From Mobula birostris (lineage: Eukaryota): a stretch of DNA of 64,000 bases. The stretch spans positions 44,132,137-44,196,136 of the forward strand of contig NC_092402.1 of assembly GCF_030028105.1 (NCBI RefSeq), read 5' to 3'. The first letter of the stretch is position 1, and each line of letters begins with the position of its first letter. A program made the translations under genes and the position numbers. The notes beneath the pieces were generated by a model that worked only from the letters and a program-made list of their open reading frames with translations, did no database searches and was not told where the DNA came from. This document shows, in pieces, positions 1 through 64,000 of the stretch.

Positions 1-117
1 GAAGGCAGGATAACGGGGTTGAGAGGGATAATAAATCAGTCATGATGGAATGGTGGAGCAGACTTGATAGGCCAAATGGCCTAATTCTGCTCCAATGTCT
101 TAGTGTTTTATGGTCTT
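1..117 (+). mobile_element. CR1 LINE 3' end fragment
   Basis: CR1 3' tail 'ggccaaatggcctaattctgctccaatgtc...tatggtct', the same tail as at 6440-6487. Confidence 0.75.
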
Positions 118-744
118 CATTAAACCTTCCTCATGCTGGTATCAGCGTTTACCAACACTATGTAGCAACATAACTGGACACTGATGAAGCAGCTTTTACA
201 GCACACTGTGCTGATAATTCTTGGTCTCAGTTTAAATCCATCACAGATGTTGGATAAAGACATATTCCTGCCAGGAAATATCTTCTCATTAAGACAGCTG
301 TTCAAAATAAAAAAAATAGGGATGGTTAAATCACAGAGTGCCCTGCCACCAATGCCCAAAAACAACTCAACATGACCAAGGTCTGACATTGGGGCAACTC
401 TCCTGTAAGGGTAGGAAGGTTGTGAGCACTTTCACTGATGGCCAACTCCTCCGATTATATGATTTGTAAACATTAAGCATCAAGCAGTACAAATTTATTT
501 TGTGTAAAAGGGGTTAAGTTCAACAGCCTCTGAGACAGGAAGGACTGTTAACTCCTGGGTGATCACAATGCAGTCTATGTGCCCGTTCACTATAATGACT
601 GGAGCAGCCTGCCAGCCTGCACTGACTTATATTCTCAGCTATTTGTTCATACATGCAGGGGTGGGTGGTTGGGGGGAGGTGACACTGTGAACGGTTATCA
701 AGGTTAAAGCAAGTCTGCGTCTATTAACGGCAATGGCTTAGGCA

Positions 745-1044
745 GGTAGTGTTTTTCACTTAGTGGAAATGTCAAATACTAGAGGGCATAGCTTTAAGGT
801 GAGAGGCAGAAAGTTTAAAGGAGATCTATGAGACAAATTTTCTGCACAGAGAGCGGTAGTTGACTGTAAAACACTGCCGGGGAATTAATGGAAGCAGATA
901 CAGCAGCAAGGTTAAAGAAGGCATTTAGACAGGAGCATGAATTAGTAGGGAATGGCAGATGGGATTAGTTTGAATTGACATCATGGCTGGCACAGACATT
1001 GTTGGCTGAAGGGCCTGTTCTGTGCTGTACTGTTTGATGATCTA
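745..1044 (+). mobile_element. CR1 LINE 3' fragment
   Basis: 'actagagggcatagctttaaggtgaga' (TRGH motif) and tail 'gaagggcctgttctgtgctgtactgt'. Confidence 0.75.
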
Positions 1045-1284
1045 AGGTTAGTCCTCCTCAAGCAGAAGGATCATGTGTACGCACTGACCAATATACCACA
1101 CCTACAGTATGTGACACACCTCTCCACTACCCCTATCACTCTGCATGTTCAGTTCCCCACCTCAACATACAGTATGCAAACCTTACAGCTGCAATTTTTG
1201 AGGGCTGTAAGATACTGGGTTATGACAACCTCACAGATTGCCTATTTTCCTCACTTCCCTCTCTCCTCTACAGAAAGTGGTGGG

Positions 1285-2610
1285 CACAACCTAGTCCATT
1301 ACAGGCAAAGCCCTCCCCAGCATTGAGCACATTGACAAGGAGCGCTGACACAAGAAAGCAGCAGCCATCACCAAGGACCCCCATCATCCAGGCCGTGTCC
1401 TCTTCTTGCTACTACTATCAGGCAAGAAGTACTGAAGCCTTAGGTCTCCACCATGTTCAGGAACAGTTATTATCCTTCAGCTATCAGGCTCCTGAATGAG
1501 TGTGAATACCTTCATTCACCATAACTCTGAACTGATTCTATGACCTACAGACTCACTTTCAAGGACTCTTTGCAACTTGTTCTCAGTATTATTTTTTTAT
1601 TTGCACAGTTATTCTTTCTTTAAACATTGGATGTTTGTCAGTCTTTGTTTATATTGGTAAATGTGAGGTCATCCACTTTTGAAGGAAATATGGAAGATAA
1701 GATTATTTAAATGGTAAAAGATTGCAGCATGCTGCTGTGCAGAGGGACTTGGGAGTGCTTGAGTATGAATCGCAAAAGGTTGGTTTACAGGTGCAGCAGC
1801 CTATTAAGAAGGCAAATGGGATGTTGGCCTACATTGCTAGAGGGATTGAATTTAAGAGCAGGGAGGTCATGCTACAACTGTACAGGGTACTGGTGAGGCC
1901 GCACCTGGAGTACTGCGTGAAGTTCTGGTCTTACTTGAGGAAGGATATACTGGCTTTGGAGGTGGTGCAGAGGAGGTTCACCAGGTTGATTCCAGAGATG
2001 AGAGGGTTAGACTATGAGAAGAGATCAAATCCCCTGGGACTGTACTCGCTGGAATTCAGAAGAGGAGATCTTATAGAAACATAAAATTATGAAAGGGATA
2101 GATAAGATAGAGGCAGGAAAGTTGTTTCCACTGGTGGGTGAGACTATAACTAGGGGAAATGGCCTCAAGATTAGGGGGAGTAGATTTAGGACAGAGATGA
2201 TGAGGAACTGCTTTTCCCAGAGAGTGGTGAATCTGTGGAATTCTCTGCTCAATGAAGCAGTGGAGACTACCTCAGTAAATATAGTTAAGACAAGGTTGGA
2301 TTTTTGCATAGTAGGGGAATTAAGGGTTATGGGGAAAAGGCAGGTAGGTGGAGAACAGTCCATGGCCAGATCAGCCATGATCTTACTGAATGGCAGAGCA
2401 GGCTCGACTGGCCAGATGGCCTACTCCTGCTCCTATTTCTTATGTTATTATGTATAGCTTTCTTGTAAATGCAATTGTATTTCTTTTTTTTTTCTGTAAA
2501 TGCCTGCAAGAAAATTAATCTCAAGTTAGAATAGGGTAACTCTGCTCCAATGTCTTATGGTCTAATACACTGTAATGTACCTTGATAATAAACTTACTTT
2601 GAACTTTAAA
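1285..2610 (+). mobile_element. Rex1/Babar-type LINE 3' end interrupted by the CR1 at 1652-2453
   Basis: KKAA.I.KDPHHPG-like coding remnant at about 1350-1470. The 3' UTR resumes after the CR1 and ends in 'aataaacttactttgaacttt', like the copy ending at 47558. Confidence 0.65.
1652..2453 (+). mobile_element. 5'-truncated CR1 LINE (ORF2 C-terminus pseudogene and 3' UTR)
   Basis: ORFs 1722-2084 and 2089-2457 contain QRDLGV, LYRVLVRPHLEYC, VQRRFTRLIP and FSQRVVNLWNSL. Confidence 0.92.
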
Positions 2611-3269
2611 CTCTTTCAGAACAAGATGGCAACAGGAACTAACTGCAGAGAGACAAGGGAACCAGAGTGGAGACCATGGCTACCCAGAAGCAGGGGTTAC
2701 ATCTTTGCGGATGATGACATCTGATACCCAATTCTCCTTCTCACATCTCATTAAGCCCAGACAGTACTCCTGAGTTACAAGCTGCACGCGATGTCACCGC
2801 ACGTCTTATTTATTCCTCTGCTCGCCCCAATCCTTAGATTAGTAAAGCGGCTGTTGCACAGAGAGAAGGTGTCACGACTGCTGCAAGTACAGCGAGAACT
2901 GGCTTGCATGACTTACTATCCAAACTAGATGGACGCTGAAGGAGTGTAATCCCTTTTGACTTTGGCATGTAGCAGAGATCTTATGCAGATATTAAGCACG
3001 TAGTCAGTGACTAGCCCCACAACTCCACTGGCCTGTAACCACCTCAAAGCTACATACACTTAACCAGAATGGTCTCTTGCAGAAGGGACCGAGATGCTAT
3101 CAGTTATCTTTGAAGGGAGAACCTTGCTGAGCTCCTGGGTGGCAAATTGTGAGGTTTTGCAGGTGCCCTCACCTCCATTCTGAAGGCTATTAGCAATGTA
3201 GTCATTGTTCTGTTCTGATGGCTGTAGCAAGTGCTAGATTACAGCAGGAACATCCTCAGTGAAGTAGAA

Positions 3270-3548
3270 GTGGCACAGTCACGTAACACTTTATAGTGCC
3301 AGTGATCGGGTTCAGTTCCACTGCTGTCTGTAAGGAGTCCTCCCTGTGACCATGTGGATTTCCTCCAGGTGCTCCAGTTTCCTCCCACATTCCAAAGGCA
3401 TACATTTAGGGTTAGTAAGATGTGGGCAAGAAGGTGTGGTGACACTTCCAGTCTGCCCCCAGCACATCCTCGGACTGTATTGGCCATTGACACAAACCAC
3501 ACATTTCATTGTATGATTCAATGTACATGTGACAAATAAAGCTCATCT
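3270..3548 (+). mobile_element. tRNA-derived V-domain SINE
   Basis: V-domain-like 'ggatttcctccaggtgctccagtttcctcccacattccaaag' and tail 'gtacatgtgacaaataaagct'. Related copies at 9090-9420 (+), 15950-16235 (-), 35225-35410 (-) and 42500-42725 (-). Confidence 0.75.
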
Positions 3549-4253
3549 TTTAAGTGTTCTTTGCTGTGATTCAAGGAGGAGAAATGCTTTCTGAACACAC
3601 AACATGGACAAAATCTCCTGCTTGCATTTCCTCCTCTTCACCCTTTCAGCAGCTTGACCCACTTTGCTGGTCCTCTCCCAGTCTTGCTGTTTTATACAGA
3701 GAGTCCCTATAAATGCAGTTCTGGCAGTCAAAGTTCAAGGTAAATTTATTATCAAAATACATATACCGTACGTCACCAAATACGACCCTGAGATTCATTT
3801 TCTTGCAGGCATTCACAGTAAAACAAAGAAGTATAATACGAGTGTACAATAAAGAAAGAAATTCAGTGTGGATATTCTAATGTCTGTTATATGTCCAACA
3901 GTACCTGCCATTCTACTCTAGTAGACTTAGGCAACTTGAATGAACTTTGGAGAGCTTCAAACAATTGTATAATTGTAACAAGTTCCATTAAAAAAATCTT
4001 GTAATTAACTTGTAAATGGTTAAAAAACTTCCAAATAGTGACAGCGACTGGAATCCTTCCTGTTCTTCAAAAGTTCACTGTACTTCAGTGGATGTTCAAC
4101 TGTGTGAGGCTGATAGGGTCATTAGCTGGAGGACTGAGCTCCAAAGTGTCAGTACTCATGTCAAGTAAGTATTGTATGGTGTATTGCTCTGCTCTACAAA
4201 CTTCCATGTGATATTCTATCATTAGAGTAATACCCACATCAGTGAGAATTATG

Positions 4254-4351
4254 GTGTGAGTGAGTGAGTGAGATAGAGATAGAGATAGAGAGAGCGAGAT
4301 AGAGAGAGAGAGATAGAGACAGAGATAGAGAGACGGAGATAGAGATAGAGA
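4254..4351. repeat. Compound microsatellite (GAGT)n/(GAGATA)n
   Basis: Directly visible tandem repeats. Confidence 0.9.
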
Positions 4352-4562
4352 TTCAGGAACAGCTTCCTCCCCTCTGCCATTCAATTCCTGAATGGACATT
4401 GAACCTGTGAACACTACTTTTTTTGCACTACTTATTTAATGCAATTATTTAATTTATATACTTACTGCAATTCAGCTATTATGTACTGCATTGTACTCCT
4501 GTTGCCAAAACAACAAATTTCATGACATATGCCTATGATATTAAACCTGATTCTGATTCTGA
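4352..4562 (+). mobile_element. Rex/Babar-type LINE 3' tail
   Basis: 'ttcaggaacagcttc' ... 'gatattaaacctgattctgattctga' with a (GATTCT)n tail, shared with copies ending near 39250 and 54560. Confidence 0.7.
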
Positions 4563-4932
4563 GCATGCTACAAAAGCTATTTAGCCCCAGAAAATGAGTT
4601 GTTATAATTCCAGTTCCTTGTGTACAGAGTTTTGTGCTTCCAGCAAAAAAATGAGTAATAACTGGAGACTGTGCATTTCAATGAAGTCAATTTCAGATAG
4701 GCCAAATGGTCTCCTTCTACATTGCAAGGAAATTCTAAACATTAGAGTCTACTTGCTCTTTTTCACCTAACCAAGCAATGTAACCTTCCAGTCCATTCTC
4801 CCTCATATCTTCAAACTTCCCCTTAAATATATCCAATCTATTTGTTTTCAACTAAGCAAAAAGAGATGAATGAGAGATTTCATATTAAAGGTGGTATGAT
4901 ATTCTATTCACCGATTCAAGATTTAAGTTTCA

Positions 4933-5121
<189 letters not shown>

Positions 5122-5191
5122 CTAAAAATAGAACAGAAAATTTTAAGGAAGGGGAAACACGTAACCGTAAGCCTCAGTAGCAGAACTCTAG

Positions 5192-6487
5192 GTGGAAGGA
5201 AGCAGGGAACTGCACCCTATGGTTCTGAAAAAGGTAATGGTAGAGATTGTGGAGACATTAGTAATGATTTTTCAAAAATCTTTGGACTTTGTCAGCCCAC
5301 TCTTTAAGAAAGGAAGAAAGCAGCAGAAAGGAAGTTATAGACCAGTTAGCCTGAACTCAGTGGTTGGGAAGATGTTGGGGTCAATTGTTAAGGATGAGGT
5401 TATGGAGTACTTGGAGACACAGGACAAGATAGGACAAAGTCAGCATGGTTTCCTTAAGGGAAAATCTTGCCTGATGAACCTGTTGGAATTCTTTGAGGAG
5501 ATTACACATAGGATAGATAAAGGGGATGCAGCGGATGTTGTATATTTGGACTTTCAGAAGGCCTTTGACAAGGTGCCACACATGAGGCTGATTACCAAGT
5601 TAAGAGCTCATGGTATTACAGGAAAGTTACTAACATGGTTAGAGCATTGGCTGATTGGTAGGAGGCAGCGAGTGGGAATAAAAGGATCCTTTTCTGGTTG
5701 GCTGCCAGTGACTAGTGGTGTTCTGCAGGGGTTGGTGTTGGGACCACTTCTTCTTATGCTGTATATAAATAATTTAAATGATGGAATAGATGGCTTTGTT
5801 GCCAAGTTTGCAGATAGTACAAAGATTGGTGGAGGGGCAGGTAGTGTTGAGGAAACAGGTAGGCTGCAGCAGGACTTAGACAAATTAGGAGAATGGGCAA
5901 GAAAGTAGCAAATGAAATGCAATGTTGTGGACAGTGTTGAGTATTGTGGACAGTTCTGGGCTCCTCATCTAAGAAAAGATGTGTTGGCATTGGAGAGGCT
6001 TCAGAGGAGGTTCACGAGGATGATTCTGGGAATGAAAGGGTTATCATATGAAGAATGCTTGATAGCTCTAGGTCTGTACTTGCTGGAATTTACAAGGGTA
6101 AGGGGGGATCTAATTGAAATCTTTCGAATGTTGAAAGGCCTAGACAGAGTCGATGTGGAAAGGATGTTTCTCATGGTGGGGGAGTCTAGGACAAGAGGGC
6201 ATAGCCTCAGGATGGAGGGGAGTCCATTTAAAACAGAGATGTGGAGAAACTTCTTTAGCCAGAGGGTAGTGAATTTGTGGAATTTATTACTACAGGCAGC
6301 TGTGGAGGCCAGGTTGTTGGGTGTATTTAAGGCAGAACTTGATCGGTTCTTGATTGGACATGGCGTCAAAGGTTACCGGGAAATGGGGCTGAGGAGATAA
6401 AAAAAAAGGATCAGCCATGATTAAATGGCAGAGCAGACTCGATGGGTCAAATGGCCTAATTCTACTCCTATGTCTTATGGTCTTATG
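5192..6487 (+). mobile_element. 5'-truncated CR1 LINE with RT pseudogene and an internal deletion
   Basis: ORF 5192-5908 has YRPVSL, QHGF, YLDFQKAFDKVPH, SGVLQGLVLGPLL and KFADS. ORF 5912-6400 is the C-terminus. The tail is (TATGGTCT)n. Confidence 0.95.
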
Positions 6488-7179
6488 GAAAGGGTGTGAT
6501 TGTGGAAAGGAAAGGGGAGAAGAGAGAATGGCCTTAGTAGGAGGGGTTCTACCACCTGTGGAAAGAATCCCTAGAGTATCTACTTTTCCAAGCCAGCTCA
6601 CAATCACTTATGTTCTAATCATTTCTCTAAACTCTTCATGACTTGGATGCAATTTATACCATCTGACCTCATAAAATATCCTCTTTATCTTCATTGTCCA
6701 GGACACATCTAGGTTCTAACATAAGCCACAAGCTGCTCCTCTAATTTAAATTTTCATTTCAAATTCCTCACGTTGTTTTTTGGAGATGCCATTAAGTTAA
6801 TTACTTTTTATTTTAATTATTCAATTTGTATGATTTCTTGTGATGTTCAAAAAATTAAGCAATCATTTGAGACTATCTGTGGAAATTAATCAGCAATTAA
6901 CATCAGGTTGTATGTTTCTTGGGGTGTCATTGTAAAGATTCATCAGTAAGGATGATTGAACTTGTAACTTAAATTCTAGTACACATTTTGGCTTTACTGT
7001 TCATTCTGTCATTAATTTGTGCTGTGACTTTTATTATGATCTCTCCAATGTTATTACATAAACTTTTGTTAAGTTGTAGCCAACTTTCCATTTGTAGAGT
7101 AGAGAAAGTCTGAATGATTCAATGACTTTTGTTAAGAAAGTGTCTGAAGAGATAAAGGACTGAGGAGAATAGATGGAGC

Positions 7180-8330
7180 TACCCATCTTGATAAACAGGA
7201 CAGCACTGTGAGGACCATGTTTTTTGATTTCTCAAGTGCCTTCAATACCATACAGCCCTCATTGCTGGAAAAAAGCTCCATTCAATGCAGGTTGGCACTT
7301 CCATTGAGTCCTGGATAATGGAGTACCTGACTGGCAGACCACAGTTTGTGCGGCTTCAGAGCTGTGTGTCAGACATGGCTATAAGCAGCACTGGGGCCCC
7401 ACAGGGGACTGTATTGGCTCCCTTCCTGTTTACACTGCATACCTCAGACTTTAGATACAACAATGAGTCATGTCATCTGCAGAAATTCTCTGATGACTTG
7501 GCAATCGTTGGGTGTATAAAGGGAGGATGGGAGGATGAATACAGAGCCCTGGTGGAGGACTTTGTCAAATGGTGCAAGCTGAATTGCCTGCAGCTCAACA
7601 GTAAATCAAAGGAGATAGTGATGGACTTTAGGAAGATTAACCCCGCACTGCTCCCTATTACTATTGATGGTGAGGATGTGGATGTGATGAGGACCTACAA
7701 GTACCTGGGGATGCACCTGGATGACAGACTTGAGTGAAGCATCAATACAGAGGCCGTGTACAAGAAGGGCCAGAGTCACCTCTACTTCCTGAGGAGACTG
7801 AGGTTCTTTGGAGTAAACAGGCCTCTCCTTCACATGTTCTACCAGTCTGTCGTCACCAGTACAATCTTCTATGCTGTGGTGTGCTGGGGCAATGGCATCA
7901 ACACAGGTGATGCCAACAGGCTCAATAAACTGATTAGAAAGGCTGGCTCTGTTATAGGAGTCAAAATGGACACGCTGGAGGCTGTGATAGAACAAAGGAC
8001 ACTGCAGAAAATCCTGGCAATTCTGGACAATGTTTCTCACCCTCTGCATGCCATCTTGGCTGAACAGAGGAGCACTTTTACTAATAGTCTAAGACAACTG
8101 CACTGCTCCAAAGAGCGTTACATGATGTCATTCTTACCTTCGACCATTAGGCTCTCTAATGAGTCAACCTATAGCTGGGGAAGTGATGACTCTCTCCTGT
8201 TAGACTGTTTGAGGTAACTTATTTTTTATTCTTTCTTACTTCTCTTCTAATATTTGTATATCTGTGCACTTGTAATGCTACTGTGACAGAGTAATTTCCT
8301 TTGGAATCGATAAAGTACCTATCCATCTAT
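7180..8330 (+). mobile_element. Rex1/Babar-clade LINE, 5'-truncated (RT pseudogene)
   Basis: DFSSAFNTIQP, GAPQGTVLAPFLFTL, KFSDD, YKYLG and LYFLRRLR, with an (ATCT)n-like tail. Related copies at 11994-12290 (-) and 62553-63128 (+). Confidence 0.9.
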
Positions 8331-8594
8331 GACCTAACATTCAAAGTAACTTCAGGTGGTAAGTTGTTCATCTCTTCAAGTAGCCACTACTTTCCTCTAA
8401 GTTTCAAGTGCTTCACTGCTGTTTGTGTAGAGTCTGTGAGATGCACAGATGCCAGACATTACAAAGCAAAATAAGATAGGCTTATTCCAATGTTTCTGCT
8501 GATGCTTTTGCTCAGATCAGAGACTGAACATAGTCTTTGAATAGTCATTCAGCACTTGGGCCTGTTCCACTTATCAGCTAGGTTCCAAAAAAAC

Positions 8595-8905
8595 TGGGAA
8601 GATTTATATTTATATGGAGTCTTTTGTGTTCTTTTAGGACATTCCAAAGCGATTAACAGTGTTTTTGAAAAGTGTTCACTGTTGTAATGTAGGTAACTTA
8701 GCCAACCTCCTACCAAAAGCAATACAATAAAGGTCATATCATCTGATGTTTGGTAATATGAAGTCTGGGATAAATACTGGCTGAACAGCAGGCAGAACTA
8801 TGTTGCTGTTTTTTGAAATAATGCCACTCGATCTTTTATGTCTCCTGAGAAAGAGAAAGGGGCCTCAATTTAACATTTCATATGGCATTCCAAGAGTGCA
8901 TAAAT
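8595..8905 (-). mobile_element. Ancient Deu-domain SINE (SacSINE1/AmnSINE-like), strongly decayed
   Basis: 'gggataaatactggc...gaaataatgccactcgatcttttatgtctcctgagaaagagaaaggggcctcaatttaacatttcat' resembles the reverse-complement Deu domain. A related segment lies at 34915-35080. Confidence 0.55.
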
Positions 8906-9089
8906 TTCTCAAGAACTCTTGAAAAAGAGGATTTTGGGATCTTTTGTGAGATTATTAGTTTGGCACCAGTGCAACTGAACTCCAGACTTTCACCATTTCC
9001 AGTTACCCTTTTATTTTAGGTCATAGAGATATACAGCATGGAAACAGGCCCTTTGGCTCTACAATTCCATAATGACCAAGTCATCTAAC

Positions 9090-9420
9090 TGGGCAGCACA
9101 GTAGCCTCGTGGTTAGTGCAGTGCTTCACAGCAGCCAGCTGTAAGAATGGAGTTCGATTCCCATTGCTCTCCGCAACAAGTTTGAACATCCTCCCCGTGA
9201 GAGCGTGGGTTTCCCCTGGGCGCTCCGGTTTCCTCCTACATTTCAAAGATGTACCAGTTAGCATTAGTGAGCTGTGGGCATACTATGTTGGTGCTGGAAG
9301 CGTGGTGACATTTGTGAGTTACCCAGTTCAATCCTTGTTGATTTGATTTTACACAAACAATGCATTACACTGTATGTTTAGAAGCACTGTACACGTGACA
9401 AAAAAACACTAATCTTTGTC
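9090..9420 (+). mobile_element. V-domain SINE
   Basis: A-box-like 'tagcctcgtggtta', B-box 'gttcgattcc' and V domain 'gggtttcccctgggcgctccggtttcctcc'. Confidence 0.8.
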
Positions 9421-9429
9421 TTAAGCACC

Positions 9430-9645
9430 AAGAGGTTCTGTAGATGTTGGAAATCCAGAGTAACACACACAAAATGCTGAAGGAACTCAATAGGTCAGGG
9501 CAGCATCTACAGAGGGAACAAACAGTCGACGTTTTGGGCCGAGACCCTTCATCAGTATCAGTCCTGATGAAGGGTCTTGGCCGGAAATGTCAACTGTTTA
9601 TTCATTTCCCGAGATGCTGCCTGACCTACTGAGTTCCTCCAGCAC

Positions 9646-9672
<27 letters not shown>
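9430..9672. mobile_element. Penelope-like-element-derived inverted repeat with two head-to-head hammerhead motifs
   Basis: Left arm 'acacacaaaatgctgaaggaactc...cagtcgacgttttgggccgagacccttcatcag' is the reverse complement of right arm 'cagtcctgatgaagggtcttggccggaaatgtcaactg...gagttcctccagcac(tg)n'. Confidence 0.8.
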
Positions 9673-9676
<4 letters not shown>

Positions 9677-9694
9677 CTTTATCTTAATTTTTAT

Positions 9695-10100
9695 TTGCTT
9701 GCATTTGGCCCATATCCCTCTGAACCTTTCCTATCCATGTTCCTGTCTCTAGCACTTCCTCTGACAGCTCATTCCATATAGGCACCACTCTGCATGTGGA
9801 AAAAAAGTTGTTTGGGGGCCCTTTTTAAATCTTACCCCTCTCATGTTAAGTATATGTATGCCCTTTACTTTTAAGCTTTCCTACTCTGTGAAAAGACTGG
9901 GCCTTACCTATGCCCCTTGTGAATTTACAGACCTCTATTAGGTCACTCCCTATCTTCCTTTGCTCCAGGGGAAAAGTTCCCCTATCCAGCTTCCCAATAT
10001 AACCCATGCACTCCAGTTCCAGTAAAATCCACCTAAATCTTTTCTGTGCCCTCTCCAATTTAATGACATCATTCCTAGAGCAGGGCAACCAGAACTGTAA
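9695..10100 (-). mobile_element. CR1 3' fragment
   Basis: ORF 9846-10088 contains DVIKLERAQKRF and DLIEVCKF. Confidence 0.75.
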
Positions 10101-10294
10101 TACTTAAATTTGGGTGTTTAGTCTGCTGGCAGTACTAGACTCCAAATCTCTCCTCAGACCAGTCAGGGGAACTAATACAGTACATTCAATAAAACTGAAC
10201 TCACTTCCTGTAAAAATCTCTTAATTTATTCAAGGAGAATAGATTATATGCAACAGATCTCATCTGGATGTCATATATACAGAACAGGACCAAG

Positions 10295-10725
10295 AGTATC
10301 ATAAAGGATCCCATCCACCTTGACACGGACTGTTTGTTCCACTCCCATCAGGGAGGAGGCTATTTCGCATCCATGCCAGGACCACCAGACTCAAAGGCAG
10401 TTACTTTCCCCAAGCAGTAAGGCTGATCAACACGTCCACCCACTAACCCACCCTAGCACACCCTTAACCACCACTACTTTATCAGTTCTTGTCAATCTCC
10501 TTATGTACAGACACTCCTGTGCCTAGCAACACTTTATGGACATACAATCAATCTCAGTATATAAGCTATTTTATGTATTTATATTTATCGTGGATTTTTC
10601 ATTATTATTGTGTTCTCTATCGTATTGTGTTTTTTGTGCTGCATCAGATCCAGGTAACAATTATTTTGTTCTCCTTTACACTCGTGCAGTGGAAGTGACA
10701 TTAAACAATCTTGTCTTGCTTTGTC
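10295..10725 (+). mobile_element. Rex/Babar-type LINE 3' fragment
   Basis: 'ccactcccatcagggaggaggcta...accaccagactcaaaggcagttactttcccc' with a tail 'attaaacaatcttgtcttg'. Confidence 0.65.
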
Positions 10726-11651
10726 TTGTAATTGAATCTATACTTTGGAAATAGCCTTTCAGATCTTTTGAAATGGAAATGGATAAACTGCATGGGTATA
10801 TCATTTTTCAAAAATTGCCAGTTAGCTCCTGGTTTCTGATGTTGGCGCCTGGGAATAATTGATACAGACCAGTATGTTAAAATCCACATTATTGGCTTCT
10901 GTAAGCAGAGAACTCAATTGAATGGTGATCATTCAAAAACATGACACTGGTCAACCTGTTACCTAGTCCAATCCTGGACCGTGGCTACTGTGGGAACTTA
11001 ATTCAGTAAAAGACCAATGTGATCCAACTTTCTGGCAAGTGTTGGGCTTAGCAGCTGCTTCACTGTAAACTTTTAGTCAAGTTTCTTGACAACTTGTTGA
11101 ATGCTGCATGTCTAATTAATTATACAATGTTTTCGACTTGCAAAAACACTGAAAGTGTGAACAAATATCTGCTGCAAGGCCCTTATTGACAAACCTTGAC
11201 TAACATGATAGCATTTTGTTTTCCCATTAGAAAAGCCACAAATGAACTACTGAGTTTGGAACCTTGATTGGAAAGAAGGGCTTTCTACCTCCCTCCTGAT
11301 TCTGATGGCTATATGGGTTTTGGTGTATCTCTACTGACATAACACTAAAAATCTAGGCTGAATATCTGGGGTAACATTGAGGGAATTCTGTAATGTTGGA
11401 TTCTGCAAGGCTGCAATATGAATGGTTAAAAACTGACAATACTCAGCAGGTCTGGCAGCGTCTGTGGAGAGAGATGCAATATTATGCTTTAGGTTGATGA
11501 CCTTTAATTAGAACTGGTGAAAGGTTCTGATGATTAACATTCCAATGAATGGTATATGTGACTTGAAATGCTAGTTCTATTTCTTTCTCCACAGATGTTG
11601 CAATATCTGCTGAATACTTCCAGCATTGAGTGCGATTCAGGATCAGCCATA

Positions 11652-11861
11652 AGGGTAAAGACGGTAAATACCCTTCCCTAACAACTGTGTATTTCTATAG
11701 AAAAGCAAAAACCTGCAGAGGAAGAGAGCTTAAAATAAAAGCAGGTAAGACCATATGTCTGGTCTTACCTGCTTTTATTTTAAGCTCTCTTCCTCTGCAG
11801 GTTTTTGCTTTTCTATAGAAATACACAGTTGTTAGGGAAGGGTATTTACCGTCTTTACCCT
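11652..11861. repeat. Perfect palindrome: two 102-bp arms and a 6-bp spacer (possible MITE)
   Basis: 11652-11753 is the exact reverse complement of 11760-11861 (checked base by base). The spacer is tatgtc. Confidence 0.97.
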
Positions 11862-11993
11862 GACTTGTTTATGTATGTGATTTTTGGTCTAGGTCAATGC
11901 CTCTGACTCTCAAATACTCTCGAGATAATCTAGCAAGCCATGTAAATTGACGAGAGCTGGGCCATAAAATGCTGGCCTTCCTAACACTACAGG

Positions 11994-12290
11994 TAGATAG
12001 ATAGATACCTTATTGATCCCAAAGAAAATTACAGTGTCACAGTAGCATTACAGGTGAACAGATACACTAATGTACAAATATTAGAAGAGAAGTAAGAAAG
12101 AATAAAAAAAAAGTTACCTCTAAAAGACTAACAGGAGGGAGCCATCACTTCCCTGGCTATAGGTTGACTCATTATAGAGCCTGATGGCCAAGGGTAAGAA
12201 TGACCTCATATCACGCTCTTTGGAATAGCGCAGTTGTCTTAGTCTATTACTAAAAGTGATCCTCTGTTGAGCTAAGGTGGCATGCATAGG
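11994..12290 (-). mobile_element. Rex1-type LINE 3' end (same family as 7180-8330)
   Basis: Reverse complement of 8050-8330, including the (GATA)n tail. Confidence 0.85.
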
Positions 12291-12504
12291 TTACATCTCA
12301 TGAATGAGTATAAAGCACATATTAATATGTTGAAGATAGATGTAAATGTGACACCCCCAAGGGTGAAATCTGTTCTAGCAATTCCTGGGTGAAGGACACT
12401 CACTTACTTTTGACACCAAATCTGCCTTCTCTGGGAATGCATTTTCAGTATAAGCCATCACCAATGGGAGTGAGCATTACTGGGGGGGAGGGGGTGGGAA
12501 GACA

Positions 12505-12742
12505 GAGGTGTTTTTTTTTTAAACACAGAGACTGGTTGGTGTGTGGAATGCATTGCCAGGGGTAGTGGTAGAGACAGATACATCAGAAGCATTTAAGAGA
12601 CTCTAGATAGGGATATGGATGAAAGACAAATTGATGGCTTTGTGGAAGAGAAGGGTTAGATCGATTTTGAAGTAGGTTGGAAGGTTGACATAACATCCTA
12701 GGCCGAAGGGCCTGTTCTGTGTTGTACTGTTCTATGTTCTAT
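12505..12742 (+). mobile_element. CR1 3' fragment
   Basis: Tail 'ggccgaagggcctgttctgtgttgtactgttctatgttcta'. Confidence 0.75.
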
Positions 12743-13219
12743 ATCACTGAACTACATAGGCGAGGAAACACCCAAAACTTTGTAGCCAAGGGAAAGGAAA
12801 ATTTGAATTGGAATTGGTTTATGTTCACATGTATTGAGTTACAGTGAATGGCTTGTCTTGCATACAGTTCATATACATCAGACCATTGTACAGTGCACTG
12901 AGGAAGTACAAGGTAAAACAATAACAATGCAGAATAAAGTATTAACAACTACAGAGAGAGTGCAGTGCATGTAGACAATGAGGTGCAAGATCATTATGAG
13001 GTAAATTTTGAGATCAAGAGTTCATCTTTACTAAAGACATTTTAATAACAGTGAGGTAGAAGCTGTCTGTGAGCCTGTGGTCTGTGCTATCAGACTTCAG
13101 TATCTTCTGTCCAATGGGGTAGGGGGTGGGGGGAGAAGGTCTTCCATCATGACACAGTGGGAAAGAAACGAGTTTGAGGAAAATATTCGTCTTCACAATG
13201 TTGTATTCACAAGTATTCA

Positions 13220-13381
<162 letters not shown>

Positions 13382-14539
13382 TCAGAGCCACAGTACGAAA
13401 TTGAAGAGGTGGACACTGCATGGCTGTTACCTTTCAATGGACAGCTTGGAAATAGGGGTGAGTTGAAAAGTAAAGGGTTAGCCATTTCGAATACAGGAGG
13501 AGAATATACTGTATATAGCACCCTCCATTGGACTTTTGTGCTTAACACAATTGGCTCTGTGTGCAAAAAGCCCAAACTTAAGCTGGCAATTGGACATAAA
13601 CTAAAAAACAGAAGTTAACGTAGATAGATGATTTTAAGCAGTCCCAAGATAACATTTGAGAATTACAAACTGGATATTTTCTCATGCACTCGTCATTAGC
13701 TGATCTACTCATCTTCACATTTTCAGATCCACTGCAACTGAATGTCTGGGCGGGAGTATGGCCATAGCTGACATTGAATGGCCTGGACCATAGACAAGTT
13801 TCCCTACCTCACAGAGATGTAAGTTTGCACTGAAGCCCACACCATATGCCAGGTTTGTTGAATAGTTGGGAGTTAAACTATCACAATGTGTAAGAGGTTT
13901 TCAGTGACTGATCAGTTGAGGCAGGAGTAAGTGATCAGCAGAGTAAGGGATAAAACTGGAGCTTGTCTCTGAATTTTATGCCAGGTGTTAGTAGACTTAT
14001 AGAAGATCAGAGGTGGGCCAGCACAAGAAATAGATATGCAAATAATTTACTAGCTATCGTTCATCTTTTAGCATATGAAAAGTCTGTTAAAGCATCTGAT
14101 AACAGCAGGACAGAAGCTGTCTTTGAGTCTGTCCAGTCTGTCCATTTTGACCCTGTGACAATGAAGAAACAATGTTGTAAAGTTGAACTTGGGGAAGTGT
14201 GTGCCTCAAAGGGAACTCTGTGGCTTTCCCATGTGTTAGCTGCCCTTGTTCATCCAGATGGTACAGACCATGGGTTTGCGAGGAACTGGCAATGAAACTA
14301 TGGAGCTGGCAAGATGTTAGAAGTATAGAAACAACATAAAAAACAAGTGCTGAAGTAGATTATTTGACCCATTGTTCATATCCACAGGCTTGTTGCATAT
14401 CCCTTGATGCACATTTTGCTTCATTTGGCACGCACTTGTCACTCACTCAATGTCTAAATAGCCACAGCAGCCTCTGTGCATCCTCCTCACAACTCATAAT
14501 CCAGCCTTGTGTCATCAGCCAACTTAGAGATATTATCAG

Positions 14540-14574
14540 CACAAGAGATTCTGCAGATGCTGGAAATACAGAGC

Positions 14575-14620
<46 letters not shown>

Positions 14621-14710
14621 AAATGCTGGAGGAACTCAGCAGATCAGGCAGCACCTATGGAGAGGAATACAGAGTCGACATTTTGGGCCCAGACCCTTTA
14701 TTGGGACTGC
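14540..14710 (-). mobile_element. Penelope-derived short repeat with an expanded (CA)n
   Basis: 'ctgcagatgctggaaat...(ca)n aaaatgctggaggaactcagc...gtcgacattttgggcccagaccc'. Confidence 0.75.
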
Positions 14711-15769
14711 GTCATATCAGGAATGCTGTATTACATATGATTCCATTGATATAAATTGTAAACAGAATATTGCAGTGGCATCCTTGAATATACATTGCAG
14801 CTGTGGTATGCAAATTGGTTAAGAGTGGAAGTGCCATCCAAGCAGACTCCTTTGTTGTGCTCAGCATTGATCTGCCTAAAGCTATACTCATTCCAGCAAT
14901 GCTTGTCTGCCTGCCTGGGAAAAAAAATAAGAGAAGGGCGAGTTCAATCAGTTTAACCTGTGCAGTAATTGCTCCTCGAATAATTCTTATGCTTTCAAAG
15001 GGTGTGAGGTTTCAGTGAACCCAATGGAGACACAATTAAAATGACCTGACATCAGGTTCATGGACTTCCATCAGAAACACTTGCAAAGATAAACGGCACT
15101 TCAAAGGGACTGTTATTAATTGAAGTGGTTTCTATCTCATGTCAACCAGAACTACAAGGCTCATTAAACAAATGACCAAGAACCCAAAGTGCCTCCATTG
15201 GTATCTGAGTGAACTTTGGAGACCAGCAATCTAATTAAGGTTCCATTCAAATAGCAATCAAAAGCCCAAAAGAATGTCCATTTAAAAAGGCTCCATTCTG
15301 CCAGGAATTCCTCACTGAAGGAATTAAGATCCAACCTGATGAAGTCTGAAGCTTGAGGGAAAAGAGAATGTGCCAGAAATATCAGTGAACTTTCAGCACA
15401 GCAAACAAGGAAGATTGATGCCTTTGGAACTGTTAGCCAATGTATTAGGGCCCAAGATATTAATTACTCATCGTTCATTGTGGAAGTTGACTAACTGGCC
15501 ATCAGATTCCCTTATTTTTTGATTTCATATTCATTGACATAACAGTCACTAAGGTTTTGCCATCTGTCATGGTAGCAATGGTGTAACAATAATATAAATG
15601 GGAAAGTGTGAAAGGACCTTGGTATCACTTTTACCCGTTATACATTCTTTCAATATCAAGACACACCTGCCCATTATTTTCAGCCATTAAATGGCTTGTT
15701 GTGATGGATATGTGTTTCAAGGTACATCTGCTCATCATTCACATAGTCCCCCTCACCCCCCCCACTGTT

Positions 15770-17110
15770 CCCCTATATGGTTCTATGGTTCACTCTCCTC
15801 TCCTATCAGATTCCGCCATCTGCAGCCTTTTGTTGCCTCCACCTGTCATCTCCCAATCTCTTATCACCAGTTCCATTCTCACTTCCTCCTTCAGCTTATC
15901 ACTTCTCATCACCTGGATCTACCTACCGCTTGCCAGTTCCTTTAAAGCTTTGCTTTATTTGTCACATGTACATCGAAACATACAGTGAAATGCACCGTAT
16001 GTGTCAACGATCAACACAGTCCGAGGACGTGCTGGTGGCAAACCCACAAGTGTCGCCAACATAGCATGCCCACAACTTACTAACCCGTATATTTTGGAAT
16101 GTGGGAGGAAACTGGAGCAGCCAGAGGAAACCGACAAAGTCACGGGAGAATGTACAAACTCTTTACAGACTGCGGCGGGAATTGAACCTCGATCACTGGC
16201 GCCGTAGAGCAATTGCACTAACCACTACACAGCTGTGCCTTCCCTTGCCTCACCTCTTCCCCTCATCTCCTTACACTGGCTACCTCCCCTTTATCATTCA
16301 GTCCAGATGAAAGGCCTCGACCTGAACTGTCAACTGTCCAATTCCCTCCATAGATGCTGCCTGACCCATCGAGTTCCTCCAGCATCTTGATTGTTGCTCT
16401 AGATTCCAGCATCAACAGTCACTTGTGTCTCCTCTTGTTATACCAACATGTATTGCAAACTAATTCATTTCAAATACACTTCAAGCTGTGAGTTTTATAG
16501 GTGAGACCAGGAGAGGGAGAAGGTGGGTGGTGGTGGGGGGAGCAGGGAGGAAGTAAGAAGCTGGGAGGTGATAGGTGGAAGAGGTAAAGGGCTGAAGAAG
16601 AAAGAATCTGATTGGAGAGGAGAGTGTTCCATACGAGAAAGGGCAGGAGGAAGGACACCAGAGGGAAATGATGGGCTGGTGAGAAGGAGAACGAAGGGAG
16701 CCAGAATGGGGAATGGAAAATAGAGAAGGAGGAAGGGGGAGGGAAATTACAGGAAGTTAGAAAAACTGATGGTCATTCTGTCAGGTTTCACCCAGATGGA
16801 ATATGAGGTGATGTATCTCCAATCTGAGTGTGTCTTCATCATGGTATTGGCTTGCCTCTCTCCCACCCACCCACCTACCTTTCCCCTCACCTGGTTTCAC
16901 TGATCACCTGTCTACTTGTACTCCTTCCCTCCCAACACATTCTTATTCTGGATTGTTCCCAGTCCTTTACACTTCTGATGAAGGGTCTCAGCCTAAAACA
17001 TCGATTGTTTATTCCTGTCCATAGATGCTGTCTGACCTGCTGAGTTCCTCCAGCATTTTGTGTGTGTGTTGCCCTGGATTTCCAGCACCTGCAGAATCTC
17101 TTGTGTTTAA
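15770..17110. mobile_element. Cluster of Penelope-derived terminal-repeat fragments in both orientations, with a nested minus-strand V-SINE (15950-16235)
   Basis: Pyrimidine-rich terminal-repeat body, hammerhead-like motifs near 16300 and 16974, and a GIY-YIG remnant near 16770-16850. Confidence 0.65.
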
Positions 17111-18086
17111 TATACAAGTGGACATGGTTGGCATCTTCTATTCTTGATTCTCCTGCTTGCTCAAATGATGCATAATATAAAAACCAATTTAACCTACCAC
17201 CAGCTAGTAATCCTCTTTAAGGCACAAAGGTGATTAAAGGTCTACTTTGTAGACTGTCTGGAACTTTATAGACTGTCTGGAGACCTAACAAGATGGAGGA
17301 ACTTTGAAGGAGTATCTCTGACTTCGGTGGTGTATTGGGAGTCAGAAGCAGCTTTGGAATGAGGGCAATGTAGCTGTTTGCAAACAAGATGGATAAATCT
17401 ATCAACACACACAAAATGCTGGAGGAACTCAGCAGCTTAGTAGTTCCTTCAGCATTTTGAGTGAGTGTTACCCTTCATTTCCAGCATCCGCAGAATCTCT
17501 TGTGAATAAAACAATCAATATGCTGTGGAGGTTGAGTGGTACATTTCAACGTGGTCACCACATTATTACAGGCAGTATCATTGGATAAGATTGGGAATTG
17601 ATCCGAAGATCAACGTTCCTCATTAAAAGATATTTGCTGCAAGGCTTGTCGCTTGATCAGTATCCCTCATGAGAGTTATTAGTAATTCCCATTATCTTGA
17701 GGCGCAGGTTAAATTTCAATGTAGCTACAATTCAGTGAAACCTAATTACTGCATCTCTGATATTTTGTTCCCCTCAGGGATTTTAATATAAGAGCAACAC
17801 CAGGTGCAAGAGATAAACATGCTACCATATCAGATAGTCTTGATATATGTTAATCTAAAAGGTATTAAGATCACAAGCATCCTGGGTAGAATGACGCACT
17901 GGAACCTACACAAAGAATAACATTTTAATTGAAGAACAAAATAAAATCTTGAACGGTAATGGGGTTTTATTCAGATGGGTAGTCTGGTCATGAGATAACA
18001 GCTGGTAAATAGCTTGTTGTGTAAACAAAGGGAGTGTAGCTTTAAAGCAACGGATTAGGTAAATCCCCCCTCATCAACCTAACATG

Positions 18087-18106
18087 TGACCTTACGATAA
18101 AGGTCA
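18087..18106. promoter_or_regulatory. Candidate nuclear-receptor response element, everted repeat ER8
   Basis: TGACCT-tacgataa-AGGTCA: two perfect half-sites in apparently unique intronic sequence. Confidence 0.35.
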
Positions 18107-18159
18107 TTCACGAAGTAGCTGAACATGGTTAAGAACAATCATTTTGACTCAAAGAAATG

Positions 18160-18935
18160 GGGCAAGAGCTACTCAGGTTAGTAGAGCTGCTCTCTCACTC
18201 TTCCAGTCACCTGGGTTCCATTCAGACTTCCAGTGCTGTCTCTGCGGAGTTTGCATGTTTTCCCTGTGGCTATGTTTCTGCTGGGTGTTCTTGTTTCCGC
18301 CCTCATCTCAAAAAAGCATGGATGTTGCATCAGAATCAGGTTTATTATCATTGACATATGTTGTGAAATTTGTTGTTTTCTGGCAGCAGTACAGTGTAAA
18401 ACATAGAAAAAACTATAAATTACAATAAGGAATATATACATATACATTTAGTTAAACTAGCAGTGCAGAAAAGGACAAAAACAGCACGGTAGTGTTCATG
18501 GTTTGGTTCATTTCAAAATCTGATGGTGGAGGGGAAGAAGCTGTTCCTGAAACTTTTGAGTGTGTGCTTTCAGGCTCCTGTACCTCCTCCCTGATGGTAG
18601 CAATGAGAAGAAGGCATATCCTTGGTGATTGGGGTCCTTAATGATGGTTGCCGCCTTCTGAAGATGTCCTCAATGCTGCTGAGACTATTGCCTAAGATGG
18701 AGCTGGCTGAGTCGCAACCCTTTGCAGCTTTTTCCAGAAAAATAAAAGGTTGGTAGGCTAATTGGCTCCTGTAAAATTTCTCTAGTGTGTTAGTGTGTGG
18801 TGGGATCTGGGAGGGGTTGAGAGGCAGTGAGGGGGAGAATTAAATGTGATCAGAGTAGTATCGGTGCAATTGGGTGTTTGATGGGTCTGTATGGACTCAG
18901 TAGGTTGAAGGGCCATCTTCTGTACTATATGATTA
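18160..18935 (+). mobile_element. HE1-like V-SINE with a CR1-type tail, split by a minus-strand Rex-type fragment (about 18330-18740)
   Basis: tRNA-like head and V domain up to about 18325. It resumes with 'ggttggtaggctaattggc' and ends in the CR1-type tail 'gaagggccatcttctgtactatatga'. Confidence 0.7.
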
Positions 18936-20873
18936 TATAAGTCTGGTGAAACATGGCCAACTGAGTTCATATATAATACTTCTTCCATTGTAAGGTGAAA
19001 TGCTGGACTTCATGCTGATATTAGCACAGAGATCAGTGTCATTTGCTTTTCTTCAGATACCAAGTTATGTACAAAACCTTGGGATGATTCAATGCAATGT
19101 CTGGAGCATATTAGCACAGCTGATTGGCTCCTCTTGACTTTCAACGGTAGCAACATAGCCAGGATCTCCTTCATCAATTTCCACAGGATGCCAATGAGAA
19201 GGAACTTAATGCTACGTTATGATATCTTGAGGTATTTTTCTGCATCACCTACATGACAAATTAGGTGTGTATTGGACTACTTCCTCTCATTTGGGTAACT
19301 CCAAGCAACACTGAAGAAGTTCAACACCATCCATGGTAAATCATTTATTTGAACACCACCCTGATGAACATCTACTCCAACACCCTTGTACTGTCTACAA
19401 TATGTATTATCAACAGCTTTAGACTGCAGTAGAAATTCATGCTGTGTTGCATGGTTTTGTTTCTCTTTTGGAATTGGTTTATTATTGTCACATATACCGT
19501 GATACAGTGAAAAGCTTGTCTTGCATACTGTTCATACACATCAAATCATTACACAGTGCATTAAACTAGAATAAGGTTGATTGTGAGGCCAAGAATCTAT
19601 CTTATTGTACAAGAGCTCAGTTCAAAAGACTGATAACAGTGGGATAGAAGCTGCCCTTGAGCCTGGTGTTATGTGCTTTCAGACTTTTGAATCTTCTGAC
19701 TGATGGGAGAGGGGAGGAAAGACAATGTTTGGGGTGGTTGGAGTGTTTGATTATGCTGGCAGCTTTACTGAGGCAGTGAGAAGTATAGACAGATAAGGGT
19801 TAAATATGTGATGTTGCAGTATCTGTGGATTACATTTAAATTCCAAATATTGGCTCCATCGACTTCAGCTAAATCAACTTTCAAAATCAGAATGCGACAG
19901 GCTTTTGTGCAACATTGCACGGAGAGCACAAACAGTCAAAAATGAATTTCCACCTCCAAGTGTATAATCCAGATTGCATCATGCACTCTGTGGTTCACAG
20001 GTTATAGTATATTGTTGTTCAATTCCAAAGATTCTAATATTCCTCCTTATATGAATAGACAACATGAAATTTAAACAATTCCTTTCTGCTTCACAGATTC
20101 CAATTCCCTGGCTTGATATCTTTCATGAGTGAGCTTGCTTCAATTATTTAACTCTGCTGCATTTTCTGGGGTGGAATCTCTCCCTCCTGACATTTGTCAT
20201 TATGTCTCTGTGCTTTTAACATAGCATATTGTTCCTCAATGCAGCCTTACACAGGTCTTTTCAGCAGAATGAAGCAATACTCTGCAATGCCTGAGAAGTC
20301 TAGTTTGGAAACTGCCCAGGAGTCCAGCCATATATTCTGCTTGGCACAGGAGAATTCCAGTGGGATATCATGGAGGAAATGGAAATAACAGGATAAATAT
20401 TGCAACAACGACTGCTCATGGGAAGAACGGCTTCCAATTAAAGGAGCTGTTCCTGCATTTATTTAACAAGGCAGAGTTTCTTTTAGTGAATTAATTTATC
20501 CTAGATAATGGAAACACAATGAGAATTCCGTTTGCCAGAAAGTGAACTGAGGGCACCATCTATTCACATGAAAATCATATAATCTTGGAGTGGCAGACAT
20601 GTGGAAGCACTCGAGGCTGAAGGGTATCTCCAGAGTGTTGGAGGCTGTGGGGAGACCTGATAGAAGTTTATAAAATTATGAGGGTCATAGACATTTTTAT
20701 TCCAGTGCACAAATCTCCAATACTAGATGGTATAGGCTTAAGGTGAGAGGGTGAACATTGATGGGCAAGGCAAGTTTCCTTACACAGAGAGCAGAAGGTG
20801 CTGCAATGCACTGCCAGGTGCACTGGTGAAAGCAGAAACAACAGTGGCATTTAAGACACTTTTAGACAGACAC

Positions 20874-21231
20874 CTTCTTCGACAATCGTCACCTTGCCAT
20901 GCTGGAGAGGCTAATGAGTTCCCGAGATCCCGAGAGCGACGCTGTCTGGAGCTTAGCTCCTGATAGGGTCACCCATGGCAGTGAGGTCAAGGAGGAGGTC
21001 CCAGACAAAGAGTGTTCCAACCAAGACCTCAACGGTGGAGCTGGCAGAAGGTGATGACACATCACAACTGCAGTGAAGGCAGAGGAAGGCTACAGCAGTG
21101 TTGGTTCCCCATTCGTCTTGCATTCCATGCCACTGGACCCTGCCCCCAATCTGTCAAGGCGGCATCAGCCTCCTCACGTTAAACAAAGTCACGCACAGGC
21201 GTTCTTCATTAAGGGGATAACACTACTACTG
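20874..21231 (+). mobile_element. Short non-autonomous RTE derivative inserted into a CR1 fragment
   Basis: RTE-type 5' end 'caccttgccatgctggagagg...gggtcacccatggc...ccagacaaagag', a (CTA)n tail and an imperfect TSD gacagacac/gacaggcac. Confidence 0.65.
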
Positions 21232-22045
21232 GACAGGCACATAAGCATGCAAGGAATTGAAGGATATGGATCACATGCAGGCAGAAGGGAAGAGTTTAAT
21301 TTGGCCTATTCCTGTGCTGTATTGTTCTATATTCTACATTAAACGTTTGCTCTTCATTCACACAGAATCAACATCAGGGCATACAGTATTTGGCTCAGCA
21401 GAGTGAAAATGATAATCAAAACAATGATCATCCTGAATCCAAGAGTGCATAGTACCTTAACTGTCTCCACATTTGCATCTCCTAGTGCCTTCAGTGAAAG
21501 AGTCATCTTTTGCTCTCTGACTGCCAGTTTATTTCTAAGTGCAAACTGGTAAATTGGTTGGTTATTGTCACATGCACCAAGATGTCTTTTGTGCCATCCG
21601 CACAGATCATTTCAACACATCAGTGCTCTGACGTAGACAAAAGGAATGGCAATAATAGAAAGCAGAATAAAGTGCAACAGTTACAGAGAAAGCCCAGTGC
21701 AGGCAGACAATAAGCTGCACAGCCATGATGAGGTAGATTGTGAGGGCAATGTGCTAGATTGCTGAGTTGGGTAATTCTGCATACCAGGCACTTGACTGGA
21801 TGGAGACCATGAGCCCATTTCACATGGAAGTCATACAGTTAAGGTGTGACAGACATTCTGGTGAAAGGGAAAGTAGAGTGCACCAAAGGGAAGGGGCGAG
21901 TTGCGTCAGCAATCAAGGCTTCTGTCTGAGCAATATTATGTGCAATAAAAAGGGAATAGAAACATATTTACAACAGCTCAACCTCATTCCCCCATCTTAA
22001 GTACAACTCTCTTTGAATAACTGCACATAGAGGTGATATACTGTA

Positions 22046-22985
22046 TGCTCAGTAGCCACTTCATTAGGTATCTCCTTTGTCTAATAAACTGGCCAGAGTG
22101 TATGCTTGTGGTCTTCTGATGCTCTAGCCCACCCACTTCAAAGTTTGACATGTTGTGCATTCAGAGATGCTCCTGCACACCACTATTGTAATCTGTGGTT
22201 ATTTGAGTGTGGCTATCCTCCTCTGACCCCTCTCATTAACAAGGCGTTTTCACCCACAGAACTGCTGCTCACTGGATGATTTTTGTTGTTCACACCACAC
22301 CCTGTAAACACTAGAGATTGTTGTGTGTGAAAATCCCAGGAGATCAGCAGTTTCTGAGATACTCAAACCACCCCATCTGACACCAACAATAACTCGACAG
22401 TCAAAGTCAATTAGATCACAATTTCTCTCCATTTTGATGCTTGGTCTGGACAACAACTGAACCTCCTGACCATGTCTGCATGCTTTTATGCATTGAGTTG
22501 CTGTCACATGATTGGCTGCTTAGATATTTCAAAGTCAAAGTCAAAGTAAAATTTATTATCAGAGTACATACATGTCACTGCTTGCAACCCTAAGATTCTT
22601 TTTCTGTGGGCACACTTGGCAAATCTATAGAACTGGTAACTGTAAACAGGATCAATGACCAAACAACTGTGCAAATGCAGATATAAATAAATAGCAATAA
22701 ATAACAAGCATGAAATTAACAAGATAAGAGTCCTTAAATGAGTGTAGGTATCCCCTTTTGCTCAAGAGCCTGATGATTGAGGGATTGTAACTGTTCTTGA
22801 ACCTGTTATTGTGAGCTCTTGTACCTTTTACCTGATGGCAGGAGCAAGAAGAGAGCATGGCCTGGGTGGTGAGGATCTTTGATAATGGATGCTGCTTTTC
22901 TACGCCAGTGTTTCATGTAGCTGCGCTCAATTGTTGCATTAATGAGTGGGTGTACAGGTGTACCTAATAAAGTGGCCACTGAGTA
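22046..22985 (-). mobile_element. Non-autonomous Tc1-like DNA transposon, interrupted by a Rex-type fragment (about 22529-22935)
   Basis: TIR 'ctcagtggccactttattaggtac'. ORF 22250-22507 is a transposase HTH remnant (DLIDFD...GLSISETADLLGFS). Confidence 0.85.
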
Positions 22986-24544
22986 TAGTACTGAGTCTTG
23001 TCCATTTACGAAGATTAGTGTTTTACCTTCTATGTAGTAAAATACACCAAGATTTTTCATAAAAATACTATCAATCCAAATTTAGCACCAAGCCTCATTA
23101 GGATATTAAAACTTATCTTCCACTTGTCCTGTCTCTATGGTATCTTAATAGATATAAGATTGATTAATTGTAAATATTAATACCTCATCTGCCCATTATT
23201 GGAGACTTAAAATTCATCCCAGTAACCTTGTATTTCTCTTTCAACAGATACCATTTGACTGGTTGAGTTTTTAGTTCTTAGAAGTTTATAATACAATGAA
23301 ACTGGTCAGCTATCAACTACTTGTTTGGGCTTCACTTAACTCTTGGAAACAAGCAACAACCATAAAAGGTCAACAGCTTTGTTATTAGCTTGAAGGATGC
23401 AGACCATTCGACCCATTGAAGGCCTCCTGAGGAGGTCCCACTCCTCTAACCCTGCTGTATTTTCCCTTTGGATTGATAATCAATTCTCTATATCAGTTAC
23501 TGCTGGAAATCTCCCGTCACCCTTGCATTCAGATCAGCACAAGTCAGTGAATTTAAAGAAAAAATCCTCCTCATCCCCATCCCTGACCCTTTGAAGAATC
23601 TTGGACTTTGCACAAATTCAAGTGACGCAAAACCATGAACATCTGCTGAATCAGTAGAAAGTTTGTGTTGCATGAAGTGTTCTCCTTTGAAAGGCAAAAT
23701 CTGTCCTTCCCTGTATTCTTCTCTTACGAGCCCACAATAGATGAAAGAGTGGTAAGTGTCTTGAATAAAACCAGGTGGAGGAATGCTGGAGGTGAAACAG
23801 TAGGGAGGTTCAGAGTGGATCTAGCTACTGCAGGAAGCAGTTCCCCTGGCTTGATGGCCTCAGCCTCATCTTTGAGTCTTCTAATGCTCGGATTTCCTGA
23901 ACAGAGTTTACAAAGCCAATGAAAGCCAGCTCCAAAATATTTGATCATATCCTATGTTTGTTGTCTTAGATCCTTGTCAGGAAGGATGTTTAACCAGCTT
24001 GCTATTTTTCTGTCTTTGATGTTTTGTTCAATGCCATGACATCATTGTGTAAATTATACCAAAGAGAGAGAAAAAGTATTTTTGACATTTCCTTCCCATA
24101 ACTTTGATGTTTTTCTGTGGACTGATTTCTCTTTTGGTTCTTTACTCATCGTCCACGCCTGTGTCCTTTCCATGACTGTTGGCTAGCTAGTCAGCTGTAG
24201 GGGGAACCACATTCTGTCGGCTGAAGTTGATGAAAAACAATCAGTGCTCGAGAATCATGGAAGGAGAAGCAGACAGAGGCCATTTGCCTCATACCTGTTC
24301 TGAGACCTCAAGTTCTGTCTGATTCTTGTAATTTGGGAACAATAGAACATAGAGCATGAACAGTACAGCACAGGAACAGGCCCTTTGGCCCTAAATGTTA
24401 TACTAACTAATTAAGCAAATTAAATGACACCTAATCCCTTCCACCTGCACATGGTCCACATCCCTCCATTTTCTGCATAGTCACGTGCCTAATGAAGAAC
24501 CTCTTAAGCACCCATGATTTTCCCAGACTAATCCAGGAGTGGTG

Positions 24545-25203
24545 ATACTAACTGTAATGCTATGGCTAACATGCTGACTGAAGTGTCACGGGAGAAAATG
24601 GAACAACAGAAACAGTGGATCAGCTGTTGGAGGCTCTGTACTCGGTGAATTGCTCTCTCTCGTTGGTAAGTGAGAGATTGTTGCTGGTTCGCCAAGCGGA
24701 GAGCTCGGAAAAAAAAACGGTGCAACAGATTTTTAACACTGTAGTCAGCCGGTTGTTTTGTTATGTCTCCCCTCTCATTGTGAAAGGAGGCACCTCTTTT
24801 TCTCTTTATTGGGGGGGGGGTAGAGAGAGAGAAGGGGGAAGAGAAAAGAAGGTGGGGAGAGGGAGAGGGAGAGACTGAGGTATGTTGAATTGTCGGGTGA
24901 ACAATTAGTTTTTGTTGTACTGCAGATCATGGTCTTTCTTGGGGGCTTTGCTATTGCCTGCTTGGTGGGTGGAGGGTGCTGATGTTTTTTTGCGGAAGTT
25001 GGGGTGGGGGAGTGTCGTTGCTTTGCTGCTGCTTGTGTGTGGGGGGGAGGAGTACAGGGGGCTTTGGGGTTCAAACGTTTTAACTGTCACTCATTCTTTG
25101 GAGCACTCTTCAATTTTTGTGGATGTCTGCGAAGAATAAGAATTTCAGGATGTATATTGCATACAGTTCTCTGATATTAAATGGAAATATTGAAACTATT
25201 GAA
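24545..25203 (+). mobile_element. Unclassified non-autonomous retroposon with a LINE-type 3' tail
   Basis: No ORF. The 3' end 'aagaatttcaggatgtatattgcatac...attaaatggaaatattgaaactattgaa' resembles the Rex-type tails in this window. Confidence 0.5.
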
Positions 25204-26599
25204 ATGAGACGGGGTCGGGGGGGGGGATCTAAGAACCTCTGAGATAAGTTGATCCTGAAACACGGAGACACAAAGGAAGTGAAGATGTTGGAATCTGGAG
25301 CCACATGAATGTTCCTGGAGGAACTCAGTGGGTCAGGCAACATCTGTGGAGGGAAATGGGAAGCCGATGTTTTGGGTCGAGACCTGTCATTGGGGCTGGA
25401 CCAATCCAGATAAAGAGTCTTAACCTGACAAGTTGACTGTCCGTTTCAATCCACAGATGTTGTCTCATACATTGAGTTCTTTAATACCTTGTGTGTTTAT
25501 CATGAGATATATCAAATCACAGAACCCTACTAGATCTGTGCAGTAATATAATTGATTCAGCTTCAAATTCAGATTCAGTTATTGATCACATGTACATCAA
25601 AACATACAGTGAAATGCGCTGTTTGTGTTAACATCCAACACACCCAAGGATGTGCTGGGGCTGCCCGTAAGAGTCACCACACATTCCAGTGCCCACAATA
25701 TTCACAGAACAAAACAATCAACACAAGAACAACAAAACAACAACAGCAAAACAAGCCCCATTGCACCCTCCAACTGATCCACCCAATCACACACACACAG
25801 ACAGTCCTTCAGCTACAGGCCAAGCCAACGCCCTCAGCCTCCAATCTCCAGCAGACTCACAGACATTACGCCTTTGACATCCTCAGTGGACTTGCAGACT
25901 CTCAGACTCAGGGCTCCAGCTCAGGCCTCGACTTCTGGACTTCCAGTCGATCTTCGGGATTCAATGTTTGTTGTCAACTCCAGACTCGCTGATGACGATG
26001 AATGAAGAACCTGGATGCGGATCCCAAAATGCAGCCCATGAATGCTGGACTCTCCGATGACTGGGACACCAAACACTTGGATGCACATGTTCACCTCTGG
26101 GTTTTGGGCTTCTCATCCAGTAGCATCCTGTTGCTAGTTCCAAAAACCAGATTTTTGGGGTCATTGTTCAGGGACAAGTATCTTAAGATTTAGTCATGAA
26201 TAACAGAGGTCAAAACAAAATGTCTCGAAGTTTCAAAGTCAATCTTCAAAGCCATTAAAACACCAAGCTGAGAAGCGGAACACAGACTGCGCTTATAGTA
26301 GATGCATTAGAATCTGCAACAAGTAATCTCACACAGCTAGAAGAATGAGCTCTATCTATATTGGAGAAAACTTCACATTATTTGTAGCACGATGACATTT
26401 ATAGCTTCAAAGGAAATGTGAAATCCTGCAATTAAATTAAATGCTTGTGGTTTCTTGTTTATTGTGCAAATACCAGAATAGTTACAGGGCCAAGTTAGTG
26501 CTGGTTTTCATGCAGAACACAATATCCTAGAAAGCTTCCAAACACTGGAAGATCGAGTGTAAAAGGGAGAGCTACTGCACTGGGAATACTATTATCAGC

Positions 26600-27035
26600 T
26601 ATCATACTACCCAGTGTAGAGAAGTGCTATTTTGCAGAGGTAGTAGAATATATTTTGTATTCAGGCATGTTAACACCCAGTGCATATAAATGATGTTCAT
26701 GAGTTTGGTAAAACCCAGTGTACATGAGTGTTTTTTCACAGGTACCTTAATAATCACTGTATAATTGTTGATTTCATGTTCTGAACTACCTAGTGCACAG
26801 GAATGTTGCTTTCTGATATTATAATTCCTAGCGTCCACCATTGTCATTTTCGGGTGCTGTAATAATTACTTTATATGTGTGTATCATACTACACAGTGTA
26901 CTGTATATGATAAGCTTTATCTTTGGTATTGTAAGGTGAGTATTGCTTTCAGGTATCATGATATCCAGGGCGTACGAGTGCTCCTTTCGGGTAGGGTAAT
27001 ATCCAGTGTATATCGGTGGCTGTTTTCAAGTGCAC
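26600..27035. repeat. Degenerate tandem array with a period of about 37-38 bp
   Basis: cccagtg-like anchors at 26610, 26676, 26714, 26753, 26789, 26827, 26892, 26964 and 27002. Confidence 0.55.
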
Positions 27036-27794
27036 TCATTTCCAATGAAGCACATTCTAGTACTCTGAAATCTCAAGTTACACACCACCCATTTCATGCT
27101 AAAATTGACATGAAGTTGTCTTCCTAACACTGAATATTCCTGAGCTGCAAGAGGAACTCCAAACTTCATGTACCAGGTCCCATTTGCTGGTGGATCACAC
27201 ACTTGACAGGCGGCAGTATGTGAGACTGGGCAAGCACCCAATATCCTCTCACAAAATACAAGTCTACGGCGAACCGTCAGGTCAGCGGAGAAGGTCATTG
27301 GCTGCAGTCTACCATCACTGCAGGACTTGTATGTGTCCAGGACAAAGAATAAAATCATTGCAGACACTACCCGCCCAGCAAACTACCTTTTGCAAAAGCT
27401 CTCTTCTGGAAAGTGCTAAAGGGTTATTAAAAAAACTTCATGCTATCACAGAAGTTTTATCTGCCAGGCAGTTAATCTGATCAATCATTCTAGTTAGTCC
27501 ACATCTCTATCAGTCAATGCACTGTATGCACATTTTATTCCATACCTGTACTTCTATTTTTATATAATTCTTTATTCTGTATAATTGCTGAATTTAAAAA
27601 AAAATTTATTGTATGTAGCGCCAACACACCACAGCAAATTTCTAATACACGTGAACGTATATGGTGAATAAAGTTAATCTGTGACGCTTGAGTTTCCAGC
27701 TGAAATGTGTTGCATTTGCCAAACCAAAGCATATAGGACTGGATCCAGATGACCATTCCCTGAGCCACCTTCCAAAAACCAAGCAGAATTTGCT

Positions 27795-28325
27795 TTAGAA
27801 AAATAGAAAACCTACAGCACAATACAGGCCCTTTGGCCCACATTGCTGTCCCGAACATGTACTTACTTTAGAAGTTACCTAGGGTTACCCATAGCCCTCT
27901 ATCTTTCTAAGCTCCGTGTACCTACCCAGAAGTCTCTTAAAAAGACCCTATCGTTTCCACCCCCACCGCCGTTGCCGGCAGCCCATTCCACGCACTTACC
28001 ACTCTGTATAAAAAACTTACCCCTGACATCTCCTCTGTACCTACTTCCAAGCACCTTAAGACTGCCCTCTTGTGCTAGCCATTTCAGCCCTGGGAAAAAG
28101 CCTCTGACTATCCATACGATCAATGCCTCTCATTATCTTGTACACCTCTATCAGGTCACCTCTCATCCTCCATCGCTCAACCTATTCTCATAAGACATGC
28201 TCCCCAATCCAGGCAACATCCTTGCAAATCTCCCCTGCACCCTTTCTATAGTTTCCACATTCTTCCTGTAGTGAGGTGACCGCAATTGAGCTCAGTACTC
28301 CAAGTGGGGTCTGACCAGGGTCTTT
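27795..28325 (-). mobile_element. CR1 3' fragment
   Basis: Reverse CR1 tail 'acctacagcacaatacaggccctttggccc' and ORF2 C-terminal remnant ending near 'gtactccaagtggggtctgacc'. Confidence 0.85.
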
Positions 28326-28849
28326 TAGATTGGTTAACCAAGGCAAATTAAATAGACCATCCTCGACCTGAGAGTTAGCCTAAGAAAAAGGGTAATTAAG
28401 AAATAATCAGCAAGAGCATTGAATTCTCTACTGTTTCTTCCCTCATGCACTGCATCTCTACTTATGTACAGTTTTATAGGTGGCAACATCCCTCTGGTTC
28501 TTTGCTCAGCCGCCCATGGTTCAGTTTCCTGTCCAGTGTATTCATTTATTGCACCATGGTGTAACTGAAGCACCTTTGTATTCTGTCCTTTGCCAGCATT
28601 TTGGTATACCTGATCCACAGCAGAAGCCACCTCTTGCCGGAACCAAGATCAGAAGCTGATATTTGCACGGTTTCACTGGGCGTCACTTGATGGCTCTCTT
28701 TCCCTGACTACCCAAAGCATTCTCCTCTACCCCCATCTCTTTCATCAGACTTTGGATCTTGATTGGCTAATTAAACACGTCAAGAGGCTGGATCATGCTG
28801 AAGTTGCAGTAAATCCTAGACTTCTACACACACACACACACACACACAG

Positions 28850-29330
28850 AGGAAATTAAACACCTCAGCACTGTACAGGCACTCTGACCAACAATGCTGT
28901 GCTGACCTTTTAATGCACAATATAACCCTTCCCCGCTACATAGCCCTCCCCCTCCATTTTTTTCATCACCCCTGTGCCTACCTAAGAGTTTCTTAAATGT
29001 CCTTAATGTACCTGCCTCTAGCACCACCCCTGGAAGAGCATTCCACGCACCTACCACTCTGTGTAAAAAACTTATGTCTGACATCCCCCTATACTTTACT
29101 CCAGTCACCTTAAATTTATGCCCCCCTCGTATTAGCTATTTCTGCCCTGAGAACAAATCTCTAGCTAGCCTCTCTATCTATGCCTCTCATTATCTTGTAC
29201 ACCTCTATCAAGTCACCTCTCATTCTCCTTCACTCCAAAGAGAAAAGCCCAAGCTCGCTCAACCTTTCCTCATATGATGTGCTCCCTAATCCAGTCAGCA
29301 TCTTGGTAAATCTCCTTTGCACCCTCAAGA
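28850..29330 (-). mobile_element. CR1 3' fragment
   Basis: ORF 28824-29108 contains RVVGAWNALPG and FKKLL. Confidence 0.8.
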
Positions 29331-29688
29331 AACATTGAAGTCTGTTTCTACTAGCGGATTCTGATGACTAAATCTGTTTGTTTTGGAGACGGGTTCTCCA
29401 CGGAATTGAGCCATCGAGCCCAATCTTACTGTAATCAGGCCCAGAGCAGATCTGAGGGCCTCACTGACTTCAATGGAAATTGTCAGGAAAAGAATTAGTA
29501 GGCAAAGTTAAATTACCTTCTTTTAATTTCTTTTGCCTTTGTTGAATATTTTAATTACCGGTGGGTTTTTAAGTATTCTTACTTGATTTTTAAAATGTGG
29601 TTGTATTTATTTACTTCAAAGCTAGTAATTTTTAACTGCCTCACTACCTCTCCCAGTCTTGCTCAAAGGATGTCAGGAGTTCCCTGTA

Positions 29689-29841
29689 CAGTCGACCTCC
29701 ACTAATCCGACTACCTGTAATCCGGTTCCTTTGATAATCCGGCACTGATTATGCTTAATGTGATCCTTCTGTAATTCGGCATTTTCACTAATCCGGCACT
29801 CCTCAGGTCCCAGTGGTGCCGGATTAGTGAAGGTCGATCTG
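29689..29841. mobile_element. Tigger/pogo-type MITE (153 bp)
   Basis: TA on both flanks, TIRs CAGTCGACCTCCACTAATCCG / CGGATTAGTGAAGGTCGATCTG, and repeated internal taatccgg motifs. Confidence 0.85.
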
Positions 29842-30279
29842 TATTTGGACTGACCTGCCTGAGTCCTATTGCCATTGGTACCATACTGCCAGGCTGTGGA
29901 AGGCCAGTGGTATTGGGTCTTCTCTCTGGACTAGGGGAGCGTGGCAGTCATGAACCACATGCAGCAGTACTGGGTAGGGACACTGGGTTAGCACCATCTG
30001 GTTTAGTGCTTTGCAACAGGGTCTTAGACCATAAGACATAAGAGCAAATTAGGCCATTCAGCCCATCAAGTCTGTTCTGCCTTTCAAACATGGCTGATTT
30101 ATTATTCCTCTCAACCCCACTCTCCTGCCTTCTCCCCGTAATCTTTTACGTCCTTACTAATCACAAATCTATTATCTCCACTTTAAATATATCCAGTAAC
30201 TTGTCTTCCACAGCTGTCTGTGGCAATGAATTCCTCAGATTCACCACCTTCTTGCTATCTTTGTCTGTTTGACTCAGTG

Positions 30280-33008
30280 GTACAAGTTTTACATTGATCT
30301 GCACAACCTCGTACGGAACGCCCCTGCAGACGACAAGGTCTTCACCCTTGGCGACTTCAATGCCAGAGTAGGCCAGGGTTCAGAAGCCTGGAAAGGAGTA
30401 CTTGGCAAACATGGTGTTGGAAACTGCAACGATAACGGGCGCCTTCTGTTAGAGTTTTGCACGGAGCAGCATCTCACCATCACTAACATCATTTTCCAGC
30501 AGAAAGACAGTCTGAAGACAACCCAGATGCATCCTCGGTCCAAGCATTGGCACCTCACAGACTACATCTTGGTGCGCCAGAGAGACCTTTGGGACGCCTT
30601 ACTCACCCAAGTGATACCCAGCGCAGAGTGTCATACGGACCATCGTCTTGTCCGCTGCAAACTCAGTCTTCATTTCAAACCCAAGCCAAAGACAGGAGGT
30701 GCTCCAAGGAAGAAGTTTCAGGTTGGCAACCTCCAGTCAGCTGAATTGAAAGCTGACCTTCAGACGAATCTTCAGTCGAGGCTTCAGGATCTCAGTTTCC
30801 CCACAGACTCCTCTCCAGAAGTGCTTTGGGAACACCTAAAAACCACCATCCTGTAAACCTCTGAAGTCCTAGGGTTTTCCACAAAGGAAAACAAGGACTG
30901 GTTCGATGAAAACAACCAGGAGATCCAAGGATTGCTGGCGAAGAGGAGATCCGCCCACCAGGCGCACCTTGCTCAGCCATCTTGTCCTGATTAGAAATCA
31001 GCCTTCCGCCTTGTATGCAGCAACCTCCAGCGCAAGTTTTGAGAGATTCAGAACGTGTGGTGGACCAACCTCGCAAAGAGAACTCAGCTTTGCGCAGACA
31101 CCGGTGACTATAGAGGGTTTTATGAAGCTCTGAGAGCGGTGTATGGCCCTTCGCACCAGGTCCAGAGTCCATTGCGTAGTGCAGACAGTCAGGTGCTCTT
31201 CACAGACGAGGCGTCCATCCCGAACCGGTGGTCAGAACATTTCCAGACTCCCTTCAGCGCCAACTGCATGGTCCAAGACTCAGCAATTCATCGTACCCCA
31301 CAACAGCCAGAGAAAACAGAACCGGACAAGATTCCAACCCTAGAAGAGACAGTAAAGGCCATAGAGCAACTGAAAAGTGGCAAGGCAGCGGGAGTTGATG
31401 GAATCCCACCTGAGATTTGGAAGCATGGGGGCCCAGCGTTACACATCAAACTCCAGGAGTTCTTTGTTTGCTGCTGGGAACAAGGTAAACGACCACAGGA
31501 CCTCCGTGATGCAGTCATCATCGCCCTGTATAAGAACAAGGGGGAAAAGTCCGACTGCTCCAACTACTGGGGGATAGCTCTTCTCTCTATCACAGGAAAA
31601 ATCCTCGCAAGAGTACTCCTGAACAGACTGGTGCCCATCATTACAGAAGAACACCTCCCAGAGAGCCAGTGTGGCTTCAGAGCCAACAGGAGCACCACCG
31701 ACATGATATTTGTTCTCAGGCAACTCCAAGAGAAACGTAGGGAACAGAACAAAGGATTGTACGTGACATTTGTCGACCTTACCAAAGCGTTCGACACCGT
31801 GAGCAGGGAAGGTCTGTGGCAAATCATGGAACGACTAGGATGCCCCCCAAAGTTCCTCAGCATGGTCATCCAGCTACATGAGGATCAGCGTGGCCAAGTC
31901 AGACACAACAATGACCTCTCAGAACCCTTCCCAATAGGCAACGGAATAAAGCAAGGCTGCGTCCTCGCGCCGACTCTCTTCACCATCTTCTTCAGCATGA
32001 TGCTCGAAAGGGCCATAGAAGACCTTGATGACGAGGACAGTGTCTACATCCAATACCACACTGATGGCAGCCTGTTCAACCTGAGGCGACTACAGTTCCA
32101 CACCAAGACATTGGAGCAACTCATCCGAGAGCTACTCTTCGCCGACGATGCTGCCCTTATTGTCCACACAGAGACAGCCCTGCAGCGTAAAACATCCAGC
32201 TTCGCAGAGGCTGCCGAGCTCTTCGGACTGGAAGTCAGCTTGAAGAAGACAGAAGTTCTTCATCAGCCCGCACCTCAGGAAGATTACCATCCTGTCAGAT
32301 GCCAAGATCGACAAAGAGACTGACAACAGACTGGCAAAGGCAAACAGCGCATTCGGCAGGCTGTACAAAAGAGTCTGGAACAACAAGCATTTGAAGAAAG
32401 GCACAAAGATCAGCGTGTACAGAGCCGTAATACTGACCACCCTCCTGTACGGCTCTGAGTCGTGGGGACTCAACATCCACTGGAGTGACTTCGTCACCAA
32501 CATCGAAGTCCTCAAACAGGCGGAGGTCACCAGCATGGAGGCCATGCTGTTGAAGACACAGCTGCGCTGGGCAGGGCATGTCTCTAGGACGGATGATCAT
32601 CGCCTGCCCAAGATTGTGCTGTATGGCGAACTCTTCACTAGCCACCATGACAGAGGGCACCGAAGAAGAGGTACAAGGACTCTCTGAAGAAATCCCTTGG
32701 TGCTTGTCATATTGACAATCGCCGGTGGTCTAATCTAGCCTCCGATCGTGAGGCCTGGCGACACACCATTCACCAGTCTGTCTCCTCCTTCGAGAACGCA
32801 CGCAGGGTTGGCATTGAGGACAAAAGGAGAAGGAGGAAGAACTGTGACACAGCAACACCAAACCCAGAACAGAATTTCCCTTGCAGCCACTGTGACCGGG
32901 CCTGCCTGTCCTGTATTGGCCTAGTCAGCCACCAGCGAGCCTGCAGCAGATGTGGGCAGCCCCCTTCCTAAACCTTCATTCCCGAAGCCAAGCCATGATG
33001 ATGATGAC
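30280..33008 (+). mobile_element. RTE/BovB-type LINE, 5'-truncated, with an endonuclease-RT pseudogene
   Basis: APE motifs GDFNARVG, NDNGRLLLEFC and TDHRLV. RT ORF 31055-32323 has GKAAGVDGIPPE, FVDLTKAFDTV, GIKQGCVLAPTLF and LFADD. C-terminal QLRWAGHV and a C2H2-like end precede a (TGA)n tail. Stops and deletions are present. Confidence 0.95.
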
Positions 33009-34149
33009 ATATTCACAGAGGGATAATTATCCATTGGGAAAATCCACATAATATTTTTTCATATTTTCTTAATGAATATTGAAACATTATAATGTACAAA
33101 CAGATACAGTGAATTTGAAGAAGATAATACTTAAAATAAATTCAGATGCCCATAGAGAATTTTGAAACACGTACAAGTATATTTCGCAAGCCAGGCAGCA
33201 TCTGTGGAGAGAAAACCACATTTACTATTTCAGGTCCATCAAATTTCCTCAGAAGGTTTCAAGCTGATGAGCTTTCACCTTGATGAGAGCTCACTGAAAA
33301 TTTAACAGCGTTTCTCCCTCCACAGACGCTGCCAGTCCTGCTGAACATTTCCAGTGTTTTAAGTTCTTATTTCAGATTTCCAGCATCTTCCATTTTTTTC
33401 TGCTTTTCATTTTCATCTGACAAATATCCTCTTCTTCCACCTCACTTATCCCTCCCCCACCCTCATCTCATCTCTTTTCTTTATTCACTATTTGCCATGT
33501 CTTCAGACTGCTTTCCAGCCAAACATTCACAAACAAGACAGGTAATTAGACCAACAGAATGTAAATGGATCATTGAATAACTGTACTTGGCTGAGAGATG
33601 GTAAAGGAATTTTCAGGACATGAAGAAAATATTGCAGTTCTTTGAGCATGGCCTAATGGTTACGGTTTAACAGTGAGTTTGCATTGCCTTTTCTCACTTA
33701 TCTGACTAAAATAATCATTTCACATATCCCTGCATTAAATTTCATCTGACTTGCATCTCTCCATTTCACTCTGCCTACTTCTTTGAGTTTATTTTGTCAA
33801 CACACCATGGCTGCCAGTTTTACTTATGAGTTAACTTCAGGGCACTCTATCAGAAGCAGTTGCAAAGTCATATTCACTTCATCAACCACAGTTCCCTATG
33901 TCAACCCTCTTTGTGGCTTCATCAAAGAACTCAATCAAAAATTATTTGCAGTAAACCAATCTGATTTGGCTTTCAAGAACTGAATCAAAAGTTGACTAAG
34001 CCACAGAAATAGGCTGTCCCTTCAATTCCGTCACCATTCTCCCCAACAATAGATTTCTGAATGGGCCATAAACTCAAACACTACCTCACTGTTTTTCTCT
34101 TTTTTGCATGAAATACTTACTTCTAAAAAATATTTCTTATTGTAACTTA

Positions 34150-34710
34150 TGCACACAGTGGCCACTTTACTAGGTACACCTACTTATTAATGCAAATATC
34201 TAATAAGCCAATCATATGGCAGCAACTCAATGCATAAAAGCATGCAGACATGGTCAAGAGGTTCAGTTGCTGTCCAGACCAAACATCAGAGAGGGAAGAA
34301 ATGTGATCTAAGTGACTTTGACCATGGAAAGATTGTTGGTGTCAGATGGGGTGGTTTGAGTATCTCAGAAACTGCTGATCTCCTGGGATTTTCATGCACA
34401 ACAGTCTTGAGAGTATGCAGAGAATGCTGTGTTAAACGAAAAATATCCAGTGAGTGGCAGTTCTGTGGGTGAAAACGCCTTGTTAATGAGAGAAATCAGA
34501 GGAGAATGGCCAGACTGACTCAAGCTGACAGGAAGGTGACAGTAACTCAAATAACCACGTGTTACAACAGTGGTGTGCAGAAGAGCATCTCTGAATGCAC
34601 AACACATTGACCCTCGAAGTGGATGTACTACAGCAAAAGAAGACCATGAATGTACACTCATTGGCCACTTTAGGTACCTCCTGTACCTAATAAAGTGGCC
34701 AATGAATGTG
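34150..34710 (+). mobile_element. Non-autonomous Tc1-like transposon
   Basis: Same TIRs as 22046-22985. ORF 34230-34472 contains KKCDLSDFDHGKIVG...SISETADLLGFS. Confidence 0.88.
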
Positions 34711-35950
34711 CGTTCATGGTCTATATATGAAATAGTCTATGTACATAGATTGTCATGGTCTATGGTCTCTCTCTCACTCTCTCATATATAATTATAATTT
34801 ATAGTATGTGTATGGCATTATACTTCTGCCACAAATTAACACATTTCACATCATAGATTAGTGATAGTAAACATAATCCTTATTTTGATTTTGATTCTGA
34901 TTCTAGACCAACCCATAATAAAGCAATAATGGCCAGGTTATCTTTTTCAGTAATTCCAACTGAGGAATAAATACTGGCCAGGATACCAGGGATAAATTAC
35001 CTGCTCTTCTTCATTGTTGGACCATGGGATAACATCTAGCAAAAGAGTAAATCATTTAGTATCTCATCCAAAGGACCCTGTTGCTGTATTTGGACTCACA
35101 GGCCAGTTCATGCTTGAGGAAACAATTATTTCAGGGAAACATCACCTTTGACAGCGTATTGTGTTTATCTACAATTTCTTGCTCTCTGGGTTCTTTCTAG
35201 AACTAAAGGCCAACTATTTTATTTATTGAGATACAGTGTGGAACAGGCCCTTCTGGCCCTTTGAGTCTTGCCGGCTAGCAACCCCCTAATTTGATCCCAG
35301 GCTAATCACGGGACAATTTACAATCTTTGGACCGTGGGAGGAAACAGGAGCACCTGGAGGAAACCCACGCAGTCACGGGGAGAATGTACAAACTCCTTAC
35401 AGATAGTGGTGGGGTTTATAAAGTCATCACTCAGTATCCAGCTAAACATGGATTTACTCAATGTCTACAGGTTTTGTTTTGAATAAAATAAGGAAAGAAA
35501 GAGATGAGTTTTCCAGCTTGCTTATTTATGATGTAAGCAAATAGAACGGTGTGCTTGGACAAGCCATATCCCATAGATAGGAGTGAGTTTATTCATAAAT
35601 TAATTAGTTTTTTTGTAGTGTTGAATCTGAGAATAATTTCAGCTAAGAAACTGAAATAGTGTCTGACTGACTTAACATCCAATTTGCTGACCCTGTAAAG
35701 CTTTCCTCCCCGTTTTGAGTGGGATTCATTGAGATGATTCCTGATCAGGCCTGAAAAGTGATGGTTACAATGCACTGAGAGGCAGGTCTCAAAGTCATAG
35801 TTTGCTCCTTTACACAAAAAATGGATTACTCTCAGTTATTCCAACGTCCTTTGCTCCAACACTGATTTATCACGCCCCCCCCCACCCCCAATACGCTGCA
35901 CTGTGCAGCAAGCAGGCCCCCTTTCTTCTGAATCTTGGAAGTGTCATTAC

Positions 35951-36015
35951 CTGACATGCTGGTGGATTTCATGGAGGACTGGCTGTTCTTCCGCTTTTTC
36001 TTCCCATCAGGCCAC
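35951..36015 (-). CDS. THRA: THRA coding exon for the A/B domain with the basic NLS (65 bp)
   Basis: ctttccattgcag|G TGG CCT GAT GGG AAG AAA AAG CGG AAG AAC... translates to WPDGKKKRKNSQSSMKSTSMS(G), then |gtaat. It matches the vertebrate TR-alpha WPDGKRKRKNSQ..SMSG segment, and its phase-1 end fits the next exon (G+GG = Gly). Confidence 0.93.
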
Positions 36016-36721
36016 CTGCAATGGAAAGTGAGACTTTAGTGCATAGTATCCATCAGCATTGAGCATTAGAACCTGTAGTAAAACCAATAAATCATGAGAA
36101 GGCCAATGATGCCGGGCGGTGTTATTGGCTGCCTCCAGAAATGTCAACAGTAATAAGCTTCATTTCTGTTGATTTGTAGCTAAATAATATTCAAGCTGGC
36201 TAATTGAGTGACACACCACAGAAATATACCTCTTGGCCTATTCAAAGTTCAAAGCAAATTTTATTATCAAATTACATATAATTCATCATACACAACCTCA
36301 AGATTAATTTTGCTGTTGGCATACTCAACAAATCTATAGAATAGTAACTATAACACAATTAATATATGACCACCAAATAGGGCTTTTGGACAAAGGTTTG
36401 AAGTAGATATGGTTATTGATAGGGTATGGGAGAAATGGCCTTCTCAAGGTGGGTTTATGTAGGCTGAGGAGGATCTATAACTTTTATAGATTATAAAAAC
36501 AGAACATTTATAATTGAAGCAAGTTACAAATTTTAAAGGTACATTAATTGTCAGTAATGCCTTTGGACCAGTCTTGCATTAATTTGGTACTTTAAGAGCA
36601 GGAGTCATTAGATTCAATAACATTATACAATGATAAAAAGGGTCCAATGACCAGGATAGAAATATCAAGTATTAGAGAATGTGCATTTAAGGTGAGAGGG
36701 AGAAAGTTTAAAGGAGATATA

Positions 36722-37391
36722 GGAGAAGAAGATGGCGGTGCGACGGCAGCGCGCGCGGCCACTTCGCTGGTGATGTCTGTTATCTGTCAAGTAGGGGACC
36801 GTGCACAATCCTGATTTGATGGAGACAGACGTGAGAGTATGGAGGAACATCTGGAAAATTTCTGAAATGCCCGCTTCACTGCTGCTACTACTGTGTGGTA
36901 ACCAGAATCTCTAGAGCAGAAGGCCCCGAAATCCTTGACTTTGCGTGTTTCAGTGGTCGGGCGAGGTCGAAGGCGCTCGGCAGAGGATGGCGCTCGGGAG
37001 GCTGTATCAGAGAGGCTGGTCGGAAGCTCGAAGTTTTCTGACAGATGGACTCAAGTGTCGGCTGTGGTCGGCTGCTTCCAAGGCATTGGCAAGTTGACGG
37101 TACCTGGAGGTTTATGGCAGGGAGTTTCTCCCTTTTGCCGCCTGCTATCGGGGACTCAGGAGTCGATCGACTCAGGGACTTTTGAGACTTTATTTACCGT
37201 TCTTCATCAAATTATGGTATTGCTTTGCACTGCTGTAACTATATGTTATAATTATGTGGTTCTGTCAGTGTTATTCTTTGGTTTGTCTTGTTTTCTGTGA
37301 TATCACTCCAGAGAAACATTGTATCATTTTTTAATGCATGTATGCATTTCTAAATGACAATAAAAGAGGACTGAGTGTTCTCATAATCTAA
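36722..37391 (+). mobile_element. Relatively young CpG-rich non-coding insertion splitting a CR1 fragment (class unknown)
   Basis: CR1 'aaaggagatatagg' | insert | 'aaatttttttttacatagg'. It starts with AAGATGGCG and ends with AATAAA followed by 'ataatctaa'. Confidence 0.6.
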
Positions 37392-38689
37392 ATTTTTTTT
37401 TACATAGGAATGGTGGATGTCTGGAACCCACTGCCAGGGATGGGCTGGAAGAAAGTATAATTGTGGTGTTCAATAGGCTGTTAGATACTCATGAATATTC
37501 AGGGTTGGAGCGATATGGATCGTTTGCAGGTAGAAGAGATTTAGCTTAATTTGTCATCATGTTCTGCACAGACATTATGGGCTGAAGGGCTTGTTCCTAT
37601 GCTGTAATGTTCTATGTATGAAAGCTCAAATAATATATTTTGGCTTTTTATTAAAAATAATTTTGGCAGGCTGCAATTTATGGACAGGAGGCGGCAGTGT
37701 TCTAAAAGGGATGTAACAGGAGCTATATTAATGCAAGTTGGCCAGCTAGTAAGATGCTCAGAGATTGAATGTTGTTCAGTAGAGTGGACAAAAGGCTATC
37801 ATTTTAGTAGGAAGCTTTCTTGGATTGATTAGGAACCTCCTGGAATGCAAACACATTTTAAGGAAAGACTTCAAAAATAGATACTTTCACTGCACAATAG
37901 AAGTTAATCATTATATATTACTGAGCCATCTCACTGAACACCTGGAACACAAACTTTCTACTTTTTTCCCAGCTATTAAAACTCAGCCTTAATTAAGTCT
38001 TTCAGCTACCCAGGGAAAATCACATGACATTTAACTCCACTGTATATATCTCTGGACTCTACACACTTCATTGGCTGTGAATGAGTTCCTAATTTGATCT
38101 GTTTTGACAACCCTGCCGAAAGGGTTCAAACATGATTTTTTCTATGCTCTGCAGCATGAATTACTTATTCAGTGAACGGCAGAGCAGGCAGGATAAAATC
38201 AGGGTGGGAGTCCACGGGGATTAGAGCAGGAATTTAATAAATACTGAAATAAACCAGAAATCTGATGGTGCAGCACCTGCTTCTCAGACACTAACTGGGT
38301 GTCCAGACCTCCAAAGCAGCACATGCTAAAGAAAGGCTCAATGGGGCAATCATGTCTATGAAGGCAATAAAAAAAATGCATTTGGGGGAGGAAACAGCTG
38401 CTTGGGATTTTCCACATGCAATTAGGATCCTAATGTCCTGGTGCAGCCTCCAAGTGAGGCAAAGGATTGCCCTAAACACAGCCAATGTTGTACACGTAGC
38501 AGTCAACCATCCTTAAAGGAGGCTCCTACGAGGGAAACAATTTTGCACAAATTATTCATCTGACTTGGAAACTGCAGAGTCATATTTGAAAGCAATGTTT
38601 AAAGAATTTTCCCTCCAGAAAATGACTCTAACAACATGAATTACGTAGGTTGACATAATTTTTGGTCAATGTGATTGCATCGGTATGAT

Positions 38690-39255
38690 GCAATGAAGGC
38701 GGCGGCATGCTAGAGGCTACACTTCATTAGGAGCTTGAGATTTGGTATGTCAAAGACTCTGGCACATTTCTACAGATGTACTGTGGAGAGTATTCGGATT
38801 GGTTGCATCACCACCCGGTATAGAGGTGCCAATACACAGGATTGAAAAAGCTGCAGATGGTTGTGAACTCTGCAAGTTCCATCATGGACAATAGCCTCCG
38901 CACCTTCAAGGATGTCTTCAAAAGGTGATGCCTCAAGAAGACGGCATCTACCATTAAAGACTCTCACCATCCAGAACATGCCCTCTTCCTATTACAACCC
39001 TCAAGGAGAAGGTACACGAATCTGAAGATGCACACTCAATGTTTTAGGAACAGCTTCTTCTCCTCTGCCATCAGATTTCTGAATGGCCCATGAGCCCATG
39101 AACACTACTTCATTATTTTGCTCTTTTTTGCATTACTTATTTTTACATAAATCTTATTGTAACATAGTATTTTTATGTAACTGCACTGCTGCTGCAAAAC
39201 TAGAAATTTCACAACGTATAGTATGTCAGTGATAATAAACCTAATTCTGGTTTGA
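38690..39255 (+). mobile_element. Rex/Babar-type LINE 3' fragment
   Basis: FYRCTVESI and KD.HHP.HALF remnants plus the 3' tail. Confidence 0.75.
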
Positions 39256-39444
39256 TGTTCCGGTCCATATGTTCCCCCCCTCCCCCCCACCAATTGTCCC
39301 TGCTCTCTGCATCTTCCTGAATCACTGCCATCTTCTGAGATCACAGTATTTCTCAAGTTCCAGTCCTTTGCACTTCGCAGCACTTAAATGCTCTAGTATG
39401 ATTGGCTGCCACTCTGGAACTCCCTCCTCTTATCTGCCTTGCAC

Positions 39445-39735
39445 TGGTGCATGAGTCTAGGACTAGAGTGTATATCCTCAGGATAGACGGACGTCCCTTT
39501 AGACCAGAGATGAAGAGGAATTTCTTTACCCAGAGTTTGGTGAACCAGTGGACGGCTGTGGAAGCCAAGTCACTGGGTATATTCAAAGTAGAGATTGATA
39601 GGTTCTTGATTCATAAGGGGCATCAAATGTTATGGGGAGAAGAGATAATAAATCAGCCACGATCGAATGACAGAGCACATTCAATGAGCCGAATGGCCTA
39701 ATTTTGCTCCAATGTCTTTCAGTCTTATGGTCTAA
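39445..39735 (+). mobile_element. CR1 3' fragment
   Basis: ESRTR..LRIDGRPFRPEMKRNFFTQ and a tatggtct tail. Confidence 0.8.
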
Positions 39736-40306
39736 GCTTTTGGTCACCAATCTTTATATTTGCTTAAGTTTAGGTTGAGGCAAGTGAAGTCCTGTGAAAT
39801 GTTATACTACATTAAGAGCTATCAAAATACAGGTTAATACTAATGAGTCAGCAACAATCATAAGAATTACATTGGAGTCAGAATGGACTGCAGATGCCGG
39901 AATCTGTGCAAGAAACTAGATGCTGGAGGCACTCAGCAGGTCAGGAGGAAAATGTCTGATGGATGCTGCCTGATCCATTGAGTTCTTCCAGCATCTAGTT
40001 TTTTGCTCCAGACTCCAGCATCTGCAGTCTCTTGTCTTTCACTGAACATATAGAAGATAATATAAAAATACAAGCAAACATAAGAAAAGTTAAACTATGA
40101 GAAAAATAACAATTTTACACTCTAATTCAACTACACCTTTCAACCTTTTTCAAAGAATTCTACAGAGATTTGTGAAAAAGATAATTTCCGGCTACTGGTA
40201 TGATGAAGTTACTCAGAGCAGAGTGCAATTAAAGATTAAGGTGATCTAAAAGTTGAGCAGAGATACAATGTTTTAATTAATTGTTTCTTGATGGTGTATC
40301 AATCTG

Positions 40307-40565
40307 TTGGTGTGTTGGCGCGTGGCCAAGTGGTTAAGGCATTCATCTAGTGATCTGAAGGTCGCTAGTTCGAGCCTTGGCTGAGGCGGCGTGTTGTGTC
40401 CTTGAGCAAGGCACTTAACCACACATTGCTCTGCGATGACACCAAGCTATATGGGTCCTAATGCCCTTCCCTTGGACAACATCGGTGGTGTGGAGAGGGG
40501 AGACTTGCAGCATGGGCAACTTCCGGTCTTCCATACAACCTTGCCCAAGCCTGGCAACCTTCATA
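40307..40565 (+). mobile_element. tRNA-derived SINE with a CORE-like segment and a 10-bp TSD
   Basis: A box TGGCCAAGTGG (40323-40333), B box GTTCGAGCC (40368-40376), 'gtccttgagcaaggcacttaacc', and TSD tatcaatctg at 40297-40306 and 40566-40575. Confidence 0.88.
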
Positions 40566-41529
40566 TATCAATCTGAATTTCTGACGGAACTTTCAAATTC
40601 TGCATGAAAGATGTTGCTGCTGAGTTGCAGCAGCAGCAACAAAATTTTTTGTTAAACTTTATTTTCAACTCTGGTCACCCTGACCTTTCACACAGTTTGC
40701 TGAGCTGCTGTGGTTTGGTGTCTGCTTCGGCTCAGTGGCTGGCCTTCTTGCCTCTGAATAACACATTGTGGGTTTTATTTCTCCTCTCTGGATTGAGTCT
40801 GCAATCCCTATGGTATTGGGATGTAGAGCTGTGAACTGCTGGATGAGAAGTCAAACTACGGCTTCGCTGAGTCTATTGAGCGGTCATAAGTATTCCCTTG
40901 ATAATATTCAAAGAGGAACAGTGAGTTCTGCATGGCTAGTCAGAAAAGAAAAATTAAGGACGACTTATATATTTTGTATAATTGCCTAGAAATTCAGAGG
41001 CGCCTTGTAGGATGCGTTATGGATACAAAAGTATGGGGGCCAATGACTTTCTTTTGGCTAAAGCTAATATGTTAGCCACTTCAACTGGCCTCAAGAGATA
41101 AATAGTAAAACCAATTTTCTAATTTGTACTCTTAGACCCCTTTCCTCACAGAAAACCTTTGAACAACACCTTGAGACATTCAAACCAAGCTAAGCATGTT
41201 GTAACAGCTTTTGACTCTAACTTGAACTGGTTCTGTCTACATTCCAATCTGATTTCTCTGGTTAATGAAGAACATTTTGGAGTAATGCAAGACATAGAGA
41301 CCCGACTTGTGCACATGAAACTCTCATCTAACAAGATGATGACCAGATTTGATTTTTAGTGATTTTGATTAGGATAGAAATATTGAAGAGAATACCAGTG
41401 AGAACAAAAAAATTTAAGCAGGAGTATATCATTTAGCCCCTTGTGTTTACTCTTCTGTTCAAAAGGACCATGGTTGACCTTTCCCGAATGAATCCTATGT
41501 AACCCTGATTCCTTTAATATCTAAAAATA

Positions 41530-42080
41530 CATATTGGCCACTTTATTAGGTACCCCCTATGCCTAATAAAGTGGCCACTGAGTGTATGTTCATGGCTTTT
41601 TGCTACTGTAGACCATCCACTTTAAGATTTGACGTGTTCTGTGTTCAGAGTTGCTTTTCTGCACACCACTGTTGTAACATGTGGTTATCTGAGTTACTGT
41701 CGCCTTCCTGTCAGCTTGAACCAGTCTGGCCATTCTCCTCTGAACTCTCTCATTAACAATACATTTTCACCCATAAAACTGCCGTTCACTGGATGTTTTT
41801 TTGCTTTTCACACCATTCTCTGTAAAATCTAGAGACTGTTGTACATGAAAATCCCAAGAGATCAGCAATTTTTGAGGTACTCAAACCACCCCTGCCTGGC
41901 ACCAACAATCATTCCACGGTCAAAGTCACTTAGACCACATTTCTTCCCCCATTCTGATCTTTGGTCTGAACAACAACTGAACCTCTTGACCATGTCTGCA
42001 TACTTTCATGCATTGAGTTTATGCATTATGGATATGATTGGCTGATTAGATATTTGCATAATAAAGTGGCCACTGAATGT
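41530..42080 (-). mobile_element. Non-autonomous Tc1-like transposon inserted into an old CR1 fragment
   Basis: Same TIRs and transposase remnant as 34150-34710, in reverse orientation. Confidence 0.85.
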
Positions 42081-43299
42081 ATATCTCTTTCTGTTTTGAA
42101 TATACTCAGTAGCTGAGCCTCAAGTGCCTCCTTGGGTAAAGAATTCCAAAGATTCACCAGACCATGGAATATTTCTTCTCAACTCAGTTCTGAATGGCCA
42201 ACCAGTCAGGAGAAACATTGTCCTTGCATTTACTCTATCAAGCACCATATATATTCTAGATATTTCAATGATATCACCCTCCATCCTTCTCGAACTTTAG
42301 AGAACGTAGGCCCAGTTTGCTTACACTCTTGTCATTTGACGTCCTTCCAAACTCAGGAATCAATCTGATGAACATTTGTCGAACTCCCTCTTTTGCAAGT
42401 ACCTCCTTCTTTCGGAGGAGAGACCAGACCTGTACATAGTATTCCAGCTGTAGCCTCACCATGGCCTATATAGCAAGTTGTCTTTATGAGTGTACGCAAA
42501 TATTTATTTACCAGGCCCCTCTGGCCCAATAAGCCCGTGCTGTCCAATTATACCCACACGACCAATTAATCTACTAACCCGCACATCTTTGCAATGTGAG
42601 AGGAAACTCGAACACCCACACAGTCACGGGGAGAATGTACAAACTCCTACTAGACGGTGGCGATAATTGAACCTGGGTCACTGGTGCTGTAATAGTGTTA
42701 TACTAACTATTACACTACTGTACTGCTTCTAAATCTGCATGAAATAAGGGCCACTATACCATCTGCTTTGCTAATTTCAGTGGTTTGCGTGTAAGGACAG
42801 TCAGGTTCAACACCATCTCTCATGTCCTTGTCCATTCAGTTAGCCCGGTTATACTCATTTAAAACCTCTCTGCACCCTTCACACAATTCACATAGCCACT
42901 AGGCCTAGTTTTGTCAGTAATCTGTATATATTATGCTTCATTCCCTCTTTTAATGCATTGATATAGATTTTGAACATGTGACATCCAAACTCGTCACAGC
43001 TTTTCAACCTGAAAGTGATCAATCCACTTTAATCCATTACCCCGAGGCCTTTTGAAAGTCCAAAGACAGCACTTCAACTGGTTTACCTTTATTATTCTGC
43101 TGTTTGCAACTTCAAAAACTCAATTAAACATGATTTCCTTTCATAAATCCATGCTGCCTTTGTCCAATCTTTTATTATTGTCTATGTACCCTGTAGTTCT
43201 AGTACTGTCTACTAATATCCAACACAAAGCAAAATTAAACACTGACACTCATCACAGAGTGTGTCCATGGACGCATCTTGTCCCCATTCTCTGATGCCA

Positions 43300-43760
43300 G
43301 TCAGCAGGTGTATTTTAATTCCCATTCCGACATGTTAAGATGAGGCCACCCTCAGGGTGGAGGAGCACCACCTTATATTCTGTCTGGGTAGCCTCCAGCC
43401 TGATGGCATGAACATCAATTTCTCCTTCTGGTTAACAAATCTCCCCCATCCCCATTCTATTCCCCTCTATGACCTTTTACTTCTTCTCACCTGCCTCTTA
43501 CTTCCCCCGGGTCCCCTCCTCCATCCCTTTCTCCTACCAGATTCCTTCTTCTCCAGCCCTTGACCTCTCCCACCCACTTGGCTTCACCTATCACCTTCCA
43601 GCTAACTTCCTTCCTCTCCTCCCCCTTTTTATCCAGGCATCTTCCCCCTTCCTTCTCAGTCCTGCTGAAGGGTCTCAGTCTGAAGCATTGACTGTTCATT
43701 TTCATGGATGTTGCCTGACTTGCTGAGTTCCTCCAGTATCTTGTGTATGCGTTGCTTTTG
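43300..43760 (+). mobile_element. Penelope-like element 3' fragment (GIY-YIG C-terminus and terminal repeat)
   Basis: ORF 43357-43563 contains EEHHLIFCLGSLQPDGMNINF, followed by the terminal repeat with a hammerhead-like motif near 43657-43694. Confidence 0.8.
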
Positions 43761-44574
43761 GAATCTTCCCTTCAGAATTTCCTCTCTAAATTTCTCTGCC
43801 TTGAATCTGCCTCTGTCTCTCAACTCCACCCTTCCCCTCCTTCTCTCTATTACCCTCAACCTTTCTCAGTACACCTGTCTCACCCCTGCCCCTTTCCTCA
43901 TTATACTGGCTATCTTCCCTCTCCATCCTCAGTCCTAATGCAGGGTATCAACACAAAATGGCAACAATTTCTTCCCCATGACCCCCCAGATACCGCTTAC
44001 CTGCTGAGTTTCCCCAGCAGCTTGTTCTTTTGTTCCGATTCCAGAATCCGCAATTTCTTATTTATACCTTTTTTCGTTTTCCTACCTAAGTTGCTTGCAA
44101 TTTTCTCATTGGTAAGGAACTTTGGATTGTTTTCTACTCGCAAGATGCAATATAACGTTTCTCATTGAATCCTCTGAACAAAGTTTCACTGATTCTGTCA
44201 AGTTCAAGTTTATTGTTGCCAAAGGCACACATTCACAAGGTATAAGTACTTTGAAAATTAACTTTTTGCAGCAGCATCGCAGTACACTACAAGATGAGGA
44301 CAAACATAAGTTACCATAAACTTAAACTAACATATACACTCAGTGGCCACTCTGTTAGGTCAACAGTTGCTGCACTCTCACCAGCTCCCCACTTGGCCTT
44401 GGGACCCCCCCCCCCGACATCATCAATCCCTACGTCAGGCTGCTGTTTATTAATTACAGCCCTGTGCCCAACACAATCATATTCTCAGTTCTAATCCACA
44501 AGCTCCAAAACCTGAGCCTCTGTACTTCCCTCTGAAACTGGATCGTTGACTTCCACACCGGGAGACCACAGATG

Positions 44575-45128
44575 GGGTACAAGGGGGAGGAGGGGCATTA
44601 ACAGAAGTTACAGAAGTCAATGTTCATGCCATCAGGTTAGAGGCTACCCAGACGGAGTATAAGATGTTGTTCCTCCAACCTGATTGTGGCTTCATCTTGA
44701 CAGTAGAGGAGGCCGTGGATAGACATATCAGAATGGGAATGGGACCTGGAATTAAAATATGTGACCACTGGGAGATCCTGCTTTCTCTGGAGGACAGGGC
44801 ATAGGTGTTCAGCGAAACGGTCTCCCAGTCTGCGCCAGGTCTCATGATCCTCTCGTATCCCTTTTGCCAATCACCTGTCCAGCTCTTAGCTCCATCCTTC
44901 CCCCTCCTGTCTTCTCCTATCATTTTCGATCTCCCCCTCCCCCTCCCCCTCCCACTTTCAAATCTCTTACTAGCTCTTCTTTCAGTTAGTCCTGAAGAAG
45001 GGTCTCGGCCTGAAACATCGACTGTACTGCTTCCTAGAGATGCTGCCTGGCTTGCTGCGTTCCCCCAGCAACTTTTATGTGTGTTTCTTGAAATTCCAGC
45101 ATCTGCAGATTTCCTCGTGTTTGCGTTT
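44575..45128. mobile_element. Penelope-like element: inverted GIY-YIG segment (-) joined to a forward terminal repeat (+)
   Basis: Minus-strand ORFs 44637-44870 and 44624-44923 include RRLGDRFAEHL...HFNS.SHSHSDMSIHGLLYCQDEAT.RLEEQHLILRLGSL. The plus-strand terminal repeat runs from 44845 to 45128. Confidence 0.88.
44987..45024 (+). ncRNA. Best-preserved minimal type I hammerhead ribozyme motif (probably impaired)
   Basis: TAGTC-CTGAAGA-A-GGGTCTCGGCCT-GAAA-C-ATC-GACTG: stem I agtc/gact, intact catalytic core and an NUH triplet. Confidence 0.65.
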
Positions 45129-45159
45129 TTAAGATCATTAAGATGATGATCGTCTTTGT

Positions 45160-46145
45160 GTTATCTTTGTGCAGACGACGCAAAGATTGGCCAAGTTATT
45201 GATAGTGTGGAAGGTTCAGGCTGCAGAGAGAGATCGATATTTTGGTGAAATGAACTGTAAAGTGGCAGGTGGAGCTTAATTCAGACTGAGATGAGGTGAT
45301 GCATTTTGGGAGTACCAATGAGGCAAGGACATACACCATGAAAGGTAGGATCTTCGAGAGTCCTGAGGAAAAGAGTGATCTCAGAGTCCAAGCCCATAGA
45401 TCCTTGGAGATGGCAACACAGTTTGACAATGTGGTTAGGAAGGCACATTGGATAGGTCCTTCATTAGATAGGGAACTGAATACAGAAGTTGGGAGGTAAA
45501 GACGCAGCTTTATAAAACCTTGGTCTGACCTCAACTGAAATACTACCTGCAATTCTAGTGACTAAGGTAAAGGAAGGGTATGATGGTGCTGTAGAGGGTG
45601 CAGAGGAGATTCATCAAGATGTTCAGCAGTTCAGTTATGAGGAGAAACTAAAGAAGTTTGGTCTCTTCTCCCTGGAACAGAGCAAGTTGAGGGAATATGA
45701 TTAAGGTATGTAAACTTGACAGGTATAGGCTACAGGGAACTTTTACCCATATCAGTGGTAGAAAAAACTGGGGGACATAGATTTAAGGTAGAGGAAGAGA
45801 TTTAGAGGGGATCTGAGGGGGACTTTCTTCATCCAGAGAGTGATAAATGGTTGAGTAGTTGAAGCTGGTTCACTGACAGCATTTTGAGTCATGAAGTTAC
45901 ACACACAGAACCAAGTTCTTCAGCCCGAATCATCCGCCCTGACCAAGGTGCCCTCCTGAGCTAGCCCTTTCTCTAGCATTTAAGAAGTGTGGAAATAAAC
46001 ACTTGAAATGCTTGGGCACAGAGGGCTATGGACAAACTGCTGGGAGATGGGGTTAATATGGAATGGTGCCCCCAGTCAGTGTGAACATGCTGGGCTAAAT
46101 AGTCTGTTTCCATATGCTGTATTATTATATGATTTGATTCTATGA
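45160..46145 (+). mobile_element. Old CR1 ORF2 3' fragment
   Basis: ADDAKIG, MHFG and YKTLV.PQLKY remnants with many stops. Confidence 0.75.
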
Positions 46146-46724
46146 TTCTATCCAAACAAATTTTTTATTGCCTCACTGCCCCATATCTGATGTCACACTT
46201 AGCAAGAGCCATTAATTGTAGTTAGGCAGGCACACACACCCAGTACCCTTTAAGGGTCCTGGGGACATTTTACATCAGTCATCTCTAGCCTTAGGACTAG
46301 ACTGCCCATCGGGTCCAATATAGCAGTTAATCCATAAGATTAGTTGAGATGATTGCACATAACCAGGAATAATTAGAGGACATTATTCAGTCAACTTGTC
46401 ACTATTATAGAAAAGAGCACAAAGCGTCCTTGAAAATTATGCAGTTAGTAAGGCATAGATGTACAACAATATCCAAGGTTTGATTTTTTAACCAGTGTAA
46501 TAATGGCCCTGTAATTGACCACCGGCTTGTGGGTGACACCAAGGAAAACCCATCAGTGATCCTGTTAGGTGTGCACCTGCTGGATTTCAGTGACGGATGC
46601 ACCAGGTTCAGATCTGAAACCCCTGGAGGCTATGAACAATGTCAATGCTTCTACATCGGTGATGCAGGGGCCTGCCTGGTCATCATGGACTGCAGCCATG
46701 GGCTCTAGTGAGTGAGCAACAACC

Positions 46725-47560
46725 ACTGTTGTCGGCCGAATCAAACGGGGAGACTGAAAATCTTGTTGAATGGTGCCTCAACAACAACAACTCAACATCA
46801 GCAAAACCAAAGAGCTGGTTATTGACTACAGAAGGAGGAAACTGGAGGTCCATGAGCCACTCTTCATTAGCAGATCAAACGTGGAGAGGGCCAGTAACTT
46901 TAATTTCCTTGGCATTATCATTTCAGAGGACCTGTCCTGGGACTAGCACATAACTGCTAAAAGAAGGCAGTGCCTCTACATACTTAGGAGTTTGCACAGC
47001 TGTGGCATGTCACCTAAAACTTTGACAAACTTCTATAGATGCACAGTGGAGAGTATCCTGACTGGTTGTATCATGGGCTGGTATGAAAACACCAATGCCC
47101 AAGAATGGCAAAGCCTACATAGAGCAATGGATATAGCCCAGTCCATCACAGAAAAAGCACTCTCCAAAATTGAGCATATTTATAAGGAGTGCTGCCACAA
47201 GAAAGCAGCATCCATCATGAAGAACCCCCACCATCCTTACCCATGCTCGCTTCTCATTGCTGCCACCAGGAAGCAGGTACAGGAACCTTAGGTCCCACAA
47301 CACCATGTTCACTCACCTCAACACTGAACTGATACCACAACCTATTTTCAAGGAGTCTACAAATTTTTTTCTCAATATTATTTATTTACTCATTTATTTT
47401 TGTACTTGCATATTGGTTGTTTGTCAGCCTTTGTGTAGCTTTTCATTGACTCTATTGTATTTCTCTGTTCTACTGTGAATGCCTGCAAGAAAATGAATCT
47501 CAGGGCAGTAAATGGTGACATGTTCATACTTAGATGATAAATTTACTTTGAACTTTGAAA
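46725..47560 (+). mobile_element. Rex/Babar-type LINE 3' fragment
   Basis: ORF 46992-47291 contains GMSPKTLTNFYRCTVESILTGCI..WY and KKAASIMKNPHHP. The tail is (TTTGAAC)n. Confidence 0.8.
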
Positions 47561-48140
47561 GAGACTTGAATTTAAATTGCATTTTTCAGAACCACAGAAC
47601 ATCTTGAAACAATTCAAAGCCAAAGAAATGCTTTTGAAATGTGGTCTGTTTTATTATGATGGAAGGAAATTACACGCGCCAGTAACGTGATAATGTTGAC
47701 GAGATAGTCTGCCTTAGGGAGATCAACATTGGTTAGAACACTAGGGATAAAACAGACATCTAAATCTTCTCTGTATGTAAAAGCAGATGTTGAAGCAGCG
47801 GAGACTACTGCCAATTTCTGTTGGGGTTACGGGACAGTGATATTCCCTCAAGTATGACGTGAGCTTCCTCTTGTGAATTTCTAGCCTGCTGTAGGCAGAC
47901 TTGCAAAAAGTACAATAGAATATGGGAAAGGCACCATGTACTTCAAAGATTGATGAGACAGTAAGTCATTCGAAATGGATACCAAAGGTTCAACAGTCTG
48001 GCAATGGCAGCAATAACATTTTGTACTGAAGATCAGTTGTGAAGAATTGGCCTCCCAGTTTGTCCCAATGGCGCAGGTCATTTAATTTATGCATGAGCAT
48101 GTTTCACCGTCCTATGAAAGCATGCTCTTACATTCCATCA

Positions 48141-48343
48141 TTGTTGTTGTTGCTCCTTTCCGCGCCTTGCGGCGCATCAGGCGGTAACCTTGCCGGTTCT
48201 TTAGCACTTCTGTCTTTTTTTATTTTACGAGGCCGACACTCAACCCAGCACGGATAGAAAGCGTGCAAGGTGCCGGCCGGATTCGAACCCGGGAACACTT
48301 CCCTCGAGGTCTGGTGCATATGTCACTACACCTCTGGCTAGTT
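48141..48343 (-). mobile_element. tRNA-derived SINE with a (CAA)n tail and a 9-bp TSD
   Basis: Minus-strand B box GGTTCGAATCC, 3' hairpin gcgccgcaaggcgc, (CAA)n tail, and TSD attccatca at 48132-48140 and 48344-48352. Confidence 0.88.
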
Positions 48344-49926
48344 ATTCCATCACTGTGCCACTCGCAAATGGTCTCTTCACAATGCAAATATGGCTTCTAT
48401 TTTTAATTACATGCCAATGATGTCATCTGTAATTATCCATGTGAAGCTCTTCGTTTAATATAGTTATTTATATGTATGGAAGACAAATAATTTTCTGAAG
48501 CATAATATACAAAGACAGAGCATTTAATAGTCATAGACCATAAAAATATTGAGCAACATGATAGAATTTCGAGTTCGATATCTAATCATAAGCATATCGC
48601 TGTTTGTGGGACTGTGCTGAGCCATGTTTCCTATATTACCATAGTGACTACACTTTTAAAGTATTTCATTGGCCATAAAGTGTATTCATAAATTCTGACA
48701 GTGACGTGAAAGCCAGAAAATGAATACAAGCTGTTCCTTTATCTTTGTAGAAAGTAATTCAGCAGACAGTGCAGGCCTGTCTCTGATGATTGTCCAACAG
48801 TTTTAACCTGAAATCAGTACTTTTTCTTCCAGTTGTTGACCAACCAGGATTTACATATCATCCCATTTACTGGAAAAATCTGCAAAAGCCAAATTTGGTC
48901 ACTCATTGTTTAAGGGAGAGAGAAGTGAGTTCTGCCACCGATGGGATTAAAATGAAAATAATTATGTTAGATTAGATCTGCAGTCTCTACAAGAGCCACA
49001 GAATACCCTGCAGAAGTTGGGATTTCTGCTTACTTTAACAGCGGAAGGAAGTGTGCTGCCAGTGCACTGTTAATGCATAACCTTAGAGTCGTAGAATCGT
49101 ACAGCATTGAAACAGGTCATTCCGCCCAACATGTACATGTTGGGCACCCTTCCACATTAATCCCACCTTTCAGCACTTGATCCATAGCCATCTGAGCCTA
49201 AGTGATTCAAGTACTCTTCTAGACTCTTGTTCTGTCAGCAACCCACTTTTAACCTTTCCTGTAGTGTAAAATGGAAAGGGTGAGCTTCAAGTTCCTGGGT
49301 GTCAATATCTCCGAGGATCTATCCTGGGCCCAACATATTGATACATTACAAAGAAGGCACAGCAGCCCTACGCTTCATTATGAGAGATGGTTATGTCCAT
49401 AAGATCAGAAGACCATAAGATATAGGAGCAGAATTACATCACTTGGCCCATTGAGTTTGCACTGCCATTTCATCGTGGCTGATCCAATTTTCCTATCAGC
49501 CCGAAACTTCTGCTTTCTCCCCATATCTCTTCACCCCGACCAATCAAGAATTTATCAACCTCTGCCTTAAATATATATAAAGACTTGGCCTCCACAATTC
49601 CACAGAGTCACCGCTCTCTGGCTAAAGAAATTCCTTATCATCTTTGTTCTAAATGGATGACCCTATTTTGAGGCTGTGTCCTCTGGTCTTAGATTCACCC
49701 ACCACAGGAAACATCCTCTCCACATCCACTTTATCGAGGCTTTTCACCATTCGATAGGTTTTAAAGGGGTCACCCAGAGAATATAGGCCCAGAGCCATCA
49801 AACGCTCTTCAAATAACAAGCCAATAATAAGACCGTAAGATATAGGAGCAGAAGTAGACCATTTGGTCCATTGAGTCTGCTCCGCCATTCAATCATGGGC
49901 TGATCCAATTCTTCTTTTCTTCTTCC

Positions 49927-52630
49927 CTACTCCCCTGCCTTCTCCCTATACCCTTTGATACCCTGGCAAATCAAGAATCTATCTATCTCTGCCTTAAATA
50001 CACCCAATGACTTGGCCTCCACAGCCGATTGTGGCAACAAATTCCACACATTTACCACCCTCTGACTAGAGTAATTTCTCCACATCTCTGTTCTAAATAG
50101 ATGTCCTTCAATCCTGAAGTCATGCTCTCTTATCGTAGACTCCCCTACCATGGGAAATAACTTTGCTATTTCTAATCTGTTCAGGCCTTTTAACAATCGA
50201 AATGTTTCAATCAATCCTGGAATCATTTTTGTGAACCTCCTTTGAACCCTTTCCAGTTCCAACACATCTGTTCTAAGAGGCCCACATCTGCTCACAATAC
50301 TCCAAGTGAGGCCTCACCAGGGCTTTATAAGGTCTCAACATTACATCCTTGCATATTCTAGTCCTCTTGAAAGGAATGCTAACATTGCATTTGCCTTCCT
50401 CACCACAGACACAACCTGCAAATTAACCTTTAGGGAATCCAGCACAAAGACTTCCAAGTCCCTTTGCACCTCAGTTTTTTGTATTTTCTCTCCATTTAGA
50501 AAATAGTCGACCCTTTCATTTCTTCTGCCAAAGTGCATGACATATACTTCACGACACTGTATTCCATCTGCCATTTCTTTGTCCATTCTCCTAATCTGTC
50601 TAAGTCCTTCTGTAGCCTCTCTACTTTCTCAAAGCTACCTGCACCTCCATCTATCTTCATTATCATTTGCAAATTTTGCAACAAAGCCATCAATTCCATC
50701 ATCTAAATCATTGACATATAATGTAAAAAGAATCGGTCCCAACACAGACCCCTGTGGAACACCACTAGTCTCTGGCAGCCAGTCAAGAAAGGCTCCCTTT
50801 ATTCCCACTCTTTGCCTCCTGCCAATCAGCCACTGCTTTATCCATGCTAGAATCTTTCCTGTAATACCATGGGCTCGTAGCTTGTTAAGCAGCCTCATGT
50901 GTGGCAACTTGTCAAAGGCCTTCTGAAAATCCAAGTACACAACATCAACCAACTCTCCTTTGTCATCTTGCTTGTTACTTCTTCAAAGAATTCCAACAGA
51001 TTTGTCAGGCAAAATTTTCCTTTGAGGAAACCATGCTGACTACGGCCTATTTTATCATGTGCCTCCAAGTACCCTGAGACCTCATCCTTAATAATCGACT
51101 CACATCTTCCCAACCACTGAGGCCAGACTAACTGGCCTATAGTTTCCTTTCTTCTGCCCCTCTTCCTCCTTGACGAGTGGAATGATATTTGCAAATTTCC
51201 AGTCTTCCAAAACCATTCCAGAACCTAATGAATGAAAGATCATCACTAATGCCTCCATGATCTCTTCAGCCACCTCTTTCAGAGTTCTCAGGTGCACACC
51301 ATCTGGTCCACGTGACTTATCTACCTACAGACCTTTCAGTTTTCCAAGAACCTTCTCTTTAGCTATGGTAACTTCACACACCTCATGCCCCCGACATTTG
51401 GAGCTTGCACCATACTGCTAGTGTCTTCCACAGTGAAGACTGCTGCAAAATACTTAGTCAGTTCATCTGCTATTTCATTGTCCTCCACTACTACCTCTCC
51501 AGCATCATTTTCCGGTGGTCTAATATCCACTCTAACCTCTCTTTACCACTTGGTGTCTCTGAAGAAACTTTTGGCATCCTCTTTAATATTATTGGCTTGC
51601 TTACTTTTGAATTCCATCTTTACCTTTTTAATGACTTTTTTAGTTGCCTTCTGTTGGATTTTAAAATCCTCTAACTTACTACGGATTTTTGCTCTATTAT
51701 ATGCCTTCTCTTTGGCTTTTATGTTGGCTTTGACTTCTCTTGTTAGCCACAGTTGTGTTATCTTTCCTTTAGAGTACTTCTTCCTCTTTGGGATGTATAT
51801 ACCCTGTGTCTTCTGAATTGCTTCCAGAAATTCCAGCCACTGCTGCTCTGCTGTCATCCCTGCCAGTGTTCTTTTCCAATCAATTCTGGCCAACTCTTCT
51901 CTCATTGCTCTGTAATTCCCTTTATTCCACTGTAATACTGTTACATCTGACCTTAGCTTTTCCTTCTCAAATTTCAGAGTGAATTTGATCATATTATGAT
52001 CACTTTCTCCTCAGTGTTCTTTTACATTAAGCTCTCTAATCAATTCTGGTTCATTGTACAACATCCAATCCAGAATAGATGATCGTCTAGTGCGCTCAAC
52101 CATGAGCTGCTCTAAAAAGCCATCTTGTAGTCACTATAGAAACTCCCCCTCCTGTAATCCAGCACCAACCTGATTTTCCCAATCTACCTGCATATTGAAG
52201 CCCCCATGACCATTTTAACATTGCTCTTTTGGTATGCACTTTCTATCTCCCAGTGTAATTTGTAGGCCACATCCTTACTACTGTTTGGGGTCTGTTTGCA
52301 ACTCCCATCAGGGTCTTTTTACCCTTGCAGTTCCTTAGCTCCACCCACAATGATTCAAAACCTTCCCACCCAATGTCACCTCTTCCTAATGATTTGATTT
52401 CATTTTTTTTCCACCACAGAGCAAAGCCGCCCCCTTCTGCCTTCCTGCCTGTCCTTTTGATACAATGTGTATCCTTGGATGTTAAGCTCTCAGCTATAAA
52501 CTTTCAGCCATGATTTATTGATGCCTACAACACCATACCTGCCAATCTGCAACTGTGCTGCAAGTTCATCTACCTTATTCCGTATACTGTGCGAATTCAG
52601 ATACAACATCTTCAAACCTGTATTCACCCT
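49927..52630 (-). pseudogene. CR1 ORF2 (APE endonuclease and reverse transcriptase), fragmented
   Basis: YLNSHSIRNKVDEL, NYRPVSL, QHGF, YLDFQKAFDKLPH, GVPQGSVLGP, FAND and SQRVVNVWNLLP are spread over successive ORFs. Confidence 0.92.
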
Positions 52631-52951
52631 TTTTAATTTTTTCCACCTTTTATGTTGTAACTCATCCTGTTGACTGTAATTTTGCCCCATCAACAGCCTC
52701 CCCTCACTACACATTGCCTCTGTTTACAAACCAGATACCTCATCTTCAGCACTATTATCCACCTTTCCTCTGATACTTCTTGCATTTAAATATAGGCAGC
52801 TCAGGACACTAGTTACACCATGCACAAACTTTTGATTCTTAGCTTTGTTTGAAGTCTTACCAACATCTGCCAACCCAACCTTTCCACTAACTATTCTGGT
52901 TCTTTGGATCCTGTCCCCCTGCAACTCTAGTTTAAATCCCACCGTGCAGCA

Positions 52952-53835
52952 TTAACAAAGCTTCCTGCTAGGACCCCTCCAGTTCAGGTGTAAACTGTCC
53001 CTTTGGTACAGGTTCCACTTTCCCTGGAAGAGAGCCCAATGATCCAAAAATCTGATGCCCTTCCTCCTACACCAACTCCTTAGCCATGTGTTAAACTGTA
53101 TAATCTTCCTAGTTCTGGCCTCACTAGCACATAGCACAGGTAGAAATCCCAAGATCACAATCCTGGAGGTCCTGCCCTTTAACATAGCTCCTAACTCCCT
53201 GAACTCCCTTTGCAGAACTTTATCCCTCATCTTACCCATGTCATTGGTACCTACGTGGGCCACGACTTCTGGCTGTTCTCCATCCCACTTAAGAATGCTG
53301 AGGACTCGATCCAAGGTGTCCCAGGAGGCAACATACCACCTGAGAACCTCAATCTCGCCCACAGGACCTCCTGTCCGTTCCCCTAATGAATCCTCTATCA
53401 CCACAGCTCGCTTCTTCTCCCCACTTCCCTTCTGAGTCTCAGGGGCAGACTCAGTGCCAGAGACCCAACCACTGTGACTTTCCTCTGTTTGGTCACCCCC
53501 CCCCCCCCCCAAAAACAGCATCCAAAGTAACCTGTTGTTAAGGGGGATGGCCACAGGGCTACTCCTCTACACTGGCTCCTTAACCCCTTTTCCCTTCTTG
53601 ACTGTCACCCAGTTTCCTGTGTCCAAACTTTGGGTGTAATCACCTCTCTATATGTCCTATCTATTACCCCCTCAGCTTCCTGAATGATCTGGAGTTCATC
53701 TATTTCCAGCTCCAACTCCTTCACGTGGAGTGTTAGAAGCTGCAGCTGGATGCACTTCTCGCAGTTGTAGTCATTAGGGACACTGCCTTCCCACATCCTG
53801 CAAGAGGGACATTCCACTATCCTGCCTGTCATCCC
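52952..53835 (-). pseudogene. CR1 ORF1 (zinc finger/leucine zipper and SGNH esterase), frameshifted
   Basis: VECPSCRMWE..DYNCEKCIQLQLL...LELEIDEL, then AVVIEDSL, VVAHVGTND, FLDHW and DSLHLNWRG. Confidence 0.9.
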
Positions 53836-54165
53836 TACTGTCCTAGCTGAGCAGGTATAATGAAGCGAGTGAAAAAAACTTGAGCTTTTCTTTCCTTTGC
53901 TTTCTCTGAGTGGAGCCTCTCTTGGCTGAAGCCTCAAGGTCACCAGTCTGACTTTGCCCACTCAAACAACGTCCCCTGCGCTTGCCCCTGCCTCCCTTTA
54001 ATTTGCTCTCACTAATCAATCCCAAATGCTGCTTGGTCGCTGCTCAAAGCTCTATTACGCTGCCGCAACCATCTCCTGCCTTTTATCCTTGTTCAGTGGA
54101 CCTGACTGAAGTCCCTTCCTCTCCAACTTCTGATGTCTGGATTGGCCACTGCTCAAAGCTCTATC

Positions 54166-54560
54166 TGGTATGTTCACCAAAGACACTCACAAATTTCTAC
54201 AGATCTACCTTGTAGAGCATTCTAACTGGCTGCATCACTGCCTGGTACGGAGGGGCCACTGCACAGGATCAAAAAATGCTGCAGAAAGTTGTAAACTCAG
54301 CCAGCTCATTAAGGGCACTTGCCTCCCCAGGATCGAGGACATCTTCAAAAGGCAATGCCTCAAAAAGGCAGCATCCATTATTAAAGAACCCCATCACCGA
54401 GGACATGCACTCTTCTCATTGCTACCATCAATTTAACACTATATATATTTCTAACTGCAATTTCTAGTTTTAAAAATTACGTGTTGCAGTATACTGTTGC
54501 AGCAAAACAAGATATTTTAAGGCATAGAGCAGTGATATTAAACCTGATTCTGATTCTGAA
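54166..54560 (+). mobile_element. Rex-type LINE 3' part (continues 49265-49397)
   Basis: SPKTLTNFYRST and KKAASIIKEPHHRGHALFSLLPS, with a (GATTCT)n tail. Confidence 0.8.
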
Positions 54561-55214
54561 AATGTCATCCATTCCCTCATGATCTATCAGGAGGAATATT
54601 AGAGGAAGTCCAGAGTAGAGGAGGCTGCAACTTTTCTTATAGACCTGAGAGAAGCATTATCTTCTTCCATGATTGCACAGAGTACATTTCCACTGACCTA
54701 TTCGGTCTTCAACCTCCACCTGAACTAGCGACCTGCAACTCAAGCATTGCTTAAGATCCTGAACAGAATCAGAGTTATATAGCATGGAAATATAGCAAAG
54801 GAGTTTGATGAGAGTTGCTATATTGCCGAAGACGCTAGCACATTTCTGTAGACGTATGCTGGAGAGGATTATGACTGGTTGAATCATCACCTAGTATGGA
54901 GGCTTCAATGCACAGGATTGAAAAAGGCTCAGCCAGCTCAATCATGGGCACAACCTTTCCCACCATCAAGGATGCCTTCAAAAGGCACTGTCTCAAGAAG
55001 GCAGCATCCATCATTAAGGACCCTCACCATTTTATTACTAACATCAGGAATGAGGTACAAGAGTCTGAAGAACCATGCTCAATGTTTTAGGAACAGCTTC
55101 TTCTCTTCTGCCAACAGATTTCTGATTGGCCATGAACCCAAGAACACCACCTTGCTATTCCTCTTTTGCACTATCTAACTATCTATCTACCCACTGTAAA
55201 TTATAAACATGTGA

Positions 55215-55715
55215 TTTTGCAGATGCTGGAAATCCAGAGCAACACACAAAATGCTGGAGGAACGTGTGGATAGTCAGAGGCTTTTTCCCAGGGCTGAAAC
55301 AGCTAACACAAGAGGACACAGTTTCAAGGTGCTTGGAAGTAGGTACAGGAGACATCAGGGATAAGTTTTTTACGCAGAGAGTGGTGAATGCATGGAATGG
55401 GCTACCGGTGATGGTGGTGGAGGCAGATATGATAGGGTCTTTTAAGAGACTCCTGGATAGGTACACGGAGCTTAGAAAAATAGAGGGCTATGGTTAATCT
55501 GAGGTAATTTCTAAAGTTAGTACATGCTCGGCACAGAATCTTGGGCTGAAGGGCCTGTATTATGCTGTAGGTTTTCTATGTTCCTAACATCACTGGAGGG
55601 GAATAAACAGTCAACTTTTCAGGCTTAGGTGAAGTCCTGATGAAGGGTCTCAGCCCCAAACGTCAACTACTTGTTCCTCTGCCTAACATGTTAAGTTCCT
55701 CCAGCATTTTGTGCT
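55215..55715. mobile_element. Penelope-derived inverted repeat with a CR1 3' fragment (about 55263-55585, +) nested inside
   Basis: 'aaatgctggaggaac' | CR1 | 'gaataaacagtcaac...gtcctgatgaagggtctcagccccaaacgtcaac...gttcctccagcattttgtg'. Confidence 0.75.
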
Positions 55716-57509
55716 ATTGTAAATTTTGTTATTTTAATGTCCTGCACTACACCTCGATCACAAAACAACAAATTTCATGACATATGTCAGTGATTCTGAT
55801 TCTGAAATAGGCCCTTCACTGCACTGAGTCAACACCCAATTGGTAGCTCTAGCAACACAAAAACTTTTATGTCAGGAAATTCAGTTGTGCAGTGATGGAG
55901 TTTAGATTGCCTTAACCAAATCACACCGGACCAAATCGTAAAACTCACTGAGATATTTCCAGCCATTCATCACCCTTACAAGCCTGTCAAAACCTTTTGC
56001 ATCAGCGAGACACACATAATGGATCATTCTGTATGCAAAATTTGGACCATGCTGTCCTGAGGCACCCTCAGGAGTATGCAGTCCTGACCTTACAGCACTA
56101 ATTAAGAATAGCAAGAAAGTGAGAGGAATAAAAATTGACATTTTGTGATGAAGGGTCTCAGCCCCTAGCATCGACCGTTTAGTTGTTTTCAGAGACGGTG
56201 CCCGACCTGCTGAGTTCCTCCAGCACTTTGTGTGTGTTGCTCTACAGTTCCAGCATCTGCCGAATCTCTTGTGTTTATAATTTACTCAGATCATGCTCTT
56301 CCCACTCCTTTAGCAATGGGCAGCTCCAACAACATCTCCATTCCTCTGTCTGCCTACTCCCACTCCCAAATAACCATTTCTAATCTCCTCTCCCACTCCT
56401 TATGTCTTGCTCCCAAAACTCTTCCCCTGATGCTGGGTGTGATTCCTCCCTCTCCCAGTGCTTCTGGTCAATCCTCCCAATCTCCATGGTCAATCCTCCC
56501 TTCCCTTTTCTGCACGGTTGCCTCAATCCCAACCCACCACTGTCCTTCCACATTCAGCAAGGATTTTGATTTTAACCTCACCTCATTTGCAAAGCCAGAG
56601 GAAGGGGGTCTCCCTTTCTACACAACACTGAACTTAACAGACATTGACACAGACTGTTCACCTTCCCATGCCCTCTGCTTACTACTTTGCTTCTAAGAAT
56701 AACAGGTGACATGACCTAATTTCTTACATTCCACACATACACTGTGTCTGGTAATCAGTTACAAATAATATTTCAAGGGTGGTTTTATGTATTCTTTGGC
56801 TGTTGTCTGGTTTATTGCGTCTAGGCATTTAATATACTCTGTGATAGTCTATAAAAAAAAGAATGAGCTCAAACTTGGTGTGGTGGCCAATTCTTCAGAG
56901 AAATGTTAGAACCCTACATCAAAACAAAACCAGAATTATTTTGAAGACAGCCTCGGAGTTATCCTTGCGGTCTGGTGAATAAAGTTTCCTCAATCGATTA
57001 TCCTACAGTCAGTTTATCTGTTCTTTATCTTGTGGTACTTATGTGCATATGGTATCTGTGGTGTTGACAACATTCTAGCAGGATTACATCTGAGATAACC
57101 CAAGGATTGAAGACGCTACAGAAATGCAAGTTGAAAGTTAATTTATTATCAAAGTATGTATATGTCACCATATACTATCCTGAGATTTGTTTTCTTGCAT
57201 GCATTTACAGGAAAATAAAGAAATACAATAGAATTTATTAAAAAGTATAAGTAACAATTGAATAAGTTGGGAATTAGTACCAATTTATCATGCTGATAGA
57301 GGGACGTCTTGTAGAGGTCATAAAACCTCATTGCTTGAGGATGACATCATATCAAAACAGGCCATTATATTTCTCTTTTGCTTCAGGACCCTCCCAGTGC
57401 TGGTACGGAGGATATCTTCTAGGAAGAGATGTCAGAAAGGTCAGCAGTTTATTCTGATTCAAAGTAGATATTGTATCTTCCAAGATGCTGCCTAGATTAC
57501 AGAACACAT

Positions 57510-57955
57510 CTCCTGAGGAAAGGCTGAGTGAGCTTGGGCTTTTTCCTTTGGAGCGAAGGAAGATGAGAGGTGACTCTACATAAGTGTAGGATTATGAGAG
57601 GCATAGATGGAATGGGCAGCCAGCACAGTTCTCCCAAGGCAGCAGTGGTCTATAGCAGAGGACATCATTTTAAGGTGAATGGAGGAAAGTTTAGGGGATA
57701 TGTCAGAGGTAGGTGTTTTTTTTTTCCTCCACACAGAGAGTGGTTGGTTACTGGAATGTACTGCTGGGATAGTGTCAGAAGCTGATACAATAGGGACATT
57801 TAAGAGATTCTTAGGCACAAGGATGTAAGAATAGAGGGTTGAGAGCTGTGTAGGAGGGAAGGACTCAACTGATTGTGGAGTAGGTTTACATAGGTCCATA
57901 CAACATCGTGGACTGCAGTGTTCATACTGAGCTGTACTGTTTCATGTTCCATATT
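57510..57955 (+). mobile_element. CR1 3' fragment
   Basis: ERLSELGLFSLERRKMRGD remnant and SRGHHFKV. Confidence 0.75.
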
Positions 57956-58620
57956 CTGTGTTTTCCCAGCAATGGGGACAGTTCAGGTGAGCACATTTTG
58001 GGATTGGCAGCAATGGCAGACTTCCCTCAACTATCTGAGTTACTGACCTTTCTGGCATTGGCAACATTACCAGCCACAAATTTTTGTAAGAAGGAAAGGC
58101 CTTCCCTCCGTGAACATGGTTGGAGCAGCCTATATGCCAAGTACATTTTTATTTATGTTTACTTTTTTGGTGAACTTTCTGTCTTTACATTGTTAAAGCC
58201 ATAAGGACCCAGTGTAATCTTTGGTGCCTCTCCAAAGGAATCACCCCTCAGTTTGGGGACCACTATTCTAGGGTTCTCCCCAAAAACTTACTGTATGTCC
58301 CAAAGACAAGAAACAGACCGTCACTGCCTACCAGGAAGCTGTTTTGAAATCAAGGTTTACTCTGTTCTAACCTCACTTATGATGCCCTATTGCAACCACC
58401 ATATTAGAGCAGCAGAACTGGAATTGGAATTCGTTTCTTATTGTCACATGTACTGAGGTACAGTGCAAAACTTGCCTTGCATTCTGTCTATACAGATCAA
58501 GCCATTACACTTGATCTGTATGGACATACTTGAAGTAGAACAAGTTACAACAATACCAGAATGCAGAATAATGTGCAATAGCTACAGCCGGTAAATAAGG
58601 TACAAGATTATAATGAGGTG

Positions 58621-59165
58621 CAGTACTGTTTAAAAGTCTTAGGCACATATATATGTAGCTAGGGTGCCCAAGACTTTTGCTCAGTACTGTATTTGACAAC
58701 GTGAAGCAGAGTGTGAGCTTGTAAACGTGGCAGGAGCAAAAGATGTTGGGAATGGCAAGGGTGGAGTGCTGAGGGAAGGGTGTGGGACAGGTGGCAGAGA
58801 AGGAGTGCCAGGGGCGGGGAAATGGCGTGGGTGCAGAAACAGCCAGCTCTGAGACACCAGGTTAGGACATTTGATTCCAAACAGTTGGTTTATTGATCAT
58901 TACAGAATGTCTCTCTGGTGTTTCCCACTCCCCTCTCTTCTCCCTTCCCCTTTTCCCAACCATGATTCCCCTCTCCCTGCCCCCTTCCCACTCTCAGACC
59001 ACAATAGAGACCCATATCAGAATCAGGTTTATCATCACTCACATACGAAATGAAATTTGTTTTTTTTTGCGGCAGCAGTACAGTACATAAAATTACTACA
59101 GTACTGTGCGAATGTCTTGGGCACCCTCATTATATATATGCGCCTAAAACTTTTGCACAGAACTG
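58621..59165. mobile_element. Composite Tc1/mariner-type non-autonomous transposon (two mini-MITEs and passenger DNA)
   Basis: Palindromic units at 58621-58689 and 59099-59165 are inverted relative to each other. The host LINE tail is continuous across the whole unit. Confidence 0.8.
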
Positions 59166-59614
59166 TAGATTGTGAAGCCAAAAGTCCATCTTATCATACT
59201 TTGGAATCATTTAATAATTGTATAAGAGTGGGGTAGTTATGGATCCAGAAAGAATGAGATAAACATTGTCTTATAGCAGTAGGATGGAAGCTATCTTTGA
59301 GCCTGGTGGTACATGCCTTCAGGCTTTTGCATCTTCTGCCTGATGGGACAGGGCAGAAGATAGAATGTCTAGGGTGGGTGGGGTCTTTGATTATGCTGGC
59401 TGCTTTCTTTGAGGGCTTTCAAGGCCAATGTAGAGATGTCACCGGCAGCTGTAGTTCGGTGAATGTCTCTCTTGAGACCAACAGAAAGCAGTGGGATCAC
59501 GTTTCATTTAAAGCACAAAATTTAGTCTGACACTCCAGTGAGGTACTGTTGGAAGTGCTGGAATCTGGATAAGTTGAAGCAAGGCTGCTCCCTCAAACAG
59601 CAATGTGATTATAA

Positions 59615-59940
59615 ACACAAAATGCTCGAGGAACCCAGCAAGTCAGGCAGCAGCTATGGAGGGGAATAAACAGTCAAAATTTTGGGCTGAGATCATTTAT
59701 CAGGACTGGAAAGGAAGGGAGCAAAAGCCAGAATAAGAAGGTAAGGGAAGGGAATGAAGGTGAGGGGCGGGGGAGGGAGGTGAAGTAAGAAGCTGGGAGA
59801 TGTTAGGGGAAGAGGTAGAGGCTCTTTACTTTTAAAGGAGAAGGAATCTGATAGGAGAAGAGGGTGAAGAGGGACCATGGGAAAGAAGAAGGGCACCAAG
59901 GAGAGGTGATAGGCAAGTGAGGGGAAGAGAATGGGTAAAA
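59615..59940 (-). mobile_element. Penelope-derived terminal repeat
   Basis: 'aaacacaaaatgctcgaggaaccc...cagtcaaaattttgggctgagatcatttatcaggactg' followed by a purine-rich body. Confidence 0.7.
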
Positions 59941-62552
59941 GGGGAGCACAATATCACTCAGAGAGGATAGCCCGTGCAGGAGGTGGCCCTACAAGATGGC
60001 GCATCATCTAGTGAGAAATGGCAAGGACAGGAAGAGGAGGCCCAGAGTCAGCAGATAACATCCTGTGGCTGTTTCCTTCTGTTAGAAGGAAGCAAACAAC
60101 CACTGAATTTATATTTAGCATGGAAAGACGAGCAGAACAGAAGGAATCAATTAGTGTACAAGCAGAGAAAGGCAACAACTTCAGAGAGGGGAAAGAAGAC
60201 AATTGACTCTTCCTGGCCACAGGGCTGACAACTCCTCTCGATCCTTTCCTGGTCCATTTGCACTTAGATGTGTCCCTGAGTTAGATAGTGGATCTGTCCT
60301 GCTGAGACATTCCATGGAATGAGGCCACTGCCAAGCTAGTGACAAACACTTATACATACATTAATGCAATAAAATAGAAGGCGGATTAAGACAATTCTTA
60401 CCTGCATGTCCAATGCTTTTTTTCAGTCAAGTAACCAGCAGTGAAATATCATGTAAAGCTTGCTCTCCCTCTGACCCAGCATTTTGAGTGTGGTTACAAG
60501 TATGATCCACGCTTAGGAGGTACACTCCTGCTGAAGGCACTATCTCCACTCCAACTCATTACTCCCCGGAAAGTCTGGTCGAGCCAGCGATGGAGATATC
60601 CCATTGAAAGTCAGGGCAGGGCAAGTTCAATCCAATGTTTCTTGGTAGCAGAAGGTTGTCTTATGAATCAGGTTTAGTAGAATGAAAGGTAATTTCACTG
60701 ATACAAGCAAGATTTTGAATGGAATTAACAAGGCACATCCCAAGAAGCTGTTTCCTCAGGCTGCGGAGTCTAGAACTGAAGGGAATAGCTTTGGAATAAA
60801 GGATCTGCCATTGGAGATGTCAATGTGGAGACATTCCTTAGATGGATGGAATTCTTCACCACTTGAATACTCAAGGCTGATATTAGGACGATTTTAGACA
60901 TCAAAGAATGCAAGGATAAGGCAGAAAAGTGGAAAAGACAGAGCATCAACCATGATGGAGAAATTCAAAGAGTCACATGGCAATCCTGTTCCTAAATCTT
61001 ATGTTCCTAGAACCCTAAGCCTTCCAACCTGGGCTCAGGAAGGGATAGGACCTGAGGAGGAGAGGAAGAGAGAGAACGGTAGGCACTGATTCTGATCTTA
61101 GCTTGCTTATTAAGATGAATTGAGCCAATTTAGGGTCGCTAACGATTCAGCCCCTCAAAAAAATGTGTGAAACCACCACAGATTAGAGGTTCCAGCACAG
61201 AAAAATACACGGAGAAAGACAGCTTTGTGTAGTTACAGCTAGAATCCAACATGCAGCAGTGAGAAGCTTCTTCCACAAGCAAAAATACAATCAGGCTGCT
61301 GTCATTGTTGGAAGCCAGCCCTGCTGGACAGCTGCCAAGAATGTGAGGATGTGCTTGAGCACTGCTTTGGATCACGTAATAACACTGTCCTGCTTTTCCA
61401 GGCATTAGGGCTAAGAAGATGAAAACAATGAAACAGGCTGCAGGCAAGCCCTCGTCCTCATCTGGTGGAACTCTGCCTGCTCCAAGGCATCAAGAGCTTA
61501 AACCTCTCTCCCCTTGAAACATTTAGGACAATTGCCACAACACACAGCTTTCCGAGGAAAACATACACACTGATCTGCTGTGCTACAAATGTGCTTGTGG
61601 GTCCAAAACGAGGTCACACAGATGCTGTTTTAAAAGTCAGTTCACAGTATGTAGAGAATTCCAATGTGTACTTCCATTTCTAGTTGCTGCCTGTGCAAAG
61701 CAAGCTCTCAAACTTACAGCTGCCAATGCATTCCCAAGAAGAATTTTACTCCATTTGCTAGTGCTGTACTTTTCCTCACAAACCCATCCCTCCCTTCCAA
61801 CCATGTCTATGTTACTTGTGATTACACAGAAGTGAATTTTTTTTTGTGGAAATGTTGGTGTTTGCATATTTGGTTACTTAAGCTTTGTGAGCTGTTGGCA
61901 AAGGCAGCGTAGTTCAAGAGGGGTCTGTTTTAGATCTGGATAGCCTGTAGGTTTGGCATGGTTCAAAAGTTCAAAGTAAATTTATTATCAAAGTGCTTAT
62001 ATGTCACCACATCACCCCCCGGGATTCACTTTTTGCAGGCATTCACAGGAGAACAAGGAAATACAATGGAATCAATGAAAAACTACACACAAAGTCTAAC
62101 AAACAACCAATGTGCAAAAGACAAACTGTGCAAACACAAGAACAAAAAATAATCATACTGAGAACATGAGATGTAGAGTCCTTGAAAGCGAGCCCATAGG
62201 CTGTGTTCAGTGTTGAGGTGAGTGAAGTTATCCATGGTGGTTCAGGAGCCTGATGGTTGAAGGATAAATCCATTGGTGTTTCCATACTATACCATGTGTT
62301 TGACAAGTTAAAATGGGGCAGCATTGCTATCACAAAGTACGTTTCAGTGACCAGAATAGGAAAGGTGGAAGTGTGATTTTTCAACAGTCAGATGGCTTAC
62401 TATCCCAGGACAACATATCTGTCTAGGTACACTACCTGAGGGTTATTGGCATCGCAAGACCCAAGGCATCAATGAGCAGATGAATTCTGATACGGAAATT
62501 ATTTGCCAAGAAATGCAAGATAGTAATTTGCTTAGTGACAAACAACAGCGTT

Positions 62553-63128
62553 TGTGTACAAGAAGGGCCAGAGTCACCTCTACTTCCTGAGGAGACCGAG
62601 GTCCTTTGGAGTATGCAGGCCTCTCCTTCACATGTTCTGCCAGTCTGTTGTCTCCAGTACAATCTTCTGTGTGGTGGTGTGCTGGGGCAATGGCATCAAC
62701 ACGGGTGATGCCAACAGGCTCAATAAACTGATTAGAAAGGCTGGCTCTGTTATAGGAGTCAAACTGGACACACTGAGGCTGCGGTAGAACAAAGGACTCT
62801 ACAGAAAATCCTGGCAATTCTGGACAATGTTTCTCACCCTCTGCATGACACCCTGGCTGAACAGAGGAGCATCTTTAGTAATAGACTAAGACAACTGTGC
62901 TGCACTAAAGAGCGCGATATGAGGGCATTCTTACCCTCGGCCATTAGGCTCTATAATGAGTCAACCTATAGCTGGGGAAGTGATGGCCCCCTCCTGTTAG
63001 GCTGTTTGAGGTAACTTATTTTTTATTCTTTCTTACTTCTCTTCTAATATTTGTATATTTGTATATCTGTGCACTTGTAATGCTACTATAATTTCCTTTG
63101 GGATCAATAAAGTATCTATCTACCCATC
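62553..63128 (+). mobile_element. Rex1-type LINE 3' fragment (same family as 7180-8330)
   Basis: Highly similar to 7756-8330 (YKKGQSHLYFLRR...). Confidence 0.9.
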
Positions 63129-63569
63129 TAATAGTAATTGTATATGGGTTATTAACATGTGCAGTCAACAAGATGCTTGGCAGTAAAGGCAATTTTCTGT
63201 AGGTTGTTTAGAAATCTCATATGTACCAAGGGAGCTAGTTAAACATGATGAGAGTCTGGGACATTTAGTTTAGTTACAGACACTTTTGTTTAGATGAGCT
63301 ATCAAATGGCTTACTCTTGTGAATTGTCTAGTTTTATGATATAAATAAATATGATTTTTGGTCTACTGCCCCGGTCATTCATCAACATTAGCATGTTTTT
63401 TCTTCCCTTGAGAGCTAATAAAAGTTCCAAAAACTTTCTGAGGATAAACTAATGGCAGGAAAAGAACTGAGACCACATTGATCTGCAGTAAGATCTTCTG
63501 CTTCACCAATGCCATTCATCAGATGAGGTTAATCAGAACTACGATCTGTTTTCTAAGGGACATCGAAAA

Positions 63570-63775
63570 GAAAACACACACAAAATAGCTGGAGGAACAC
63601 AGCAGGTCAGGCAGGATCTATGATAAAGAATAAAGAATTGACATTTTAGGTTGGGTGTCAGCTGGAAACATTAGCTCTTTATTACTTTCCATAGATGCTG
63701 CCTAACCTGTTGAGTATCTCCAGCATTTTGTGCAAGTTACTCTGGATTTTCAACATCTGCCAAATCTCTTGTGGT
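63570..63775. mobile_element. Penelope-derived inverted repeat
   Basis: Inverted arms 'acacacaaaatagctggaggaacacagcaggtcaggcag' and 'gctgcctaacctgttgagtatctccagcattttgtg'. Confidence 0.7.
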
Positions 63776-64000
63776 TATATCTAAGATCCAAAGCCACCCA
63801 TTCAGTATTTCACTGTTGAACCCACTGCCTAATATTCCCATGTCTTGGAATAACACACTTACTGTAAATCTTGGAAACACTCCTAGCATCTCTTAACACA
63901 CAGAATACGCAATTGCTTCCTGCAGAACACAACAGGATTGTGGGAAACACTAGCATTGATGTTTTCAGCCCAGTAACACGTTGGTAACTTACTGACACAG

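Follow-up and report, generated by a model that had tools for sequence, protein, structure and literature searches.

A perfect 210-base palindrome in a thyroid hormone receptor intron of Mobula birostris and its probable origin by fold-back synthesis

An intron of a thyroid hormone receptor gene of the ray Mobula birostris holds a perfect palindrome of 210 bases, which is real, occupies a single locus and is represented by only two arm copies in the animal's own reads. The palindrome was probably made when one fold-back synthesis, by template switching or by snap-back, copied the right arm to produce the left. It is a member of the long tail of a known kind of template switch, with no evidence of function, and is likely to be near-neutral intron sequence; which of the arms is new, the mechanism that made it and its neutrality are what we infer. 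The window analysed here is the whole stretch of 64,000 nucleotides at positions 44,132,137 to 44,196,136 of contig NC_092402.1 (assembly GCF_030028105.1), and all positions below are counted from its first letter.

The palindrome and its host intron

The features that define the palindrome and place it within its host gene are as follows.

13250 to 13350, minus strand: first zinc-finger exon of the host gene, 101 nt, matching zf-C4 (E 7e-9)
11760 to 11861, no strand: right arm (arm 2), 102 nt, the probable template and, on the strand of the gene, the first arm to be transcribed
11754 to 11759, no strand: spacer or hairpin loop, 6 nt, TATGTC, not self-complementary, recovered as a separate spacer contig in run X1
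11652 to 11753, no strand: left arm (arm 1), 102 nt, which is probably the derived one; a contig of organism D departs from the window directly after 11652
11651 to 11674, plus strand: mini-hairpin at the outer end of the arm, with a 6-bp stem and an 11-nt loop (mirrored at 11839 to 11861), -3.6 kcal/mol as DNA
4974 to 5121, minus strand: second zinc-finger exon of the host gene, 148 nt, thyroid hormone receptor

The first-pass annotation had placed the palindrome between two zinc-finger exons, and these do belong to a nuclear receptor of the C4 zinc-finger type encoded on the minus strand. The best PDB matches of the second exon are to thyroid hormone receptor (E 1.6e-25 and 2.9e-24), with the retinoic acid receptors far behind (E 4e-13), and the host is a thyroid hormone receptor gene. 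Diagnostic residues suggest that it may be the alpha paralogue. The intron between the two exons is 8,128 nt long and the palindrome lies 1.4 kb into it. A motif search located no exon of the host gene further upstream within the window. A possible exon of 173 nt, with a strong donor (CAG/GTAAGA) and a branch motif, lies at 60574-60402 on the minus strand, and may belong to the host as an upstream exon or be a product of chance.

The geometry proved to be as first described, with the arms pairing at 102 of 102 positions around a 6-bp spacer to give a total of 210 bases. The other inverted repeats of the window are decayed: the remaining 24 of the 25 longest pairs are only 70-89% complementary, and among perfect palindromes with a spacer of up to 50 nt the next-longest arm is 16 bp. 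Searches with blastn (word 7) and nhmmer agree with the earlier reading that the window contains no second copy of the arm, which has a GC content of 38% and is not a simple repeat. When 11620-11900 is folded as RNA the predicted energy is -199.4 kcal/mol (z -30.6), a stability equalled by none of 200 shuffles, while the 210-mer folded as DNA reaches -124.0 kcal/mol with all 102 pairs formed. Stems like that of the mini-hairpin begin at 0.5% of the positions in the window.

Several other elements share the window with the palindrome. On its left, and separated from it by 24 nt, is an old element, about 200 nt long, whose inverted ends have decayed (11428-11627), part of a very abundant family common to the organisms designated A, B and D, with hundreds of contigs on its two ends in each of three deep runs. 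On its right starts a LINE-like piece on the minus strand (11994-12290) with a short tail of GATA repeats, 85-86% alike to 8041-8329 and 62838-63122; the LINE copy at 7228-8217 contains frames that, on reading their translations, resemble reverse transcriptase. A fairly intact LINE at 30230-32687 lies on the plus strand, antisense to the host gene, and its frames of 208, 426 and 147 aa read as endonuclease- and reverse-transcriptase-like. Two related small palindromic elements (34658-34705 and 41535-41577) have perfect arms of 15-16 bp and spacers of 11-18 nt, and with one of their arm motifs also present at 22963 they are likely to form a short inverted-repeat family, to which a 48-nt hairpin with perfect 16-bp arms at 29784-29831 is unrelated.

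Reads, relatives and age

Copy number rests on the read-derived contigs of four runs, aligned to 10800-11990 at 80% likeness. Run X1 comes from the sequenced animal's own sample, of whose four runs it is the one aligned, and is possibly the source of the assembly. Evidence of this kind shows presence better than absence: the filter drops some records, and copies below 80% likeness are invisible to it.

In X1 the left junction lies within a contig covering 11443-11681 at a depth of 7.97, the spacer within a contig of 66 nt at a depth of 7.9, and the right junction within a contig that runs from 11832 onward at a depth of 8.4, close to the depth of 8 in the far left flank. The arm is represented by a single contig of 102 nt (11652-11753) at a depth of 15.7. 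The lengths and ends of these contigs are exactly those predicted for a perfect 102/6/102 palindrome at k=31, and the four of them alone reproduce the depth in all seven bins checked across 11640-11990. Since the junctions are found at the depth of the flank and the arm at double that depth, the junctions exist at flank dosage and the arm exists twice. No other contig among the 1,096 from X1 that aligned at 80% likeness falls on the arm, as a paralogue would. For a neighbouring repeat the summed depth in X1 is 12,425, a sign that multi-copy families are visible to this alignment. Words sampled from the region are present at 0.97 in each of the sample's four runs. Reads with one arm only had been named as the sign of an artefact; given the depths of the junctions, the spacer and the arm, that concern is refuted.

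Three further organisms were compared at the locus, and none of their contigs shows the ancestral allele. Organism C (run X9) differs at 2 positions in 336 nt, and one of its contigs, at a depth of 2.3, joins 76 nt of arm 2, all identical, to the right flank. An unbroken 76 nt fits an allele with a single arm, and the low depth explains the absent left junction equally well. Organism D (run X11) is about 6% diverged (35 substitutions in 571 nt) and gives one contig of 210 nt, at a depth of 4.9, that matches 11468-11652 and then continues with 27 unlike letters. This break at the left edge of the palindrome points to arm 1 as the derived arm. Joints with sides as short as 21 nt are listed for X11, and none from organism D to 11756, 11862 or 11968 is among them; a pure insertion by fold-back predicts that its contig stops at 11651 and continues at 11756, and as the contig stops at 11652, and has no joint to 11756, organism D does not carry a simple pre-event allele, which counts against that form of the event. 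The joint 11652-11862, which would mark an empty site, is absent from the filtered records listed for the four runs. Organism D has no cover at 11653-11990 and none at 11189-11467 either, and in filtered records such holes prove nothing. It also carries an 11-nt insertion at 10964 relative to the window.

Organism B (run X5) is about 98.4% alike, with cover in the filtered records over 10800-11470 only: there is none at 11544, 11640-11759 or 11840-11990, and one short unexplained piece falls near 11790-11820. These holes likewise prove nothing. The share of sampled words found in the four runs of organism B (X5-X8) is 0.20, close to the 0.25 that 11000-11470 alone gives, a hint that organism B may lack 11471-12000, across which no contig joins.

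The perfect arms bound the divergence between them at 2.9% or less (95%) and say nothing tighter, which makes the earlier description of the palindrome as very young too strong. The probability of finding perfect arms would be 0.54 if the event were as old as the split from organism C, 0.19 for the split from organism B and 0.002 for the split from organism D; the last value places the event after the D split unless the arms have been homogenised. Dating in years was dropped, the available rate of 7e-10 per generation being that of another animal, the epaulette shark (PMC10587355); by hand arithmetic it would allow up to about 2e7 generations.

Fold-back synthesis and its alternatives

Two short direct repeats near the palindrome are relevant to how it was made.

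11647 to 11651, plus strand: CCATA at the left junction, repeated directly at 11751 to 11755 (the end of arm 1 and two bases of the spacer), the predicted scar of a fold-back
11961 to 11967, plus strand: GCCATAA, a 7-nt direct repeat of 11646 to 11652, which would bound a 315-nt block at 11653 to 11967

Three origins had been offered on first inspection, and template-switch fold-back is the best supported of them, through the local source of the sequence, the limitation to two arm copies and the repeat at the left junction. In the event that we consider probable, a nascent lower strand would have run leftwards through arm 2 and then the spacer, after which its 3' end would have folded back, paired through a 3-bp stem around a 6-nt loop, and been extended by about 99 nt with its own strand as the template. 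The strand would then have been released, perhaps aided by the mini-hairpin where the tract ends, and synthesis would have resumed on the true template 5 nt behind the point of departure, duplicating CCATA. Such a scar is predicted wherever the return point lies behind the departure point, and all 104 bases that would have been added (11652-11755) have a local source. The chance of a 5-nt repeat like CCATA, which was found post hoc, is 1.4% on one side and about 2.7% on either side. If 11652-11755 is taken as the addition, the pre-event site would have formed a tip with a 3-bp stem and a 6-nt loop at a predicted -0.6 kcal/mol.

Mutations of this form are known. Four-point template switches (Walker et al. 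2021, PMC7954356; Monttinen et al. 2023, PMC10710096) resemble the event proposed here in producing a perfect repeat with a short loop in one step, from a local source and with a net insertion. In the great-ape data reported in PMC7954356 they yield perfect inverted repeats and 65% of them lengthen the sequence, and where point 4 precedes point 1 the result resembles one large insertion accompanied by a direct repeat, as at the left junction here. The difference is one of scale. The reported great-ape tracts have a median of 12 nt and a maximum of 128 nt, so that a tract of about 100 nt lies inside the published range but in its far tail. Intronic hairpins created by template switches are also reported as a possible source of miRNAs, and have stems of 30-55 bp (PMC10710096); the hairpins on the sense strand of introns that serve as raw material for new miRNAs in that work are placed as this one is, while the stem here is 102 bp and its 6-nt loop is shorter than the preferred 10 nt or more. 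Snap-back synthesis-dependent MMEJ (Khodaverdian et al. 2017, PMC5728401), described from break-repair assays in flies, mostly primes on repeats of 3-4 nt less than 10 nt apart, and likewise combines such a short inverted primer with an inverted templated insertion. It differs from the present case, which has no clear microhomology at the return junction, and here snap-back repair and a slip during replication cannot be told apart.

The GCCATAA repeat allows a different account of the locus, which we judge unlikely: that the 315-nt block, comprising the palindrome and 99 unique nt, entered between the two copies of GCCATAA, or that organism D deleted it. On this account the block would be a fragment, captured or retro-copied, that had folded back at its end, and the arms would still be the product of fold-back synthesis. 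A block with these limits predicts the break in organism D exactly after 11652, as observed, and explains why the arm starts at the edge of the block. Against it, a repeat such as GCCATAA, found post hoc, has a chance of 1.3% within the 130 nt to the right of the palindrome and of 3.8% within 340 nt; the joint 11652-11968 is not listed for organism D, although just 23 nt on that side fall within the aligned 10800-11990; and the X1 contigs hold no source copy at 80% likeness. The data cannot choose between the CCATA and GCCATAA repeats, and a fold-back origin of the arms is kept under both. A likeness between 11977-11988 and the arm was also considered and dropped, as 43.5% of random pieces of the window score equally.

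A still less likely account, the arm-homogenised hairpin of the first-pass annotation, is that the palindrome is older and has been kept perfect by repeated template switching or arm conversion, with a deletion at the base of the stem in some relatives. Template switching can maintain stems, according to PMC8794818, and the break in organism D falls at the base of the stem, where a hairpin-promoted deletion is expected to start. Without homogenisation, an age beyond the D split meets the probability of 0.002 given above; no mirrored change has been seen, the 76 nt of organism C being identical, and extra events are needed. Homogenisation is not required to explain the palindrome.

Hardly more can be said for a lone or low-copy palindromic non-autonomous DNA transposon, a PIF/Harbinger-like MITE with GGG...CCC ends inserted at TAA, which we place lower again. 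The palindrome shares with the elements described in PMC4482050 and PMC5172404 a small size, non-coding sequence and inverted ends that start with GGG beside a TAA on the left. Other short elements with inverted ends do occur in the window, and terminal inverted repeats are present, trivially, since the whole element is one inverted repeat. The likeness ends there, for this stem has neither a family nor a true target duplication. The flanking triplets, TAA and TGA, differ as had been noted; PIF/Harbinger elements duplicate TWA (PMC4482050), and TGA is not TWA. The triplets differ while the arms do not, and one change in 3 nt has a probability of 0.02-0.085 at the allowed divergence. A high copy number is given as a mark of MITEs (PMC5172404), and here the depth of the arm fits two copies with no paralogue at 80% in X1. 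The contig of organism D has no joint to 11862, though joints with 21-nt sides are listed for X11. With both the TWA duplication and the many copies failing, the palindrome is not filed as a MITE, and the proposal of a young PIF/Harbinger insertion is set aside.

Searches for an origin elsewhere, which bear also on the inserted 315-nt block, were negative within their scope. Three short patterns gave 0 matches in viral and metagenome contigs and none in plasmids. None of the 7 short frames has a Pfam match at the curated cut-off, one of them having a match below it (DUF5655, E 0.038), and an Atlas search for a coding origin returned no usable match. That the palindrome is an artefact of assembly or of chimeric reads is next to impossible: X1, one of the four runs listed for its sample, may itself have been the source of the assembly, but the junctions and spacer stand at full flank depth with the arm at twice that, the sampled words recur at 0.97 in every run of the sample, and the right junction appears in the unrelated sample from organism C.

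Splice motifs, the RNA duplex and significance

Two features of the arms concern splicing of the host gene.

11712 to 11740, minus strand: strong-looking polypyrimidine acceptor brought onto the sense strand by arm 1, mirrored at 11773 to 11801 (plus)
11769 to 11812, minus strand: candidate 44-nt cryptic cassette exon in arm 2, in the sense of the gene, mirrored at 11701 to 11744 (plus)

The donor GT at 11745 and the acceptor AG ending at 11800 lie where they had been reported, enclosing 56 nt, and are mirrored on the minus strand. The description of a donor and an acceptor on both strands is correct insofar as the motifs are present, but because the palindrome is symmetric these are one donor and one acceptor seen twice rather than four signals. 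The 56-nt unit between them, with its GT-AG ends and polypyrimidine tract, had been called intron-like. Splicing of it is unlikely: both sites are base-paired, with a predicted unpaired probability of 0.001 or less, and the unit is shorter than the 70 nt or so above which canonical introns are reported to dominate in human (PMC5435141). A donor combined with an acceptor on the opposite strand, by consensus patterns, occurs in 0.7% of 20,000 dinucleotide shuffles of the arm, while across the rest of the window 0 of 63,497 overlapping tiles have it. This pattern was chosen post hoc; under a neutral model its rarity must be put down to chance and counts against that model.

The candidate exon combines an acceptor TAG and the donor CAG/GTAAGA with a branch motif placed 20 nt upstream, no AG intervening before the acceptor; read in the frame of the first zinc-finger exon, it would bring in a stop at codon 11. 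Its acceptor test was passed by 3 of 15 strong donors, one of which belongs to a real exon. As a control, the same test was passed by 741 of 6,989 GT sites and by 25 of 224 stricter donors, and a pass rate of 10-11% for any GT weakens the case for a cassette exon. As long as arm 1 is untranscribed, folding predicts unpaired probabilities of 0.68 for the branch point, 0.44 for the acceptor and 0.50 for the donor; once arm 1 is transcribed, all three are predicted at 0.001 or less. The acceptor that arm 1 adds to the sense strand has 15 pyrimidines in 18 positions, and its predicted unpaired probability within the duplex is 0.001. The duplex would thus mask both the candidate exon and the sense acceptor of arm 1.

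These predictions could be extended to a functional reading, in which a single fold-back event silenced a putative poison exon of the thyroid hormone receptor gene and was favoured, altering receptor dosage in one lineage. The antisense copy spans the candidate exon from 49 nt upstream of its acceptor to 9 nt past its donor. We regard this reading as very improbable; if it were true, one step of template switching would be enough to give rise to functional control of splicing, a capacity already reported for miRNA stems (PMC10710096). The closest parallel is with the RNA structures around the poison exons of BRD2 and BRD3 (Petrova et al. 2024, PMC10789245), where intronic complementarity is also placed to affect a stop-bearing cassette exon. 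Those structures are described as conserved and minigene-proven, and flank or loop out the exon, whereas here the candidate exon would itself be fully paired. A thin check of the literature found no paper on an inverted duplication made by template switching that masks a pseudoexon.

Under the near-neutral reading that we prefer, each transcript of the receptor gene would form a perfect RNA duplex of 102 bp, which would bury the splice-like motifs of both arms and be lost together with the intron, and might undergo incidental editing or cleavage. ADAR edits long perfect duplexes, or RNase III enzymes cut them. Editing, the release of small RNAs and masking, all raised in the first-pass annotation, are structurally plausible for the predicted duplex. 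Runs of RNA type from the same species contain next to no sampled words of 11000-12000 and are uninformative either way. Across the 64 kb there are 0 Rfam matches at the gathering score, and all 24 of the weaker matches fall 14 or more bits below their cut-offs, as for any long stem.

In its most likely reading the palindrome matters little, being a rare and long case of a known type of mutation whose sole real distinction is its size. Its interest lies in what it puts to the test. In DNA the palindrome would be a hairpin-prone fragile site, and a transcribed stem of 102 bp at 38% GC offers a natural test of how far animals tolerate a long intronic duplex together with such a site.

Human data give a measure of that size. 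Among the ten longest perfect inverted repeats of the human genome with spacers of up to 8 nt, as tabulated in PMC13155455, two have arms that exceed 102 bp, both at 1-2% GC, and the longest mixed-sequence perfect arms are 95, 88 and 80 bp (Suppl. Table 4). The Mobula palindrome is therefore long for mixed sequence. One of those human entries, 88+4+88 on chrX at 37% GC, is likely to be the 180-bp palindrome at Xq27.1 near SOX3 (PMC6489244, PMC8990796), which is similarly unique, lineage-restricted, of mixed sequence and set among repeats. The Xq27.1 palindrome is reported to be young and a hotspot of breakage, with most other primates having one half of it; chimpanzee has two directly oriented halves, a sign of an inversion step there. 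The palindrome described here differs in being longer, with arms of 102 bp, and in lying inside a transcribed intron; the hotspot behaviour is described for Xq27.1.
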